A stretch of 59,873 nucleotides of DNA, filler included, from Candidatus Woesearchaeota archaeon (GTDB lineage: Archaea; Nanobdellota; Nanobdellia; Woesearchaeales; ARS49), in the NCBI GenBank assembly GCA_016188265.1. It is 7 parts of 6 records of this genome, joined end to end, with 100 filler letters (N's around TTAATTAATTAA, not from the genome) between each part and the next. Parts side by side here need not be neighbours in the genome. Positions count along the whole stretch, not along the records: positions 20,998 to 31,915 come from JACPID010000007.1; 6 more parts are not named here. One strand, 5' to 3'. The position numbers and the translations under genes were made by a program. The notes beneath the pieces were generated by a model. That model had not been told where the DNA came from, made no database searches, and saw nothing but the letters and a program-made list of their open reading frames with translations. Below, one piece after another: positions 1 to 59,873 of the stretch (position 1 is the first letter of the stretch; each line of letters opens with the position of its first letter).

Positions 1-140
1 ATTTCCATAACACCAAATTTTTGAGGTATTGAAAACTCTTTAAACCTATTAAAAAACCATGCTCTAACTGTTGGTATTAAGAGTTGTTCAATCTCTTCAG
101 ATTCATACTGTTTTTCAAGATGCACAATATTATTTTCCAT
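1..140 (-). CDS. Lhr-family ATP-dependent helicase, N-terminal fragment (runs off window)
   Basis: Manual translation from ATG at 140: MENNIVHLEKQYESEEIEQLLIPTVRAWFFNRFKEFSIPQKFGVME, resembling the archaeal Lhr N-terminus (VxxWF...F.xPQ Q-motif). Confidence 0.6.
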   Translation of the reverse strand, partial: MENNIVHLEKQYESEEIEQLLIPTVRAWFFNRFKEFSIPQKFGVME

Positions 141-244
141 AAAAAAAGAAATAACAAGCAGTATTTAACATTTACTCACGTAAAAAAAATTAAACACTTA
201 TGCCGGACATGAATTATTATGCAAAATAGTTATGTTTGGCAGAC

Positions 245-817
245 TTAGTAACTAATCAAAAGCATTGAGAACCCTGCTAAAACAATTCCAACACCCCACA
301 CAATTTTATTCCAGTCAAAAACATATTTACCATCAAAACCCCATATAGGTATCATATTAAATAAAGCAAGAAGTGCATTAATAAATGCACCATAATAAAG
401 AAGCGGTTTCCAAGAAGGAATCAATACTTGCAATATTTTAAATCCAAAAGCTAATCCAACATTTACCATAGGCCCTGCTAAAGCAATGATTCCATGAATA
501 TGCTTTTTTGAAACATAAGGCATTAAAACCCCTCCAGGAGCAGCTATTATAAAACCAAAAAAAGACATAACAATTGCTAATAACAACATCCTATCATCAC
601 TTCTAAACTCAGCCCAATAACCATGCTTTTGTGCAATATACTTATGAGCAAGTTCATGAAGTAAAAAACCAAATCCAACAGTCACAAGGGAAATAATAAA
701 AAAAATAAGAAAAGCAGATCCAAAAATTTGTGATTTACCAAGAAGAATAGCAAATGCTAAACTTATTGCAAACCATGCTTTTGCAAGGTCTTGTTTTTCT
801 TTAATTGAAAATTTCAT
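245..817 (-). CDS. Site-2 protease (peptidase M50) family membrane metalloprotease
   Basis: HELAH zinc motif, AGP, NMIPIWGFDG (NxxPxxxxDG), hydrophobic helices. Confidence 0.9.
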   Translation of the reverse strand: MKFSIKEKQDLAKAWFAISLAFAILLGKSQIFGSAFLIFFIISLVTVGFGFLLHELAHKYIAQKHGYWAEFRSDDRMLLLAIVMSFFGFIIAAPGGVLMPYVSKKHIHGIIALAGPMVNVGLAFGFKILQVLIPSWKPLLYYGAFINALLALFNMIPIWGFDGKYVFDWNKIVWGVGIVLAGFSMLLISY

Positions 818-934
818 TTATAATTGTGTTCTGAAATTAATCATGATGGAAAATTAGTATTTATAAACATTACCGAAACTATATAAAAAAAATGCTTTGT
901 CGCAATTAGTAACAGTTATTTCGGAGGGGTTTGT

Positions 935-1078
935 ATGAAACAAAAGCTTTGTTTATGCCTTAAATGCGGAAAAACAATAAATAGTTATAGCCCAATGAGA
1001 AAATGGTGTCCTGAATGTAGACGCATAGTAAGCCTAGAACAAGCAAAGGCACGGAAAACTGTTACAAGAAAGCTATAA
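935..1078 (+). CDS. 47-aa small zinc-ribbon-like protein (absent from ORF track)
   Basis: GGAGGGG RBS before ATG; MKQKLCLCLKCGKTINSYSPMRKWCPECRRIVSLEQAKARKTVTRKL with two CxxC pairs. Confidence 0.7.
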   Translation: MKQKLCLCLKCGKTINSYSPMRKWCPECRRIVSLEQAKARKTVTRKL

Positions 1079-1121
1079 TAATTCTTTAAAATCAAATAAA
1101 AAAAAGAAAAAGTTGGAGACT

Positions 1122-1448
1122 TTATCTCCAGGATGGTCCTTGTGGTTCTGCTTGAACTTCTGCACCAGCTGATCCTTGATTATCCCATCTTGGGTCGAAT
1201 GCAGCTCTGTAATAGAAGTCTTGTGCTTCATTAGGGACGTCACGTCCATATTGGTACCACAATGGATTGCCTTCACCAGGCCAAGCTAAATTTCTTACTG
1301 AGTCACGGCCAAATGCACCGACATAATCACTTACACCTTGTCCTGTGACAGATCTTGCTTGAGCATATAGCAATACTAGACCTACTATTGCAATAACAGC
1401 TACGATTCCAAATATTGCTAGCGCCAGTCCTTTTCCTTCATCAGCCAT
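1122..1448 (-). CDS. Small membrane-anchored/secreted protein (N-terminal TM followed by TG motif)
   Basis: GAGGTGA RBS upstream of ATG 1448; MADEGKGLALAIFGIVAVIAIVGLVLLY...VTGQG. Confidence 0.75.
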   Translation of the reverse strand: MADEGKGLALAIFGIVAVIAIVGLVLLYAQARSVTGQGVSDYVGAFGRDSVRNLAWPGEGNPLWYQYGRDVPNEAQDFYYRAAFDPRWDNQGSAGAEVQAEPQGPSWR

Positions 1449-1604
1449 TTTCAATATCACCTCTTGAGGTTTGGTTTTATATTATATGAGTACTCGTAGC
1501 CATATTTAAACATTTCTCCGTTTTAAACAATATGTTATAAAATATATTTAGAATTACAACTATGTTTAATTATGTGTCTTCTAAAAGAGGCTAGCAACAA
1601 CACA

Positions 1605-3695
1605 ATGGTTAAATTAGTTAAAATACGCAAAAGAGACGGCACATATGCTTTTTTTAATGCAGATAAAATAAAATCAGGAATAGAAAAAGCAATTAAAGAA
1701 TCAAAAGCAAATATTAAAAAAACACTTCCAAAATCAAAGAAAATAACACAAGAAATAACAAAATTTCTAGAAAAAAATTTTTCAGATGTAATAATTCCAA
1801 CATCACAAGATATTGAAGATATAGTATTAGAAACATTAAAAAAATACAAACTGCAAGACGTAATTGAATCATTTTTAGCATACAAAAAAAAACAATTAGA
1901 AGCAATACCTTTCAAAACAGTACGCAGTGTACGCGATGATGTTGGATTATCAGAAAACTCACTGCAAGTTTTGGCAAAACGCTACTTGTTAAAAAATGAA
2001 AGTGGAACAATTGTTGAAACTCCCAGAAGATTATTTGAACGTGTGGCAAGAGCAATTGCAGAACCTGAAAGATTATACTCCAAAGGAAATGTGAAAAAAA
2101 CATATGAACTCTTTCTAGAATTGCTTCTTAATCTTGAGTTTTTACCAAACACACCAACATTAATGAATGCAGAAACAAAACTAAGCCAATTAAGCGCTTG
2201 TTTTGTCCTTCCAGTAGAAGACTCTCTTAAAAGTATATTTAAAACACTTGAAAATACAGCATTAATACACCAGTCTGGCGGAGGAACAGGATTTAATTTT
2301 TCTAAAATAAGACCAAAAGGAGATATAGTAATGAGCACAAAAGGAGTTGCTTCTGGGCCTATAAGCTTTATGAAAATATATAACTTAACAACAGACATAA
2401 TAAAACAAGGCGGTAAAAGACGTGGAGCTAATATGGGAATGCTTGAAATAACACATCCAGATATAGAAGAATTCATAACAGTAAAAAGCAAAAACAACCA
2501 GTTAAATAATTTTAATATTTCAGTTCTTGCAACTGAAGCATTTATGGAGTCAGTTGAAAAAAATGAAAAAATAGCATTAATTAATCCTAGAACAAAAAAG
2601 AAAGTAAAAGAAGTAAGTGCAAAACAATTATTTGACTTAATAACAGAAAATGCCTGGAAAACAGGCGATCCTGGATTAGTATTTATTGATGAAATAAACC
2701 GTCACAACCCAACTCCAAAAGTTGGAAAAATAGAGTGCACAAATCCTTGTGGCGAACAACCACTTCTTCCTTATGAAAGTTGTAATCTAGGAAGCATTAA
2801 CCTTATAAAAATGTTTGTAAAAAATAAATTTAGCTGGGAAAAACTTAGAAAAACAATAAGGCTAGCAGTACACTTTCTTGACAATGTTATTGATGCTAAT
2901 AAATATCCATCTCCTGAAATTGAAGCAATAACAAAAGCAAACAGAAAAATTGGATTAGGTGTTATGGGTTTTGCTGAAACACTTGCCAGGCTTGAAATAC
3001 CTTACAACAACAATAAAGCCATTGAATTTGCAGAAAAACTAATGAAATTTATTCAATCAGAAGCGCGAAAACGCAGCGAAGAATTAGGAATAGAACGTGG
3101 AAGTTTTCCAAACTTTCCAGAAAGCACTCTTGCAAAAAATTACAATACCATGCGAAATTCAACAGTAACAACAATTGCACCAACAGGAACAATAAGCATA
3201 ATTGCAAATGCAACAAGTGGCATTGAGCCATTTTTCGCAATTTCTTTTGTAAGAGAAGTAATGGAAGGAACGCAGCTTGTTGAAACAAATGAGTATTTTG
3301 AACAAATTGCAAAAGAAAAAGAATTTTACTCAAAAAAATTAATGCTAGAAATTTCAAGACAAGGAAGCATTCAAAAAATAAAAGGAGTACCAAAATCAGT
3401 AAAAGATATTTTTGTTACAGCCTTTGACATAAATCCTGAATGGCATGTACGCATGCAAGCAGCTTTTCAAAAATATACAGACAATGCAGTTAGTAAAACA
3501 ATAAATTTATCACAAAACGCAACAGTTGAAGATGTAAAAAAAGCATACACCCTTGCACACAAACTAAAATGCAAAGGAATTACAGTATTTAGATATGGGT
3601 CAAAAGAACAGCAAGTTTTATATTTTGCAAAAGACAAAGTAGAGGTTAAAACAGAATTTGCAGGCGGATGCCCTGGATTAGAATGTGTAGTATGA
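1605..3695 (+). CDS. nrdJ: Class II (adenosylcobalamin-dependent) ribonucleotide reductase with N-terminal ATP cone
   Basis: ATP cone (IRKRDG...F..DKI), PNTPTLMNA, LSACFV, NPCGEQPL, TIAPTGTIS, C-terminal CPGLEC; no intein. Confidence 0.95.
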   Translation: MVKLVKIRKRDGTYAFFNADKIKSGIEKAIKESKANIKKTLPKSKKITQEITKFLEKNFSDVIIPTSQDIEDIVLETLKKYKLQDVIESFLAYKKKQLEAIPFKTVRSVRDDVGLSENSLQVLAKRYLLKNESGTIVETPRRLFERVARAIAEPERLYSKGNVKKTYELFLELLLNLEFLPNTPTLMNAETKLSQLSACFVLPVEDSLKSIFKTLENTALIHQSGGGTGFNFSKIRPKGDIVMSTKGVASGPISFMKIYNLTTDIIKQGGKRRGANMGMLEITHPDIEEFITVKSKNNQLNNFNISVLATEAFMESVEKNEKIALINPRTKKKVKEVSAKQLFDLITENAWKTGDPGLVFIDEINRHNPTPKVGKIECTNPCGEQPLLPYESCNLGSINLIKMFVKNKFSWEKLRKTIRLAVHFLDNVIDANKYPSPEIEAITKANRKIGLGVMGFAETLARLEIPYNNNKAIEFAEKLMKFIQSEARKRSEELGIERGSFPNFPESTLAKNYNTMRNSTVTTIAPTGTISIIANATSGIEPFFAISFVREVMEGTQLVETNEYFEQIAKEKEFYSKKLMLEISRQGSIQKIKGVPKSVKDIFVTAFDINPEWHVRMQAAFQKYTDNAVSKTINLSQNATVEDVKKAYTLAHKLKCKGITVFRYGSKEQQVLYFAKDKVEVKTEFAGGCPGLECVV

Positions 3696-3716
3696 TCTTT
3701 TTTTAAAAACAAAAAG

Positions 3717-4238
3717 ATGGTTAAAAAAAAAGCAACAATATATGTTTGGACTGGAATTGGAGCTGGCAAAACAACTTCTTCTTTAGGCGTTGCACTCAGA
3801 GAAGTCGGCCATGGAAATAATGTTATAATTATTCAATTTATGAAAGGCAGAAAAGACATAGGTGAATACAAAATTAAAAAACGTTTATCACCAGAATATG
3901 AAATTTACCAGTTTGGCAGAACAGGATGGGTTAATCTAAAAAACCCTTCATTACAAGACAAAAAACTAGCACAACAAGGACTAGAATTTGCAAAAAAAGC
4001 AGCAAAGAAAAAACCAGACCTATTAGTACTAGACGAATTAAACCTAGTTCTAGCATACGGATTATTAGATACAAATGAAGTATTAAAATTCTTAGACACA
4101 ATACCGCCAAAAACATCAGTATACATAACTGGAAGATTTGCACCGCTAAAATTAATGGAAAGAGCAGATTATGTAACAGAATTTGTAACACTAAAAAGAC
4201 CTTCTGAAATAATAGCTAAAAAAGGTATAGAATATTAA
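3717..4238 (+). CDS. cobO: Cob(I)alamin adenosyltransferase, CobA/CobO/BtuR family
   Basis: TGIGAGKTTSSLG P-loop, IQFMKG, LVLDEL, ITGR, ADYVTE, KGIEY. Confidence 0.92.
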   Translation: MVKKKATIYVWTGIGAGKTTSSLGVALREVGHGNNVIIIQFMKGRKDIGEYKIKKRLSPEYEIYQFGRTGWVNLKNPSLQDKKLAQQGLEFAKKAAKKKPDLLVLDELNLVLAYGLLDTNEVLKFLDTIPPKTSVYITGRFAPLKLMERADYVTEFVTLKRPSEIIAKKGIEY

Positions 4239-4273
4239 TCAGTATTTCTGCAAGTGAGATTAATTCTAAAAAT

Positions 4274-4412
4274 GTCAAGAACTACCTGCTAAAGTAGGTA
4301 GCGTGTTTACACATCGCTACATTTATAAGTATGTGGTTCTTGATCACAGTTGAAAACTGCTTGTCGTTCCTACTAATTTAAGTCAGTAGTGCACCTCAAC
4401 AGCAGTTTTCAA
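4274..4412 (-). repeat. IS200/IS605-like hairpin end element, left copy
   Basis: Minus strand GTGATCAAGAAC...CACGCTACCTACTTTAGCAGGTAGTTCTTGAC (4347->4274), plus 12-bp inverted repeat TTGAAAACTGCT/AGCAGTTTTCAA (4350-4361/4401-4412). Confidence 0.55.
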
Positions 4413-4447
4413 TGTTTAAAAAGAGCATCATAAAAACATTTGAAATC

Positions 4448-4903
4448 ATGACTGAATTAGAACAATTTTTTTATTATATCAAAGAAAAAAAAGAATTTGT
4501 AAAAAACTCACCATGGAAATTTTTTCTTAAAGATTCAATAAACAACAATGAAGTGTATGAGTATAGACAACTTCAAATAGGAACAGATCCTTTTGCAAAA
4601 ATGGAATGGATAATTGAAAGAAAAACAAACCAAACTTTATTTGCAGTCACAATTCATGGAGGAATACTCCCAATAAAATGCATAGAATTTAAACCAGAAG
4701 ACATCCATAATTTTCTTGAAAGAGCATTATTAGAAAAAAATAACAACTCAATTTTTCGCGGGCCAAAAAGATACGATCAACCAAACTCTTCATACCACAA
4801 CAACTATCAAGGAACATTTGAAAGCTTTGAAGGAATTGAAATAATAATGCACCAAGGAATAAGTGTTTACAAAGCAAATTATTCCGGCGGAATTGTAAAA
4901 TAA
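4448..4903 (+). CDS. DUF5680-like protein
   Basis: C-terminal FRGP...Y.NNYQGTFESFEGIEIIMHQGISVYKANYSGG pattern. Confidence 0.65.
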   Translation: MTELEQFFYYIKEKKEFVKNSPWKFFLKDSINNNEVYEYRQLQIGTDPFAKMEWIIERKTNQTLFAVTIHGGILPIKCIEFKPEDIHNFLERALLEKNNNSIFRGPKRYDQPNSSYHNNYQGTFESFEGIEIIMHQGISVYKANYSGGIVK

Positions 4904-5061
4904 AAATTTTATAAAAAGTGATTTTGATTTGTAGTATTAAAATGGTTTGGAAAAGAGTTTCTACAGAGGTTTTTTATGAAGATTTTTTCAACACTAAGAT
5001 TCCACTAGTGTTTCACTAGTGGTTTAGTAGTGGTTCTCAAAAAGCCACGCTTTTTGGAACG

Positions 5062-5243
5062 TCAGAAATCGCCACTCGCAATCTCCTTGCTTTAGCTCGG
5101 AGTAAGAGGGCGATTTCTGAGCGTGATCAAGAACACGCCCCGGGCTTTAGCCCGGCGGTTCTTGACACACCGAAAATGTTTTGCATTTTCGATTGAATCT
5201 TGGTGTGCTCAAGCACTAGAAAATCAAAGATTTTCTGTGCACA
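5062..5243 (+). repeat. IS200/IS605-like hairpin end element (right copy) and REP-like hairpin cluster at contig end
   Basis: TCAGAAATCGCC/GGCGATTTCTGA stem (5062-5073/5109-5120); GTGATCAAGAACACGCCCCGGGCTTTAGCCCGGCGGTTCTTGAC (5123-5166); AGAAAATC-AAA-GATTTTCT hairpin. Confidence 0.6.
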
Positions 5244-5343
5244 NNNNNNNNNNNNNNNNNNNNNNNNNNNNNNNNNNNNNNNNNNNNTTAATTAATTAAN
5301 NNNNNNNNNNNNNNNNNNNNNNNNNNNNNNNNNNNNNNNNNNN
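5244..5343. other. Artificial contig linker
   Basis: 100 nt of N with central TTAATTAATTAA. Confidence 0.99.
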
Positions 5344-7872
5344 CGCTTGTTAAGCCAGCATCTGGAAATGTTTCCTAAATCACTGCCAAGTTTTTTAAAA
5401 GCAATTCCTTCTTGGATGACTGAAAAATTACGAGTTCCAAGTGTAGTACGAAAAAAACTAAAGTATAAAGGCGATATTTTTTTTGCAGAACACCATATGT
5501 CTCATGCAGCTGCCAGTTTTCTTGTTTCTCCTTTTAAAGAAGCTGCAATTTGTACAATTGACGGTATTGGAGAGTGGGATTCAACAACTTTAGGTTATGG
5601 CAAAGACAAAGATATTACAATACTTAAAAGGCTTATATTTCCTCACTCACTTGGTCTCTTGTATAGTACTGTTACTGCGTTTTTAGGCATGAGCGTGAAT
5701 AATAGTGAGTATAAAGTAATGGGTCTAGCGCCTTATGGAAAACCAGTCTATCTTGATCAATTCAAACTAATAATCGATGTAAAAGATGATGGAAGCTATG
5801 CTCTTGATATGTCTTACTTTGACTTTCATTACAAAATGTCAATGCCTGGAAAAAAATTTGTTAATTTATTGGGTCCTCCTAGAGCAAAAGAAGACGAATT
5901 TACTCAAAGACATAAAGATATTGCAGCATCACTTCAAAAAGTAACTGAAGAAACAATATTCAAAATACTAAATCATCTTCAGGATATAACTGGAATGACA
6001 AATTTATGCATTGGCGGAGGTGTTGCTCTTAATAGTGTTGCTAACGGAAAAATAACGCAGAATACTCCTTTTAAAAAAGTGTTTATTCAGCCTGCTGCAA
6101 GCGACGCTGGTTCAAGCATGGGCGTTGCATCGTATGTGTATAATACTATTCTTAGAAATGAAAGAAATTTTGTCCTCGAACATGCTTACTGGGGGCCTGA
6201 GTATTCAAAAGAATACATTAAAAGCTTTTTAGATAAAAACAATATTAATTACAAAGAATTTAAAGATGAAACAAATCTTATTAATACAACTGCTCGTTTG
6301 ATTTATGACAATAATGTTATTGGCTGGTTTCAAGGAAGAATGGAATGGGGTCCCAGAGCTCTTGGCAATAGAAGTATTCTTTCTAATGCCTGCAATCCAA
6401 ATGCTAAAGAAATTTTAAACTTAAAAGTTAAGCATAGAGAATGTTATGACAATAAAACACAAATACTAACAAAAAGCGGTTGGAAACTATTAAAAAATCT
6501 TGTTAAAAATGAAAAAGTAGCAACATTAAATCCAGTAACCAAAGAATTAATATTTCAAAGAATAAAGAGAAAAACTGAGTATAAATACTCTGGAAAAATG
6601 GTATGTTTCAAGAACAAAAGAATAAACTTAGTCGTAACTCCAGAACACAACATTTGGGCAAAAAAAATAACCAACCATTCAGATAGCATTTATAAAAACC
6701 AGTTCGGATTTAAAAAAGCAATAAACTTGGTTGGACAAGAAAATGTTCAGATAAAAGCTATAAATTATTGGAAAGGGCAAGAAAAAAAATATTTTGTACT
6801 GCCAAAAATTAAGAGGAAAAAATATAGCCATATACGCCAAGTAGACAAAATACTAATGGATTTGTGGTTAGAATTTTTAGGTTACTATCTATCTGAGGGA
6901 AGTTTTTGTTATGATAAAGGACACTACAATATTTATGTCTCTCAGAGCGTAGAGTCAACAAAATATAAAAAAATTAAAAAGTGTCTTAATAAGATATACA
7001 CATGGAGATATAACTCTGGGAGCTTTATATTAAGCAACAAACAGCTTTTTGAATATTTAAAGCAATTTGGAAAAGCTAAAGATAAATTTATACCACAAAA
7101 ACTTTTAGAATTACCTGAAAGGCAATTAAAAATCTTGTTTGACGCACTTATGTGCGGTGATGGAACGTATAGACCAAAACAATATAAATACACTACTGTA
7201 AGTAAAAAACTAGCAGATAATGTTCAGGAACTAGGCTTGAAACTAGGATATAGCGTCACAACATCAAAAGAAGTATTGAACAATCCCAATCATAATGACG
7301 TATACTATGTAAGATTGAACAAAGGAAGCAAGATAGCTTACATTAGAAAAAATCAAAGTAGCCTAACCAATTATCATGGAAAAGTATATTGCGTTACAGT
7401 TCCAAAATATAATATATTGTGTATAAAAAGAGATGAAAAAATTATTTTTAGTGGAAATAGCTTCAGGCCATTTGCACCGGTAATAACTGCAGAAAATGTT
7501 CATGAATGGTTTGATATTGATAAAAATGAAGAAAAATTCATGCTATTTGTATATCCTGTAAAAGAAAATAAAAGAAAAATAATTCCTTCTGTAACACATG
7601 TTGATGGTTCTGGAAGACTGCAAACAATAACTAAACAACAAAATCCAAGATATTATGAGGTTATTAACGCATTTGAAAAACTAAGCGGTGTTCCAATACT
7701 AATTAACACATCATTTAATATTAGAGGAGAACCAATAGTATGCAAGCCAGAACATGCATATCATTGTATGATGGGCACAGGAATAGATTATTTAGTTTTA
7801 GGAGATTTTTTAATAAAAAGAGAAGACAATCCCAAGGACATCTGGAACAGTGAAACTATCGCAACAGATTAA
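5344..7872 (+). CDS. O-carbamoyltransferase (NodU/CmcH/TobZ/SxtI family), 5'-truncated, intein-containing
   Basis: EHHMSHAA, TIDGIGE, EYKVMGLAPYG, GGVALN, QPAASDAG, GRMEWGPRALGNRSIL, KHRE|SFRPFAP, HVDGSGRLQT, NTSFNIRGEPIV; N-terminus lies on contig F. Confidence 0.95.
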   Translation, partial: RLLSQHLEMFPKSLPSFLKAIPSWMTEKLRVPSVVRKKLKYKGDIFFAEHHMSHAAASFLVSPFKEAAICTIDGIGEWDSTTLGYGKDKDITILKRLIFPHSLGLLYSTVTAFLGMSVNNSEYKVMGLAPYGKPVYLDQFKLIIDVKDDGSYALDMSYFDFHYKMSMPGKKFVNLLGPPRAKEDEFTQRHKDIAASLQKVTEETIFKILNHLQDITGMTNLCIGGGVALNSVANGKITQNTPFKKVFIQPAASDAGSSMGVASYVYNTILRNERNFVLEHAYWGPEYSKEYIKSFLDKNNINYKEFKDETNLINTTARLIYDNNVIGWFQGRMEWGPRALGNRSILSNACNPNAKEILNLKVKHRECYDNKTQILTKSGWKLLKNLVKNEKVATLNPVTKELIFQRIKRKTEYKYSGKMVCFKNKRINLVVTPEHNIWAKKITNHSDSIYKNQFGFKKAINLVGQENVQIKAINYWKGQEKKYFVLPKIKRKKYSHIRQVDKILMDLWLEFLGYYLSEGSFCYDKGHYNIYVSQSVESTKYKKIKKCLNKIYTWRYNSGSFILSNKQLFEYLKQFGKAKDKFIPQKLLELPERQLKILFDALMCGDGTYRPKQYKYTTVSKKLADNVQELGLKLGYSVTTSKEVLNNPNHNDVYYVRLNKGSKIAYIRKNQSSLTNYHGKVYCVTVPKYNILCIKRDEKIIFSGNSFRPFAPVITAENVHEWFDIDKNEEKFMLFVYPVKENKRKIIPSVTHVDGSGRLQTITKQQNPRYYEVINAFEKLSGVPILINTSFNIRGEPIVCKPEHAYHCMMGTGIDYLVLGDFLIKREDNPKDIWNSETIATD
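6442..7458 (+). mobile_element. Intein (339 aa) with LAGLIDADG homing endonuclease
   Basis: Begins CYDNKTQILTKSGWK, block B VTPEH, LAGLIDADG-like LGYYLSEG and FDALMCGDG, block F VYCVTVP, ends FSGN before Ser+1; interrupts conserved KHRE/SFRPFAP. Confidence 0.93.
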
Positions 7873-8935
7873 TTGTAAAAATGCACTTGTATTTTTAATT
7901 ACATTAATTACATGTCTTGCAATAATTGAAGTTTCAATAAGAACATTCCTTCCGCAAGACACGAATGTATACATGTATGACTCTGATTTTGTTTTTAAGT
8001 TTCAGCCAAAGGCTACAATTCACATGAGAAGTCCTGAATATAATGTTAAAACCACTTTTAATACCCATGGTTTTCGCGACAAACATTCTTGTTACGACAA
8101 GGCCAAAAATAGTTTTAGAATTCTACTATTAGGAGATTCATTTACTTCTGGTTTAGAAGTTGATTTTGAAAAAATCTGGGGGCAGTTATTAGAACAACAA
8201 CTCAAAAGCCAAAAATTCCCTGTTGATGTAGTTAATACAGGAGTAAATGGCTGGTCTACTGAACAACAATCATTATTTCTAAAAAGAGACGGAATAAAAT
8301 ACAATCCAGATCTTGTAATATTAGCTTACTATATTGGTAATGACCAAACAGACAACATACTTAGAAATTTATTTTTATTTGATGGAGAAAATCTAACTCT
8401 TAATCAAAAAAAAGAGTTTACACAATCACGTTTGCGTTCAGTATATTATTTCTTGTCAAGTTATTCTCATACATTTAATTTTTTCTGGGGCATTTATTCA
8501 AAAATAAAAGCTAAATTCACAAATAATAAACCTGTAAAAAGCCTTGATCCTGAATACTTTATTAATACTTATTTAAGCACACCTGAAACAGAAGAATCAA
8601 AATATGCTTGGTCTAAAACAAAAGCATTGCTAAAAGAAATAAAGCAATTTCTTGATAATAAAAATATTCCATTACTTCTTGTAGCAATTCCCGACCCCCT
8701 GCAAGAAAAAGAACTAAATATTAATTTAAATAGAACGCTTCCTCAAAAAAATCTTGAAAAAATAACCCAAGAACTAGATATTAATTATCTTGATTTACTT
8801 CCACATTATGAAAATGAAACAAATACTCATTTTAAAACTGATTTTCACTGGAATGAAAAAGGACATCAAATAGCAACAGAAGCAATTATGAAAAAATTAA
8901 TAAATGAGAATCTTATCTCAATTAATAATGGCTAG
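7850..8935 (+). CDS. Membrane-anchored SGNH/GDSL hydrolase family protein
   Basis: N-terminal TM, NTHGFRD, LGDSFT, VVNTGVNGWS, GND, DFHWNEKGH. Confidence 0.9.
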   Translation: MKLSQQINCKNALVFLITLITCLAIIEVSIRTFLPQDTNVYMYDSDFVFKFQPKATIHMRSPEYNVKTTFNTHGFRDKHSCYDKAKNSFRILLLGDSFTSGLEVDFEKIWGQLLEQQLKSQKFPVDVVNTGVNGWSTEQQSLFLKRDGIKYNPDLVILAYYIGNDQTDNILRNLFLFDGENLTLNQKKEFTQSRLRSVYYFLSSYSHTFNFFWGIYSKIKAKFTNNKPVKSLDPEYFINTYLSTPETEESKYAWSKTKALLKEIKQFLDNKNIPLLLVAIPDPLQEKELNINLNRTLPQKNLEKITQELDINYLDLLPHYENETNTHFKTDFHWNEKGHQIATEAIMKKLINENLISINNG

Positions 8936-9089
8936 ACGATTTTATTTATTAAGAGATTTGTGGGATTTTATGAAAGTTAGAAAAAAATGGTGGTTATTGC
9001 CAATAGTCTTGACGCTTCTATTTGTTGGTGTTTTAATAGTGTTTGGCCAAAGCAGCGCTGTATCACCTTTTATATATGCCTTGTTCTGA
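8928..9089 (+). CDS. DUF5989 / SxtK-like small membrane protein (53 aa)
   Basis: LWDFMKVRKKWWLLPIV...SSAVSPFIYALF, the characteristic family pattern. Confidence 0.88.
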   Translation: MARRFYLLRDLWDFMKVRKKWWLLPIVLTLLFVGVLIVFGQSSAVSPFIYALF

Positions 9090-9102
9090 ATAAAAATAAA
9101 AA

Positions 9103-9216
9103 GGTGGACAGCTTACCAGGGTTCCCGCGTAATGCAGTACAATCTGGTACGGAAGAGTGCTTAACTTCTGGGTTCGAATGAGACCAGGTGGAACCACTCC
9201 CCTATGACCGTCCAAT
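9103..9216 (-). rRNA. rrf: 5S rRNA (stand-alone)
   Basis: Minus strand TGGACGGTCATAGGGG...CCTGGTCTCATTCGAACCCAGAAGTTAAG...GTACTG...GCGGGAA...GCTGTCCA, with terminal helix and conserved CGAAC/GAAGTTAAG motifs; ends approximate. Confidence 0.92.
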
Positions 9217-9265
9217 ACCTAGAATAACAAAATTATTTATAAATGTTTTGGCTTTACTCTTGTAG

Positions 9266-11164
9266 ATGTGGACTATAATTAGTTTATTTTTAAGTCTTTT
9301 AAAACTTATTTTATCATTTACACTATTTTTACCTGGCTATTTTGCATTAAGATCTTTTTCAAAAGAAGAAAGAATATTTTTTGGAATTCCTTTAGGAATG
9401 GCAGTTTTTGCTCTTTTTTTGTATTTAGAAACTGTTATGATTGGTTTGAAACTAAATTTTATTACAATGCTTATTGCGTTTTTGATCAACTGTTTTTTTT
9501 GTTTTGTTTTGTCTGAAAATTTAAGAAAAAAACAAATAAATGAAAAAAAAATTAATAGATTTGCTGTTCTCTTGTTTTTATTTATTATTCTTGGCTTATT
9601 TGTAAGAATTCATCCATTTAACAAAGGAAATTTTAATAATGATTTTCCAGTTCTTCAAAAAAATTGGGATGTTATGTTTAATCAAATATGGGCAGATGCA
9701 TTAATTCATACTCGTGATGCTAAGCATTGGCCTTTTTATTTTGCTGCAGGCAATGAAGGAACGTATAATACTCATTTCATGATATTTCTTTTGCTTGTTT
9801 CATCAATTAGTTTATTTTCAGGAATACCTGTTTTTCAAGCATACATTTTTTTAGCATCATTTGTTAGTGTTTGGTTAGTTGCTTGTACAGCAATATTAGC
9901 AAAAAAGTTTTTTGGAAGTGTCGCAGGAATATTTGTTCTTATATTTGGAATGTTTCCTTTACATTGGAAATGGCATTATTCTTGGATGAATGGATGGGGG
10001 CAGGAAATTTTTAATTATGTTCTAGCAATTGTTTTTCTTTTTATAATATACAATTATTTAAAGGATGAGAAGATAAAGATACAATACGTTATTTTTTCTT
10101 CAATACTGCTTACAGTTATTATTTTAACTCACCTAATAGAAATTCTGTATTTACTTCCGTTCATTTTATTTGTTTTATTAAAGGTATGGAGAAAAAAAAA
10201 AAGTTGGCAAATAATCATTTATTATCTCGCAATAGGATTATTTATATCTCTTCCTTTTATTCTGTATCATTATCCTTTAACTGCACTTTCAACAGGCAAA
10301 AATCCTGATAAATTAATAACATTACTTCCTCAAATCATGCCAGATTCTATTGTTCCTTTAGGATTTCTTCCTTGGTATGCATACATATTTGTAATTATTG
10401 GAATATATTTAGTTTGGAAAAAAAACAAATTACTATTCATATTCTTTAGCAGCATATTGTTATTTAGCTTTGGAAATTACTTGTTTGGTTTTGATCCTGG
10501 AAGAGCAAATAGAATTCTTCTTTCAACAATGCCAATAACTCTTTTTTTAATTGGAAGTAATTTGTCTTTGTTCAAGCGTTGGCAAACAATTATCATTGCT
10601 TTATTATTGATATCAACTTTTTTTATTTTACCTCAATCTTATTCAACACTAAAAAAAGAAGTGAATGCTGATAATTATATTGATAGTGAAAAGTGGAGTG
10701 CACTATTATGGTTAAGAAATAATACAAAAAAAGATGATGTTTTATATTTTTTTAATGTTGCACTCATTCACAATACTGAAGCATTTTCTCGCAGAATTTC
10801 AATAGGAGCAAATGCATTAACAACCCAAACAATGCCAACACTTTCTCAAATTTGCCTAAATAATACAATTCCTGAAAAGTTTAGAGGTGTTCTATACTTA
10901 GATCATCCTCCTACAAAAGGCCTTATAACTAAAAGAAGTTTAACTAAATTTTCATTTATTAATCCCTATGAAAAAATATCAAAAACAAAAAACCAATCTT
11001 TTGCAGAAATCTCAGAACTTCCAATTTCAACATATGATTATGTAATAACTCAGCATAACTTACATGTAATGCAAGACTGCAATAGATTTTTAATTAATTA
11101 CTTAATCAATAATCAATCAAGAAAAATAGTTTACAAAAATAACAAGATAACAATATTACATTAA
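9266..11164 (+). CDS. Multi-pass membrane protein, probable GT-C fold glycosyltransferase
   Basis: About 13 TM segments, WD/H loop after the early TMs, C-terminal WLRNNT..DD soluble domain; lies in a glycosyltransferase cluster. Confidence 0.6.
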   Translation: MWTIISLFLSLLKLILSFTLFLPGYFALRSFSKEERIFFGIPLGMAVFALFLYLETVMIGLKLNFITMLIAFLINCFFCFVLSENLRKKQINEKKINRFAVLLFLFIILGLFVRIHPFNKGNFNNDFPVLQKNWDVMFNQIWADALIHTRDAKHWPFYFAAGNEGTYNTHFMIFLLLVSSISLFSGIPVFQAYIFLASFVSVWLVACTAILAKKFFGSVAGIFVLIFGMFPLHWKWHYSWMNGWGQEIFNYVLAIVFLFIIYNYLKDEKIKIQYVIFSSILLTVIILTHLIEILYLLPFILFVLLKVWRKKKSWQIIIYYLAIGLFISLPFILYHYPLTALSTGKNPDKLITLLPQIMPDSIVPLGFLPWYAYIFVIIGIYLVWKKNKLLFIFFSSILLFSFGNYLFGFDPGRANRILLSTMPITLFLIGSNLSLFKRWQTIIIALLLISTFFILPQSYSTLKKEVNADNYIDSEKWSALLWLRNNTKKDDVLYFFNVALIHNTEAFSRRISIGANALTTQTMPTLSQICLNNTIPEKFRGVLYLDHPPTKGLITKRSLTKFSFINPYEKISKTKNQSFAEISELPISTYDYVITQHNLHVMQDCNRFLINYLINNQSRKIVYKNNKITILH

Positions 11165-11284
11165 ATAATTTTATAAACAATTGAAAGAGTCAATATAAAA
11201 TGCAAGAAATGCAAAATTTATCAATCATAAGACATTAAATTCGCAGTGTTTAAAAATAAGAAATTTACCAAAGTTAATAGGTAC

Positions 11285-12433
11285 ATGAGAATTCTATACA
11301 TCTCAGGGGAAAAAGTGCCGGGCAATGTTGGCGGTTCAATACATGTATTAGAAGTAGCAAGAAATCTGACTAAATTAGGTCACGAAGTTATTTTACTAAC
11401 AAACAGAGGTAAAGGGCAAAAATCAAAAGAGATCATTGAAGGAATTACTATTCATAGGACAAATAATTCATATATTGGAATGACCTTTCCAATAACTCAC
11501 ATTAGAAAATTACTTCAAATACAAAAGATCAATGTGATAATAGAAAGATATTCTATTGTAGGTGGGTTTGGCGTGATCTTATCAAAATTATACAGCATAC
11601 CGCTAATAATAGAAGTAAATGGCCCTCACTTATATGAAGCTAAATATCTTGGCCAAGTTAATAACAAGATCATAGTTTATTTACTCAAGAAGTGGTCTGA
11701 TTTTCAATTTTCTCAAGCGCGATATATTCTAGCTCCAAAAAAAGAAATAGTTCCAAGAAAATACCAACAAAAATTCAAGCAAATTGAGTGGGGGGTGAAT
11801 GAAACTCATTTTTCTAAAAACAAAAAAAATATTAAAAAAACAGAATTAATTAAAAGGGAATTAAAAATAAAAGATAGACAATTTGTTTTCTTATTTCATG
11901 GAAGTTTTCGTGCTTGGCATGGTGCGAAAGATATTGTTAAAGCTGCCAAATTGTTGGATAAAAATAATGTGGTTTTTATCATGATCTGCAGTGGAAATAA
12001 TTATGAATTTATTAGAAAAGAAATTAATGAAAATAAATTATCCAACATAATATTGATTAATGATGTAAATTATTTGGATTTACCTGCTTACATTTCAATT
12101 GCAGATGTTGGTTTTGCGCCTTTTAATTCGTATAATTATGAACCACTTAGAAAGTTTGGTTTTTATTGGTCGCCTTTAAAGATTTTTGAATATATGTCAA
12201 TGGAATTGCCTATTTTGACTTCGGATATTAAGCGTCTAAAAAATTTAATCGGGATTAATAATTTCTTTTTTAAAGAAGGAAATATCAAAGATCTAATAAA
12301 AAAGATTATACTGATAAGTAAAATTAAAAGAGTTGAATTAGAGAAAATTGGTGTGATTAATAGAAAAAACGTAATTAAAAAATATACTTGGAAGGGGCAT
12401 GCAAAAAAAATAGAAAAAATTTGCAAAAACTAA
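11285..12433 (+). CDS. Glycosyltransferase family 4
   Basis: MRILYI...GGSIHV, GSFRAWHG, SPLKIFEYMSMELPIL. Confidence 0.9.
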   Translation: MRILYISGEKVPGNVGGSIHVLEVARNLTKLGHEVILLTNRGKGQKSKEIIEGITIHRTNNSYIGMTFPITHIRKLLQIQKINVIIERYSIVGGFGVILSKLYSIPLIIEVNGPHLYEAKYLGQVNNKIIVYLLKKWSDFQFSQARYILAPKKEIVPRKYQQKFKQIEWGVNETHFSKNKKNIKKTELIKRELKIKDRQFVFLFHGSFRAWHGAKDIVKAAKLLDKNNVVFIMICSGNNYEFIRKEINENKLSNIILINDVNYLDLPAYISIADVGFAPFNSYNYEPLRKFGFYWSPLKIFEYMSMELPILTSDIKRLKNLIGINNFFFKEGNIKDLIKKIILISKIKRVELEKIGVINRKNVIKKYTWKGHAKKIEKICKN

Positions 12434-12434
12434 A

Positions 12435-13610
12435 ATGAGTGAATTTTACTTTAAAACAATTGAGAGAAAAATACGATATTATTTTCTATTATTACATCAC
12501 TTTTTAACATATTCCACATATTCTTGGCTGATTAATAAAAACATCCAAAAAGAAAAAATTAAATCAATACTTGTTGTAGAGACTCTATTAATAGGAGATC
12601 TTATTGTCGCAACACCAATATTTAAAGTATTGAAGGATAATTTTCCAAAAGCAAAAATTTACGCACTTGTTTTAGAAAAATATTCCGAAGTTCTTGATAA
12701 TAATCCAAATACAACTGAAGTTGTAAAATTAAAGCAAAAAGTAAGATTATCAAGCTTGAAGGATTTTTTTAAACTGTTCAAATTATTAAAAAAGAAAAAA
12801 ATCAATATGGGAGTTATACTACATCCCGGCTCAATCTCAATTTCATTTTTGTTATTTTTATTAAGAATAAGATACAGGGTTGGCTGTACACAAGCTGGAA
12901 TGTTAAATGGAAAAGGATTATTTTTAACACACAAAATTAAACCATATGAAGAACTTATAAATGTAGTTCAGCAAAATCTTAAAGTTTTAACTGAATTTAA
13001 TATACTGCCAAAAAGTAAAGTCATAACAGAAATTTATACAACTAAATCTGAAGAAGAAAAATTAATCAAGAAATTTAATTTAAGCAAAAAACACACTTAT
13101 ATTGGGGTTAATGCGTGCACAGCTCATCCAAGTCAGCGTTGGGATAAATTTCCTGAATTAATAGAAAGTATTCTTAAAAACGAAAAAAATAAAATAATCT
13201 TGACTGGAGAAAGTGCATGTGCATTGTATCTGAATGAAGTATTAGTAAACATTAAAAATAAGAAAAACATAATAAATTTGTGTGGAAAAACTAGCTTAAG
13301 AGAATTATTTGGTGTTATTAAGCAAATGAGCCTGTTAATAAGTGTTGATAGTGCAACACCACATATAGCTGCGGCATTAAACGTTCCTACAATAACATTA
13401 TATGGCCCAGGATTCCCTGAGATTTGGCATCCTTGGAATAAAAAAGCAAAATGGATTATAAAAGATAAAGTTTGCACTAGATGCAGACAACATTTTTGTA
13501 TTTTGAGTTATTTAAACAAAGAAAGAGAATACGAGTGTATGAAAAGTATACACGTAAACGATGTCAAAAAAGAAAATGAATATACTTTGGCTTGCGCAAA
13601 CAAGAATTAA
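12435..13610 (+). CDS. Glycosyltransferase family 9 (heptosyltransferase-like)
   Basis: IGDLIVATP, NLCGKTSLREL, ISVDSATPHIAAALNVPTITLYGP, C-terminal CxxC...C...CM. Confidence 0.9.
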   Translation: MSEFYFKTIERKIRYYFLLLHHFLTYSTYSWLINKNIQKEKIKSILVVETLLIGDLIVATPIFKVLKDNFPKAKIYALVLEKYSEVLDNNPNTTEVVKLKQKVRLSSLKDFFKLFKLLKKKKINMGVILHPGSISISFLLFLLRIRYRVGCTQAGMLNGKGLFLTHKIKPYEELINVVQQNLKVLTEFNILPKSKVITEIYTTKSEEEKLIKKFNLSKKHTYIGVNACTAHPSQRWDKFPELIESILKNEKNKIILTGESACALYLNEVLVNIKNKKNIINLCGKTSLRELFGVIKQMSLLISVDSATPHIAAALNVPTITLYGPGFPEIWHPWNKKAKWIIKDKVCTRCRQHFCILSYLNKEREYECMKSIHVNDVKKENEYTLACANKN

Positions 13611-14760
13611 CCACAATTTATTAAAAATTTTAAATTCTGCCTGTGAAACCGTTGATATTATTGTTCTCGGACATAGCCCTACAATATTTGAATCCACAAT
13701 AAGTCAGTTAGATGAAAAACATCGACAAAATGTAAAAATTCATTATTTAAAAACAAAACTATATACTTCCCCCTTACACGTGTTCTGGTGCGTTTTTAAA
13801 AACAAAAACTACTTTAAATCAACTGATTTAATATTAACTGATTCATTGGGTTTTGGAGGAATTGCCGCTATAATGGCAAAAATTCTAATTAAAAAACCAA
13901 TGGCGATTAAAGTGGGTATTTTTCCAAAAGAATATTTTTTCTGGGGCAACTTTAATAAAAATAAAATCTTAAATAAAATAAAATGGAATTTAAACAAATT
14001 AATAATAAAAACAATACTGTTATTTAGCGACGCGATTATTGCAGATAACAAACTAATTGCAAAATCTTTAAGAAAATACAAAAAAAATATACATGTATAT
14101 TTTTCAACTCCATATGGAATTAATATGAACAAATTTAAAAAAATAAACAGCACTAAAGAAAAAATAAAATTGAGAAAAAAATATAACATACCTTTAAACA
14201 AAAAAGTAGGTTTATTTATTGGAAGGATTTCAGGAGAGAAAGCAGGAGTTTTGCCGCTTATAAAAAGCATCCCTATAATAAATAAAAGTATTGACGATTT
14301 CTTCTTATTATTAATCGGGAAAAAAAATAATGATTTATGGCCTACGCGTGAATGTGAAAAATTGATTGAAACAAATAAGTTAAAGAATGTGTCTTTAAGA
14401 GATCAAGTTACTTATGATGAAGTCGCAGAAATTATGAAAGCTTGTGATTTGTATATACAGCCTTCTCTTGCAGAAGGGCATGGAATGGCGCCTTTAGAAG
14501 CTATGTCTTGTGAAATTCCAGTAATTGCAACAAATTCAGGCGGATTAAAATTAAATGTAAAAGAAGATCAAACTGGATTTGTGATTAAATATCCATTAAA
14601 TCCTGAAGAATACGCTTCAAAAATAATAAAAGCTTTAAAAATAAAAAAAATAAAAAAAAACAACCTATTAAACAAAGCACATAAATTTGTGGAAAATAAT
14701 TACGAAGAAAACTTAATTAAAAACAAATTAATTGGAATTTTTAAAGAAATAGCAAAATGA
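13561..14760 (+). CDS. Glycosyltransferase family 4
   Basis: FIGRISGEK, PSLAEGHGMAPLEAMSCEIPVIATNSGG. Confidence 0.9.
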   Translation: MSKKKMNILWLAQTRINHNLLKILNSACETVDIIVLGHSPTIFESTISQLDEKHRQNVKIHYLKTKLYTSPLHVFWCVFKNKNYFKSTDLILTDSLGFGGIAAIMAKILIKKPMAIKVGIFPKEYFFWGNFNKNKILNKIKWNLNKLIIKTILLFSDAIIADNKLIAKSLRKYKKNIHVYFSTPYGINMNKFKKINSTKEKIKLRKKYNIPLNKKVGLFIGRISGEKAGVLPLIKSIPIINKSIDDFFLLLIGKKNNDLWPTRECEKLIETNKLKNVSLRDQVTYDEVAEIMKACDLYIQPSLAEGHGMAPLEAMSCEIPVIATNSGGLKLNVKEDQTGFVIKYPLNPEEYASKIIKALKIKKIKKNNLLNKAHKFVENNYEENLIKNKLIGIFKEIAK

Positions 14761-15746
14761 AAATCGCATATATTTTTTGGGGCGCTAAACCGCATCCGCG
14801 AAGAGAGTTGTGTGCTAAAGAAATTAACGCAGACTTTTTTAAAATTCCATTAATGAAATTCCATCCTTTTTCTTCTTTAGCGTATTCTTTTGTTATATCT
14901 TTAAAACTATTATTTAAAAACAAATACGATGTTGTTTTAGTAGATTCTGGCGTTGCATTGCAATCTTCTTTCTTTGTGAAGTTATTTTCTAGAAAAACTA
15001 AAGTAATCTTTTATGTTTTAGAACCGTTCTTTTATAATATCAATAAAATTAATCCTCTAATCCGAATGTATTATTCTTTATTGATAAAAAATGTTGACGG
15101 TTATTTAACAGTTTCTGAAATGATTAAAAAAGAAATAAAGTTCTATGATAATAAACCAATAAAAATTACCATGCCATTTATTTGGCGAAATTTTGATGAG
15201 TTCTTGAAAATAAAGCCAAACAGAAATGAAAATTTTATATACATAAAAAATCTTAGAAAAGAAACAAATCATCAACTACTAATAGATGTATTTACTGAGT
15301 TTTTAAAAAAACATCCCGGCTCACATCTTTTTATAATTGGCAAAGGAACAAAAGAAAATATATCAACATCTAACAAAAACATCCATGTTTTAGGCCAAGT
15401 CGATCCCGCAGAGTATCTTAGAAAAGCAAGATTTTACATTCATCCAGCATTCTTCGATCCCGGTCCTATTTCCTTACTGGAAGCTATGCTAGCAGGTTTA
15501 GTTCCTCTTGTAACTACTGGTGTTGGGAATCATAAAATTGTAGAAGAAATAGACAATAAATTAGTTATAAATAAAATAAACAAAGAAACTGTTCTAGAAT
15601 TAATGAAATATTTAATAAATTTAGATCAACAAAAATTCAAAAACTATTCTGAAAAAGCAAGAAGAATCGCTAAAAGATTCAGCAAAGAGAAAGGGGTTGA
15701 TGACTTTAAAAATAAATTTATTTCACTTTTTGACATACTGCAATAA
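14757..15746 (+). CDS. Glycosyltransferase family 4
   Basis: HPAFFDPGPISLLEAMLAGLVP. Confidence 0.85.
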   Translation: MKIAYIFWGAKPHPRRELCAKEINADFFKIPLMKFHPFSSLAYSFVISLKLLFKNKYDVVLVDSGVALQSSFFVKLFSRKTKVIFYVLEPFFYNINKINPLIRMYYSLLIKNVDGYLTVSEMIKKEIKFYDNKPIKITMPFIWRNFDEFLKIKPNRNENFIYIKNLRKETNHQLLIDVFTEFLKKHPGSHLFIIGKGTKENISTSNKNIHVLGQVDPAEYLRKARFYIHPAFFDPGPISLLEAMLAGLVPLVTTGVGNHKIVEEIDNKLVINKINKETVLELMKYLINLDQQKFKNYSEKARRIAKRFSKEKGVDDFKNKFISLFDILQ

Positions 15747-16473
15747 GTCCATAACATTCATTTGGATTTCCTAAAGCAACATACTTTTTATGATAATTAC
15801 TAATAAAATTAAAAATTTTCTGCCTCGTTTTTTTGCCAGAAAGTAAATATAATACTGTTCCGAGTTTCAACATACTCCTAAAAATAATTTGTTGATAATT
15901 TGATTTGGAAAAGCCTAATATTTCAGTTATTTCAAAAAATGGCCGGATAGTTTCTTTTAAACTTTCTTTCGTAAAATGTTGATAGTGCTGAGGATAATCT
16001 CTAAGCAATTGTTTTTGTGAAGGAACAGTTATTATTAATTTTCCATATTCATTTAATATATTATATAAATTTTTGAGAATCATTTTTACATCTTCAGGAA
16101 GTAAATGTTCTATACATTCGATTGAAACTATATAATCACACTTGTGATGAATCTTTAAATGCTTTAAATCTTGTATAAAAAAATTAATGTTTTTATTAAA
16201 AATTTTAGCAAAATTTATCGCAGTTTCTGAAAAATCAACCCCTATAATTTTAACATTTTCATCTTTAATAGCATAACAAAATCTACCATCTCCACATCCC
16301 GCATCAAGAACTAGCTGACCTTTAAAAGGTTTAATTAAATCTTTAACCACTTCCATTCTATTTAAATACTCTATACTGAAAATACGAGAATAATTCTCTA
16401 GACCGACATCTACATAATGATATGGAAAAAGAAATTTTTTTTCTTGTATTCTTTGGTGTTCAGTGAAATTCAT
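15718..16473 (-). CDS. Class I SAM-dependent methyltransferase
   Basis: VLDAGCGDG, GVDFS, ECIEHL, GKLIITVP. Confidence 0.9.
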   Translation of the reverse strand: MNFTEHQRIQEKKFLFPYHYVDVGLENYSRIFSIEYLNRMEVVKDLIKPFKGQLVLDAGCGDGRFCYAIKDENVKIIGVDFSETAINFAKIFNKNINFFIQDLKHLKIHHKCDYIVSIECIEHLLPEDVKMILKNLYNILNEYGKLIITVPSQKQLLRDYPQHYQHFTKESLKETIRPFFEITEILGFSKSNYQQIIFRSMLKLGTVLYLLSGKKTRQKIFNFISNYHKKYVALGNPNECYGLIAVCQKVK

Positions 16474-16558
16474 TTCTCAATTAACTTCCTTACAAGTGTT
16501 AAAGCGTAATGTTTATAAATTTTGCAGTTAGTCCATAGTAGTTGACAAAAATAACAGA

Positions 16559-16867
16559 GTGATTAAAAAAATGAATGAGATGAGTGGAGTTTTAGTTGAT
16601 ATGAAACCACATGATGAAAATAATTGTATTATGGTTTTTGAATGTGATCAATTACTTGTAGCAGATGCAAATATCGGATTAAAAGTTCCGCTTGTTTTTG
16701 CAGCAAAAATACTTAATTTAGATAAACCAGACGTTGAAAATTATGATAAAAAAATAAAAGCTGGTTTAAACTTTAGAGAAACAAAAGAATTTATTAATGA
16801 TAATCCTTCTCAAAAATTAACCGCATCGATAAAAATAGAAATGAAGCTGTTACCCCAAATGTTGTGA
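16559..16867 (+). CDS. Hypothetical protein
   Basis: 102-aa ORF filling the intergenic space downstream of a TTTATAAA box. Confidence 0.55.
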   Translation: MIKKMNEMSGVLVDMKPHDENNCIMVFECDQLLVADANIGLKVPLVFAAKILNLDKPDVENYDKKIKAGLNFRETKEFINDNPSQKLTASIKIEMKLLPQML

Positions 16868-16895
16868 CAATATTAGATTGATGCGTAAAAAGCGT

Positions 16896-18545
16896 TTAAG
16901 TTTCGTACCTGGTAATGATCCCTAATTTCTTTCCTAAATAGTATTCAAATGGAAAATCAAAATAATTAAGCAGCATTCTTAATCTTGAAGTCCAATAAAT
17001 AAGAAAAAAAGAAATCTTTAATTTTAAAGGATACGGTGCTGTGATTTTTTCAATAAACCCTTTAAAATTATATCTTCCAGCACCCACATAAAATTGTAAA
17101 GCAGCAAACATTTTTGGTTTTTTAACCCAAGGATAATCTTCAATAGTGTATCTTGTTTCTTGTGTAAAATATAATTCCCATTCCTCAAGAGTGTTTGGCT
17201 CTTCCCATTTATACTTTTTAACAACTGTTTCGTATAATTCACCGCCAGGATATGGGCGAAAAACTTGAGGTCCGTTTACGTTTATGTAAGGGTGAGCAAT
17301 CTTCTTACCATTATACGATACCATAAATCCAGGATACAGTCGTGTTATTTCTTTTATAAAATTAACTGTTTCCATAACCTCTTCCATTGATTCTTCGGGC
17401 AATGCAGTCATAAATGAAAAACTGCCACCAATACCATACTTTTTTAACATGTTCACTGCAAGTATAACATCATCTTTAGTTATGTCTTTTTTTAATTTTT
17501 TTAAAACCGTTTCAGAACCTGACTCGATCCCAAAGCAAAAATGATATACGCCGCACTTTTTCATTTTTTCTAAGAGTCTTTCATGAACAATTCCTTTTCT
17601 AAAATAATCTGCTCTGCAAGTAAATCTAAAATCGCGTTTTATGCCTTTTTCAATTAACAAATCAAAAATTTTTTCAGCTCTAGCGCTATTTACGAAAAAG
17701 TTTTCATCTCTAAAATAAATTTGTTGGGTGTCATAATTATTAATTAAATGTTCTATTTGTTGAACAACTCGTTCAGGACTCATGGGTCTATATTTTAAAT
17801 CTTTTGTTACTACATTTATACAAAACGTACACCTATGCGGACATCCCCTGCTTGTGTTAATATTCATAGATTTTTTTTCAAGTACCTTTGGATTAAGAAG
17901 CTCATAATGTATCAAAGGTAATTTATTCATATCAAAAAATTCAGCTCTTGGAGTTATAACTACTTCACCAGACTTATTCTTATACGCGATATTTTTAATT
18001 GACGGATTTAAAGGAAGATTGTTTCCAAAGTAATAAATTAAGTCCATCATTGCCATTTCTCCTTCTAATTGTATAACAACATCAATTAATGGATGGATCG
18101 CTGTTTTTTGAGTATACAATTTGCAATGAACCCCACCCCATACAATTTTTGCTTGTGGTGCTAATTGTCTTATAAGCCTAGAAATTTTTATAGCTTCAGG
18201 AACTTGAGCACTCATTACAGATAGACCAACAATAAGAACATCATCAGTTAATTCTTTTTTTAATAAATCCAAATATGTTTCTTCCATTAAACAATCAATA
18301 AGACGTATTTTATGCGGCGTATTTTCAAAAAGATAAGAACTGATTGCCATCAATCCTAAAGGTGTATTATTATATGCACCTCCAGGAGATAAGCTAGCTG
18401 GAACTGGATTAATAAGTAATATTTTCTTAGTGTTTTGTTTGCTTATAGCTTCTATAATTGCGCCTTCATCAGACGCCATAGTAATCTCTGGCATTGGTTT
18501 CTCTGATTGTAGCATTTCAGACGATAATATTATTTGTTCAGCCAT
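16896..18545 (-). CDS. B12-binding domain radical SAM protein
   Basis: PLGL..ISSYL, VWGGVH, EGE, TSRGCPHRCTFC, GIESGS, PYPG; start taken at MAEQ. Confidence 0.92.
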   Translation of the reverse strand: MAEQIILSSEMLQSEKPMPEITMASDEGAIIEAISKQNTKKILLINPVPASLSPGGAYNNTPLGLMAISSYLFENTPHKIRLIDCLMEETYLDLLKKELTDDVLIVGLSVMSAQVPEAIKISRLIRQLAPQAKIVWGGVHCKLYTQKTAIHPLIDVVIQLEGEMAMMDLIYYFGNNLPLNPSIKNIAYKNKSGEVVITPRAEFFDMNKLPLIHYELLNPKVLEKKSMNINTSRGCPHRCTFCINVVTKDLKYRPMSPERVVQQIEHLINNYDTQQIYFRDENFFVNSARAEKIFDLLIEKGIKRDFRFTCRADYFRKGIVHERLLEKMKKCGVYHFCFGIESGSETVLKKLKKDITKDDVILAVNMLKKYGIGGSFSFMTALPEESMEEVMETVNFIKEITRLYPGFMVSYNGKKIAHPYINVNGPQVFRPYPGGELYETVVKKYKWEEPNTLEEWELYFTQETRYTIEDYPWVKKPKMFAALQFYVGAGRYNFKGFIEKITAPYPLKLKISFFLIYWTSRLRMLLNYFDFPFEYYLGKKLGIITRYET

Positions 18546-18650
18546 CTTTCCAAATGTTATATGTTTATGATTTTTAAAAATGTTTCTACATTTTAAAACT
18601 TTATGAAAAAAGAACAATAATTTATAAATAATATTGTCCTTGGCACTAAA

Positions 18651-19376
18651 ATGAAGTTATCAATAATAATTCCCGCATATAATGAAGAAAATACCATAAA
18701 AAAAATAATTCAAGACAGTCAACAGGCCTTATTACAAGTTATGCAAGAAAGTGATTTTGAAATAATTGTTATGAACGATTGTTCAAAAGATAATACCTTA
18801 AAATATTGTGAAGAGATGCAAAAGAAATTGAAAAATTTAAGAATATTCTCTAATCACATCAATTTCGGGAAGACTCTGAATCTTATGAGGGGATTTGATT
18901 TATCTCACGGTGAATATGTTGGTTTTATTGATGCTGATTACCAATACGATCCAAAAGACTTACCAAACTTGTTTAAAAAAGTACAAGAAGGATATGATGT
19001 TGTTTGTGGATATAGAAAATTAAGAAAAGATTCAATGTATAGAAAATTTATGAGTTGGGGGTTTAATACATTTAATAGAGTTTTTTTCGGAATTAAAGTT
19101 TCAGATGTTAATTGTGGTTTAAAAATAATCAAAAAAACCTCCTTGCCTAAATTAAACATAAAATATCTTAGAGCAAAATGGTTTATTGATACTGAGTTTC
19201 TCGTAAGAGCTTATGAAAAAAATTTTAAAATAACTGAATTGCCTATAAATCATTATAATAGACGAGAAGGTAATTCAAAAGTCAGCGGTTTAAAGCTTAT
19301 GCTTGAAACATTATTGTATGGACTTTTATTAAAATCAGAAATTATTATAAGAAAAGTTCGTCATCTTTTTAAATAA
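18651..19376 (+). CDS. Glycosyltransferase family 2 (polyprenol-phosphate sugar synthase-like)
   Basis: SIIIPAYNEE, NDCSKD, FIDADYQYDP, DVNCGLK. Confidence 0.92.
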   Translation: MKLSIIIPAYNEENTIKKIIQDSQQALLQVMQESDFEIIVMNDCSKDNTLKYCEEMQKKLKNLRIFSNHINFGKTLNLMRGFDLSHGEYVGFIDADYQYDPKDLPNLFKKVQEGYDVVCGYRKLRKDSMYRKFMSWGFNTFNRVFFGIKVSDVNCGLKIIKKTSLPKLNIKYLRAKWFIDTEFLVRAYEKNFKITELPINHYNRREGNSKVSGLKLMLETLLYGLLLKSEIIIRKVRHLFK

Positions 19377-19394
19377 ATACTATATTATCTAACT

Positions 19395-20264
19395 ATGAAA
19401 AAAATCCTAGTCACAGGTGGAACTGGTTTAATAGGTAAAAAAGTTGTTGAACTACTCAGTAAAAAAAATAAAGTTTTTGTTATTACAAGAACGCAAACAA
19501 GTGTAAACAAAAATGGCATAATGTACATAAATGCAGATTTATCAAATGCAGAAGCGATCAAACTAGCTGTTTCTGGGAAAGATATTATTGTTCATATTGG
19601 CGGAGTTATAAAAGATTCAAGAAAAAATATCTTTAGAACAAACATCGAAGGAACAAAAAATATAGTGAATGCATGTATAAAAAACAATGTTAAAAGGATT
19701 GTATTTATCAGTAGTGATGCTGTATTTCAAGGCCATAAAAATATCTATTCTGAAAGTAAAAGAATTGGTGAACTAGAAATAAAAAAAATTAAAGACAATT
19801 GTATTTTAAGATCCACAATTGTTTATGGAAAAGAAAATAAAACAAATCTAGGCAAAGTTATAGAATTAATAAAAAATTATCCAGCTATAACTATACCTGG
19901 AAAAGGAAACAACAAAATTCAGCCAATACACGTTAATGATGTAGCGAAATATATTTCAATTGCTGTAGAAAAAAACATTCAAGGAACATATATTCTTGCA
20001 GGCGGTGAGGTTATTACTTTCAATGAATTTATAGATGAAGTGTGTAAGTTTCTTGGAATTAAAAGATTAAAAATACATATACCTATTTTTTTAGTTTTAC
20101 CATTGGCAAAGTTGTTAGAAATAATTTCGCCTCAATTTGGTATTAATGTATCTCAAATAAAAAATCTTAATTTAGATAAAGTTTATGATATTTTAAAAAC
20201 AATTAAAGTGTTTAAACATAAACCTATTAATATAAAGGATGGCTTGAAATTGACTTTATCTTAA
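19395..20264 (+). CDS. NAD-dependent epimerase/dehydratase (SDR family)
   Basis: ILVTGGTGLIG, YSESK (YxxxK), QPIHVNDVA. Confidence 0.9.
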   Translation: MKKILVTGGTGLIGKKVVELLSKKNKVFVITRTQTSVNKNGIMYINADLSNAEAIKLAVSGKDIIVHIGGVIKDSRKNIFRTNIEGTKNIVNACIKNNVKRIVFISSDAVFQGHKNIYSESKRIGELEIKKIKDNCILRSTIVYGKENKTNLGKVIELIKNYPAITIPGKGNNKIQPIHVNDVAKYISIAVEKNIQGTYILAGGEVITFNEFIDEVCKFLGIKRLKIHIPIFLVLPLAKLLEIISPQFGINVSQIKNLNLDKVYDILKTIKVFKHKPINIKDGLKLTLS

Positions 20265-20277
20265 TAAATGCTTAATG

Positions 20278-20897
20278 TTATTTAAGAAACTGTAATGAAG
20301 ATTTAGGTGACTTATGAGTTGTTTGTTCTTGCAGAGCGATTTGGTTTGAATTTTTTTCTCTTATGATTTCCACGCCAGTTTTCAAAAGAAGACTTGCTTT
20401 AGACAACAATTTACCTCTTCTTAGTTCTTTGAATAAATAAGAAGGCCTATAATAAAATCGTTTAAATGCATTGGAACTTTGTTCTTCAAGATATTCTGGT
20501 GATAATTTGTCGTTTATTTGCATAACAGATGAATATCCCCCGAGTTTATCATAGTTTTCTTCAATAATCCATTTTTTTTCTTTTGCTTGTTTATACAATT
20601 TTGTTCCAGGATACGGTGTTGCAATCTTATACTCTGCATGACTTGGATTTAAATTAATGCTGAAATCAATTGTTTTTTGAATTGTTTCTCTTGTAGACCC
20701 AGGAAGGCCTAGAATAAAGAAACAAGTTGTCCTTATTCCTGCTTTTTCAGCATAATTAACTGTTTTTTCTATTATTTCTGTTTTCACAGGTATTCTAACC
20801 TGTCTCAAGACTTCTACATTAATATCTTCAACACCCATGTTTATTGCAGTGCATCCTGCTTGCTTAAGTTTATCAATAAGTTCTTCACTAAGTAGCT
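20278..20897 (-). CDS. Radical SAM protein (B12-binding type), C-terminal part, truncated by contig end
   Basis: AGCTAINMGVED, FILGLPG, ATPYPGTKLY, AFKRFYYRP. Confidence 0.8.
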
Positions 20898-20997
20898 NNN
20901 NNNNNNNNNNNNNNNNNNNNNNNNNNNNNNNNNNNNNNNNNTTAATTAATTAANNNNNNNNNNNNNNNNNNNNNNNNNNNNNNNNNNNNNNNNNNNN
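20898..20997. other. Artificial contig linker
   Basis: 100 nt of N with TTAATTAATTAA. Confidence 0.99.
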
Positions 20998-21295
20998 AGC
21001 ACAGGTTAGTAAAAAGGCTAAATCAGGAGAATACCTTTCTAAAGGTGCTTTTATGATTTATGAAAAAAAAAACATGTACCGAGTAGAACTTTCCTTAGCA
21101 GTAGGAGCATTAATTGACGGTTCTATTATGTCAGGGCCTGTTACTGCAGTTAAAAAAAACTGCGCTAAATATGTTGTTGTTCATCAAGGCAAAAATAAAG
21201 CCAGTGATTGCGCTAAAAAAATTCAAAAGCAAATAGGCGGAGATCTTGATGAGATTTTACGCTCTCTTCCCGGAGGAGACTGTAGCATTGTATAG
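20998..21295 (+). CDS. NFACT-R/DUF814 (Rqc2 C-terminal region) protein, 5'-truncated
   Basis: QVSKKAKSGEYLSKGAFMIYEKKN...IMSGP...DEILRSLPGG matches the archaeal Rqc2 C-terminus. Confidence 0.8.
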
Positions 21296-21342
21296 TGCAA
21301 CATGATTAATTTATTAAACTTAAACTGCAATAATCTGGTTTT

Positions 21343-22035
21343 GTGGGAAAAAATTTTTTAAAAAATACACTTCACGGAATTATTTTTTCTTTAACACCAA
21401 TTTTTATTATTGATAATTTATCGCATTACTTTTGTTCTAGTCTGGTTTTTAACAGTGTTTACTGCTCAATTAATTCTGGAACTTCAGATAAAAAAATATC
21501 TTTAACTGCAACTATTGCTTTGGATGAAGAATTTGTAGCAGATTTTGAGTCTGAAGAAGAGGCTGTTAATTATGCTAGAAAAATGTGCAGTATAGCTTTT
21601 AAAAAAGCAGATGAAGAATTCTCGATTGATGTTAGAATAAATAAGTTAACAACTTATAATTCAAACAATAGTCTGAAAGGAAGTGAACTTTATGGAGCTT
21701 TAAGATTATTGGAAGGTTCATATAAAGTAGGCAAACTTGGTTCAGATATTCTTATTTTACTTACAAAACAAGAAATAGAAGAAGAGGTAAAAGGTGAAAA
21801 TAAATTTACTACTGTAGGAATAGCTGAAAGATTTCATGATGTAATACTTGTTTATTATGATAAAGATAATCATGAATATTCTAACTTAGTAGTATTGCAC
21901 GAGTTTTTTCATCTTTTCAATGCTCAACATGTTTCTGATAAATTTTCAATAATGCATACTAATGCGATTTATTCAATTATAGATCAAGAAACTAGAGATA
22001 CTGTAAACCATTACAAGAATAAATTATTCTTCTAA
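21343..22035 (+). CDS. Secreted zinc metalloprotease (metzincin, M12/reprolysin-like)
   Basis: HEFFHLFNAQH followed by SIM Met-turn; TVGIA. Confidence 0.75.
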   Translation: MGKNFLKNTLHGIIFSLTPIFIIDNLSHYFCSSLVFNSVYCSINSGTSDKKISLTATIALDEEFVADFESEEEAVNYARKMCSIAFKKADEEFSIDVRINKLTTYNSNNSLKGSELYGALRLLEGSYKVGKLGSDILILLTKQEIEEEVKGENKFTTVGIAERFHDVILVYYDKDNHEYSNLVVLHEFFHLFNAQHVSDKFSIMHTNAIYSIIDQETRDTVNHYKNKLFF

Positions 22036-22053
22036 TTTACTCTTTCTACAATT

Positions 22054-23772
22054 TTAAGCAATTGACAAGTTTTTAATTTCTCTAGCCGTAGTTGCTTGTT
22101 CAGGTTTTTTATCAGGCCTATAACGCACTAATCTAGGAAACCTAAGCGCAAATCCTCTGCCTTCTTTTTCAGCACAAGTGTGCATAGGACTTCTTGTTAT
22201 TTCTGCACCTAAAACTTCAACAACAACTTTAGGTTCAAACCACACATCTGGATTCATATCTTTGTTTGCAATAACTCTTGCAGGTTTTTTAGATACAACA
22301 TACTGTTTCATTTTTTTCGGCAGTTCAGCAAGCTGTACATCTGTAAAACCACTTCCAAGCTTGCATAATGTCTCAAATTGATCTTGTTCATCATTATAAA
22401 CTGCACAAAGAAGCGCTCCATACTTACCGCTTCTTCTTCCTCTTCCATGAAATGCGCCAACAACAACTAAGTCAAAAGTATCAATGAGCTCTTTAGAATA
22501 CTCTCTTTTCCATTTAATCCAATTCCATCCTCTTGTTCCTGCTTGATAAACTGAATCAGTAGCGCAACTTTTTGCAAGTATGCCTTCACAACCGCGCTCT
22601 AATGATTTATTAAAAAATTCTTCAACACACTCAATATCATTGCAAATTGTTTGTTTTGCAAGTTGAACTATTTTACTTTCTTTTACAATTTTCTCAAGAG
22701 CTTCTCTTCTTTCTAAATAATTTCTTCTAAGAAAAGATTTATTATTTAAAAAAAGAATATCAAATAAATAAACACAAATAGGAACTTTTTTAGTATACTT
22801 TTCAACTTCGTATTTTCTTTTACGCTGCATTAATGTTTGAAAAGGAAGTAAATTGCCTTTTGGATCAATAGGAACAATTTCTCCCTCTATAATGCAATTT
22901 TTTGTTTTTATTGTTTTTTTTAATTCTCGGACTATATCTGGAAATTGGTGCGTTGTATTTTCCAGTCTTCGTGAAAATAATACAATTTTTTTGCCTGATA
23001 TATGTATTTGAACCCGTTCACCATCATACTTTTCTTCAGCTGCAATTTTTCCAGGTATTTTTTCCTTGATTATCTGAATGTTAGAAATTCTCTGAGCAAG
23101 CATCATCTGAATAGGCCTTCCTAATACAACATCAATACTTTTTATACCTTTGATGCCTTTGCTTGCAATTGTTTTTGCAATAACGCCTACGTCAGGACAT
23201 ATATTGTATGCGTGTTCCAATATTTTTTTATTTTCTTTTTTTCCTGTAAAAGTGATTGCTAAACTATCAAGCACAGTCATATCACCAACACCAAGACGAA
23301 GAGTGCCTAATATTATTTTTGTTACATATTTTGCTTCTTTTGATGAACAGTTCTTTAATAAATCCGAAAGTAAAATTATTTTTTTATATTGGCTTCCAGC
23401 TCCGCTTAGCTTTGCTATTTTGTGAAATTGATCAAATACAGCATCAACACTTAATTTACTTTTTACATTTCCAATAAAGTGTTCTGCAGTTTCACCAATA
23501 TCCCCGCTTTTTTTGTAATAATTAGTAATTACTTCTTCAGAATTTTTGCTTGCACTAGCAATAGCTTTAACAACCATTTTATCAGCCATACCAGTATTAA
23601 TATCTTCATATTTTGAAGCAATTTGCCCTAAACTAAAATAAGCAACTTTATCAATTGACTTTAAAGGACAATTTTTAAAAAAAGAAGCAAGAATTACGCG
23701 CATCTTATTGCCAGAACTTACTTTTTCCAATTCTTCAAAAACTTTCACTACTTCTGAAAATTGCAACATCAT
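22054..23772 (-). CDS. lig: ATP-dependent DNA ligase (archaeal type)
   Basis: EEKYDGERVQIH, IEGE, EGILAK, WIKWK, DLVVVGA, ALRFPR. Confidence 0.97.
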   Translation of the reverse strand: MMLQFSEVVKVFEELEKVSSGNKMRVILASFFKNCPLKSIDKVAYFSLGQIASKYEDINTGMADKMVVKAIASASKNSEEVITNYYKKSGDIGETAEHFIGNVKSKLSVDAVFDQFHKIAKLSGAGSQYKKIILLSDLLKNCSSKEAKYVTKIILGTLRLGVGDMTVLDSLAITFTGKKENKKILEHAYNICPDVGVIAKTIASKGIKGIKSIDVVLGRPIQMMLAQRISNIQIIKEKIPGKIAAEEKYDGERVQIHISGKKIVLFSRRLENTTHQFPDIVRELKKTIKTKNCIIEGEIVPIDPKGNLLPFQTLMQRKRKYEVEKYTKKVPICVYLFDILFLNNKSFLRRNYLERREALEKIVKESKIVQLAKQTICNDIECVEEFFNKSLERGCEGILAKSCATDSVYQAGTRGWNWIKWKREYSKELIDTFDLVVVGAFHGRGRRSGKYGALLCAVYNDEQDQFETLCKLGSGFTDVQLAELPKKMKQYVVSKKPARVIANKDMNPDVWFEPKVVVEVLGAEITRSPMHTCAEKEGRGFALRFPRLVRYRPDKKPEQATTAREIKNLSIA

Positions 23773-24314
23773 TTGAACAAATCTCTTGTAAATTCTAAAC
23801 GTTTCTGTATAGAAATTAATTCTTTAGGAATTTTAATAGAAGTTTTTCCAATATAATTAAGCAATTCCCATTGTGTTATTCCGAGCATTTCAGCAGTTCT
23901 GCCAACACTTAATCCATGTTCATGAAGTTTTTGTCCTTTTTTTATTTTTGCTTTATCTATTACTTCCTGAATGTATAATTTTAATCTGGCATCTGTTTTT
24001 TCAATTAAGCGAAAAATCTTTTCAATTGACTTGTTATACGAACCATATTGTTCTTTTTTTAAGGCAATAATTGCTGTTTCTAGCGGAGGATAAAATTGCG
24101 TATAATCTATTTTTTGTTCACAACATCTCTGTACAACCTTTGAAAGCGCATAAACTAAAATAGCCACAGACAATGAATCATTATCTTGATAAATGCTTGC
24201 ATCATGAATAACATGATTGCTTAACTCACTTAATTCATGATATTTTCCTGCCTTAAGCTCATTAATAGATTGCAGAAGAACTGATATAATGTCCTCTTTT
24301 ACTTTTGGAAACAT
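23769..24314 (-). CDS. Conserved hypothetical protein with C-terminal HTH-like segment
   Basis: 181-aa ORF overlapping the lig start; HGLSVGRTAEMLGITQWELLNYIG. Confidence 0.7.
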   Translation of the reverse strand: MFPKVKEDIISVLLQSINELKAGKYHELSELSNHVIHDASIYQDNDSLSVAILVYALSKVVQRCCEQKIDYTQFYPPLETAIIALKKEQYGSYNKSIEKIFRLIEKTDARLKLYIQEVIDKAKIKKGQKLHEHGLSVGRTAEMLGITQWELLNYIGKTSIKIPKELISIQKRLEFTRDLFK

Positions 24315-24346
24315 TTTCTTCTAGAAGTATATGAATTATTTAAAAC

Positions 24347-24604
24347 TTATCTATTAACTTCTTCTCTAGGTTTATAAACTATTTTTTCAAGTTCAATTAC
24401 TCTTTGATTAAGTTCTTCTGTTCTCCATAAAAGCAGTGAAATAATTTCCTGAGTTCTTTCTTCCTGCAATATTTGCATAAAAAGCAGTCTTTGTTTAAAA
24501 TAAGTTTTCTTTTGTACACTCAATCCGTATACAAAGGCCACTGTTATTACAAAAACTAAAACTATCCCAATTAAAATAGTATGATGCCATTTCATTAATA
24601 CCAC
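24347..24604 (-). CDS. Small single-TM coiled-coil protein
   Basis: N-terminal hydrophobic helix then heptad-like region. Confidence 0.55.
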   Translation of the reverse strand: MVLMKWHHTILIGIVLVFVITVAFVYGLSVQKKTYFKQRLLFMQILQEERTQEIISLLLWRTEELNQRVIELEKIVYKPREEVNR

Positions 24605-24675
24605 CCCTTTATGATCTCTTTTTTTTTAAAGTATTTAATTGTTTCTATTACACTGTTATTTGCATAGAGATTGTA

Positions 24676-24966
24676 TTATTCAATCACGAATAATTTATCA
24701 TCATGATCAACATCAAATAATCCCAGACGAGCGCCTGCATCAAGCCAGCCATGAGCATAATTCAGCGCTGCAAATGCAGTAATCCAATCACCATTTTCCT
24801 TAAAGTGTTTTGCATCACTAAAATATCTCTGAGCCATATCTAAAAAATCTTCAGCTTTATACTTCCAATTTATTTTTTTTTCAGGAGCAATTTTTACTTT
24901 TATTAAAGCTTTTTCTGTAACTGAAAAATACTTGTTTAATTTTTGCTCACTAAGTGTTATTTCCAT
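24676..24966 (-). CDS. DUF357 family protein
   Basis: DMAQRYFSDAKHF...AFAALNYAHGWLDAGARLG. Confidence 0.9.
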   Translation of the reverse strand: MEITLSEQKLNKYFSVTEKALIKVKIAPEKKINWKYKAEDFLDMAQRYFSDAKHFKENGDWITAFAALNYAHGWLDAGARLGLFDVDHDDKLFVIE

Positions 24967-25042
24967 ATACGTGATGAAGTTAGACTTCTATAAAAGTTTT
25001 TACAAAAACATTTAAATACTTCTAATGCTCTTTTAGCTTAGG

Positions 25043-26455
25043 ATGAAAAAAAGAGGAATTATTGGGCTAGTTTTTTTACTGTTATTAAGTTGTGTTCCAA
25101 CTGTTTTTGCATATCATGGTTTATCAGGAGGGCTTCCATTATATCCTGGAGCTTTAACATTTGATAAAATTGTTTATGGGGAAGATAAAGATGGAGATTA
25201 TTTACCTCTAGAAACTCCTAAAAATTATGCTGAACTAATTGGACTTCCTGATTTAATAATTTCAAAAATTCTTATTCCAGATAACTTGCCAAAAGGCACT
25301 GTAATAGATAGTTTTGCTATAGAAATTAAAAATGTAGGAACAAATGTAGCAACAGGATTTATTATTGTAACTGCAGATATGGAAAGCAGATATTTCAGGT
25401 GCAGAAATAGATTAATAGCCGGAGGAGGCCAAACACACCCAATCCAGTACCTTACTTCAAGACCTTTACGCTATGCTGAATTATTTCCAGGAGATACAAT
25501 GATTGTTCCAGTTATTCTTTCAGGAAGAGACAAGTATAGGCAGACGTATTGCAGCAGGCCAATAATAGATGACTTGCACATTGAAGTAATTGTTAATCCT
25601 ATAGGCGGTGGTTTAGGAGTTGGCCTTATTCCAAAAGGACGCCTTGACGAACTAGATATAACAAATAATAAAGCTGTAAAAGTAGTAAAAGTAAAAGAAG
25701 TTGCTGATACATATGACCACACAATAAGATTAGTTCCAGGATTAAATCCCTTTACTATTCCAGTAACATCTGATCTTTCTGCATACAAGTTCAGAGAGCT
25801 AAGTGGTTGTGAATTAATGGAGCTTCTTCCAGATGCATTTTATTCAAGAGAACAAAGAATGCCTGATATGGATAAGTCAAGAATAGTCCAAGATAATGAA
25901 GTTCTTAAATCAGGAGCACCTTATCTTGCAAGATGCGAACGCCCCTCTTATATTTTATTGCCTCAAGGAGAAGATCCAGGACCCTTTAATAAAGAATTAA
26001 GAAAAAAAGGCTTAAACTTTTTACCAACAAGAATGTCAATGTTGAATAAAAAATTATCTGACTTTATAATGGGATGTTCTGATAGTGGAAAAGATGGTAC
26101 AGAGTTTTTCTCTCTTGTTCCAGGACAAAGAACCTTTAACTTACAAGTACTATCTGAAAAAATACCTCGCGAAAGCTTTTTTGTGCCAGGAAGAGTATAT
26201 TTTGCCACATGCAGTCATGGTTATGGTGGAAATGGTATTGGCTATTGGGATCCTTCTCCAGAACAAATAGAAGCAAAACAAATAGAAGCAACAGGTTATG
26301 CAAAAGGAGCTCAATTTTATAATACTTATAATGTTAAAGTAGATCCTTATGTTAGTCAAAGACGCCCAAGACCAACTGGTGTTGGATTAACTATGCCAAG
26401 TGCATACAGAGGCTATCAATACAGGTATGTAAGCCCTTATGCATACACTACTTAA
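25043..26455 (+). CDS. Secreted/surface protein with CARDB-like Ig domain
   Basis: Signal peptide; PDLII...IKNVGT...ELDITNN (CARDB pattern); LVPGLN-type repeats; Tyr-rich tail. Confidence 0.7.
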   Translation: MKKRGIIGLVFLLLLSCVPTVFAYHGLSGGLPLYPGALTFDKIVYGEDKDGDYLPLETPKNYAELIGLPDLIISKILIPDNLPKGTVIDSFAIEIKNVGTNVATGFIIVTADMESRYFRCRNRLIAGGGQTHPIQYLTSRPLRYAELFPGDTMIVPVILSGRDKYRQTYCSRPIIDDLHIEVIVNPIGGGLGVGLIPKGRLDELDITNNKAVKVVKVKEVADTYDHTIRLVPGLNPFTIPVTSDLSAYKFRELSGCELMELLPDAFYSREQRMPDMDKSRIVQDNEVLKSGAPYLARCERPSYILLPQGEDPGPFNKELRKKGLNFLPTRMSMLNKKLSDFIMGCSDSGKDGTEFFSLVPGQRTFNLQVLSEKIPRESFFVPGRVYFATCSHGYGGNGIGYWDPSPEQIEAKQIEATGYAKGAQFYNTYNVKVDPYVSQRRPRPTGVGLTMPSAYRGYQYRYVSPYAYTT

Positions 26456-26650
26456 AAACACTAGACATACGATATTCTTTAATTTAGTTAAAATAAGTGA
26501 TTAAAAAACTATTTTTTAATATAATAAGCCACTGGACACTGGACAATTGTACGTGTGAAGTATTTAAACAAAAAAAAAAATTCTAAATTATACCTCTGTG
26601 TAAATGTGTTCGCCAACAACATCACAAAATTAAAAATGAGGTGTTTTAAC

Positions 26651-26743
26651 ATGGAAGAACTAAACCAGACAAATATTCAAAATATACTAATAAAAAATCT
26701 ACTATTACGTACAGCTAAAATTGTGGAAAATTCAGACAAATAG
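26651..26743 (+). CDS. Possible 30-aa small protein
   Basis: GAGGTG RBS before ATG 26651; MEELNQTNIQNILIKNLLLRTAKIVENSDK; its stop codon is the start of the repeat's first stem. Confidence 0.4.
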   Translation: MEELNQTNIQNILIKNLLLRTAKIVENSDK

Positions 26744-26829
26744 AAAACGAAATAAATAATAGTACAATAGTTTTGTTTTCTAAATAGTACGCGCCATAAA
26801 GAGTGTCCTACAAATTATGGCGCGTACTA
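26739..26829 (+). repeat. 91-bp two-hairpin element, copy 1
   Basis: 88/91 identical to 31799-31889; stems TAGAAAACGAAA/TTTTGTTTTCTA and TAGTACGCGCCATAA/TTATGGCGCGTACTA. Confidence 0.9.
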
Positions 26830-26993
26830 AAATAAAATTATTTTAAATTAAAAAGTGGAGGTGATTAAAATGTAATAAATTAGTTTCAAATTATTATGGT
26901 TTTGGCCAAGCACTGATATGTATTTGCAGTACGCAAAAAATTGCATTCAAGTGCAGAATGAGCGTTGTCCACAGCGCTCATTTAAGGCCAAAA

Positions 26994-27676
26994 TCATTCT
27001 TTTTTATCAATCAATCTATTAACTTCATCTTTTCGTAGATCAGTCTTACTAAACCAACTTTTAAAGCGATGCCATAATCTTGGATCACTATATTCAGCAT
27101 TAATTAAGTGTGCTGCAATTTTATTTAATTCAATAGAAGGATTAACTCAAATCTTTTTCCTCTAACTTTATTAAGAATAAGGCCTTTAATAGGAGTATTT
27201 CTTTGTTTTGCAACTTTAACTGCTCTGATAGTGGTACTTAATGTAGGATAATCAGGGCTTGTTACAACATACAACTCATCTGAAGCAATCATTGTTGAAA
27301 GAATATCTCCATGAAGATTTGGTGAAGCATCAATAAGAATAAGATCATATAAGTCGCGTACTTGAGCAAGGCATTCTTTTAATCTATAATGATCAGTTAT
27401 TTGCTTTCCTTCAACACTTGCAGGAACAATATGAAGATTTGTTGCATATTTGTGAATTGTTTTTTGCAAAGGCATTTTTCTCATCAAAGCATCTTGTATA
27501 GTTCCTTCATAATCAAACAAACCAAAATGCATAGCAAGATTCGGTGCACTAAAATTTGCATCAACTAAAAGAACTTTTTGACCAAACTCGTGAGAAAGTG
27601 CTGATCCAAGATTTGCAGCACAACTAGTTTTACCTACACCGCCTTTTAAAGCTATAATTCCTATTACTTTTCCCAT
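26994..27676 (-). pseudogene. minD: MinD/ParA-family ATPase with internal deletion and frameshift
   Basis: KGGVGKT, VDAN, IDASP; frame breaks after LNKVRGKRFEL and a MinD-like tail (PSIELNKIAAHLINAEYSDPRLW...EVNRLIDKKE) continues in another frame to TGA at 26994-26996. Confidence 0.75.
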
Positions 27677-27692
27677 TCAATTCCTCTTTTTT

Positions 27693-28751
27693 TTAGTAAT
27701 CTGTTAATGTTTTATTATGCTGTATTACTGTTGTTGATCCTTCTTTACCACCTATTATTTTTTTAGTTTTTATAAATTTTCCCTTTTCTAGCTTTTCAAT
27801 TTTTCTTTGAAACGCCTTATAAATACTTTTTCCGCCATTTTTTTTATAAAGCACGTATAAATCACCTATTTTTGACTCTGAACCTTCTTTTAGCATATGA
27901 AGAATAAGTTCAGCATCTTCATCAACAGGCCCTTGTGTATAAACAAGAGGAACTGACTGTATTGCTTTTTCAGCGTGTTCTTGCAGAATTTTTTTACTAG
28001 CATAATTTTCTGCAATTCTTCCTGCTTCTCTGAGAAGTTGAAGCCCAACACGAATATCTTTTGCAAAAAAAGTTCTTTCAACAATAATATTCAGAGCAGC
28101 ACTATTCCAAATATTAGAAACAAATGAATAATCTATTCTTTGCTTAAGAATACCTTCTGTTTCTTGTTTAGTATAAGGTTTAAATTCTACAAGTTCAGGA
28201 AGCAAACGTGACTGTACTCTTGCTTCAATTTTTTGCAGCCAATCTGAATAATTAGTTATTATAAGAATGCTTTTTTTATAAAGCTCTGCTGAAAATGCAT
28301 AAAGAAAATCCAATTCATCAACTTTATCAATCTCATCAAATGCAAGAACAACGGGTTTTTTATTAATTATTTTCAGAATAGCATCAAATAATTCTTCACT
28401 TTTTTTATTTTGAACAAATGTGTAACCAATTTGTTGGCATAATTCAAGATAAATTTTATAAGTTGTATTTTTTTGCCAACAATTAACATACAATTGAATT
28501 ACATCATCACTATTTTCTTCCAAATCCCTCAACACCCACTTTGTTGCAGCAGTTTTGCCAATTCCAGGAGCTCCACAAATGAAAACATTTCTTCCATCCC
28601 TATCCTGCAATAATGGTTTTATGCAACTTGCAATAACTCTTTGCTGATAATCCCTGTATGGAAGAAGTTTAGGAACCCAAGCAGGATCTAAAGCATCTTC
28701 ATTCTTGAATAATGATTCTCCAGAACTTAAAGTGTTATCAAAAAGACCCAT
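27693..28751 (-). CDS. cdc6: Cdc6/Orc1 AAA+ replication initiator family protein
   Basis: LFKNEDALDP.WVPK.LP.R, GAPGIGKT, YVNCW, FDEID, SRL, FKPYT, DIRVGL, C-terminal wHTH. Confidence 0.9.
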   Translation of the reverse strand: MGLFDNTLSSGESLFKNEDALDPAWVPKLLPYRDYQQRVIASCIKPLLQDRDGRNVFICGAPGIGKTAATKWVLRDLEENSDDVIQLYVNCWQKNTTYKIYLELCQQIGYTFVQNKKSEELFDAILKIINKKPVVLAFDEIDKVDELDFLYAFSAELYKKSILIITNYSDWLQKIEARVQSRLLPELVEFKPYTKQETEGILKQRIDYSFVSNIWNSAALNIIVERTFFAKDIRVGLQLLREAGRIAENYASKKILQEHAEKAIQSVPLVYTQGPVDEDAELILHMLKEGSESKIGDLYVLYKKNGGKSIYKAFQRKIEKLEKGKFIKTKKIIGGKEGSTTVIQHNKTLTDY

Positions 28752-28847
28752 ATGTTTGTTTAGTTTTCATTTATTTATAAAAGTTACAGTTATTCAACTC
28801 TTTTTAAACACTAATCTTCATTTATTGACTCAGTACTACGCTCTATA

Positions 28848-29606
28848 CTAAAACCCATCTAATTCTTCAATTAATTGCACTAATTGTTTTGGTTCTGTGA
28901 TAAGAAAGTCAGGTTTTTCTTTTTCTAGATCTTCTTTTGCTTCAAAACCCCAGGTTACTGCTGCAGTTAATGCCTTTTTTGAATTGTCAGGATTTTTTCT
29001 TCTCAAATTTTTTGATGCGCGAACATCTACAACACTGTCTCCAACATGCAATGTTTCTTCAGGATCAGTTCCTAAAAGATCAAGCGCTAATTCAATAGAG
29101 TAAGGATGCGGCTTTACTAAGTTAACTTTCACCCCATTAACATCTTCTGGCAATTCAGACTTTGTAAGAACAATATCAAAACAATTTAAAATTCCTTCTT
29201 TGCGAATTGTTCTTTCAAACCCTTCCCATGCATTAGTTGTGTTAAGCGCGATTCTCAATCCTTTGCATTTTCCTTTTCTAGGACGTGAGCGTTCATAAAT
29301 TTCTGTCACAGCATCTTTTATTCCTGGAATTAACGATATATTTGTATTTTTCTTCCACTCTTTAAAATAAGTCCACAAATTATTTTTTTCAGCATCATAA
29401 TCAATTCCAAATAAAGCATATATTCCTGGAAGCCCCTCTTTTTTCACTGCAGCATTGTACTTTTCAACAAAAACATGACTGTAGTTTGTAAATGGAAATT
29501 TCTTGCTGTACAAATCAGTAACACAATGTCTCAACCACAAGAATTGGTCGTTCATAGAGTCGATGAGTGTTCCATCAACATCAAATATTAAGCCGTATAA
29601 AGACAT
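28848..29606 (-). CDS. HAD-superfamily hydrolase (phosphoglycolate phosphatase-like)
   Basis: FDVDGTLIDS, KPHP, HVGDSVVDV, VTWGF. Confidence 0.9.
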   Translation of the reverse strand: MSLYGLIFDVDGTLIDSMNDQFLWLRHCVTDLYSKKFPFTNYSHVFVEKYNAAVKKEGLPGIYALFGIDYDAEKNNLWTYFKEWKKNTNISLIPGIKDAVTEIYERSRPRKGKCKGLRIALNTTNAWEGFERTIRKEGILNCFDIVLTKSELPEDVNGVKVNLVKPHPYSIELALDLLGTDPEETLHVGDSVVDVRASKNLRRKNPDNSKKALTAAVTWGFEAKEDLEKEKPDFLITEPKQLVQLIEELDGF

Positions 29607-29678
29607 AAAAAGAAAAAAAATTAAATTACTTTTTAATCATTATTGTGCTGCAATCATTATGTTTTCTGTTTTTTTCTA

Positions 29679-30836
29679 TTATTTCAGAGTGCTAATAATA
29701 TTGTTCATATTTTGTTCACTCATATTTTTCTTGTACTCTTTTGAACATTTTATTACCTGATTTATATCAATATTAAATCCTCTTTTATTTAGTGATCTTG
29801 CAACAAGAACAATATACTGGCCAAGTTGTGTTACATTTTTAGGATCTTGAGTATAATGGCATTTTTCAAAATCAATCATGACAATTTTCTTGCCAATAAT
29901 AACATGCTTTAATGGATGATGCATTTCCTCTTTATTAATTCCCAATTTATCCATCATAAAAGACTGTCTAAATATTTCTGAAACTACTTTTTGAATATCC
30001 TTTTTCTCAGCTGTTGGAAGCCAGTCTTTTATGTAAACACCTTCAACAAATTTGTAGGCAAGATAATTATTGCCTGAAAATAAATATCTTGGGCCTATGC
30101 TGTATTTGTTAAGTTTTTGCAAGAATTCAGTTTCATTTTTTATTCTTTCTTGAGCTTGACTTTCAGGATGCTTTACTTTCATTGCAATCTTTTTATTATC
30201 ATAACTTCCAGTAAAAATAATGCCTCGTTTGCCTTTTGAGAAATATCTAGTGTTAACTACTCCTTTACTTTCAAGATCCCTTAGCTCAGGTCTTTTTTCA
30301 AGCTTGTATACATACAATGTTTCAAAAAATAATCTTTTGGTCGATAATTGCTCAAATGTAAGCAAGTTATTAGTTATTAATTGCTCAACCATGTTTTTGT
30401 TGGAAAGTGAAGAAAAAACCAATAAGATAATGCCTTTTTCAGCAAGAAACTCATTAACTTGATTAAGAAACAATTGAATAACTTCATAACCTTTCTTTCC
30501 CCCTTCTAATGCAAGCCTTTGAATTTTGTGGTCTTGGGGCAAGTAAGGCGGGTTGAAAATTATTGTATCAAACTTAATTTTTTTTTTAAAAGAAGAAAAA
30601 AGATTTCCACAGATATAATTTATTTTTTCATGTTTACTATATTTTTTTGAGTACTCAATTGCTTTCTTATCAACATCAACAGCATAAACTTGTTTTACAT
30701 TTGCCAAATGAGCTGCAGCTAAAGCCTGAATTCCAGAACCAGTACCCATATCAAGAACAACCCCTTGAGCAAAACACCTAACTTGGTATTCAAGCATATA
30801 ACTATCTTCTCTTGGAGAATATACTTCGTCGATCAT
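29679..30836 (-). CDS. HemK2/N6AMT1-type methyltransferase fused to a C-terminal archaeal Ser/Thr kinase-like domain
   Basis: VYSPREDS, LDMGTGSG, FNPPY; then SKGKRG..F, IAMK, E..FL, NKEEMHHPLKHVI, IDFE. Confidence 0.8.
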   Translation of the reverse strand: MIDEVYSPREDSYMLEYQVRCFAQGVVLDMGTGSGIQALAAAHLANVKQVYAVDVDKKAIEYSKKYSKHEKINYICGNLFSSFKKKIKFDTIIFNPPYLPQDHKIQRLALEGGKKGYEVIQLFLNQVNEFLAEKGIILLVFSSLSNKNMVEQLITNNLLTFEQLSTKRLFFETLYVYKLEKRPELRDLESKGVVNTRYFSKGKRGIIFTGSYDNKKIAMKVKHPESQAQERIKNETEFLQKLNKYSIGPRYLFSGNNYLAYKFVEGVYIKDWLPTAEKKDIQKVVSEIFRQSFMMDKLGINKEEMHHPLKHVIIGKKIVMIDFEKCHYTQDPKNVTQLGQYIVLVARSLNKRGFNIDINQVIKCSKEYKKNMSEQNMNNIISTLK

Positions 30837-31282
30837 TCGTTTATTTTTTTTAAATATTCTTTAATTCTATCAAGAATTGATTTAAGATAATACTGTTCGA
30901 TTTTTTCTTCAAATAACTCCAAAAGATTAGCTTGTTCAGCAACACTATACTTATTCTGCTTGCTTTCAATAAATGAATAATTTTTCAATCTTCTTAAATG
31001 CCTTCTAATATTTGGAGAAGTTATTCCTAAAAGAGGAATTTTAAGCTTTTTTCTTTCTTCTTTAACAAGATCTTCAATTTCAACTGCTAATACAGGCTCT
31101 TTACTTTTAAGAATAACATGAAATACATCAACAATAGAATCCCTGCTATCGCCAGGATTAAGCAAGCCTAAGCTTAAACACAACTTTTTAACAAGATCTC
31201 TGCCTTCTAAATTATACGGCTTAGGATATTTTCTAAGAGTTATTTCTGCAAGAGGGGTATCACGAGCTACTTTTTTATCCAT
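30833..31282 (-). CDS. Hypothetical winged-helix-like protein
   Basis: GGAGGG RBS; EITLRKY...CLSLGLL.PGDSRD...NIRRHLRRLK. Confidence 0.65.
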   Translation of the reverse strand: MDKKVARDTPLAEITLRKYPKPYNLEGRDLVKKLCLSLGLLNPGDSRDSIVDVFHVILKSKEPVLAVEIEDLVKEERKKLKIPLLGITSPNIRRHLRRLKNYSFIESKQNKYSVAEQANLLELFEEKIEQYYLKSILDRIKEYLKKINE

Positions 31283-31332
31283 AAACCCTCCTGAGCAATT
31301 GTTGTATAAAAAGATTTGTAAACTAAAGTTTT

Positions 31333-31390
31333 GCGTTCGCATGAAATTCTTTGAATTTCAGCGCACACAAACTGCATTGCAGTTTGTCGT
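31333..31390. repeat. REP-like tandem hairpins
   Basis: TGAAATTC-TTT-GAATTTCA (31342-31360) and ACAAACTGCA-T-TGCAGTTTGT (31367-31387). Confidence 0.6.
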
Positions 31391-31438
31391 GTTTTATTAA
31401 AGCAAAATTTAAATAGTGGTTTTATTCAGAATCTTATA

Positions 31439-31819
31439 ATGCATGAAGTAACTACTTTTGAATTTATTTTAAATTGGCTGGTTATAGCCCTATACATTTT
31501 AATTATTTCCCTTGTTTTAAAAATGATGTATAAATCAAAAGAAGTTATTCCAAAAATATTTTTAATGATTTCTCTAGGTTTTCTTCCTAAGATTTTCTTT
31601 CACATTTTTGAAAGCTTGGCATATTTTAATTTAAATCTCCTTCCTTCACATGAAACATTACAATACGCCCTATTTAGGCATAGTACAGATTTTATTGCTC
31701 TTTTATCTGTTTTTTTATATTTTAACTGGTTTGATAAAAAATTCATAACACCAATTTACTCATTTTGTGAAAATCTTCTAAAACAAAAAAAATCTAATAA
31801 TAGAAAACGAAATAAATAA
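31439..31819 (+). CDS. Small membrane protein
   Basis: Three hydrophobic segments; TTTAAATA box upstream; stop falls inside repeat copy 2. Confidence 0.65.
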   Translation: MHEVTTFEFILNWLVIALYILIISLVLKMMYKSKEVIPKIFLMISLGFLPKIFFHIFESLAYFNLNLLPSHETLQYALFRHSTDFIALLSVFLYFNWFDKKFITPIYSFCENLLKQKKSNNRKRNK

Positions 31820-31889
31820 TAGGACAATAGTTTCGTTTTCTAAATAGTGCGCGCCATAAAGAGTGTCCTACAAATTATGGCGCGTACTA
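31799..31889 (+). repeat. 91-bp two-hairpin element, copy 2
   Basis: Direct repeat of 26739-26829; contig ends 26 nt later. Confidence 0.9.
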
Positions 31890-31915
31890 TAAGCAAAAAC
31901 CGTTAACTGGCAAAT

Positions 31916-32015
31916 NNNNNNNNNNNNNNNNNNNNNNNNNNNNNNNNNNNNNNNNNNNNTTAATTAATTAANNNNNNNNNNNNNNNNNNNNNNNNNNNNN
32001 NNNNNNNNNNNNNNN
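31916..32015. other. Artificial contig linker
   Basis: 100 nt of N with TTAATTAATTAA. Confidence 0.99.
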
Positions 32016-32250
32016 TTTCCTATTTTATAGCTATTAATCGCGCAAGAATGCTTTGATTGCGCAACTACATTAACTTTTGAAATGTCAAATTGTTTCAAGT
32101 CAGAAAATTTAGACAGCTCGCTCTTCTCAAAATAAGAATCAATGCCTCTGCCATCAAGACATCCTTCAGATAGCACAAAATAAATTATGAAAAAACCCAC
32201 AATAACTAATATACCATACAGTGTGATTTTTTTCTATTCTTTTTCTGCAT
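32016..32250 (-). CDS. Single-TM hypothetical protein, 3'-truncated, apparent frameshift in an A7 run near the start
   Basis: MQKKNRKK joins ITLYGILVIVGFFIIYFVLSEG... if one A is added at 32227-32233. Confidence 0.4.
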
Positions 32251-32279
32251 TCTCAATTATATCCAAATTTTACGCATAT

Positions 32280-32351
32280 AAATTCTTTTGTTTTTCTTCC
32301 AGTTCCCTCTACAATGTTCATTGGCATGGAATATGTTGCTCTCCATAGTTG
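32280..32351 (-). pseudogene. Remnant of a four-helix-bundle (23S rRNA IVP / bAvd-like) gene
   Basis: QLWRATYSMPMNIVEGTGRKTKEF resembles family core QLRRAAxSIPxNIAEGxGR; bounded by in-frame stops. Confidence 0.55.
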
Positions 32352-32502
32352 TTATTTTACAGCTCTTATATTTCTTCTTAATCATGCTTGCTAACAGCTT
32401 TCAACAAACTCTTCAACTTACTCTCAGAAAGTCCACTCAACCCACCACCTAACGACCCACAATCGTCACCATCAACTACAGACCACAAACCACCAACCAA
32501 AC

Positions 32503-32574
32503 TGGACTCGCCGGGATTTGAACCCGGAGTCTTTCCAATGCGAATGGAAAATTTTACCATTAAACTACAAGCCC
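32503..32574 (-). tRNA. tRNA-Ala(CGC)
   Basis: GGGCTTG/CGAGTCC-A acceptor with G3.U70, anticodon arm TTCCA-TT CGC AT-TGGAA, T-arm GGTTCAAATCC; CCA not encoded. Confidence 0.95.
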
Positions 32575-32580
32575 AGAATC

Positions 32581-33798
32581 TTAGTGTTTAAAATTTCTTC
32601 CAAATTTGTAGTAAGTTTCTCTGTTTCTGAATTTACTTCTTCCTTGACTAAACTTAAAAGGTTTGTTAAATTGTGGTTTTGGCATTTCTATTTTTTTAAA
32701 ATCAGGCAAAGGCCGTTTTTCTATTTTTAATGATCTGTCATCTAAGACACGATTGAAATTATTATAGTCGCGTTCTTCTAGAAGATTTATTGCAATCCCT
32801 GCATGACCTATTCTTGCTGTTCTTCCAATTCTGTGAATGTATTCATGGGATGTTTTTGGTATTGAATAATTGATAATATGCGTTAAATGTTTAACATCTA
32901 TTCCTCTTGCAGCAACATCACTTGCTACTAGAACATTTATTTTGCCAGCTTTAAAGTCGTCCATTATATTGTTTCTTTTGTTTTGACTTAAGCCTCCGTG
33001 CAATGCAACTGCTTCAATTCCTTGTTTTGCCAGATTTTTTGCAACAATATGTGTTTCAGTTCTTGTTCCGCAAAAAACTAGCGCTAATTCAGGTTTTTCT
33101 TCTTTTATTAAATGCACAAGCAATGAAAATTTTTCATTTCTTCTGACATTGTAATAAATTTGCTGCAATGTTTTTGCTGAAATGTGCGTGCTGGTCTTAA
33201 CTTTAGCAGGATTGTTCATAAATCTTGAAGCAATTTTTTGAACTTCATTACTAATTGTTGCGCTAAAAATAATCATTTGCTTATTTCTAGATGTGAATTT
33301 AAGTATAGCATTAACATCTTCTACAAAACCCATCTCAAACATTTTATCTGCTTCATCCAACACACAAAATTTTATATCAGACAAAGATAAGGTTCTTCTA
33401 CGTAAATGATCCAGAACTCTGCCAGGTGTTCCAACTATTATGTCTGCTTTAGGTATATTGTCAATTTGAGGATTAATGCTCACCCCGCCGTAAATCACAA
33501 CTATTTTTACAGGCTTATATTTTGAGAAAGAAGCTAAATTTCGCGCAATCTGATCAGTTAATTCTCTTGTAGGTGCAAGGATTATTGCCTGCAAAGAACT
33601 TATTGGTTTGACCTTTTCAAGAATTGGCAGTCCAAAAGCAGCTGTTTTTCCTGAACCAGTTTCTGACTGGCCGATTAAATCTTTTCCCTCTCGTATTATT
33701 GGAATTGCTTGCTGTTGTATTGGTGTTGGTTCTTCAAAACCAAGTTCATCTACTGCTCTTTGAATGGGAGCTTCTAAATTTAATTCATTATATTTCAT
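32581..33798 (-). CDS. DEAD-box RNA helicase
   Basis: Q motif GFEEPTPIQ, GSGKT, PTREL, TPGR, DEAD, SAT, ARGID, HRIGRTAR. Confidence 0.96.
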   Translation of the reverse strand: MKYNELNLEAPIQRAVDELGFEEPTPIQQQAIPIIREGKDLIGQSETGSGKTAAFGLPILEKVKPISSLQAIILAPTRELTDQIARNLASFSKYKPVKIVVIYGGVSINPQIDNIPKADIIVGTPGRVLDHLRRRTLSLSDIKFCVLDEADKMFEMGFVEDVNAILKFTSRNKQMIIFSATISNEVQKIASRFMNNPAKVKTSTHISAKTLQQIYYNVRRNEKFSLLVHLIKEEKPELALVFCGTRTETHIVAKNLAKQGIEAVALHGGLSQNKRNNIMDDFKAGKINVLVASDVAARGIDVKHLTHIINYSIPKTSHEYIHRIGRTARIGHAGIAINLLEERDYNNFNRVLDDRSLKIEKRPLPDFKKIEMPKPQFNKPFKFSQGRSKFRNRETYYKFGRNFKH

Positions 33799-34070
33799 TT
33801 ATTCACTGAAGTCTATACTTTCATGGATCAAAGATAACTCTTTGAAACTGTAAAAGCCAGTTGTTCTGGCACTAAAAAAATAGCATTCTCCACGAAGTAT
33901 TTTAAGTAACCTGAATCTGACTTTTAATATTAGATCTTCTTGATATTTTAAAAATCAATGGTATTTATAAACCTTTTGGTTAGACAAACTATTTTATGTG
34001 TTACTTTTGTCTTTTTCTTTTTACACGACACAATATTTATAAATTCAGCATTTATTTATTTTGCTGATGA

Positions 34071-35315
34071 ATGATAATGGTAGAAAACACAAGCCTAATT
34101 ATTTTAGCAGTGCTTTTGGGATTGTCAGCGCTATTTTCTGCAAGTGAAACAGCATTTTACTCAGTAAGTAAAATAAAAGTAAAAGATTTAGTTCAACAAA
34201 AGCGCAAGGGTTCACTTGCACTTACAAGACTAAAAGACAATCAAAAACGCCTTTTAACAACAATTTTAATAGGCAATAACCTTGTAAATATAGGCGCTTC
34301 TGCACTGGCAACAGTCATTACAACACAATCTTTTGGATTAAAAGGAGTTGGAATTGCAACAGGAGTAATGACTTTGTTAATTCTTACTTTTGGTGAAATA
34401 ATTCCTAAAAGTTTAGCTACAATTAATTCAGAAAAAATTGCTTTACTTCTGGCAAGACCTATAGAATTATTGATGTATTTGCTTTATCCGGTAATACTTG
34501 TAATGGAAAATATCATTAAATACACGCATAAACTATTGGGAGTTGAAAAAGAAATGCCTTTGATAACAGAACAAGAAATTAAAACAATGATAAGATTAGG
34601 GGCTGAAGAAAAAGTCATTGAAAGAAAAGAAAAAGAACTTCTTGAGAGCGTTCTTGAATTTAATGACATAACTGCTTCTGAAGTGCTCACTCCTAGAATT
34701 AAAATGTTTTGTTTAAGTGAAACTTTAACATTACAAGAATCACTGCCAATAATAATAAAAGAAGGATTTTCCAGAATTCCACTATTTAGGTCTACTAAAG
34801 ACAAAATTACAGGAATTGTTCACGTGAAAGATGTAATTAAAGGACTTCAATCAAAAGAGGCTTTGCAATTAAAAGACATTTCACAAAAACCATTTTTTGT
34901 TTCTAAAGAAACAATATTAAGCGAATTGTTTAAAGAATTCCAGTCAAAACATATGCACATGGCAATTGTTGTAGATGAATTTGGAGGAACAGCAGGTCTT
35001 GTAACACTTGAGGATTTATTAGAAGAAATTGTTGGAGAAATTATGGATGAAAAAGATCTTTCACCAACAGCAATAATGCGAATTGACAAAAACACAATAA
35101 TCGTGCACGGTGATACAGAAATTGATAAGATCAACAATTTTTTAAACGTAGAAATACCAATTAAAAAAAACTATATCACAATATCTGGATTTTTACATTA
35201 CTTGTTCAAGTCAATACCTAAAATAGGAATATCAAAAGAATATAAGGATATTACATTTACAGTTGAAGAAGTTGTAGAAAATAAACCATTTAAAATAAAA
35301 ATAAAAAAAATATAA
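34071..35315 (+). CDS. CNNM/DUF21-CBS-CorC (hemolysin family) membrane protein
   Basis: FSASETA, ILIGNNLVN, FGEIIPK, FSRIP, VDEFGGTAGLVTLEDLLEEIVGEI. Confidence 0.93.
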   Translation: MIMVENTSLIILAVLLGLSALFSASETAFYSVSKIKVKDLVQQKRKGSLALTRLKDNQKRLLTTILIGNNLVNIGASALATVITTQSFGLKGVGIATGVMTLLILTFGEIIPKSLATINSEKIALLLARPIELLMYLLYPVILVMENIIKYTHKLLGVEKEMPLITEQEIKTMIRLGAEEKVIERKEKELLESVLEFNDITASEVLTPRIKMFCLSETLTLQESLPIIIKEGFSRIPLFRSTKDKITGIVHVKDVIKGLQSKEALQLKDISQKPFFVSKETILSELFKEFQSKHMHMAIVVDEFGGTAGLVTLEDLLEEIVGEIMDEKDLSPTAIMRIDKNTIIVHGDTEIDKINNFLNVEIPIKKNYITISGFLHYLFKSIPKIGISKEYKDITFTVEEVVENKPFKIKIKKI

Positions 35316-35392
35316 AAAAATCCCCTTGATCTTTAGTGCGTTCATGTTTTGCACACTACAAGTTTATAAACTTTTCTTTTTTAAGATTTAAC

Positions 35393-36340
35393 ATGCATAA
35401 ACTTCAATTGTTTCCAAATGCAAAAGAAATACAATTCAAGCCTGCATTTGCACAAAGATATTCAAAACTCACTGACTGGGAAACATATAAAAAATATTCA
35501 TTATCATTTTTAAGAAAATCAATAAGAATAAACACTTTAAAATCAAGCATAGAAGAAGTAAAAAAACGCCTTATAAACTGGGAATTTACACAAATCCCGT
35601 GGTGCAAAGAGGGTTTCTGGGTAGAACACAAAAAAGGACGATTAGACATTGGAAATACAGTTGAACATAGTTTAGGATATTATTATGTGCAAGAAGCTGC
35701 ATCTATGATACCGCCAATTGTTTTAGAACCAAAAAAAGAAGACCTAATTTTAGACCTATGCGCATCCCCTGGATCAAAAACAACACAAATAGGGCAGTTA
35801 ATGAATAATACGGGAATAATAATTGCAAATGATATAAGCGGAGAACGCTTAGCTGCTTTAGGAACAAATATTCAAAGAATAGGTTTAACAAACTGCATTA
35901 TAACTCAACAAAAAGGAGAATATTTCAAAAGTTTTAGTTTTGACAAAATTTTAGTTGATGCACCTTGTTCAGGAACAGGAACAATAAGAAAAAGCCCAGG
36001 AACCTTAAAAATATGGAATCCTATTATGATAACAAGATTAGCAGGATTGCAAAAAAAAATTTTAGCAAATTCATTTTCACTTTTAAAACCAAAAGGAATA
36101 CTTGTGTACAGCACATGTTCAAATGAGCCTGAAGAAAATGAAGGCGTTGTAGATTTTTTATTATCACAAGAGAGTACAGCAAGTTTAGAAAAAATAACAT
36201 TAGACATTAAAGGCAGCAAGCCTGTTGAAGAATTTGAAGGCCAGAAATATAATCCAGAAATAAAAAATTGCCTTCGCTTATGGCCTCAAGATGAAGATAC
36301 TGAAGGCTTTTTTGTAGCTAAGTTTGTAAAGAAAAAATAA
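35393..36340 (+). CDS. RsmB/NOP2 family RNA m5C methyltransferase
   Basis: QEAASM, DLCASPGSKT, DAPCSGTG, YSTCS, EENE, EGFF. Confidence 0.94.
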   Translation: MHKLQLFPNAKEIQFKPAFAQRYSKLTDWETYKKYSLSFLRKSIRINTLKSSIEEVKKRLINWEFTQIPWCKEGFWVEHKKGRLDIGNTVEHSLGYYYVQEAASMIPPIVLEPKKEDLILDLCASPGSKTTQIGQLMNNTGIIIANDISGERLAALGTNIQRIGLTNCIITQQKGEYFKSFSFDKILVDAPCSGTGTIRKSPGTLKIWNPIMITRLAGLQKKILANSFSLLKPKGILVYSTCSNEPEENEGVVDFLLSQESTASLEKITLDIKGSKPVEEFEGQKYNPEIKNCLRLWPQDEDTEGFFVAKFVKKK

Positions 36341-36927
36341 TAAACTGCAGCTCCTAAAAAAATTCCAGCCATCACATCAGCAAAATAATGCTGTTTAATA
36401 AATATTGTTGACAGAATTATCAGCAATGCAGGAATAAAAAAAATCATGCCTAATTTTTTTTTAAAAAAAGATAAAATTAATAGATTTAAAACAGTTATTG
36501 AAACATGAAGGCTTGGAAGTGTGTTAAAAGGAGGATCTAATCGATATATAAAATGAACTATTGATGTTAAAAAATTTGTAGGCTGAACATCAGGGCGTAT
36601 AATTTTTATCGGCATTAGAATATAGATAATATTGCTTAATAATAAAATAAGTGAGATAGCTAATGCGCATCTTCTATAAAGTTTAATATTATTCCACGTA
36701 AAAAATAAAGGCAAAAATAAAAATAAAAAGTACAAATTATAAGGTATGACAAAAATTTCTAAAAAAGGCGCTTTATTTGTTAATGAATTACTAAAAAAAG
36801 TCCAAGACAATCCTGGAGAAATTTTAATAACAACACTATTAATGTAAAATAATAAGCAAATAAGCACCAGCAACCACAATTTTTCAGCTTTTCTAAAATT
36901 AAAAAATAAGTTCTTACCCATAAACAC
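36286..36927 (-). CDS. PAP2-superfamily membrane phosphatase/phosphotransferase
   Basis: PFNTLPSLHV and KQHYFADV motifs, multiple TMs. Confidence 0.85.
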   Translation of the reverse strand: MFMGKNLFFNFRKAEKLWLLVLICLLFYINSVVIKISPGLSWTFFSNSLTNKAPFLEIFVIPYNLYFLFLFLPLFFTWNNIKLYRRCALAISLILLLSNIIYILMPIKIIRPDVQPTNFLTSIVHFIYRLDPPFNTLPSLHVSITVLNLLILSFFKKKLGMIFFIPALLIILSTIFIKQHYFADVMAGIFLGAAVYYFFFTNLATKKPSVSSS

Positions 36928-37921
36928 TATTAATTATGGACTTTTTTAAAAACATTTTGATATTTTCAATTGTTGTATCAATAATTCTTTTGAGAGCTTC
37001 TTCAGAATTAAATGCATTATGAGGAGTTATAAGGACATTTTCGTGCTGTAATAACATGTGTTCTTGCAAGACAGTTTCAACGTCGCAAGTTTTTTGAAAT
37101 ATTTTTGAAAGCAACTGCTTTTCTTCCTTAACAGCACATTCTTCTTCAAGAACATCCAAACCAACACTGCATAATTTTCCAGATTGAAGCCCTTCAAGAA
37201 TAGCCTTTGTTTCTATAAGGCCACCTCTTGCTGTGTTTAAAAGAATAGTCCCTTTTTTAATAAGTTTCATATTTTTACTATCAAGCAAATGATGATTTTT
37301 TTTAGTATAAGGGGCATGCAAGGTAATTATATCTGATTTTTTAAGAAGAGTATTGAGAGAAACATATTCAAAATTCATTTCTTCAGCACATAACTTATCT
37401 GGAGCTGGATCTGTGGCAATAACATTCATATCAAATCCTTTAGCAATTTTTATAACCCATTTTCCTATTTTTCCAGTTCCAATAACTCCTAAAGTTTTTT
37501 CTTTTAAATCAATTCCCCTCAAACCTGTTAAATCAAAATTACCTTTTCTTGTTCTTTCAACACTTTTAACAATATTTCTAGTTAATGCAAGCAGCAATGC
37601 AAATGTGTGCTCTGCAACAGTATTAACTCCATATGCAGGAACATTGCAAACAGTAATATTTCTTTTTTTACAAGCGCTTAAATCAATATGATCAAATCCA
37701 GTTGACATTGTAGTAATTAATTTAAGCTTAGGAAGTTTTTTTAGAATCTTCTCGTCAATAACTGAATAAATAAATATTCCAATTACCTCTGTATTTTTTA
37801 GCTTAATTAAATGTTTTTCAGTGAGGTGTTCATCAAAAAACAAAAGCTTATGCTTGCTAAGAGCTCTTTTAACAAGTTCTTTTTCCCAAGGTTCAAGTTC
37901 AAAAAAAGCAATCACAACCAT
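36914..37921 (-). CDS. D-2-hydroxyacid (D-lactate-type) dehydrogenase
   Basis: STGFDHID, VAEH, GVIGTGKIG, LNTARG, LDVLEEE, ITPHNAF. Confidence 0.92.
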   Translation of the reverse strand: MVVIAFFELEPWEKELVKRALSKHKLLFFDEHLTEKHLIKLKNTEVIGIFIYSVIDEKILKKLPKLKLITTMSTGFDHIDLSACKKRNITVCNVPAYGVNTVAEHTFALLLALTRNIVKSVERTRKGNFDLTGLRGIDLKEKTLGVIGTGKIGKWVIKIAKGFDMNVIATDPAPDKLCAEEMNFEYVSLNTLLKKSDIITLHAPYTKKNHHLLDSKNMKLIKKGTILLNTARGGLIETKAILEGLQSGKLCSVGLDVLEEECAVKEEKQLLSKIFQKTCDVETVLQEHMLLQHENVLITPHNAFNSEEALKRIIDTTIENIKMFLKKSIINSVYG

Positions 37922-38018
37922 TATTCATTATTATTAAAAAAAAACACTTTTTAATACTTTCTTTTTTTATTCAGATGCAACACAAGTATTTAAAAATAAC
38001 TTAGACATATCTGGTAGC

Positions 38019-38843
38019 ATGATAAAAGAATTAACATTTCCAATTGAGGAAGTTATACAAGAAACTGAAGATACTGTTACATTAAGATTAAAAAAAACAC
38101 AACAATTTGATTACTTTCCAGGCCAGTTCATAACTATTGATATTAGACAATTTAAAGAACAAGAAACTGAAGATACTGTTACATTAAGATTAAAAAAAAC
38201 ACAACAATTTGATTACTTTCCAGGCCAGTTCATAACTATTGATATTAGACAATTTAAAGAATTAGAAAATATTGAAAGAGGGAAAAAAGTCGGCCCAAGA
38301 GCATACTCAATAGGCAGTTCACCTACTAGAGATCATGTTGATATTACTGTAAAAAAAGAAGATAAAGGAAGATTTTCTGTATGGATTGTTGAAGAAAAAC
38401 CCTTAAAAAAAGGAGATTTTGTAACTTTTAAAGGACCTTGGGGGCATTTTATATATGAAGAAAACTATGGTGATGTTGTTTTAATTGGCGCAGGAAGCGG
38501 AATTGTCCCATTAAAAACAATACTTGAATACATTGCTGATAAAAAATTAAAAGCTTCAGCCACACTATTGTACTCAAATAAAACTCAAAAAGACATCATC
38601 TACAAAAAAGAACTAGATTCAATTAATTCTTCAAATGTAAAAATTCATTACACATTAACACAAGAACAATGGAATGGAAGAACTGGAAGAATAAATGAAC
38701 AAATGATCAAAGAATGTGTTGGTGATTTACAAAACAAAAGATATTACTTATGTGGACCTATGATTTTTGCTAAAGAAATAAAAGAAATATTAATTAAAAA
38801 AAATGTTAAGCAAGAATTAATAAAAGTTGAAGCCTGGGGATAA
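38019..38843 (+). CDS. FNR-family FAD/NAD(P)-binding oxidoreductase with 34-aa tandem duplication
   Basis: PGQF, RAYSIGS, GPWGHF, GAGSGIVP, YLCGP, EAWG. Confidence 0.9.
   Translation: MIKELTFPIEEVIQETEDTVTLRLKKTQQFDYFPGQFITIDIRQFKEQETEDTVTLRLKKTQQFDYFPGQFITIDIRQFKELENIERGKKVGPRAYSIGSSPTRDHVDITVKKEDKGRFSVWIVEEKPLKKGDFVTFKGPWGHFIYEENYGDVVLIGAGSGIVPLKTILEYIADKKLKASATLLYSNKTQKDIIYKKELDSINSSNVKIHYTLTQEQWNGRTGRINEQMIKECVGDLQNKRYYLCGPMIFAKEIKEILIKKNVKQELIKVEAWG
38058..38261 (+). repeat. Perfect in-frame 102-bp tandem duplication
   Basis: 38058-38159 identical to 38160-38261. Confidence 0.95.
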
Positions 38844-38894
38844 ACCAGTCTGCACTGGTAAAAGTTTATAAATTCTAATATTTAATGATAAAAT

Positions 38895-39659
38895 ATGCAA
38901 AAGAGGCATAGCATAATTATTCTGAGTATAGTAGTCATCATAGCAATTTTTGCGCTGGTTATTGCTCTTAAACCTGTAAGAACAGGATATGCTGAAATAA
39001 CAATAGAACCTGAAGCTTATACTGAAAAAGGAACGCCCGTTGAGTTTTATGGCAAAAACTGTCAAGATACTGATAAAGGCTTTACCCCAGAAACACCAGG
39101 ATGCGTCAGCATAACTGTTGGAACAGCAGGCTACGGAACGCTGGGCTATCCTGTAACAAAAAAGTATTGTGATGAATGCCGTGCTGATGTATTATTTGAG
39201 TATGGATGTTATCCAAATCCTGAACTCTTGCGCGCAACAGCAGGGCCAGGAGGTGTATCTGAAAAGGCAAGATTTAGAGAAACAACAGGCTACACTTATG
39301 AAGTTCATGCTAAATCATTTCCACCACAATGTGTTTGCCAGCAAGGCCTAACTGGAGCTTTTTGCACATATCCAAAATGTGGCAATAATAAAAAAGAAGT
39401 TGGAGAAGCATGCGATGGTACTGATGTAAGAGGAAAAACATGCAATAACTTTAATTACGCATTTGGAACACTGTCTTGCAAGCCAGATTGTTCTGATTAT
39501 GATTGGAACAGGTGCACTAATTGCGGAAATAAAGTATGTGATTTATACGAATCATTTTTGAACTGCCCTTTTGACTGCCCAATAACAGCATATCCTTATT
39601 CATGTTTAAAACTGCCATTATTGGAATTTGCTTGTAAAAAAGCACAAGAGTTAACGTGA
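38895..39659 (+). CDS. Secreted/membrane-anchored cysteine-rich protein
   Basis: N-terminal TM plus TGY; CQDTDKG, CGNNKKEVGEACDG...GTLSC..DC, CGNKVCD..ES..NCP.DC modules. Confidence 0.75.
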   Translation: MQKRHSIIILSIVVIIAIFALVIALKPVRTGYAEITIEPEAYTEKGTPVEFYGKNCQDTDKGFTPETPGCVSITVGTAGYGTLGYPVTKKYCDECRADVLFEYGCYPNPELLRATAGPGGVSEKARFRETTGYTYEVHAKSFPPQCVCQQGLTGAFCTYPKCGNNKKEVGEACDGTDVRGKTCNNFNYAFGTLSCKPDCSDYDWNRCTNCGNKVCDLYESFLNCPFDCPITAYPYSCLKLPLLEFACKKAQELT

Positions 39660-40372
39660 TAGAAATACTAATTTTAATATTTGCACTCATAGCAGAAATA
39701 ATTGGAACAATAGCTGGTTTTGGTTCATCAACAATATTTGTACCATTAACATTATTTGTATTAGATTTTAAAACAACACTTGTTATTGCAGCTTTTTTTC
39801 ATTTATTTGGCAATATTGCCAGAATAGCATTGTTTAAAAAAGTAGAAAAAAAAATAGTATGGTATTTCGGAGTGCCAAGTGTAATTCTAGCAGTAATTGG
39901 TGCTATATTAGTAAAGTACATTTCTTCAAATATTTTAAAATTTTTACTTGGAATATTTTTGTTAGTATTTTCAATAACATCGCTAATTAAGCCTAAATTA
40001 AAACTATCAGCAACAAGTACAAATGCAATCATAGGAGGAACACTATCAGGATTCTTTACAGGACTAATAGGCACTGGAGGAGTATTAAGAAGTACATTTT
40101 TAACAGCATTTAACTTGCCGAAAATAAAATATATTACAACAGCAGCCACAATAGCGCTTGCCATTGACTTGACAAGAATTCCAGTATATTTTACAATCCA
40201 ATTGATTGAACCAAAATACTATTATTATATTCCTTTACTTTTAATACCTGCAATTCTTGGAACATATATAGGTAAAAGAATAATTAATAAAATATCGCAA
40301 AAATCATTTAGAAAAATAGTGTTAACCGCAATTTTATTAATAAGCATAAAATTCATTCTAGATAGTTTATGA
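39656..40372 (+). CDS. TauE/SafE (TSUP) family membrane transporter
   Basis: GTIAGFGSSTIFVP, GFFTGLIGTGG, multiple TMs. Confidence 0.88.
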   Translation: MIEILILIFALIAEIIGTIAGFGSSTIFVPLTLFVLDFKTTLVIAAFFHLFGNIARIALFKKVEKKIVWYFGVPSVILAVIGAILVKYISSNILKFLLGIFLLVFSITSLIKPKLKLSATSTNAIIGGTLSGFFTGLIGTGGVLRSTFLTAFNLPKIKYITTAATIALAIDLTRIPVYFTIQLIEPKYYYYIPLLLIPAILGTYIGKRIINKISQKSFRKIVLTAILLISIKFILDSL

Positions 40373-41284
40373 TTCTTTATTTCTTTGCAAGTATTTAGCT
40401 GCGCTTAATAATGATGTGCATCCTTGGCCTGCAGCTACAATGAATTGATAAGTATGAATATCAGTGCAGTCTCCTGCAGCAAATATTCCAGGAACACTTG
40501 TTGCAGTATGTTTATCAACTATTATATGCCCATCTTTTTCAACACTAACAAGATCTTTTATAATTTCTGTATTAGGAACGCGGCCTATTTCTACAAAAAT
40601 TCCATCAAGTTTAAGATCTTTGATTTTTTCTTTTTGTTCATACTTCAAACCTTTAACAAAAGAATCGCCATAAATTTCTTTAGTATACGCAAATGGAATA
40701 ATTGTTATTTTTTTATGCTTAACAACATTTTCAATGAGGTATTCATGGCCGCGCATTTTATCATTAACAGTGAGAATGTAAATCTTTTTTGCAATGTTGA
40801 GAAGAAATTCTGCAGCTTCAAGCGCAGAATCACCGCCGCCAATAACAGCAACAGTTTTGTTTTTAAAAAGCGGCCCGTCACAAATTGCGCAGTAAGTTAC
40901 CCCGCGATTTGCAAACTTGTCTTCTCCAATAACATTTAGTTTTCTTGCTCTTGCACCTGAAGCAATGATGGCTGTTCGTGTTTCATAAGATTTATTTTTT
41001 GTTTTTACAACAAAATTTTTTCCTTCCTGTTTTAGTGTCTGAACTGGTTCATAATTTATTTTTATTTTATTATATTCAATTTGTTTTTGTAATTGTTTTC
41101 CAAACTCTATCCAGTTAGTTTTAGCAATTCCAATATAATTTTCTATATTGCCTGCAACATTAACTTGCCCTCCAAAATCCTCAGAGAAAATCAAGAATTT
41201 CATTCTTTTTCTTGAAGCATAAACTGCTGCAGCAATTCCAGCAATTCCTGCACCTATAATTATAGTTTCATAAACCTTTGACAC
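40367..41284 (-). CDS. trxB: Thioredoxin reductase family FAD oxidoreductase
   Basis: GAGIAG, GVTYCAICDG, GGGDSA, TSVPGIFAAGD. Confidence 0.9.
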   Translation of the reverse strand: MSKVYETIIIGAGIAGIAAAVYASRKRMKFLIFSEDFGGQVNVAGNIENYIGIAKTNWIEFGKQLQKQIEYNKIKINYEPVQTLKQEGKNFVVKTKNKSYETRTAIIASGARARKLNVIGEDKFANRGVTYCAICDGPLFKNKTVAVIGGGDSALEAAEFLLNIAKKIYILTVNDKMRGHEYLIENVVKHKKITIIPFAYTKEIYGDSFVKGLKYEQKEKIKDLKLDGIFVEIGRVPNTEIIKDLVSVEKDGHIIVDKHTATSVPGIFAAGDCTDIHTYQFIVAAGQGCTSLLSAAKYLQRNKES

Positions 41285-41302
41285 AATAATGCCTCTCTTT
41301 TT

Positions 41303-41566
41303 TTATAATTCTCTTTTGCCATCTTTTTCTATATGAATAACATTAACAGGGCATGTTTGAGCTGCTTCAAGATTAAGCTCATAATCTTCATCATGCTCTA
41401 AATGTTCTTCTTCACCAACATGCTGCATTTTTTCATGTTTAATGCTGGATTTACTATCTTCTTTCATCTCCCAATACTTTTCTGCAACTACCACACAAGC
41501 AGAACACCCAATACATCCAGGCCTGTCATGAACTATTTTATACTTAATCTTTGGAGTTTCGCTCAT
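41303..41566 (-). CDS. Single-cluster ferredoxin
   Basis: CIGCSAC...AAQTCPVNVI. Confidence 0.9.
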   Translation of the reverse strand: MSETPKIKYKIVHDRPGCIGCSACVVVAEKYWEMKEDSKSSIKHEKMQHVGEEEHLEHDEDYELNLEAAQTCPVNVIHIEKDGKREL

Positions 41567-41608
41567 AACAAAATAAGAATGAACTATATTTAAATAAATT
41601 ATGATTGA

Positions 41609-42040
41609 TCATTCATACCTAAAAACAACTTGTTCTTTTTTACTAATTTTATCGGTCTTAACAATATGATAAGGGCTCATCATTATTTCTATTACAATAC
41701 CATCAATACTTGGAACAGTTTCTTTAACACTAACCTCTACAAAAAACCTACTTTTACTTATGCTAGCTATCTCAATAGAATAACCTCCTGCTGATTTAGT
41801 TCCAGAATAAACAGCAACAACAGAATAGTTTGAAAAATCAATTTCAGGAGCAGGATTTTCAGAATCAACATATTTTCTCCAGTGCTTCTTCCATTTTTCA
41901 GCATCCTTTATAACAAACTCTAGTTTTTGTTCTGCTAAACTAAAATGTCCTTTAGAGATTGTTTCCAAAGAATACTGCTTTGAACACCCTGATAAGCTAG
42001 TTGATGCTAAAAGCACTAATGAAAGCAATGTTTTTTTCAT
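41609..42040 (-). CDS. Lipoprotein with PrcB C-terminal domain
   Basis: Lipobox LSGC; PEIDFS...VAVYSGTKSAGGYSIEI...PYHIV. Confidence 0.8.
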   Translation of the reverse strand: MKKTLLSLVLLASTSLSGCSKQYSLETISKGHFSLAEQKLEFVIKDAEKWKKHWRKYVDSENPAPEIDFSNYSVVAVYSGTKSAGGYSIEIASISKSRFFVEVSVKETVPSIDGIVIEIMMSPYHIVKTDKISKKEQVVFRYE

Positions 42041-42047
42041 GATTAAC

Positions 42048-42671
42048 TTATTCTTTTTTTAGTTCTTTTAAACTTTTCTCTATACTCTTCGAATTATACA
42101 ATGCACTTGTTGTACAAACAAAATCAGCTCCTGCAGATTTAGCAATAGCAGCAGTATTCTTATTAATACCACCATCTACACCAATTTTAATTTTTTTATT
42201 TATGCTTCTAATTTCATTAATTTTATCCAAAGATTCAGGAATAAGTTTTTGACCGCTAAAACCAGGATGCACACTCATAACAAGAGCAATATCTGATTTC
42301 TTAATTTCTTCAACATACTTTTTTGGATTTGTTTCTGGATTAAATGCAAGCCCTGCTTTTATTTTACTTTTTTTAATTTCTCTCAAAGCATGATCAATTT
42401 CTTTATCACTTTCAGCATGAATAATAAATTCTTTGATCTTTTTATGATTAAATTTTTCAAATTCCTTCAAAGGATTTAATGCCATCAAATGAATCTGAAT
42501 ATTAGGAGCATCTTTAAGCTCATTAACTTCCTTTGCCTGAATTGTTTCAGAAGGAACAAAAATCCCATCCATAATATCAATATGAACAATATCAACAAGC
42601 CCTGAGACTAGTTTAACCTGTTCTTCAAGTTCCTTCTTTGTCTTAGCATTAATAGCTGGAAGTATTTTCAT
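42048..42671 (-). CDS. rpe: Ribulose-phosphate 3-epimerase
   Basis: HIDIMDG.FVP, IHLM, IHAE, MSVHPGFSGQ, VDGGIN. Confidence 0.93.
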   Translation of the reverse strand: MKILPAINAKTKKELEEQVKLVSGLVDIVHIDIMDGIFVPSETIQAKEVNELKDAPNIQIHLMALNPLKEFEKFNHKKIKEFIIHAESDKEIDHALREIKKSKIKAGLAFNPETNPKKYVEEIKKSDIALVMSVHPGFSGQKLIPESLDKINEIRSINKKIKIGVDGGINKNTAAIAKSAGADFVCTTSALYNSKSIEKSLKELKKE

Positions 42672-43128
42672 ATTTCTTTATTTTCTTCAACCTTCGAACA
42701 TGTCTTTTTTCTTTTGAAAAAGGCGTTCGAAGCCAGGTTAAAACGATTTTTTCTGCTAATTTATTTGATAATCCTTTACCTTTCTCTAGCATTCCTCCGC
42801 CTGCAAGACATAAAACATTTGCATCATTATGTTTACGACTTAGTTTAGCTATTGAAACTGTCCAAACAGGAACAGCGCGTACACCTTTAACTTTGTTTGC
42901 TGCAATACAAACACCTTCAGCGCTTCCACATACAAGTATTCCTTTTGACTTAGTTTTTGAAGCTTGTTTTGCAACAGAAAAAGCAAAATCAGGATAATCA
43001 TCCTTTGGATCAAACTTTGTATTTCCTAAATCTTTAATTTTGTATCCTAATTTTGATAAATATTTTTTAAGACTCTCCTTTAATTCAAATCCTGCATGGT
43101 CAGCACCAATATAAATTATTTGTTTCAT
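42649..43128 (-). CDS. rpiB: Ribose-5-phosphate isomerase B
   Basis: GADHAGFELK, DYPD, CGSAEG..IAANKVKGVRA, HNDANVL, RHVRR. Confidence 0.93.
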   Translation of the reverse strand: MKQIIYIGADHAGFELKESLKKYLSKLGYKIKDLGNTKFDPKDDYPDFAFSVAKQASKTKSKGILVCGSAEGVCIAANKVKGVRAVPVWTVSIAKLSRKHNDANVLCLAGGGMLEKGKGLSNKLAEKIVLTWLRTPFSKEKRHVRRLKKIKKYENTSSY

Positions 43129-44039
43129 GCTTTATTCACACTCCTAAAAAGTTTTATTCTATTTTCAACTACTAATTGCATTAAATCTCTTGCCGAAGAT
43201 AAAATATGTCGTGGATCAAAATCTTCTGGATTTTCTTTTAAAAACTTCCTTAAGCCTGCACTAAAAGCAAGCCTTAAATCAGTATCAGTATTAATTTTAG
43301 CAATGCCATTTTCAATAGCTTTTCTTATTTGAACATCAGGAACACCTTCAGTGCTTCCTAATTTTGCACCATACTTTTTTGCTTGATTAACCAACCAACT
43401 AGGAACTTGGCTTGCACCATGCAACACTAATGGCTTTTTTAAAAACCGGTTTATTTTAATAAGCCTGTCAATATCTAATTTTGCTTTACCTGCAAACTTG
43501 TAAGCGCCATGCGATGTTCCAATAGCAACTGCAAGCGCATCAATGCCTGTTTTTTCAACAAAAAGTTTTGCATCTTCTGGTTCAGTATAAATTATTTTTC
43601 TAGAATTTACTAAATCTTCAACTCCACCAATAGTTCCAAGCTCTCCTTCAACACTAACATTTTTTTTACAAGCCATACTCACTACTTTTTTTGTAAGCTT
43701 AATATTTTCATTAAAAAATAAATGAGATCCATCAATCATAACAGAAGTATAACCTATACTAATTGCTTTTTTTATTAATCGAATACTTCTTCCATGATCC
43801 AAATGCAGTGCAATTGGAAGTTTTGTTTCTGCCGCTGCTATTTTAACTAAGCTAGCAATAGTATTCAGCCCTGCATACTTAATTGCACCTTCTGAAGTTG
43901 AAATAATCACCGGAGATTTTTGCTTTTTAGCAGCTAAAATTACTGATTGAAGAATTTCCATATTATTAACATTAAAAGCTCCAACAGCATAATGATTCCT
44001 ATAAGCTTTATCCAATAAAGAGTTCATAGTTACAAGCAT
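43125..44039 (-). CDS. fba: Class II fructose-bisphosphate aldolase
   Basis: AVGAFN, LHLDHG, SVMIDGS, VEGELG, AIGTSHGAYK, LVLHGAS, KINTDTD. Confidence 0.95.
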   Translation of the reverse strand: MLVTMNSLLDKAYRNHYAVGAFNVNNMEILQSVILAAKKQKSPVIISTSEGAIKYAGLNTIASLVKIAAAETKLPIALHLDHGRSIRLIKKAISIGYTSVMIDGSHLFFNENIKLTKKVVSMACKKNVSVEGELGTIGGVEDLVNSRKIIYTEPEDAKLFVEKTGIDALAVAIGTSHGAYKFAGKAKLDIDRLIKINRFLKKPLVLHGASQVPSWLVNQAKKYGAKLGSTEGVPDVQIRKAIENGIAKINTDTDLRLAFSAGLRKFLKENPEDFDPRHILSSARDLMQLVVENRIKLFRSVNKA

Positions 44040-44137
44040 TCACTCACCTTTTTATATAGTAATACATAGAATAGATTTATTTAAATGTATCTTAAAAAAT
44101 TCAGAAGTTTTAAATATATTGTTGAGAATATAAAAAC

Positions 44138-44503
44138 ATGGCAGATTCACAAAGACCAAAATGGGTAAAAGACAAAACATTACATAAAGATTTTGAAGTA
44201 ATAATTTGCAAATCTTACAATGATTACCAAAACCACAAAAACGATGACGGATGCTATGTTCTAATAAAAGTTGATTTTGAATTCTATGAAATACAAGTAG
44301 CAATAGTAAACTACCAGCATGAAATACTAAAAGTATTCAAAGGAAAAAGACCCCAAGATATATACCATGAAATTTTTGAATACGAAAAAAAACACAACCT
44401 TAAATGGTTCACAGAAAAACAACACATTGCTTACCTTGGAAAAGAACTAAAAAAAGCTGAACTCGCCCTTGCATTAGGAAATTCAGGATACTACCAAGAA
44501 TAA
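44138..44503 (+). CDS. DUF4346 family protein
   Basis: D..GCYVLIKVD...HIAYLGKELKKAELAL..G..Y.QE. Confidence 0.8.
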   Translation: MADSQRPKWVKDKTLHKDFEVIICKSYNDYQNHKNDDGCYVLIKVDFEFYEIQVAIVNYQHEILKVFKGKRPQDIYHEIFEYEKKHNLKWFTEKQHIAYLGKELKKAELALALGNSGYYQE

Positions 44504-44519
44504 ATAAAGTGTAATTTTT

Positions 44520-44918
44520 CTAGTAATATCTTCCTATTAATTCTATGTCATTACTGATAACATTTCCAATTCTATCTTTTGAGAAACGCCTAAGAAAATC
44601 AGTGTCTGTTCTGAATCTTACTTTGTCTCCAACTTCAATTGCTTCTGCCAAAGCAACAAGTGGCTTAGAACCTCCCTCACGCACATTTATTATGTATCTT
44701 CCTTGACTTGTTTCAACAGTCAAAACATAAGTTTGCTTTCCAAACTTCACTGATTCATTTCCAAATAAAGCTCGGCTTGATTCAACAATATTAACAACAG
44801 TTCCGCTTTCTTTTGTTACCCTGCCTTCTAAATATTGCGGTTGACTTTCACATCCAGTTAAAGCAAATACCAATGCGCCTAACCCAAATGTTTTTCGTAA
44901 TTTATTCATTTTAAACAT
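44520..44918 (-). CDS. Hypothetical lipoprotein
   Basis: GGAGG RBS, lipobox ALTGC. Confidence 0.65.
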   Translation of the reverse strand: MFKMNKLRKTFGLGALVFALTGCESQPQYLEGRVTKESGTVVNIVESSRALFGNESVKFGKQTYVLTVETSQGRYIINVREGGSKPLVALAEAIEVGDKVRFRTDTDFLRRFSKDRIGNVISNDIELIGRYY

Positions 44919-44952
44919 CCTCCATTCATTGTAAAACCCAAAATTTAATTTA

Positions 44953-45027
44953 CGCCCCCGCCGGGATTCGAACCCGGGTCACAGCATCGAAAGTGCTGTG
45001 TCCTTGGCCGGACTAGACTACAGGGGC
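44953..45027 (-). tRNA. tRNA-Glu(TTC)
   Basis: GCCCCTG/CGGGGGC acceptor, anticodon arm CAGCA-CT TTC GA-TGCTG, T-arm GGTTCGAATCC. Confidence 0.95.
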
Positions 45028-45189
45028 ATTTCTATTTTGTCTAGTTCTTGGAATTATTATTTTGTTTATAAGACTTTCTAGAAATTATAGTTCTATTTTC
45101 TTGTCTTGGAATTTCAACCTTTAATTCTTCTAGCGCTTTGTTAATTAGAGGTTCCACTAGTTCCAGATCAATATTTTCGTACCCTTGAG

Positions 45190-45289
45190 NNNNNNNNNNN
45201 NNNNNNNNNNNNNNNNNNNNNNNNNNNNNNNNNTTAATTAATTAANNNNNNNNNNNNNNNNNNNNNNNNNNNNNNNNNNNNNNNNNNNN
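45190..45289. other. Artificial contig linker
   Basis: 100 nt of N with TTAATTAATTAA. Confidence 0.99.
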
Positions 45290-45428
45290 TAAAGTGAAAA
45301 TCGAGCTTAATTTGGTTTGCATAGCCCACAATTTACAGAAAATCTTCTTGATGACGGCAGCCAAAAGCTGCTAAATTTATTTTTTATTTTATTTTTTGAA
45401 TTTTAAAAAATAATTGTGAGACAACGTC
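45290..45428 (+). mobile_element. 3' end of an IS1182/IS5-like DDE transposase gene and its probable right end
   Basis: KVKIELNLVCIAHNLQKIFLMTAAKSC* (typical ...L.C.AHNL.K tail), then candidate terminus TTGTGAGACAACGTC at 45414-45428. Confidence 0.7.
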
Positions 45429-45663
45429 CGCTGTTATACGCTTTTTCTCGAAGAGAAAAACGAGGTCTAGTGCAACGTCCCGAAGGGAAACCGAAGAGTT
45501 AAATTTTAGTGGCAGTCGTTCCATCAAGCGAACAAAGTGAGCCATCAAGAACAAGTATCAAGGAGACAATTTTAGTTAGTCGTTTCGTAGGGGGAAGGGG
45601 CGTCGTGTTTTTTGCTTCTTTTTTACAAAAAAGAAGATAGGAAGAGGCGTCGTTAAAGTCGTT

Positions 45664-48600
45664 TCATCTCTTTAATTTTATTTTGTCTTTTTCTTCATCT
45701 ATTAATTTATTCTTTATTAAATGATTAATTGCTTCTTCAACTTTATCTCTTATTTTATTTCCTGTTCGATTATTATTATAGATTCCTCTTGCTATATCTG
45801 CTGTTATAGCTTCTTTTGTTGTGCTGAAAGAATTCTTTAAAATATCAATTATTGCCCCAGCTAATTCCTCTTTTGGGATTAAAATAAATGGTCTGTCACT
45901 TTCTTCTGAAATTTTTACTTCGGAGAATATATTTATAGGTTCAAGGGAGACACTGTTTTGATAAATATTTATTCCCTTATTTTTCTTCAAATCCCTTAAT
46001 ATTTCTTCAAATAAATTTTCTATTCTTCGTCCTAATTTTTGAATACCCATTGAAGACAATACTCTTTTGTATAATAATTCTTTTTCAATTAGACTCTCTA
46101 TTTCCAGAACTTGCATTATTTTTCTTTTAATGATCGAAACTGCCGAATAATTGTTAAGGCTTCCGTAACTATCAAATTCTAAATCCATATTTGATTTTGA
46201 AAGCTCAGCTATTTTGTATTTTTTATATTTATCCTTGAGTTCAATTTCCTTAAAGTCTTCTTTTTCATCAATTTTTGATAAACAATTATTCTGTTTGGGT
46301 TCTGGAATACCTTTAGATTTCAAGATATTTTTAACTTTCTCCTTTACTTTTTCGATTTCGTATTCTTTGTTATTTAACCAATCATCAGACCAAATTCTGA
46401 TTATATTCCAACCGAGATTCTCTAATACAACTTGCCTTATTTTGTCTCTATCTCTTGCAAATCTTGAAGAATGATATTGCGAGCCATCACACTCAACACC
46501 CAAAATATATTCTCCGGGTTTTTTTGGATGTTTTATGGCTAAATCTACCCTGTATCCAGAACAACCAATCTGACAGCTTACATCAAACCCTTCTTTTTTT
46601 AATTCCCCATAAACAGCTTCTTCAAAAGAAGAATCAAATTGTAGCCCCTCGGTTTTCTGTAAGAATTTAGTCAAATCTTTACTTTTTGCAAAATCTAAAT
46701 AATATTTTAAGTACCTTACACCTTCTGCATTGATTTTATCTTCGTCTAAGTCGTCGGGAAGCATTGACGAAACAACAACAGTTTTAAATCTTGAACGAGT
46801 TATTGATACATTAAGTCTTTTGTACCCTCCTTCTTTGTTCAATGGACCAAAATTATAACTAAATTTACCTGAGGAATCTTTACCATAACCTACACTTAGA
46901 ATAATAATGTCCCTTTCATCACCTTGCACGGTTTCAAGATTTTTAACAAATACTTCCTCATTATTAACATCGATTGACTCTTCTATAGGTATTCCTGCTA
47001 TTTGAAATTCCTCTCTAATCACATTTTCTTGAGCCATACTAAAAGCGATAATTCCAAATGACTTTTTAGGGTATTTCTTTTTCAAATCCCTATAAATTTT
47101 AACAATCTCCCTAGCTTCAATCCTATTTTTCCTGGATTTCCCTCTATCATAGACTCCTGTTTTGATATATACACAATCCAGTCCGCTATTATCATTTTCC
47201 TTAGGGTTGGGAAAGGTTATTAAGCGGTTTTCATAAAAAAACCTATTGGAAAAAGATATAAGAGTCTCATTATTACTTCTATAATGCCAATCTAGGGATT
47301 TAGTTCTGAATTTAGTTATTGACTCACTTAAGAAGCTCTCTAAATCTTCAATTTCTTCTTCACTTTCATCATCTTGACTTAAGAAGAATGAAGTGGGGGG
47401 GTAGTTGTTGTGTATCCCCCATTATTATGGCCTGTTTTGCTCTTATAAGGCAAGGAACGGCATCTTCTGGCATAATTTGAGAAGCTTCATCAAATATGAC
47501 TACATCAAAATTTATATTTTTTGGATTAATATATTGGCTGACAGTCAGAGGACTCATCATAAAGCAAGGTTTCAAAGCAAAGGCTAAATCAGGTATTTGT
47601 TCTAATAAATCCCTAATCGGTTTTAATCTTCTTTTCTTTTCATTTTCTCGTTTGAGAATAGAAACCTCATTAGAACCCATACTTGAGTAATTGTCTTTTG
47701 GTTGCCTCTCTTCAACAGATTCCATAACTTTATATCTAAAAATATCTCTAACTTTCATATCATCATCTCTGAATTTTTCAACAAGGCTTTTTGGAGAAAA
47801 CTTATTCGACTTTTTGAGTATTTCATCTAAAATCTGGAGATAGTAGGACTTAAGAAAAACCTTGCTGAATTCACTTCTGACAGCATTACTAAAATATTTT
47901 TTAATGAATTCTTTTACTTCTTCATCTAACTTTATGGATTCTTCTTTAAATGCGAGAACCTCTTTAAGATTCTTAAATTGGTTATTCAGTTTCTCCAAAA
48001 CATTTAGAATATCTTGAATTTTTTCTAAACAGGTTAATTGTTTAACCTCAAAGAACTCTTCCATTTCATTTAAAGAAGAATAAAAATCTCTAAATAATCC
48101 TTTCTGATTGAAATTAGATAATAACTGGATTATAGCATAATTTTTACCTTTTGAAATTTTATTTGATATTTCAAAGAGAGGGATTAAGTCCTTACAATAT
48201 TTATCTAATCTGGAAATATTGCTTAGATTATTACAATCTCCGATAATCTCTGATTTTTTCTTGTTCTTTGAGACAATTTCATTAAGTTTTTTATTTATTT
48301 TTTCATATTTGGCTTTCTTCTCAAAAAGAGAGAGCCATTCAGCGTGCCCTATTTTTATTTCTGCATATTTATCCAAACTAGCCTTATTGGTTTTATATTC
48401 TTGATTAAAAAGTCTATAGAAAAACGAGGTTTCTCTGAATATCTTTTCAGCTTGATGTGTGTTTAAGTCATCAATAAAAGAATCTTTTACTCTCTTCGTT
48501 ATATCCTCCCGCATCTCTTTTATCTCCAAAAGAACAGATAGTAACTCTTTTATCAGAGAATTGTATTCTTCAAAATCTTTTGAAAGCAAATAGGAGAATT

Positions 48601-50182
48601 CGCGGTTAAATTTGAAAGCAACGACTTTATCGTTTAATTCGTTTAGTAAGTTTAACTCGACAAAAGAGTTTATCTCTACCCCCGTTTCTATTTTTAGTTT
48701 ATCTATAGACCCAATTATTTTCTCAGTATTCTGATCAAAATTCTTTAGATTAGAACTGAATCTATTAATAGCTAAAGAAGTATTCTTGTCTTTCTGATAA
48801 TTGAAATATATGTTTTCGTTAGGATTTCCTAACAGAGTAAAAGAGGAATTAAATCTCTCTAGCTTGTCAAATAATATTGAAAACTCTTTTTTGTTCAGGG
48901 ATATTGATCTTTTTAGTGGAAAATCTACAATCTCGTTTTTAGATAGTTTCGCCAACTCTCCTCTAACATCATAAACCGATAACTCCCAAGGAGAGTGTTT
49001 TTCACATAAGAATTGATAAAATTCATTGATATCCTTTTGAGATTTTAAATAAGATGAAACATCATCTCGTTTTATCATTGAAGGTATAACCGGAGAAGTT
49101 TGAAGTTCTTTCATAAATTGTTTTATAACTTCTCTTTTGTTTCCTTTGTAATTATGTAAATTTAGGCAGTATCTTCCTAACCCAACTTCATCGAGTCTTT
49201 TTTGGACTACATTTAAAGCAGCCATTTTTTGGCTCACAAAAAGAATTTTTTTATTCTTTTCGATAAGGGCTGAGATGATATTTACAATTGTTTGACTTTT
49301 ACCTGTTCCCGGAGGCCCTTGTAATACAAAAGTAACTCCTGCTTTTGCTAACTCTATTGCTCTTTTTTGGGAAGAATCTGCTGGGAGAACATCTACGCTT
49401 GTAGTATCATCAAATTCCTCTCTCTGCAATTCAGAAATTTCATCCTGTAAAGCATCTCTGTCCCCAACATACGCTTTCACTAAAGGGCTATCTTTAACCA
49501 ATTTTTCATTAAAACTCAAATCTTCATACATGATAAATTTTTGATATGAGAAAATATCCATATAAACATCTTCGGTAATTTTCCAATCCTTCATTCCTTC
49601 TATTTGCTTCTTAAGGTAAGACAGATATTCAGAAGGGGTTTGATTCTCAAATTCATTTATTTCTATGCTAAACTCGTGAGAAAGCTTCTCTATTAATGCT
49701 GGGTTTAATTGCATTTCTCCAGAATTAGAATCAATCTCAAATTTGTGAGTTTCTTTGCTAATAGCAGATAGTCTGCTGATTTCTATAGGCCAAAGAAAAA
49801 TAGGAGCTTCTAAAAATAACTCGGAATGGTCTGCATCCTTATATCTCAAAATTCCCAAAGATAAAAAACAAGTGCTAACTCCTAACTCTTGAAAGTTTTC
49901 TTTCGCCTTTAAATAAAGAGCATATAATTTTTTCTCAACTATTTCCTCTTCTTCAGAGCATAACCACTGCCTGTCTTTAACATTATCCTTTTTCTCTTTT
50001 AGGATAAATATGTTTTGCTCATTTTCCAAATCTTCAATTACTTTAGAGAAAGAGGGAGATATTATTTTTAGAGATTTTGATTTTGTGAATCTATAACGCA
50101 CAAGATTATTTCTTTTAGATAAATCTATAAGTTTCTTTTTCCAATAGTCTATCTTCTTATCAATAACCTTGCTTACATCCAT
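45664..50182 (-). pseudogene. DUF4011 - SF1 helicase - Vsr/MTES_1575-like nuclease - DUF3320-like protein (Hhe-like), split by one extra base at G7 47395-47401
   Basis: WKKKLIDLSKRNNL; QGPPGTGKSQTI; FDEASQ; GDTQQLPP|TSFF...WHYRS; ETVQGDERD; RLNVSITR; FDSSFEEAV...YRVDL...ECDG..YH...RDRD; 1505 aa if the run were G6. Confidence 0.88.
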
Positions 50183-50206
50183 TTGATAATCTCCCTTGGT
50201 GCATAT

Positions 50207-50689
50207 TTATCTCTTATCATTTAATGCCCTCTGAAATTCCTTTCTAATCTCGTTTATCTTTTTTTCATTAAGCTTGATTAAGATTGACTTGCATTTTACT
50301 AAAAACTCAGGAGCATTCTTTACCATTTTATTGTATTGCTCATCTGAAACAGTCCTGTCAATGTAATATTGAGAATCTATTCTTGCCTTCAAAGAATCTT
50401 CTGTGAAATCAAGGTCTTCTTCGCTAAAAAATTCTCTGAGAAATCTCTTTGCGAACGCTATTGTACAGGAATGAATCTCACATTTTATGCCTATTTTTAT
50501 CAAAACTGAGTAAAGCGAAAAATAGAGGGTATAATATGCGGTTGAGATTTTCCAATCTTTTATTATATTTACCCTCATTGACTCTAATGCTTCTTCAGCT
50601 TTCTTGATATATGCCTCTGCAAGATTTGAATTTGGTTCAATTAAACCTAAACCTTCTTTCTTTCCAGCACACCATTTTATCTTATCCAT
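50207..50689 (-). CDS. HEPN domain protein
   Basis: AEAYIKKAEEAL, TAYYTLY, EIHSCT, RIDSQY; overlaps the upstream MNT gene. Confidence 0.85.
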   Translation of the reverse strand: MDKIKWCAGKKEGLGLIEPNSNLAEAYIKKAEEALESMRVNIIKDWKISTAYYTLYFSLYSVLIKIGIKCEIHSCTIAFAKRFLREFFSEEDLDFTEDSLKARIDSQYYIDRTVSDEQYNKMVKNAPEFLVKCKSILIKLNEKKINEIRKEFQRALNDKR

Positions 50690-51272
50690 ATTTCATCACC
50701 TTTTTAATAAACAGCTCTGTATTTTTAAAGATTATGTGGTTCTTTAATACTTCTTTTATTAGGATATCTTGGTTTACATTCTTCTCAAATGTTTTTAATG
50801 GATAACATTTTATGCTTATTTCAATCCCTAAATTTCTTGAAACTTTCTTGATTTCCTCTTTTTTATAGTCTCCCGCTACAAAAATGTCTAAATCAGATTC
50901 TTTGTTAGATATTCCTTTTGCATAACTCCCAAAAATAACGCCTATTCCATCAATAAAATTACCTATTTTTTCTATAACTTCTTTCACAAGAAGATTTTTT
51001 TCCATAAATGCTATTGATTTGTATTGCTCTACAAATATAAGATATCTATTGCTTAATTCGTTTATTTTTAATTTATAAGATTTTATTTTGCCCTTCACTT
51101 TTGATTCTATGATTCCTTTGTTTTCTAAATCTTCAAGAATTAGCTGTGCTGTTCGGGGGCTTATTTTAAGCAATTTTTCAACTTCTCTTATGTAATATTC
51201 TCTATCAAATCCATTTGTAAATAAAGAAATGATTTGTAAGCCATTCTCAGTAATGTTTATTTTATTATACAT
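50682..51272 (-). CDS. wHTH + minimal nucleotidyltransferase (MNT)
   Basis: N-terminal HTH (YIREVEKLLKISPRTAQ); IFGSYAKG...ESDLDIF. Confidence 0.88.
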   Translation of the reverse strand: MYNKINITENGLQIISLFTNGFDREYYIREVEKLLKISPRTAQLILEDLENKGIIESKVKGKIKSYKLKINELSNRYLIFVEQYKSIAFMEKNLLVKEVIEKIGNFIDGIGVIFGSYAKGISNKESDLDIFVAGDYKKEEIKKVSRNLGIEISIKCYPLKTFEKNVNQDILIKEVLKNHIIFKNTELFIKKVMKYG

Positions 51273-51273
51273 A

Positions 51274-51312
51274 TGTATTATTTAGAATACAGCTACTATT
51301 TAAATCTTTTTG
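51274..51312 (-). promoter_or_regulatory. Archaeal promoter with candidate operator for the MNT-HEPN operon
   Basis: Minus strand AAAAAGATTTAAATA (BRE/TATA) about 25 nt before ATG; inverted repeat TGTATT-N6-AATACA at 51274-51291. Confidence 0.5.
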
Positions 51313-51504
51313 TTTTCGTTTCGTCACACCATCCCCCGTTCGTCGTTTTTCTTTCTCGTTAAAATTGTCTCCTATCAGTTCGTGCCACTAAAATTTAATT
51401 GCGTATAACTATACATATATGCAAAGTGCTAGATTTTGGGGTTTTAGCCTTTTTTGGGCTTGGATTTTAAAACTCGCATGCGTATTTTCCGTATCTTTTT
51501 TGGA

Positions 51505-51604
51505 NNNNNNNNNNNNNNNNNNNNNNNNNNNNNNNNNNNNNNNNNNNNTTAATTAATTAANNNNNNNNNNNNNNNNNNNNNNNNNNNNNNNNNNNNNNNN
51601 NNNN
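51505..51604. other. Artificial contig linker
   Basis: 100 nt of N with TTAATTAATTAA. Confidence 0.99.
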
Positions 51605-51967
51605 AAAAAAAATATCGCCTTTATACTTTAGTTTTTTTCGTACTACACTTGGAACTCGTAATTTTTCAGTCATCCAAGAAGGAATTGCTTTTAAAAAACT
51701 TGGCAGTGATTTAGGAAACATTTCCAGATGCTGGCTTAACAAGCGCTCAAATTTAAGCAAAGGCTTTTCATAAAATCCAATATAATCAATTTCTTTGGAA
51801 GTAATTCCAGCACAGTCTAAACAAAATTTTATTGCATTTTCAGGAAAGCCAGTGTCATGTTTTTTTCTTGTAAAACGTTCTTCTTCAGCAGCAGCAATAA
51901 CTTTGCCATCCTTTAGCAAGCAAGCTGCAGAATCATGATAAAAACAAGATATTCCTAAAACATACAT
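51605..51967 (-). CDS. O-carbamoyltransferase N-terminus (same gene as 5344-7872)
   Basis: MYVLGISCFYHDSAACL...AAEEERFTRKKHD; 51605-51745 is the exact reverse complement of 5344-5484. Confidence 0.95.
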
Positions 51968-51977
51968 TTCTTTTCAC

Positions 51978-52220
51978 CTAGAACAACCTATAATATTCAT
52001 TTTTTTGTTTAGTTGTTGATTGTTCATTTATCCAGTAACTATCTCTGCTTTCTTTATTTATCGCAAGAAATGTTTTTTTAAAAATTCTTTTTGCAATTAA
52101 AGAAGTAAGCCCTATGCTAATAAAATAAACTACAGTTAAAAGAATAATGTTAATTACAGTTTGGACAGCTAAGCTGAACTTTTTAAGCGCTTTATGCAGC
52201 GCTTTTAATCCTCTCATCAT
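51978..52220 (-). CDS. SxtJ-like small membrane protein
   Basis: INIILLTVVYFISIGLTSL...DSYWI...YYRLF pattern; directly upstream of the carbamoyltransferase. Confidence 0.75.
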   Translation of the reverse strand: MMRGLKALHKALKKFSLAVQTVINIILLTVVYFISIGLTSLIAKRIFKKTFLAINKESRDSYWINEQSTTKQKNEYYRLF

Positions 52221-52274
52221 AATAATGGAATTAACTGGGTTGATTTTTAAGTTTTTTGCATCTGCAGTTATATT

Positions 52275-53351
52275 TTATTTAACGTCAACAACAATGATTC
52301 CTTCTTTTTCTTTAACATCTTTAATTTCAGGCAGTTCTTTTAATTTTTTTCTATCTTTGATGGATTTTGCTTTGTCTAAAATTTCTTTAATTTCTTGGTA
52401 TTTTTTATAAATGTATTCTGCTTTTTTCTGATTTTCTTCTATTTCTTGAACAATATTTTTTTCTTGCATTTCCTGAATTTCAATTCTTTTTTGTATTTGC
52501 TCAATTTTCTCATCATATTGGCTTTTTATTTTTTTAACTTTTTTAATTAAAACACTATCTATTGCTTCAGAAAACGTTGGAAATTCTAATTTAGAATAAA
52601 CTTCATATAATTTTAATTTAAATGGAACAATATCAATGACTTCTTCTTTTTCGTTTATTACGCTATTTTCTCTTTCTTTTAATAAATCATTTAAAGAATT
52701 GAAGCAAAGTTCTGCATTTTTTTTATTAACTGCTGCATTTTTGCCTAGATCAGCTCTAATGCACACTTCTTCAGAATAAGCTCCTCCAAGACCAAATTCT
52801 ACAGCCAATGTTTTTGATACATTGTCTTTTGATGAAATAAATTTTGAAATAAATTCTTTTTTATCAAGTTCAAAAACTGATTGTTTTTTTTTCAATATGT
52901 ATTTTTCACCTTGTTCTACAACTCTATCAGCCCATTTTTGCTTTTCTTCCACTTGGATTATTTTTTTTTCAGCATCAGTTAAAATTGTGTTTCCTTTGCT
53001 GAACAATTCTATAATAAGAATGTATTCTTTGTCTTTTTTTGTTAAATTGATTTCAACCACTCTTTCAGAACCGAGTTGTTCTATTTTTTTTATAAAACTC
53101 CCTTCAAGCAATCTTCTTAATGACATTACAAAAGAAGAAGCTTTTTCAGGAGCTTCTGGCTTAGATTCGCTCAACCATAAAAATGGGTGTTCATAACGTA
53201 GAAATCTTTTTCCAACACCTGTTTTGTAAAGTTCTATTATGATTTGTTTTTTGTCAGGATTATAAATTTTGCCAACTCTAGCGCCTGTTATTTTTTGAAA
53301 TTCTTCAATAAGTACATGAAGTTCTATGGATGAAAGTGATGATTTTCTCAT
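52275..53351 (-). CDS. Rqc2/NFACT protein, N-terminal NFACT-N/HhH/coiled-coil part only
   Basis: LSSIEL, SFVMSLRRLLEG, SERVV, LIIELFSKGN.IL, GLGGAYSEEVC; natural stop at 358 aa. Confidence 0.85.
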   Translation of the reverse strand: MRKSSLSSIELHVLIEEFQKITGARVGKIYNPDKKQIIIELYKTGVGKRFLRYEHPFLWLSESKPEAPEKASSFVMSLRRLLEGSFIKKIEQLGSERVVEINLTKKDKEYILIIELFSKGNTILTDAEKKIIQVEEKQKWADRVVEQGEKYILKKKQSVFELDKKEFISKFISSKDNVSKTLAVEFGLGGAYSEEVCIRADLGKNAAVNKKNAELCFNSLNDLLKERENSVINEKEEVIDIVPFKLKLYEVYSKLEFPTFSEAIDSVLIKKVKKIKSQYDEKIEQIQKRIEIQEMQEKNIVQEIEENQKKAEYIYKKYQEIKEILDKAKSIKDRKKLKELPEIKDVKEKEGIIVVDVK

Positions 53352-53372
53352 TTTTGTAAACGTGCATATAGT

Positions 53373-53723
53373 TTATGAACCTAGGCCTATTAAAGAAACT
53401 CCTAACATTATAAATAATATGCTTATCCATTTGAGAGTGCTCATTTTTTCTCCTAAAAACTTAATTGAAAGAAGACTAACAAGAACATAACTTAACGACA
53501 CTAAAGGATACAACACAGATAATTCTCCACCTCTTAGTGCCGGGATAAATACTGCTGCAGATGTAACATATAGTGTAATGCCAAATTGCAATTTATGATT
53601 TTTAAGTTGTTTAAATATGTTTCGATTAAGTTTTGAAGCGCCTTTTTTTAATAAAATAGGCCCAAAAGCTCCTATGCATATTCCTAAAAGCACTAATCCA
53701 ACAGACCATAATTGTGTTGTCAT
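53373..53723 (-). CDS. SMR/EamA (ArnE/ArnF-like) 4-TM transporter subunit
   Basis: LLKKG, ALRGGELSVLYP, FLGEK. Confidence 0.85.
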   Translation of the reverse strand: MTTQLWSVGLVLLGICIGAFGPILLKKGASKLNRNIFKQLKNHKLQFGITLYVTSAAVFIPALRGGELSVLYPLVSLSYVLVSLLSIKFLGEKMSTLKWISILFIMLGVSLIGLGS

Positions 53724-54088
53724 AATATTACCTCTGTCTTCTGAGACTGCTGGCTTGCATAGCCCATAGTGCTAATTCCTATCATTATCAGAATAACTCC
53801 TAACCATCTTAGTAATGGTATTTTTTCATTTAAGAAAAGAATTGCAAGAATATTAACCCAAACATAACTGGTGGCAATTATTGGATAAAGTATTGTTACA
53901 TCTCCACCTCTAAGTGCTAGAATAAAAATAATTGCTCCAACTCCATACAAAGCGCATCCTATTATTAATGGTGTATTTGTAAGTAAATTCGGCAATAGCG
54001 CTGAGCCTTTTTTTAAAAAGATTTGAGCTGTTGAAGTAAAAATTGTACAAATAAGTATAAGTACAATTGCCCAAAATTTTGTTTGCAT
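53720..54088 (-). CDS. SMR/EamA (ArnE/ArnF-like) 4-TM transporter subunit
   Basis: AQIFLKKG, ALRGGDVTILYP, FLNEK; paralog of the adjacent gene. Confidence 0.85.
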   Translation of the reverse strand: MQTKFWAIVLILICTIFTSTAQIFLKKGSALLPNLLTNTPLIIGCALYGVGAIIFILALRGGDVTILYPIIATSYVWVNILAILFLNEKIPLLRWLGVILIMIGISTMGYASQQSQKTEVIL

Positions 54089-54089
54089 A

Positions 54090-55700
54090 TTATTTTTCCT
54101 CTGTTAAGTATTTTAATATTTCTGCATAAGCAGGGCGGGTGATTAAAACACCAATAGTTATTCCAGCTATTGTAGTAATTGCAAATCCTTTCAATAGGCC
54201 TGCTCCAAAATACCAAAGAGGTACCATGGCTGCAAATGTTGTAAAGTAAGCTGCCATTATTATGAAAAATGCACGTTTGATGCTCTGCTTCCAAGAGCGC
54301 ATATATTTTTCAGTTTCTTTTTCTTTTCTTAAAATTTCATCAGTGAAAACAATCAAATCATCAACACCAGTGCCAACGCTTGCAATTATTCCTGCTATCG
54401 AAGCTAAATCCATATTCCATCCGATAAATGCTGCAAATCCTAGAATTAGTAAAATTTCAATTGATTGGATTATAAACAAAGGAACTATGATTTCTAATTT
54501 TTTGTAAACAAAAGAAACGATTATAGTTACTGCAATCATTGCTACAAATCCCATTATAAATGCATTTTTAATAAACGATTTTCCAAGTATTGGTGATATG
54601 CTATCACTTTTAACAATTTCAAGCTTAGTTGGTAAACTGCCAGTTTGTAGAACAGTTTGTAATTTTTTCATATCATTTAATGCATTTTCTTTTGCTTCAT
54701 TGTATGTTGATCCAGTGCCGCTTCCAGAAATAACAATAGTTGTTTCTGCTCTTCCTTTAAGACTTTCAGAAATATCAAGCCTATCTACTTCTTTGCTGTC
54801 CAGATAAAATACTATTTGCTCGCTCAAATATCTTCCGCTATTTTTTGTAACTAAAGGTATGTTTTTAGTAATATCTGCTTGTTGTTGCGCAGCATTTGGG
54901 CTTAGAATTATGTGAAAAAAGAATCCACATACATAATTATTTTCTACTTTTTGACAGCCTCTGTTAGGATCAATACCGCTGCATTCTGCGCGATCACGGC
55001 AAACATAATTAACACTGTCGCTTCCGCCTACAAATGCTGTTTTGTTGGCAATAACTGCTTCAAATTTTCCTTGTTTTGCTAAAAGATCATGGATTTCATC
55101 TTCACTTGCACCCGCAATCTCAACAAGAATCAAGCGCTCTTCTCCAAGTGTTGCAACTTCGCTTATAGCCAGGTCTGCTAATCCATACACGTTTAATCTT
55201 TCTTTCAAATTATCAATTATGTACTTTATTTGTTCTTGCGTTAATTCTTCTTGAGGTTTTAATATTATTCTTGTTCCGCCAGCAAGATCCAGTCCTTTTC
55301 TTATATTTGAAGTAGGCGCTTCAATAATTTTTAAGCCAATATCTTCTATTCCGACAACTTCTTTTTCAACAAATTTTGGTTTTACAGTTAAACGATATAA
55401 TTTTTTATTTGTTTTGAGTTGAATGCTTTGATTTAATGAAAATGTTTTTACAACTTCAAAATAATCCTGCACACTCGATATTTCTTTATCATCTATTTTA
55501 AGAATTCTTTCTAGTTTTGTAGGTAATTTTGATTCTATGGCAAAGCCTGCTTCACTAGCAGCACTGTTTGAAATAACTGCTGAAATAGCAACGCCTTCAA
55601 CATTAAAACTTGGCTTAATTACTAATAAAGAAACTATGAGTGAGATAATTAAGATAATTATTTTCCAATTTGTAAATAATTCTTTAAATTTGCTTGCCAT
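54090..55700 (-). CDS. secD: Protein translocase subunit SecD
   Basis: GLDLAGG, RLNVYGL, GSLP, SIAGII..VGTGVDD, GFAITT. Confidence 0.92.
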   Translation of the reverse strand: MASKFKELFTNWKIIILIISLIVSLLVIKPSFNVEGVAISAVISNSAASEAGFAIESKLPTKLERILKIDDKEISSVQDYFEVVKTFSLNQSIQLKTNKKLYRLTVKPKFVEKEVVGIEDIGLKIIEAPTSNIRKGLDLAGGTRIILKPQEELTQEQIKYIIDNLKERLNVYGLADLAISEVATLGEERLILVEIAGASEDEIHDLLAKQGKFEAVIANKTAFVGGSDSVNYVCRDRAECSGIDPNRGCQKVENNYVCGFFFHIILSPNAAQQQADITKNIPLVTKNSGRYLSEQIVFYLDSKEVDRLDISESLKGRAETTIVISGSGTGSTYNEAKENALNDMKKLQTVLQTGSLPTKLEIVKSDSISPILGKSFIKNAFIMGFVAMIAVTIIVSFVYKKLEIIVPLFIIQSIEILLILGFAAFIGWNMDLASIAGIIASVGTGVDDLIVFTDEILRKEKETEKYMRSWKQSIKRAFFIIMAAYFTTFAAMVPLWYFGAGLLKGFAITTIAGITIGVLITRPAYAEILKYLTEEK

Positions 55701-56577
55701 TTTTCTTCTCTAAATACCAGCGTAAAATCCCTGCATTTTGAATCCAGGTGTTGTAAATGTCTGCTGTTAACCCTACTAATATAATGAACATTATTTGTTT
55801 AATTGTTTCAGATGATGTTAAAAAATATCCAATCATTACTGCAACAATTGATGTTCCAGTCATAGTCAATCCTGTTTTCATTGCACTGATTGTTTTTTCA
55901 AGAACAGTTCCTTCTTTACGCTTCATTACTCTTGTTGTAAGAAGTACATCAGTATCCACAGAATAACCAATCAGCATAAGAAAAGCTGCAATGCCTGCAG
56001 TGCTAAGCTTAATCTCTGCAATAGAAACAACTGCAAGTGTTGTTACTATACTTGATAATGCTGAAAGAATAACAAATAACGAAGGAACAAATTCTCTGAA
56101 TGTTATAAATACAACAACTGACATTGCAATAAATGCAAAAATCATTGCATAAATTGTTTGGCGGAAAAAACTTTCTCCGAGCCTGCTTCCAATTGTTTGA
56201 GTTGTATAATGCGGTTTTTCAAGTTTAAATCCTTCTTCAGCTAATGCTTCAATTAATTTTTCTTCGCTGCCTTCTGTTGATTCAATTATTATTTCCTTCT
56301 GAACTCCTAATTCAGTTATACTTCTTACAGAAATATCTTTATTTTCAAGTTTGTATTGAAGAGTTTTTTCTAAATCTGCAGTATTAATATTTTCATTTGC
56401 TGCAAATGATAATTCAAGCCCTCCTTTTAAGCTAATGCCTCTTTCCACAACATTGCCGGTTATGTTATATTTTAAAAAAAGAAATAAAAGAGATGTAAAA
56501 AAAATCAAAAGAGTTATAATAAGAAGAGTTTTATATTTTTTATCATAAATGTTAAACAATGTTTCTTTTAAGCTCAT
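55684..56577 (-). CDS. secF: Protein translocase subunit SecF
   Basis: GISLKGG, AAFLMLIGYSVDTDVLLT, TWIQNAGIL. Confidence 0.92.
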   Translation of the reverse strand: MSLKETLFNIYDKKYKTLLIITLLIFFTSLLFLFLKYNITGNVVERGISLKGGLELSFAANENINTADLEKTLQYKLENKDISVRSITELGVQKEIIIESTEGSEEKLIEALAEEGFKLEKPHYTTQTIGSRLGESFFRQTIYAMIFAFIAMSVVVFITFREFVPSLFVILSALSSIVTTLAVVSIAEIKLSTAGIAAFLMLIGYSVDTDVLLTTRVMKRKEGTVLEKTISAMKTGLTMTGTSIVAVMIGYFLTSSETIKQIMFIILVGLTADIYNTWIQNAGILRWYLEKKNGKQI

Positions 56578-56614
56578 CTTTAATCAAGACAAAAGATTGG
56601 TTTATAAAAGTTTC

Positions 56615-57217
56615 TTAGAACATTCTGCTTATAGTATAGTACACACCCTCATATACTTGCATTCCATCGAAGAATGGTATTGGGAGCATGTTGAATAAAA
56701 ATAACAATCCATTTATTTTTTTCGTAATATGCAATAATAATTGAGTTTTAATGCTTAGTTTTCTTTTATATTTGATAATAAGATGGCTTAATAAGTAAAG
56801 AATTCCATTTGTTGCAGGCCCTGCAAATGCAATGATTGAATGCTGCAATGGTGTTATGAATCCTGAACTAATGCTTACATATCCCGGTACAAAAAATATG
56901 AATGTTGATCCTATCATTTTTAAAAAAATTCCTAAAAGCAACCACCCGTATGCAGCATGAAATGTTGCAGACAATCCAAAGAATATTGCTACAAGTTTAT
57001 GAAGCAATTCATGAAAAATTATTGCAGGAGCTGTAACATAACAAGAAAATTTGAAAGAACTCCAATCAAAACCACCGGAATAATTTTGGTGCAGTGCTCG
57101 ACGAGGCGGCATTTTGAAAAAATCCATGAAAATATATCCTACAGCAACAGTCATTGCAATAACATCAATAATTTCCTGAACAGATATTATCATAGTCATA
57201 CTGAATGGTTTTAACAT
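56615..57217 (-). CDS. Peptidase M50 family membrane metalloprotease
   Basis: HELLH, AGP, NMLPIPFFDG. Confidence 0.88.
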   Translation of the reverse strand: MLKPFSMTMIISVQEIIDVIAMTVAVGYIFMDFFKMPPRRALHQNYSGGFDWSSFKFSCYVTAPAIIFHELLHKLVAIFFGLSATFHAAYGWLLLGIFLKMIGSTFIFFVPGYVSISSGFITPLQHSIIAFAGPATNGILYLLSHLIIKYKRKLSIKTQLLLHITKKINGLLFLFNMLPIPFFDGMQVYEGVYYTISRMF

Positions 57218-57252
57218 AAAAAATTTTTTGATTAAAACTATTAGAAAAAATT

Positions 57253-57277
57253 AACTGCCCCTTTATGAGGCAGTCAA
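57253..57277 (-). terminator. Stem-loop downstream of the basic peptide gene
   Basis: ACTGCC...GGCAGT stem followed by a T-run on the minus strand. Confidence 0.45.
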
Positions 57278-57288
57278 AGTGCACCAGA

Positions 57289-57378
57289 CTACCTGCGCTT
57301 CTTACTTCGCGCTGATTTTTTCTTGGTGGCTTTTCTCTTTGCTGGCTTTCTTGATTTCTTTGATTTTTTCTTTGCCAT
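57289..57378 (-). CDS. 29-aa Lys/Arg-rich basic peptide (absent from ORF track)
   Basis: GAGGTG RBS at 57388-57393; MAKKKSKKSRKPAKRKATKKKSARSKKRR*. Confidence 0.75.
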   Translation of the reverse strand: MAKKKSKKSRKPAKRKATKKKSARSKKRR

Positions 57379-57532
57379 TTTATATCGCACCTCTTTTGAA
57401 TTGGTTTTTAATATTAATAAATTTTATTCTATTTAAATGTTACTGATAATTTTAGAATTTTTTTGTGGCAAAAATAATATTTTAGCTTAATTACAACAAT
57501 TTTTTATACAACTTGTACTTTTTCTCTTCTAA

Positions 57533-57889
57533 ATGACATCACTTGTTGTATGTATGAGCAGTGGAAAAGGAACATGGTCAAATATTTATTCTTTGATTAA
57601 ATTTCAAGATTGGGAAAATATATTTATAATAACTCAGACTTTTTTCAAAGATAAAATAAAACTTGAAAAACCGCACAATCTAATTGTTATTGATGAAACT
57701 GAAACAATTCAGTCGATAATAGCTCAGCTTACTGAAAATTTTAAAGATAAACTTGTTGGAGATGTTGCTGTGAACATGATTTCAGGAACTGGAAAAGAGC
57801 ATACTGCGCTTTTAATCTCATTGTTTAAGATTGGTGTAGGAATTAGATTTATTGAAGCAACAGAACAAGGAATTAATGAAATATGGTAG
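57533..57889 (+). CDS. Conserved hypothetical protein
   Basis: 118 aa, SSGKGTW...ISGTGKEH...GVGIRF. Confidence 0.7.
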   Translation: MTSLVVCMSSGKGTWSNIYSLIKFQDWENIFIITQTFFKDKIKLEKPHNLIVIDETETIQSIIAQLTENFKDKLVGDVAVNMISGTGKEHTALLISLFKIGVGIRFIEATEQGINEIW

Positions 57890-57904
57890 TTATTTTTGTA
57901 GCAT

Positions 57905-58100
57905 TTATTCTACTGATGACATGTAAACTCTAAATCCGCTTTTTATCTCAACTGTTTTAACATTTTGAAAAACATTTTTCATTTTTTCTTCAAAACTTTT
58001 GCCGCCTTTTTGATGGCGTGCAACAACAAATAATCTGCCGTTCTTTTTTAAATGCTGTTTTGCTTGTTCTATCATTGAAAAACAAACTTTTTTCCCTGCT
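57905..58100 (-). CDS. RsmC/MTS-family small methyltransferase, C-terminal fragment
   Basis: Manual translation AGKKVCFSMIEQAKQHLKKNGRLFVVARHQKGGKSFEEKMKNVFQNVKTVEIKSGFRVYMS. Confidence 0.75.
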
Positions 58101-58200
58101 NNNNNNNNNNNNNNNNNNNNNNNNNNNNNNNNNNNNNNNNNNNNTTAATTAATTAANNNNNNNNNNNNNNNNNNNNNNNNNNNNNNNNNNNNNNNNNNNN
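58101..58200. other. Artificial contig linker
   Basis: 100 nt of N with TTAATTAATTAA. Confidence 0.99.
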
Positions 58201-58746
58201 AGACACATGGGCAAGATTTGTGATCTTTATGGAGATAAACCTGTTGCAGTAATTACTTCATTTGGTACAGCGCTAATACCTTTAGCGTTTTTGTTGGCTT
58301 TGAAATTCGGCGCTTGGTTTGTTATTCCAGCACAATTATTATCTGGATTAGTATGGGCTGGATGGGATATTGTTGTTGTAAATCTTTTACTTGATCTTAC
58401 TGATTCTAAGAAAAGAGCAGTTGTATCTGCTGAATTTCAAACAATGCAATCAATACCACTAATAATAGCTCCGGTAATTGGAGGTTATATCGCAGATAGT
58501 GTTGTTTTAGTTTTGAGTGGAATCCCTCTAGTTTTTGCAATAAGTTGTGTCTTTAGGTCTTTAAGCCCGTTATTTATATTAGGGCTTAAAGAGCCTAGAG
58601 CAAAGCATGAATATGGAATATTCTATGTTCTAAAAAGAACAATCTCCATTCACCCAATGGACGAAGTGCATTATTTAACGCATGTAACTGCGCTTGAATT
58701 AAAAGAAATGATTGCACTGCCTTTGAAGTTGGTTAAGAAGAAATAA
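58201..58746 (+). CDS. MFS transporter, C-terminal part
   Basis: GKICDLYGDK (motif A-like), APVIGGYIAD, hydrophobic helices. Confidence 0.8.
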   Translation, partial: RHMGKICDLYGDKPVAVITSFGTALIPLAFLLALKFGAWFVIPAQLLSGLVWAGWDIVVVNLLLDLTDSKKRAVVSAEFQTMQSIPLIIAPVIGGYIADSVVLVLSGIPLVFAISCVFRSLSPLFILGLKEPRAKHEYGIFYVLKRTISIHPMDEVHYLTHVTALELKEMIALPLKLVKKK

Positions 58747-58784
58747 CTTCATCAATTCAAGAGTGCAAATTAGAAGTGTTTTAA

Positions 58785-59708
58785 TTAGTAATTAACGAAT
58801 TTGTACGTTTCTAGATATTCTTCATAACAAAATTTTGATATTGCTTCTAGTTTGCCTTTTCTGGCATTTTCTAAAGCTGAAATATATTCATTTCTTTTTT
58901 TTGACCTTATGGCTAAAGGCATTAATCCTTTCATCATCAATAACCAGTTTATGAGAAGTCTTCCGACTCTTCCATTTCCATCAACAAATGGATGTATTAT
59001 TTCGAATTGGGCGTGTGATTGAAAAGCCACTTCAAGATCATCTATTTTTTTAAAAGCAATTTTTATCCAGTGCAATAATTTTTGCATTCTTTCATCTGTA
59101 AATAGATATGATGTCGTGTAAACATCTCCTATGTAATTTTGAACCTTTTTGTACTTGCCAAGCGTTTGATTTGACTCTATATTTTGATTAACAAGTCGAT
59201 GAAGTTCACACAAATCTTTGTGTGTTGGAAAATGTGAATAATTGTTCTCTAAATATATCCATGCGTCAAGAAGGTTTGAAGCCATGAATATTTCTTTCTT
59301 TGTATGGTTTTTTGGAGCTTGATTGTTAAACAAAAGATTATGTGTTTCTTTCGGTGTTAAAGTAGATCCTTCTATAGCATTGCTGCTTGCAATGAATCTA
59401 CTCAAAAATTTTTGCTTTTCGTTTTCTCGCGATACTTCATCAAGATTTATCATATATTTCTTGTACAAATTTGATGAATCTTTCATTTTTTTATGGTCTA
59501 TATAAGACAATTCATCATTGAATTCTTTAAGAACCCAATCTATGTTAGAATAAGATAGCCTCATACATTCAAATTCTTCATTTAAGACAGGTCTTTTAGG
59601 CCCTATGTATTTTATTGTTTTTTGAAGCACTCTATCGCCTGCTCTTATAGAGTCAACTAAGTAGAGATATTCTTTCCCCTTGATTTTTTTAATGACAATA
59701 CTTACCAT
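58785..59708 (-). CDS. Fic family protein
   Basis: SNAIEGS and HPFVDGNGRVGR. Confidence 0.92.
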   Translation of the reverse strand: MVSIVIKKIKGKEYLYLVDSIRAGDRVLQKTIKYIGPKRPVLNEEFECMRLSYSNIDWVLKEFNDELSYIDHKKMKDSSNLYKKYMINLDEVSRENEKQKFLSRFIASSNAIEGSTLTPKETHNLLFNNQAPKNHTKKEIFMASNLLDAWIYLENNYSHFPTHKDLCELHRLVNQNIESNQTLGKYKKVQNYIGDVYTTSYLFTDERMQKLLHWIKIAFKKIDDLEVAFQSHAQFEIIHPFVDGNGRVGRLLINWLLMMKGLMPLAIRSKKRNEYISALENARKGKLEAISKFCYEEYLETYKFVNY

Positions 59709-59873
59709 CTTAATAATTAACCACTACAAATATATAAATATTTCGTCAATAACATATAAGCAATATAATAATTTTAATTAGTTAACCACTACATTATTGC
59801 TGGCATAGTTACTTTTCCTTCTGCATCATACTCGAGGAATCTTTCTGCTTTTGTTCCTTCACGCATCAACAAA

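Follow-up and report, generated by a model that had tools for sequence, protein, structure and literature searches.

A twin-hairpin repeat of Woesearchaeota as a probable MITE with IS630-type ends and a three-base footprint

The repeat described here from the genome of a Candidatus Woesearchaeota archaeon (assembly GCA_016188265.1) is very probably an 89-bp non-autonomous DNA transposon (MITE), made up of two IS ends of the IS630/Tc1/mariner family, 26-29 bp each. In keeping with such elements it is short (89 bp) and has no transposase gene. It possesses exact TAG...CTA ends and terminal inverted repeats (its left and right ends agree at 18 of 26 positions, counted by hand), and near-identical copies are dispersed in the genome. 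Both the twin-hairpin build and the three-base footprint are unusual. Two copies are located in the window, i.e., the whole stretch of 59,873 nucleotides that was analysed, with the following features:

26738..26740, + strand: AAA target duplication flanking copy 1 on the left
26741..26829, unstranded: MITE copy 1, 89 bp, TAG...CTA
26830..26832, + strand: AAA target duplication flanking copy 1 on the right
31798..31800, + strand: TAA target duplication flanking copy 2 on the left
31801..31889, unstranded: MITE copy 2, 89 bp, TAG...CTA
31801..31826, + strand: 26-bp terminal inverted repeat of copy 2; its positions 20-26 (31820-31826) form loop 1
31830..31842, + strand: inner inverted copy of left-terminus bases 1-13, closing hairpin 1
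31843..31844, + strand: 2-nt linker of copy 2 (family range 1-3 nt)
31845..31859, + strand: inner inverted copy of right-terminus bases 1-15, opening hairpin 2
31864..31889, - strand: 26-bp terminal inverted repeat of copy 2; its positions 20-26 (31864-31870) form loop 2
31890..31892, + strand: TAA target duplication flanking copy 2 on the right

A preliminary description of this DNA had reported two direct copies at 26739-26829 and 31799-31889 with three differing positions, stems of 12 and 15 bp, stem differences that both lead to G.U pairs on the + strand, and a contig end 26 nt beyond copy 2. These observations were all reproduced, with an additional T.G pair in stem 1; the differences between copies 1 and 2 are T/G at 26763/31823, T/C at 26774/31834 and A/G at 26789/31849. 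The hairpins of the proposed 91-bp unit are genuine, but its true length is 89 bp (26741-26829 and 31801-31889), because the first two bases of the claimed repeat belong to the left target duplication. Nor is it a two-copy repeat: besides the pair in the window, the search brought the genome total to 11 full copies and 7 partial matches. The two copies fold with z-scores of -8.7 and -8.0 on the + strand and -6.5 and -7.4 on the - strand, none of 200 shuffles was as stable as the element, and the DNA folding energy is similar on both strands (-18.5 and -18.1 kcal/mol). The + strand ORF whose stop codon was said to overlap copy 1 does exist (26555-26743). It encodes 62 aa without a Pfam match, its stop codon is identical with or without the element, and it may not be a gene. 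The sequencing runs listed comprise four of DNA, from one study, and none of RNA. In their contigs, compared with 24000-31915, no joint skips copy 1 and none links copy 1 to copy 2; contigs of this kind drop rare variants.

All 11 full copies of the genome are bordered by a 3-bp target duplication, represented by four different triplets, whereas shuffles gave a mean of 3.9 (p=9e-5); 4-bp duplications were seen in 0/11. Family-wide, 3-bp duplications flank 79 of 122 copies, TA duplications 32, and 11 copies have none; the corresponding shuffles for the 3-bp class had a mean of 25 and a maximum of 41 in 20,000. Relatives of the repeat occur in 33 of the 151 genomes of the order, and a phylum search, run with a model misplaced by one column at helix 1, returned 25/151 genomes, with all matches in the same order. 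The family is mostly intergenic (a called ORF contains only 4/122 copies), and 115 of the 122 copies measure 88-91 bp, a figure biased by the model that found them. The family also includes longer forms (138, 142 and 181 bp) that lie between 3-bp duplications, so the exact geometry is not required. One filled/empty pair was identified, in which a TA-class member is inserted in the linker of another subfamily. A DGR reverse transcriptase gene carries another copy in its 3' end; minus the element, the frame of this gene extends to a nearby stop. From what is known of the family, a transposase supplied in trans, most likely of IS630 type, would bind both ends and excise the element, and reinsertion would use a 3-bp stagger in A+T-rich intergenic DNA.

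Among the IS ends collected, the best match for both ends of the window element was L105, a 1,024-bp IS630-type element with TAG...CTA ends, an AAA/AAA duplication and HTH and DDE_3 ORFs (domains HTH_33/HTH_32/HTH_23 and DDE_3). The right-hand terminal repeat (31864..31889) agrees with the left end of L105 at 22/26 positions; the left-hand one (31801..31826) agrees at 19/26 with its right end and at 20/26 with its left end, and may derive from either. In total the fit comprises 41 of 52 end positions, versus 38 in the alternative orientation. L105 is a relative rather than the exact parent. The preliminary description had itself named a match to an IS end as evidence against its reading, and the ends do match IS630-family terminal repeats (L105). 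The autonomous partners possess imperfect terminal repeats of 26-28 bp and transposases with a two-part HTH plus DDE_3, the alignment of which shows an invariant D, D, E; in these traits they resemble ISY100 and the IS630/Tc1/mariner family in general. In two well-supported IS630 clades, 18 of the 21 scorable elements have 3-bp duplications; TA duplications occur only in other lineages. The partner is thus not a canonical TA-duplicating member, though homologous to IS630 and working alike. Such 3-bp duplications are also left by Zator and TBE, eukaryotic ITm relatives. Transposition of the IS630/Tc1/mariner family is said to be exclusively into TA (PMC2170065, in the part cited), unlike the two clades found here, which leave 3-bp duplications of varied sequence. 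IS630-family transposases with a 3-bp footprint are therewith indicated where the family has been described as TA-only; they are small enzymes, and their target stagger is directly testable. Neither the repeat family nor a 3-bp IS630 clade was described among the matches listed from a search of openly accessible literature.

MITEs that duplicate TA often match TA-class IS ends, including that of the source genome's own IS630 (22/26), and for the 15 TA-class MITEs listed the best match was a 3-bp-class IS end in six and an unscored end in one. The box at positions 20-26, too, is shared to a greater extent with whichever IS fits best over positions 1-19 (7.2 vs 5.2 of 14; 70 distinct, non-independent sequences). 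IS630 elements are found in 9/32 MITE-bearing genomes compared with 9/118 of the others (p=0.004), a co-occurrence which may have an alternative cause in IS-rich genomes and kinship; 23 of the 32 MITE-bearing genomes have no IS630 match. A cognate 3-bp-clade transposase was not found in the source assembly (98% complete, 25 contigs), the sole IS630 of which is of the TA class, its left end not having been found. As for other enzymes, IS1595 was detected in 0/5 genomes and DDE_Tnp_1 loci in 5/5, four of them above the cut-off. The DDE_Tnp_1 loci and two tyrosine recombinase loci were rejected as partners, element-like sequence being absent from them (best E 0.68). Overall, we see a widespread Woesearchaeota repeat family linked to specific autonomous partners.

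The loop-loop complementarity on which a possible kissing loop had been proposed, TAGGACA (31820-26) with TGTCCTA (31864-70), is present in copy 2, and copy 1 has TAGTACA instead. The kissing-loop role does not follow from it, as the complementarity is accounted for by the terminal repeats inherited from the IS, whose left and right copies agree with each other at positions 20-26. This end-to-end match amounts to 0.82 in autonomous elements, which lack the hairpins, versus 0.69 in the MITEs. Of the loop-loop helix, 73% is paired, with two-sided changes at 5/6 pairs. Among copies within genomes, the box at 20-26 is as variable as other loop positions (0.33 versus 0.27 changes per site), which weakens a strict-binding-site reading as much as the kissing-loop one. 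By analogy with Mos1 (PMC4505599, in the part cited), we infer that positions 20-26 would lie within the inner portion of the terminal repeat, where HTH1 binds. Terminal repeats can imitate a kissing loop with covariation and so mislead screens for new RNAs in DPANN archaea; in the present case, a false structured-RNA candidate is removed.

The idea that the repeat is a structured RNA or 3'-UTR element, perhaps a domesticated MITE, with stems and kissing loop acting in the transcript, appears improbable, even though the fold is stable, the stems covary strongly and the loop-loop helix is paired to the extent given above. In the source genome, 5/7 callable copies of the window subfamily are oriented with the upstream gene, but this co-orientation disappears in the larger set, where 43 copies have the same and 40 the opposite orientation to host transcription. 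Bacterial MITE transcripts do influence mRNA stability (PMC2229807, in the part cited). Against an analogous role here speak the 31/122 copies between divergent genes, a G.U versus A.C ratio on the transcribed strand of 27:18 (p=0.23), the alike folding of both strands as DNA, a loop match below that of the IS parents, which have no hairpins, and a box that is unconserved among copies. The 3'-UTR RNA favoured in the preliminary description is hence unsupported in view of even orientation, divergent-gene sites and no significant strand asymmetry. The Rfam comparison it proposed, run over 21000-33000, gave five matches at E up to 10, none of which overlaps the element.

The suggestion of an ssDNA mobile element was right as to mobility but is unsupported as to type, given the terminal inverted repeats, the target duplications and the Y1 transposase not found in the genome. 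We regard an ssDNA element (HUH; IS200/IS605, PATE or REP-like), or one mobilised by a reverse transcriptase, as highly improbable: hairpins do occur at both ends and one copy lies inside the DGR reverse transcriptase gene, but this site accounts for 1/11 copies only, and the target duplications are of fixed length and accompanied by terminal inverted repeats. PATEs have neither of the two (PMC3119063, in the part cited). Searches of the source genome (98% complete assembly) for Y1_Tnp and the TnpB zinc ribbon returned no match. It is scarcely conceivable that both window copies are ends of one composite element around the 5-kb minD-cdc6 block, which the copies had been suggested to bound. They are in direct orientation, 5,060 bp apart, but each has a duplication of its own (AAA/AAA and TAA/TAA), so that the outer flanks of the block, AAA and TAA, do not match, which already contradicts this arrangement; furthermore, the genes in between are of housekeeping type, and nine more full copies are situated elsewhere.

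The inner arms deserve separate consideration. In every MITE subfamily found, bases 1-12 of each end recur in the interior as inverted copies that show compensatory changes, and these arms are MITE-specific, without counterpart in the autonomous parents. The twin-hairpin fold initially proposed is upheld by covariation of the stems. Arm, linker and arm together equal the reverse complement of the end-to-end junction of the element, with a spacer of 1-3 nt, and one-sided changes are rare in the inner (0.08) and outer (0.11) arms versus the loops (0.27-0.33). We tentatively prefer a DNA-level role of the arms in transposition, in which hairpin or cruciform extrusion, possible on either strand, would hinge two ends only ~90 bp apart. 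Nearly as probable is that the same transposon carries functionless arms: synthesis folding back on ends bound by the transposase would have produced them, and template switching, which corrects quasi-palindromes, would keep them matched. Palindrome correction would yield few one-sided changes and mirrored double changes, and would explain the low one-sided rates of both arms. Further in favour of functionless arms, all MITE bases are derivable from IS ends, the arm-linker-arm segment is the inverted junction just mentioned, and the 138-, 142- and 181-bp variants have 3-bp duplications. On the other hand, the same build of 88-91 bp recurs with ends of IS630 lineages down to 26% identity, and the end scan of the source genome found no multi-copy plain two-end MITE. 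An RNA role of the arms is less probable than either.

Returning to the preferred DNA-level role, a specific form of it, in which the twin hairpins are part of transposition and the transposase recognises the element in its folded state as substrate, is rather doubtful at present. The element, too short to bend, would extrude two hairpins or a double cruciform, in which a single strand would restore the duplex form of bases 1-12 at each end, and loop-loop pairing would rebuild the inner binding box. If true, this would be structure-based parasitism of cut-and-paste transposases, kept across 26%-identity IS630 lineages and both footprint types, and a folded substrate might also account for the CIR repeats of alphaproteobacteria, with their two arms. 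With the conserved four-ended build, it can be tested cleanly how MITEs of such small size join their two ends.

Among archaeal elements, SM1 of Sulfolobus is about 80 bp long and IS630-related. SM1-SM4 are archaeal MITEs (PMC10969869, in the part cited), as is the window element. RUP of Streptococcus pneumoniae is an IS630-dependent MITE with IS630-Spn1 as proposed partner (PMC2229807, in the part cited), and MADE1, derived from Hsmar1, consists of two IRs with a 6-bp spacer (PMC5224488, in the part cited). Like RUP and MADE1, the window element is short, non-coding, multi-copy and intergenic, its ends match an autonomous IS630/Tc1/mariner element and its target is duplicated; unlike them, the window subfamily duplicates 3 bp instead of TA. 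Other bacterial repeats, according to the cited part of PMC2229807, form one 5'-to-3' stem-loop, whereas the window family forms two local hairpins from inner end copies. Closer in outline are the CIR repeats of Caulobacter and Brucella, the mode of mobility of which is given as unknown in the same part of that source: they likewise comprise two long inverted-repeat arms with a linker and are intergenic, with ~110 bp and TA termini compared with the 89 bp of the window element. Compared by description only, they differ in the GANTC methylation site, which is absent from both window copies, and in being alphaproteobacterial and not archaeal.

A degenerate end pattern gave no match in viral contigs and two in genome contigs, an archaeal IS end and a Pseudoalteromonas sequence, the latter taken as chance. 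In metagenome contigs the exact 24-base junction pattern had 0 matches, and the degenerate pattern had one, a further MITE (L111). A weak tblastn match on C13 (E 0.003) coincides with an unrelated small ORF, and one decayed plain two-end derivative is present in G131.

The window strings together contigs with N spacers between them. Two copies of an 89-bp element, at positions 26741-26829 and 31801-31889, are both located towards the end of one of these, contig C4. The preliminary description had the repeat right and its length, 91 bp, slightly wrong, because 3-bp duplications mark the boundaries of the unit. Re-examination of sequence and fold confirmed the original description of the three differences between the copies, both stems, the sequences of the loops and the end of the contig; folding z-scores are −6.5 to −8.7 on both strands, far beyond chance, and an Rfam scan gave no match at the element. 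A BLAST search of the genome with copy 2 retrieved 11 full copies on seven contigs (94-100% identical) and seven partial matches. All full copies have TAG...CTA ends, one of them ending CTG, and all 11 lie between 3-bp direct repeats (AAA five times, TAA four times, TTA and ATA once each), where shuffled flanks gave a mean of 3.9 matches (p=9e-5); flanks agreed in 0/11 cases at 4 bp and in 5/11 at 2 bp. Summed contig depth over the element, which is not a copy number, was 519-937 in the public sequencing runs, with single-copy DNA at about 32 in run X1, and fits a multi-copy repeat. In each of runs X1-X3 one contig returns from just beyond the element end (31899) to its start (31800); some members of the population may therefore have two copies in tandem, separated by about 10 bp.

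One copy lies within the last codons of the reverse transcriptase gene of a complete-looking DGR on contig C8 (1-2284, locus L018); without the element the frame would stop nine residues earlier (365 versus 374 amino acids). The DGR comprises:

C8 553-639, variable repeat of the target ORF
C8 1005-1097, template repeat, differing from the variable repeat at adenines
C8 1160-2284, reverse transcriptase gene

A partial repeat of the DGR target gene occurs at the end of contig C13.

The element is a MITE: all testable hallmarks of this class are present. Its boundaries, duplication, dispersal and end homology are shown, as is the existence of partner elements that share its footprint. The family was found in 7/60 relatives by DNA search and, with a covariance model, in 33/151 genomes of the order, a count that includes the genome under study as well as G167 and G156, both unpublished. 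In a class-wide sample of 151 genomes, the corrected model at E 1e-5 matched three: this genome and, among the 18 listed from the same order, two others. It gave no MITE match in the rest. Of 83 candidates, 66 were kept in a first set, defined by TA ends and two stems each with at least 9/12 pairs; after one unpublished member was dropped and 66 were added, 122/131 passed. Among these 122 copies, 79 have a 3-bp duplication (shuffled flanks gave at most 41), 32 a TA duplication and 11 neither, and 115 are 88-91 bp long. The twin hairpins, in which the outer arms (the element termini) pair with inner arms (inverted copies of bases 1-12 of each end), were borne out by the covariation check on homologues that had been proposed at the outset: stem pairing across 37 diverse members is 94%, and 10/12 and 11/12 pairs show two-sided changes, although the rows are related, so that the shuffle control overstates this signal. 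In the model orientation TAA (43) greatly exceeds TTA (10) among all 79 three-base copies; this polarity, recorded under the GAAC-box MITEs of genomes G051, G084, G110, G151, G468 and G475, hints at oriented target capture.

Autonomous partners were sought among IS630 (DDE_3) elements, which occur in 4/5 MITE-rich genomes and in 19/151 genomes of the order. Leaving out the genome under study, IS630 is present in 9/32 MITE-bearing versus 9/118 other genomes (p=0.004; dropping the two unpublished genomes as well gives 9/30 and p=0.002), a comparison confounded by kinship and general IS load. Ends were mapped for 34 IS630 loci and a tree was built from their catalytic domains. Two well-supported clades contain 27 of the loci. 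Six of these are unscored, three because their flanks fall at contig ends, two for lack of an end pair and one because it was mis-called; 18 of the 21 scorable elements combine TAG...CTA ends with a 3-bp duplication that varies in sequence, and three have none. Of the other seven loci, four scored TA. Among the IS ends collected, those of L105 agree best with the two ends of the window element (22/26 and 19/26). L105 is a 1,024-bp element of a same-family genome with HTH and DDE_3 ORFs and an AAA duplication; its sister L128 is next, and both contain the GGACA box. The remaining MITE subfamilies resemble different IS lineages: GAAC-box MITEs, for instance, match the second clade and GCAT-box MITEs match the elements L112/L124. 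By best single end, 36/44 three-base MITEs pointed to a three-base IS and 8/15 TA MITEs to a TA-type end, so agreement in duplication class is imperfect. The partner is an IS630 homologue that lacks the TA duplication of the canonical family. In the assembly under study no transposase of the three-base clades was found; its sole IS630 is TA-type, with no left end found on searching, and matches a TA-class MITE on C4. Transposition would proceed by cut-and-paste with a 3-bp stagger, using transposase supplied in trans, if the ISY100 and mariner biochemistry (PMC2170065) extends to these elements.

The partners also account for the proposed kissing loop. Both loop motifs lie at positions 20-26 from each terminus; they form the inner segment of the terminal inverted repeat and are mutually complementary for that reason. 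Left-right identity at these positions is higher in 28 autonomous elements, whose ends lie 1 kb apart without hairpins, than in 41 MITE variants (0.82 versus 0.69). The loop-loop helix is 73% paired with two-sided changes at 5/6 pairs, an apparent covariation that tracks the box of the IS lineage. Within genomes (nine clusters of at least four copies, most found by the structure model, which favours intact stems), changes per site were 0.33 in the box, 0.27 at other loop sites, 0.11 in outer and 0.08 in inner arms; the BLAST-found subfamily of this genome gave 6/14 for the box, 4/24 for each type of arm and 4/27 for the rest. In Mos1, repeat positions 15-18 are bound by the linker and the inner region by HTH1 (PMC4505599); by analogy the box may be an HTH1 site, but a strict requirement for it is hard to reconcile with its variation from copy to copy. 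The loops could pair in a folded strand.

The inner arms have no counterpart in the IS parents: no autonomous element carried inner copies of its own ends (best match 5-10 of 13). They are found again with ends of IS lineages that share no more than 26% identity, and among GAAC-box variants they mirror outer-arm changes in 586/753 pairwise differences, which are not independent. We tentatively favour a DNA-level role, in which they bring two close ends together. Strict geometry is disfavoured, since 3-bp duplications also flank longer variants (138, 142 and 181 bp) and MADE1 (78-80 bp) was amplified with a mere 6-bp spacer (PMC5224488). That the arms are a self-correcting by-product of fold-back synthesis is almost as likely, ranked just below the DNA-level role and above a role in RNA, which we consider unlikely. 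The preliminary description had proposed a structured RNA (3'-UTR element) or a single-stranded DNA mobile element, citing two wobble-preserving changes. These do not generalise to the family, because on the transcribed strand G.U and A.C number 27 and 18 (p=0.23). From simple ORF calls, the 122 copies lie between 55 tandem, 31 divergent and 26 convergent gene pairs, ten having no called neighbour on one side; of 83 callable copies, 43 run with transcription and 40 against. Bacterial MITEs are known to influence the stability of mRNA (PMC2229807), and read-through transcripts of the element would fold, with a possible side effect on RNA.

A precedent for the two-arm build exists in the CIR repeats of Caulobacter, which a review by Delihas separates from other bacterial repeats and for which it names no mover (PMC2229807). 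No published description of the MITE family or of a 3-bp IS630 clade was found in the literature searched, which did not extend to ISfinder and subscription journals; the present analysis adds the autonomous partners and the 3-bp clades, and it explains why the loops match.

Several variants and neighbours were noted. At inner termini, TA-class MITEs have AAG in 18/54 cases, and never at outer termini, and the 3-bp class retains TAG in 65/74; the altered inner termini could keep the element from inserting into itself or from being cut at the linker. A TA-class twin-hairpin MITE is inserted at CTAG of another subfamily's linker at C22:42188-42368 and C11:21573-21754, the two occurrences of a 181-182-bp composite, one with a GAA duplication; C22:64569-64706 is a 138-bp deleted form. 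A 315-bp derivative of a further subfamily (C23:5584-5898) contains nested palindromic inserts, and several copies of this type break the assembly (contig ends C7, C16 and C10). A further repeat, roughly 70 bp long and containing two small hairpins, forms a second family (window ~31329-31398; six genome copies). Several of its copies lie within the loop of a larger hairpin, and the MITE at C16:16605-16746 has similar units in its linker.

The minD gene (window 27125-27676) is broken at 27142/27143, MinD ending at 183 amino acids with its tail in a different frame; contigs of runs X1-X3 have about 119 extra bases there, and the window therefore probably contains an assembly deletion or strain variant. 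Between copy 1 and the minD end, single-copy DNA forms small G+C-rich hairpins (26916-26995). A 1,264-aa ORF at C13:31392-35186 resembles an intein-containing DNA gyrase subunit A, its translation judged by eye, and window 38057-38260 is an exact 102-bp tandem duplication.

Follow-up and report, generated by a model that had tools for sequence, protein, structure and literature searches.

IMEX are phages or islands that lack a recombinase of their own, integrate at the single bacterial dif, an Xer site, and can pile up there in tandem. The dif (pdif) modules of Acinetobacter plasmids and chromosomes are described as discrete units, often of toxin-antitoxin or adaptive genes, that lie between inverted Xer-type sites and hold no recombinase gene of their own; site orientation alternates along their arrays, and IS elements target the sites (PMC10132070, PMC13141974, PMC6449649). 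For archaea, Cortez et al. (2010, PMC2958812) outline an Xer/dif system with a single dif on each chromosome, situated away from xerA and described without cassettes. We did not find, in the literature searched, a cassette system such as the one proposed here.

The window that we analyzed, a stretch of 59,873 nt from Candidatus Woesearchaeota archaeon (GCA_016188265.1), a tiny archaeon of groundwater, is a chain of contigs with N spacers, and the finding lies on contig C6 alone (6215 nt, 45290-51504). On this contig, the 6-kb unit at 45432-51409 is a real, sharply bounded gene cassette. It probably belongs to an Xer/dif-type cassette system of DPANN archaea (Pacearchaeota/Woesearchaeota), and its borders look like sites of the chromosome-resolving XerA, unlike the sites of an integron integrase. 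An earlier reading of the sequence alone (the sequence-only reading) had ended the cassette at two inverted 9-mers, GTTATACGC and GCGTATAAC, and both were found at the claimed places (block A in Table 1). Taken alone, the pair is at chance level: C6 holds 400 inverted 9-mer pairs, and at least one pair arose in 73.5% of 1000 shuffles of the 400-nt ends. The pair is the outermost of three exact, colinear inverted blocks, A, B, and C, and exact inverted matches reach 16 nt, versus at most 13 nt over 1000 shuffles. The blocks sit in two inverted, modular arms, about 230 nt on the left and about 100 nt on the right, and the inserts between the blocks (57 nt and 46 nt) are both in the left arm, where two small hairpins lie between A and B, a 46-nt module lies between B and C, and a G-string (45590-45600) is followed by a T-rich hairpin (~45615-45636). 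The flanks described as CG-rich are CpG-rich, with 6.1 and 7.0 CpG per 100 nt in the arms, 1.15 in the cargo, and 1.26 over the whole window. Nine other cassettes have 3' arms that can be aligned with the one here over ~210 nt (mean pairwise identity 72%, versus 43% in the 60 nt outside), and the 5' arm matched a profile of metagenome-locus 5' arms at E 1.4e-26 (nhmmer). The cassette tips are TGTTATACGC at the start and GCGTATAAC at the end; the proposed GTT... and ...AAC motifs are true cassette boundaries, the unit being one of many with like ends and other cargo.

Table 1. Features of the cassette on contig C6 and of its flanks (positions in the window).
Feature	Position	Strand	Description
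DDE transposase gene 3' end (IS1182/IS5-type)	45291..45374	+	27 codons plus stop
Left junction	45413..45444	.	ATTGTGAGACAA - CGTCCGCTG - TTATACGCTTT; dif-like core
3' arm of cassette	45432..45663	+	blocks A, B, C, hairpins, and G-string
Block A	45433-45441 / 51401-51409		9/9 exact
Block B	45499-45514 / 51383-51398		16/16 exact
Block C	45561-45574 / 51360-51373		14/14 exact
Helicase-nuclease gene	45664..50182	-	DUF4011, SF1 helicase AAA_11/AAA_12, MTES_1575 PD-(D/E)xK nuclease, DUF3320 (Pfam)
C7 run	47395..47401	-	inside helicase motif GDTQQLPP; one extra C shifts frame
HEPN-domain protein, 160 aa	50207..50689	-	PF05168, E 4.7e-7
MNT, 196 aa	50682..51272	-	winged-helix N-terminus and Pol-beta-type nucleotidyltransferase; PF18765/PF01909
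TTTAAATA box (TATA box)	51297..51304	-	upstream of MNT
5' arm of cassette	51310..51409	+	G-string complement, C' 51360-51373, B' 51383-51398, A' 51401-51409
Right junction	51398..51425	.	ATTGCGTATAA - CTATAC - ATATATGCAAA; 28-bp dif-like site, 11-6-11
Right flank outside cassette	51410..51504	.	in X1 continues into 3313-nt contig

Two inverted Xer-type sites bracket the module. At the right site the arms are symmetric at 8 of 11 positions; this upstream site had been thought to lack a partner arm, but the partner directly adjoins it at 51415-51425. The inward arm recurs at the left site, where the spacer is 9 nt long and a linker hairpin is lacking. The spacer lengths of 5, 6, 9, and 14 nt and the cores with hairpins are atypical of Xer sites, which counts against an Xer reading. 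The junctions could also be followed in runs X1 and X5, and all junction data are assembled contigs of mixed populations rather than raw reads. In contigs of other samples, this cassette and a second one have different neighbors, which begin within a few bases of TAAC. The X5 contig tracks the cassette to 51408 and then enters different sequence, which again forms an 11-6-11 site. In X1, a contig that starts at 51406 and carries the right flank has a depth of 41.8, about twice the 22.5 of the cassette, and a second left neighbor is joined at 51390. The assembled contigs showed neither a recombination event nor a circle or an empty site, which counts against the proposed mechanism. The right flank had no significant match in the 76 relatives that, together with this genome, make up our family set of 77 genomes.

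The same arms occur elsewhere with different cargo. The 22-mer at the arm tip (51388-51409) was found at 37 loci in metagenomes and seven in genomes, the arms being present in Pacearchaeota/Woesearchaeota. Conservation reaches about 100 nt inward at all 44 loci (nhmmer E 1e-10 to 1e-28) and is lost past TAAC; the arm occurs once per locus, ends at TAAC in 44/44, and has an ungapped identity of 0.56 inside versus 0.30 outside. The base after TAAC varies (A 24, G 5, T 5, and C 3 at 37 distinct loci). At 26 loci, sequence of more than 1.5 kb was available on the left. A matching 3' arm lies 1.1-7.1 kb upstream in 12 of them, which represent 10 distinct cassettes, C6 included; in the other 14 the 3' arm is absent within the available sequence, which counts against the cassette reading. 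Nine of the 10 cassettes start with TGTTATACGC and one with TGTTAAGTTCG, and in the nine cassettes other than C6 this start comes after the 3' strand of a linker stem. Their cargos are six restriction-modification sets, the helicase set described here, a radical SAM protein, SPFH with others, and YdjM, so that restriction-modification or candidate defense genes make up 7/10. Loci L064 and L085 are identical on the cargo side (400/400 nt) and have an identity of 0.34 on the other side, with divergence 4 nt past TAAC. The two arms of one cassette fit each other slightly better than they fit foreign arms (mean score 80.5 versus 77.0), a weak signal that 260 of 20,000 permutations reach and that is confounded by relatedness.

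A linker with a conserved fold comes after the arm motif in relatives. The fold has a TAACA/TGTTA stem, a stem of 10 bp, and a three-way junction whose unpaired motifs are invariant; 17 of its 35 pairs show compensatory changes, and it matched none of the Rfam families. Linkers form same-strand arrays (seven within 11 kb on G001:C18, five on G072:C38), and family genomes carry up to 10 linker sites each rather than the single dif per chromosome of the archaeal Xer/dif system; none was found in the genome studied here. A co-oriented xerA gene lies just downstream of the sites on G001:C12, G072:C7, G066:C3, and G052:C19, and the best NCBIfam model for the site-adjacent recombinase is that of XerA (NF040815, 213.5 and 225.8 bits). 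Where at least 1 kb was available to the right of the arm, XerA was encoded within 3 kb there in 8 of 30 loci, and it was found to the left in 0 of the 30 loci with at least 1 kb on that side; the low number of XerA neighbors (8/30) counts against XerA as the enzyme. For IntI (TIGR02249), none of the 77 family genomes reached the cut-off of 265 bits (best 127.6), and the matches span positions 2-184 and 238-314 only, skipping 185-237, which is about where the additional, IntI-specific domain near patch III lies. In agreement with the claim that no integrase is visible, a profile search of the contigs found three PF00589 matches in this genome and none on C6. The xerA of the genome studied here is truncated to a 107-aa C-terminal fragment that adjoins IS debris, and the genome has one other short recombinase ORF; this truncation and the lack of linker sites count against the proposed system.

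The predicted cargo of MNT, HEPN, and helicase-nuclease was recovered, as a candidate defense gene and an MNT-HEPN pair. The helicase-nuclease gene is split into two ORFs (50182-47369 and 47085-45664), which matched the PADLOC model PDC-S37 at E 6e-172 (model positions 4-975 of 1550) and E 1.4e-129 (1088-1545 of 1550), respectively, while the Hhe model matched more weakly and in parts. At the C7 run, one C is absent at full depth in contigs of runs X5 (5.6/5.6), X6 (26.2/26.2), and X10 (11.2/11.2), and in X1 it is absent in 0/22.5; because one C is missing, the frame is restored in X5, X6, and X10, which come from three other studies. The most likely role of the helicase-nuclease, a putative defense function, is to sense invading DNA and cut it. 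At five loci that encode helicase homologues in other families, the short flanks are devoid of linkers and arms, which counts against the proposed system. The MNT and HEPN genes share 8 nt, and MNT matched PADLOC PDC-M05A at E 3.8e-15. HEPN RNases are marked by Rx4-6H and MNT proteins by GSx..DxD; the nucleotidyltransferase motif is present here (FGSYAKG...DLDIF), and inspection of the HEPN translation by eye revealed no Rx4-6H, which together with the winged-helix N-terminus of MNT makes toxin-antitoxin activity uncertain. The archaeal promoter could be placed at the TTTAAATA box, ~30 nt 5' of the MNT start codon, and the 22 nt around this box recur 5' of genes in many family genomes.

In the model that we propose, a palindromic attachment region is split into halves, the two non-coding arms. 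On a free circle the arms would stand together as 5' arm - core - 3' arm, and in the integrated state they would bracket the cargo as inverted repeats with the tips TGTTATACGC and GCGTATAAC. The junctions would be dif-like cores with 11-bp arms about a short spacer, which in many copies would be widened by the structured, gene-less linker. Cutting and rejoining at the cores by a host tyrosine recombinase of the XerA type would allow cassettes to enter, leave, and change their order, as in the dif modules of Acinetobacter plasmids and with a function like that of an integron. The cassette has its own promoter, and its genes are the MNT-HEPN pair and a helicase-nuclease of PDC-S37/Hhe-like type, an SF1 helicase to which a PD-(D/E)xK nuclease is fused; the +1 frameshift at the C7 run switches the helicase-nuclease off in this population.

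The best-surviving alternative, which we nevertheless hold to be unlikely, is that the arms are static chromosomal landmarks, for example accessory protein-binding arms of the dif region or insulators of a defense hotspot, and that the cargo is swapped by homologous recombination anchored in the conserved arms, without a site-specific recombinase. It would account for one arm per locus and for TCGT motifs, seen by eye along the arm every ~10 or 20 nt, that resemble protein-binding sites; conserved flanks have been reported for Thermococcales dif sites (PMC2958812), and the cargos are mostly defense genes, as in defense islands. However, the outside neighbors vary by locus (xerA, linker arrays, enolase, acetate kinase, ThyX, and others), divergence begins at most 4 nt from TAAC rather than at variable points, and the compact junctions are built as 11-6-11, like a recombinase core. 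It is improbable that the contig derives from a plasmid, a virus, or another organism, with the arms flanking a replication or packaging region when circular. C6 is unlinked to the bin, as its ends showed neither overlap nor assembly link with any other contig of it, its tetranucleotide profile is atypical (r 0.932 versus 0.982 +/- 0.013, with lower values in only 0.7% of fragments), and its G-strings and inverted repeats are reminiscent of origin elements, but arms and linkers lie within chromosomal contigs near ribosomal-protein, enolase, and RNase HII genes, C6 holds no replication or capsid gene, and its own two ends do not overlap each other. The missing assembly link and the atypical profile also count against the main reading.

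A transposon or composite element with long terminal inverted repeats, moved by a transposase, is very improbable. The inverted arms, conservation that ends at the tips, and the end of a DDE transposase gene 60 nt from the left tip would suit it; the remnant itself has a weak match to PF13751 (DDE_Tnp_1_6; last 18 positions, E 0.026, below cut-off), and a fragment on contig C19 that is 66.7% identical to it matches PF13751 at E 3e-8. The remnant, however, belongs to a separate multicopy segment that abuts the cassette (X1 depth 238 over 45290-45429 versus 22.5 over the cassette), none of the 10 cassettes holds a transposase, the flanks are always dif-like cores or linkers rather than random targets, no target duplication was seen at the C6 tips, and the two outer flanks of C6 are mutually unrelated. 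From the integron cassette of the sequence-only reading, the cassette and its AAC/GTT tips stand. A true integron cassette, with IntI acting on folded attC and the integrase just off the contig, is the least credible of the alternatives: it draws on the AAC...GTT termini, hairpin-forming sites with compensatory changes, co-oriented arrays in relatives, and integrons reported in Nanoarchaeota (PMC9668308), but 0/77 family genomes exceed the IntI cut-off and the matches skip 185-237, NCBIfam identifies the neighboring recombinase as XerA, conservation of the arms reaches 100-230 nt into the cassette, some junctions are compact palindromes of double-strand type, and the cassette has its own promoter. 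Sites of the attC type are imperfect palindromes with R'' (..AAC) and R' (GTT..) boxes and fold single-stranded; the sites here, dif-like 11-6-11 palindromes or three-way-junction linkers, do not look like plain attC, although in relatives they have AAC/GTT tips and a covarying hairpin.

We finally compared the Xer/dif-type cassette with known systems. Its helicase-nuclease has the order DUF4011, SF1 helicase, PD-(D/E)xK nuclease, DUF3320 of PDC-S37 and Hhe, with a near end-to-end match to PDC-S37; unlike in these systems, the gene is frameshifted, the Hhe match is partial, and the host is an archaeon, and its function is that of a candidate. The overlapping genes and the nucleotidyltransferase motif resemble MNT-HEPN pairs of the MntA-HepT type, from which a HEPN protein without Rx4-6H and a winged-helix MNT differ. 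Like IMEX, the modules lack their own recombinase and appear to use Xer sites, but they are small and numerous and have common arms. As in integrons, including archaeal integrons and CALINs as reported by Ghaly et al. (2022, PMC9668308), co-oriented cassette arrays in relatives adjoin a tyrosine recombinase gene, and hairpin-forming sites ending AAC...GTT stand between cassettes of accessory genes. Unlike in integrons, the IntI-specific domain is absent, the array is followed by the recombinase gene in the same orientation, the units can be multi-gene, 1-7 kb long, and have promoters of their own where an integron has a common one, and conserved arms are found at both cassette ends, because the crossover seems to split the palindrome. 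The XerA orthologue, the 11-bp imperfect inverted arms with a 6-bp spacer, and the conserved flanks are shared with archaeal Xer/dif as described in PMC2958812, from which the many sites with gene modules between them differ. The Acinetobacter dif modules, as described, likewise consist of gene modules between inverted Xer-type sites without a recombinase of their own; here, the constant arm points inward in the cassettes, which alternate with short linkers whose variable arms point inward, conserved arms of 100-230 nt lie inside the module, many cores bear a three-way-junction hairpin, a single XerA of an archaeal host takes the place of XerC/XerD, and the arrays are chromosomal and adjoin xerA.

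Inspection of the sequence confirmed the positions of the two complementary 9-mers with which the sequence-only reading had bounded the defence unit on contig C6, nearly the whole of which the unit takes up. By itself, a 9-mer pair carries little weight: 400 inverted pairs of that length occur on C6, and shuffling the two ends 1000 times produced at least one in 73.5% of cases. Local alignment and word matches revealed that the 9-mers form the outer ends of a modular inverted repeat with colinear blocks, on which both methods anchored and MAFFT of the two arms did not. The longest exact inverted match is 16 nt, against a maximum of 13 in 1000 shuffles, and the arms carry 6-7 CpG per 100 nt compared with 1.2 elsewhere. 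Other GCGTATAA/TTATACGC words elsewhere in the genome lie in unrelated contexts. Readings of the arm as an origin of replication or a small RNA were dropped because the arrays described below are multicopy and the arm, judged by eye, has no internal pairing.

Features of the cassette contig C6 (window positions)
Feature	Position	Right-hand partner	Strand	Detail
Contig C6	45290-51504			6215 nt
Cassette	45432-51409			MNT-HEPN and helicase-nuclease between inverted arms
Left-flank segment	45290-45438			multicopy; end of an IS1182/IS5-type transposase gene; stops at the left tip of the cassette
Arm block A				tips; exact 9/9
Arm block B	45499-45514	51383-51398		exact 16/16
Arm block C	45561-45574	51360-51373		exact 14/14
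G-string				after block C, on each side
Extra modules between blocks				left arm only; 57 nt and 46 nt
Small hairpins (nearly all)	45442-45500			C-GNA-G type loops
C7 run in helicase gene	47395-47401		minus	one extra C, inside motif GDTQQLPP
Helicase ORF missing from X6 minor contig	45654-50207		minus	14 other letters instead
HEPN gene	50207-50689		minus	overlaps the MNT gene at one end
Stretch around TATA box	51296-51320			ACTATTTAAATCTTTTTGTTTTCG; ~22 nt
22-mer of 5' arm	51388-51409			
Right junction	51398-51425			28 bp; 11-bp imperfect inverted arms, 6-bp spacer
Right flank searched	51405-51504			

The window is made up of contigs from a single genome (0.92 Mb, 31% G+C, 98% complete) strung together with N spacers. 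A check of bin membership, suggested in the sequence-only reading, found the tetranucleotide profile of C6 atypical (r 0.932 vs 0.982 +/- 0.013). The contig has no overlap link to the bin: its ends overlap no other bin contig, whereas many of the others share 141-nt overlaps among themselves. Short repeats present at 3-6 places in the genome are common to several contig ends (C7, C10, C16, C23, C24 and others). An Rfam search of the window returned only a 5S rRNA and two tRNAs, and the right flank had no significant relative among 76 family genomes.

All cargo genes of C6 lie on the minus strand. The MNT protein has a winged-helix N-terminus, and its gene overlaps that of the HEPN protein, in which the Rx4-6H motif is not recognisable, so that the latter may not be an RNase toxin. 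The helicase-nuclease contains DUF4011, an SF1 helicase, an MTES_1575 nuclease and DUF3320. The sequence-only reading had named the Hhe architecture; the best PADLOC model is PDC-S37, with a near end-to-end match, while Hhe matched in parts only. The helicase gene is split by the extra C of the C7 run. We compared C6 with contigs assembled from four public groundwater runs, which, as assembled contigs rather than reads, report presence and not frequency. In X5, X6 and X10, from three other studies, the run is one base shorter (six Cs) and the gene is therefore intact; in X1, possibly the source sample, the run is C7 and the shorter form accounts for 0 of a depth of 22.5. The frameshift is population-specific, and could mark either a pseudogene or a slipped-strand on/off switch. 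A minor X6 contig (depth 5.75 vs 26.2) joins 45653 to 50208, so that precisely the helicase ORF is missing and the cassette retains MNT-HEPN. A search of 301 genomes of the order found helicase homologues in only six, one of them the source genome; the short flanks of the five loci in the other genomes showed no linker or arm. The stretch around the TATA box recurs, 90-100% identical, upstream of genes in many family genomes and is probably a shared promoter/initiator consensus.

BLAST of C6 and its right arm against 76 same-family genomes matched parts of both arms in intergenic DNA. In three relatives (G001, G072 and G006), a hairpin region comes immediately after the right-arm motif (..ATTGCGTATAAC), and TGTTA.. 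with the left-arm modules comes next. This order indicates that the arms of C6 represent opposite sides of a single type of site. The hairpin region, a gene-less linker, has a conserved fold with a TAACA/TGTTA stem, a 2-nt bulge, a 10-bp stem and a three-way junction in which GAAGT and ATTTGG are invariant; compensatory changes were seen at 17 of 35 pairs across seven copies, and no Rfam family matched. A loose pattern, AACATNGG..CTGTTA, was about as frequent as its control and was replaced by a linker covariance model (R1), which matches 18 of 77 family genomes. R1 sites form same-strand arrays, with seven in 11 kb on one G001 contig (C18), five on one of G072 (C38) and pairs elsewhere; the source genome has none, nor has the window even with filters off. 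On another G001 contig (C14; locus L045, 4470-5484), two small ORFs (91 and 108 aa) lie between two linker sites separated by ~900 nt, and the contig ends inside the second site, which suggests that linkers break assemblies. Nearly all small hairpins in these linkers and arms (loci L006, L012 and L045-L049) and in the left arm of C6 have C-GNA-G type loops (GAA, GCA, GTA; e.g. GCGAAGC). Loops of this type are unusually stable as DNA hairpins, a hint that single-stranded or cruciform DNA matters.

The 22-mer at the tip of the 5' arm turned up in 37 contigs from metagenomes and in 7 species genomes, recorded as Woesearchaeota, Pacearchaeota, Nanoarchaeia, one 'Methanosarcinales' MAG and Altiarchaeales IMC4 (a 1.39-Mb scaffold). 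A single 5' arm of ~100 nt is present per locus (nhmmer E 1e-10 to 1e-28), and the arm profile detected no second or inverted arm in any locus; 3' arms were located by a short motif and inspection. The 5' arm ends at TAAC, and the sequences diverge from there on: ungapped identity falls from 0.56 over the inner 78 nt (22-mer excluded) to 0.30 outside. What follows TAAC is a linker, a compact palindrome (ATTGCGTATAA-N6-TTAAACG..), or 5-6 nt and then the TGTTAT.. start of another 3' arm. Twenty-six loci extend more than 1.5 kb to the left; in 12 of them (10 distinct, C6 included) a C6-like 3' arm lies 1.1-7.1 kb upstream, and it starts TGTTATACGC in 9 of the 10 distinct cassettes; motif matches in L074, L077 and L102 (-7664) fell by chance in coding sequence and were left out. 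Six cassettes carry type I, II and III restriction-modification sets; the other cargo comprises the helicase set of C6, a radical SAM protein, SPFH with other genes, and YdjM. In Altiarchaeales IMC4 (MCBF01000001.1, ~10022 as oriented here), a nearly identical ~100-nt 5' arm ending GCGTATAAC stands without cargo between housekeeping genes, in a local G+C dip (40-43% in a ~50-56% G+C genome); it may be a trace of transfer between phyla.

Contig comparisons point to a breakpoint at the arm tip. A scan for the same cargo beside different neighbours, ungapped, gave one clean pair among 496; an earlier threshold had given nothing because unrelated AT-rich DNA aligns at ~0.6. In this pair (L064 and L085), the cargo side is identical over 400/400 nt and the other side is unrelated (0.34), with the split 4 nt after TAAC. 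In the X1 contigs, depth is 238 on the left flank up to 45429, 22.5 on the cassette and 41.8 on the right flank; the contig that holds the right flank begins at 51406, and a different left neighbour is attached at 51390. An X5 contig, from another study, tracks the cassette to 51408 and then continues into different DNA, where the alternative junction again has the 11-6-11 form, with a TGTTAT.. arm after it. The C6 right junction is of this form too, and 11-bp imperfect inverted arms around a 6-bp spacer are the architecture reported for archaeal and bacterial dif (PMC2958812). The left junction combines the same inward arm with a 9-nt spacer and an outer arm from the multicopy IS-bearing segment, which contributes an arm-like ATTGTGAGACAAC motif of its own; the C-terminus of the transposase is encoded in the leftmost 82 nt of C6. 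The 5' and 3' arms of one cassette fit each other better than foreign pairs (80.5 vs 77.0; 260/20000 permutations), a result that relatedness could also give; as a weak test, it is consistent with arms that travel together.

Which recombinase might act at these sites? The sequence-only reading had proposed an integron with an IntI integrase. The IntI model cut-off was reached in 0 of 77 family genomes, and the matches skip model positions 185-237, which speaks against that proposal; the BLAST and IntI tallies include genomes flagged as unpublished (G050, G068-G071), of which no specific locus was used. The source genome has three PF00589 matches, none of them on C6. In four relatives (G001:C12, G072:C7, G066:C3 and G052:C19), a gene for a recombinase of 257-268 aa follows the linker sites closely on their downstream side and in the same orientation; the best NCBIfam model for this enzyme is archaeal XerA (213.5 and 225.8 bits, cut-off 220). 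Of the 30 arm loci with at least 1 kb on the right, eight (7/25 with five same-right-flank pairs counted once) have a XerA gene within 3 kb on that side; of the 30 with at least 1 kb on the left, none has one there. The bin has no intact xerA: only the last 107 residues are encoded (contig C19, locus L001, 1462-2697), and this fragment adjoins a DDE_Tnp_1_6 fragment and IS3-type OrfA-like ORFs in what resembles a mobile-element graveyard.

We tentatively propose, as a reading that is somewhat less likely than not, that DPANN archaea have an integron-like form of gene capture built on the housekeeping recombinase XerA. Long-armed palindromic cassettes would alternate with linkers at dif-like cores, in arrays that shuffle restriction-modification and defence systems between lineages, and C6 would be an example whose junctions differ between aquifers. 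The narrower reading of the C6 unit itself is more likely than not: it is taken as a module that a XerA-type recombinase would insert and excise at the cores. In the circular form, the two arms would make up one palindromic attachment region, and the linkers would be modules that lack genes and turn their variable arm inward. The almost identical arm in the Altiarchaeales chromosome suggests that the system may extend across phyla. If XerA does move cassettes, archaea would possess a second way of capturing genes in cassettes, one that needs no integron integrase and draws on an enzyme already present in nearly every archaeon. It would help to explain how tiny, streamlined DPANN genomes keep up and exchange defence systems, would offer a defined set of sites and one enzyme for in vitro testing, and would mean that surveys with IntI or attC models miss or mislabel XerA-linked arrays.

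In the portions consulted of the literature on XerA with DPANN, dif, integron or Nanoarchaeota, we found no description of such arrays, although the CALIN-bearing genomes of PMC9668308 may include them; a review of archaeal tyrosine recombinases, in the part consulted, gives XerA solely as a resolvase. Integrons, as far as the excerpt of PMC9668308 goes, are functionally similar but differ in their defining IntI domain, which is absent here. The nearest described system, within the portions of PMC10132070, PMC13141974 and PMC6449649 consulted, is the dif module of Acinetobacter, including the IS elements that target its sites: the multicopy IS segment at the left tip of C6 recalls the IS1202-family elements that target pdif/dif sites there.
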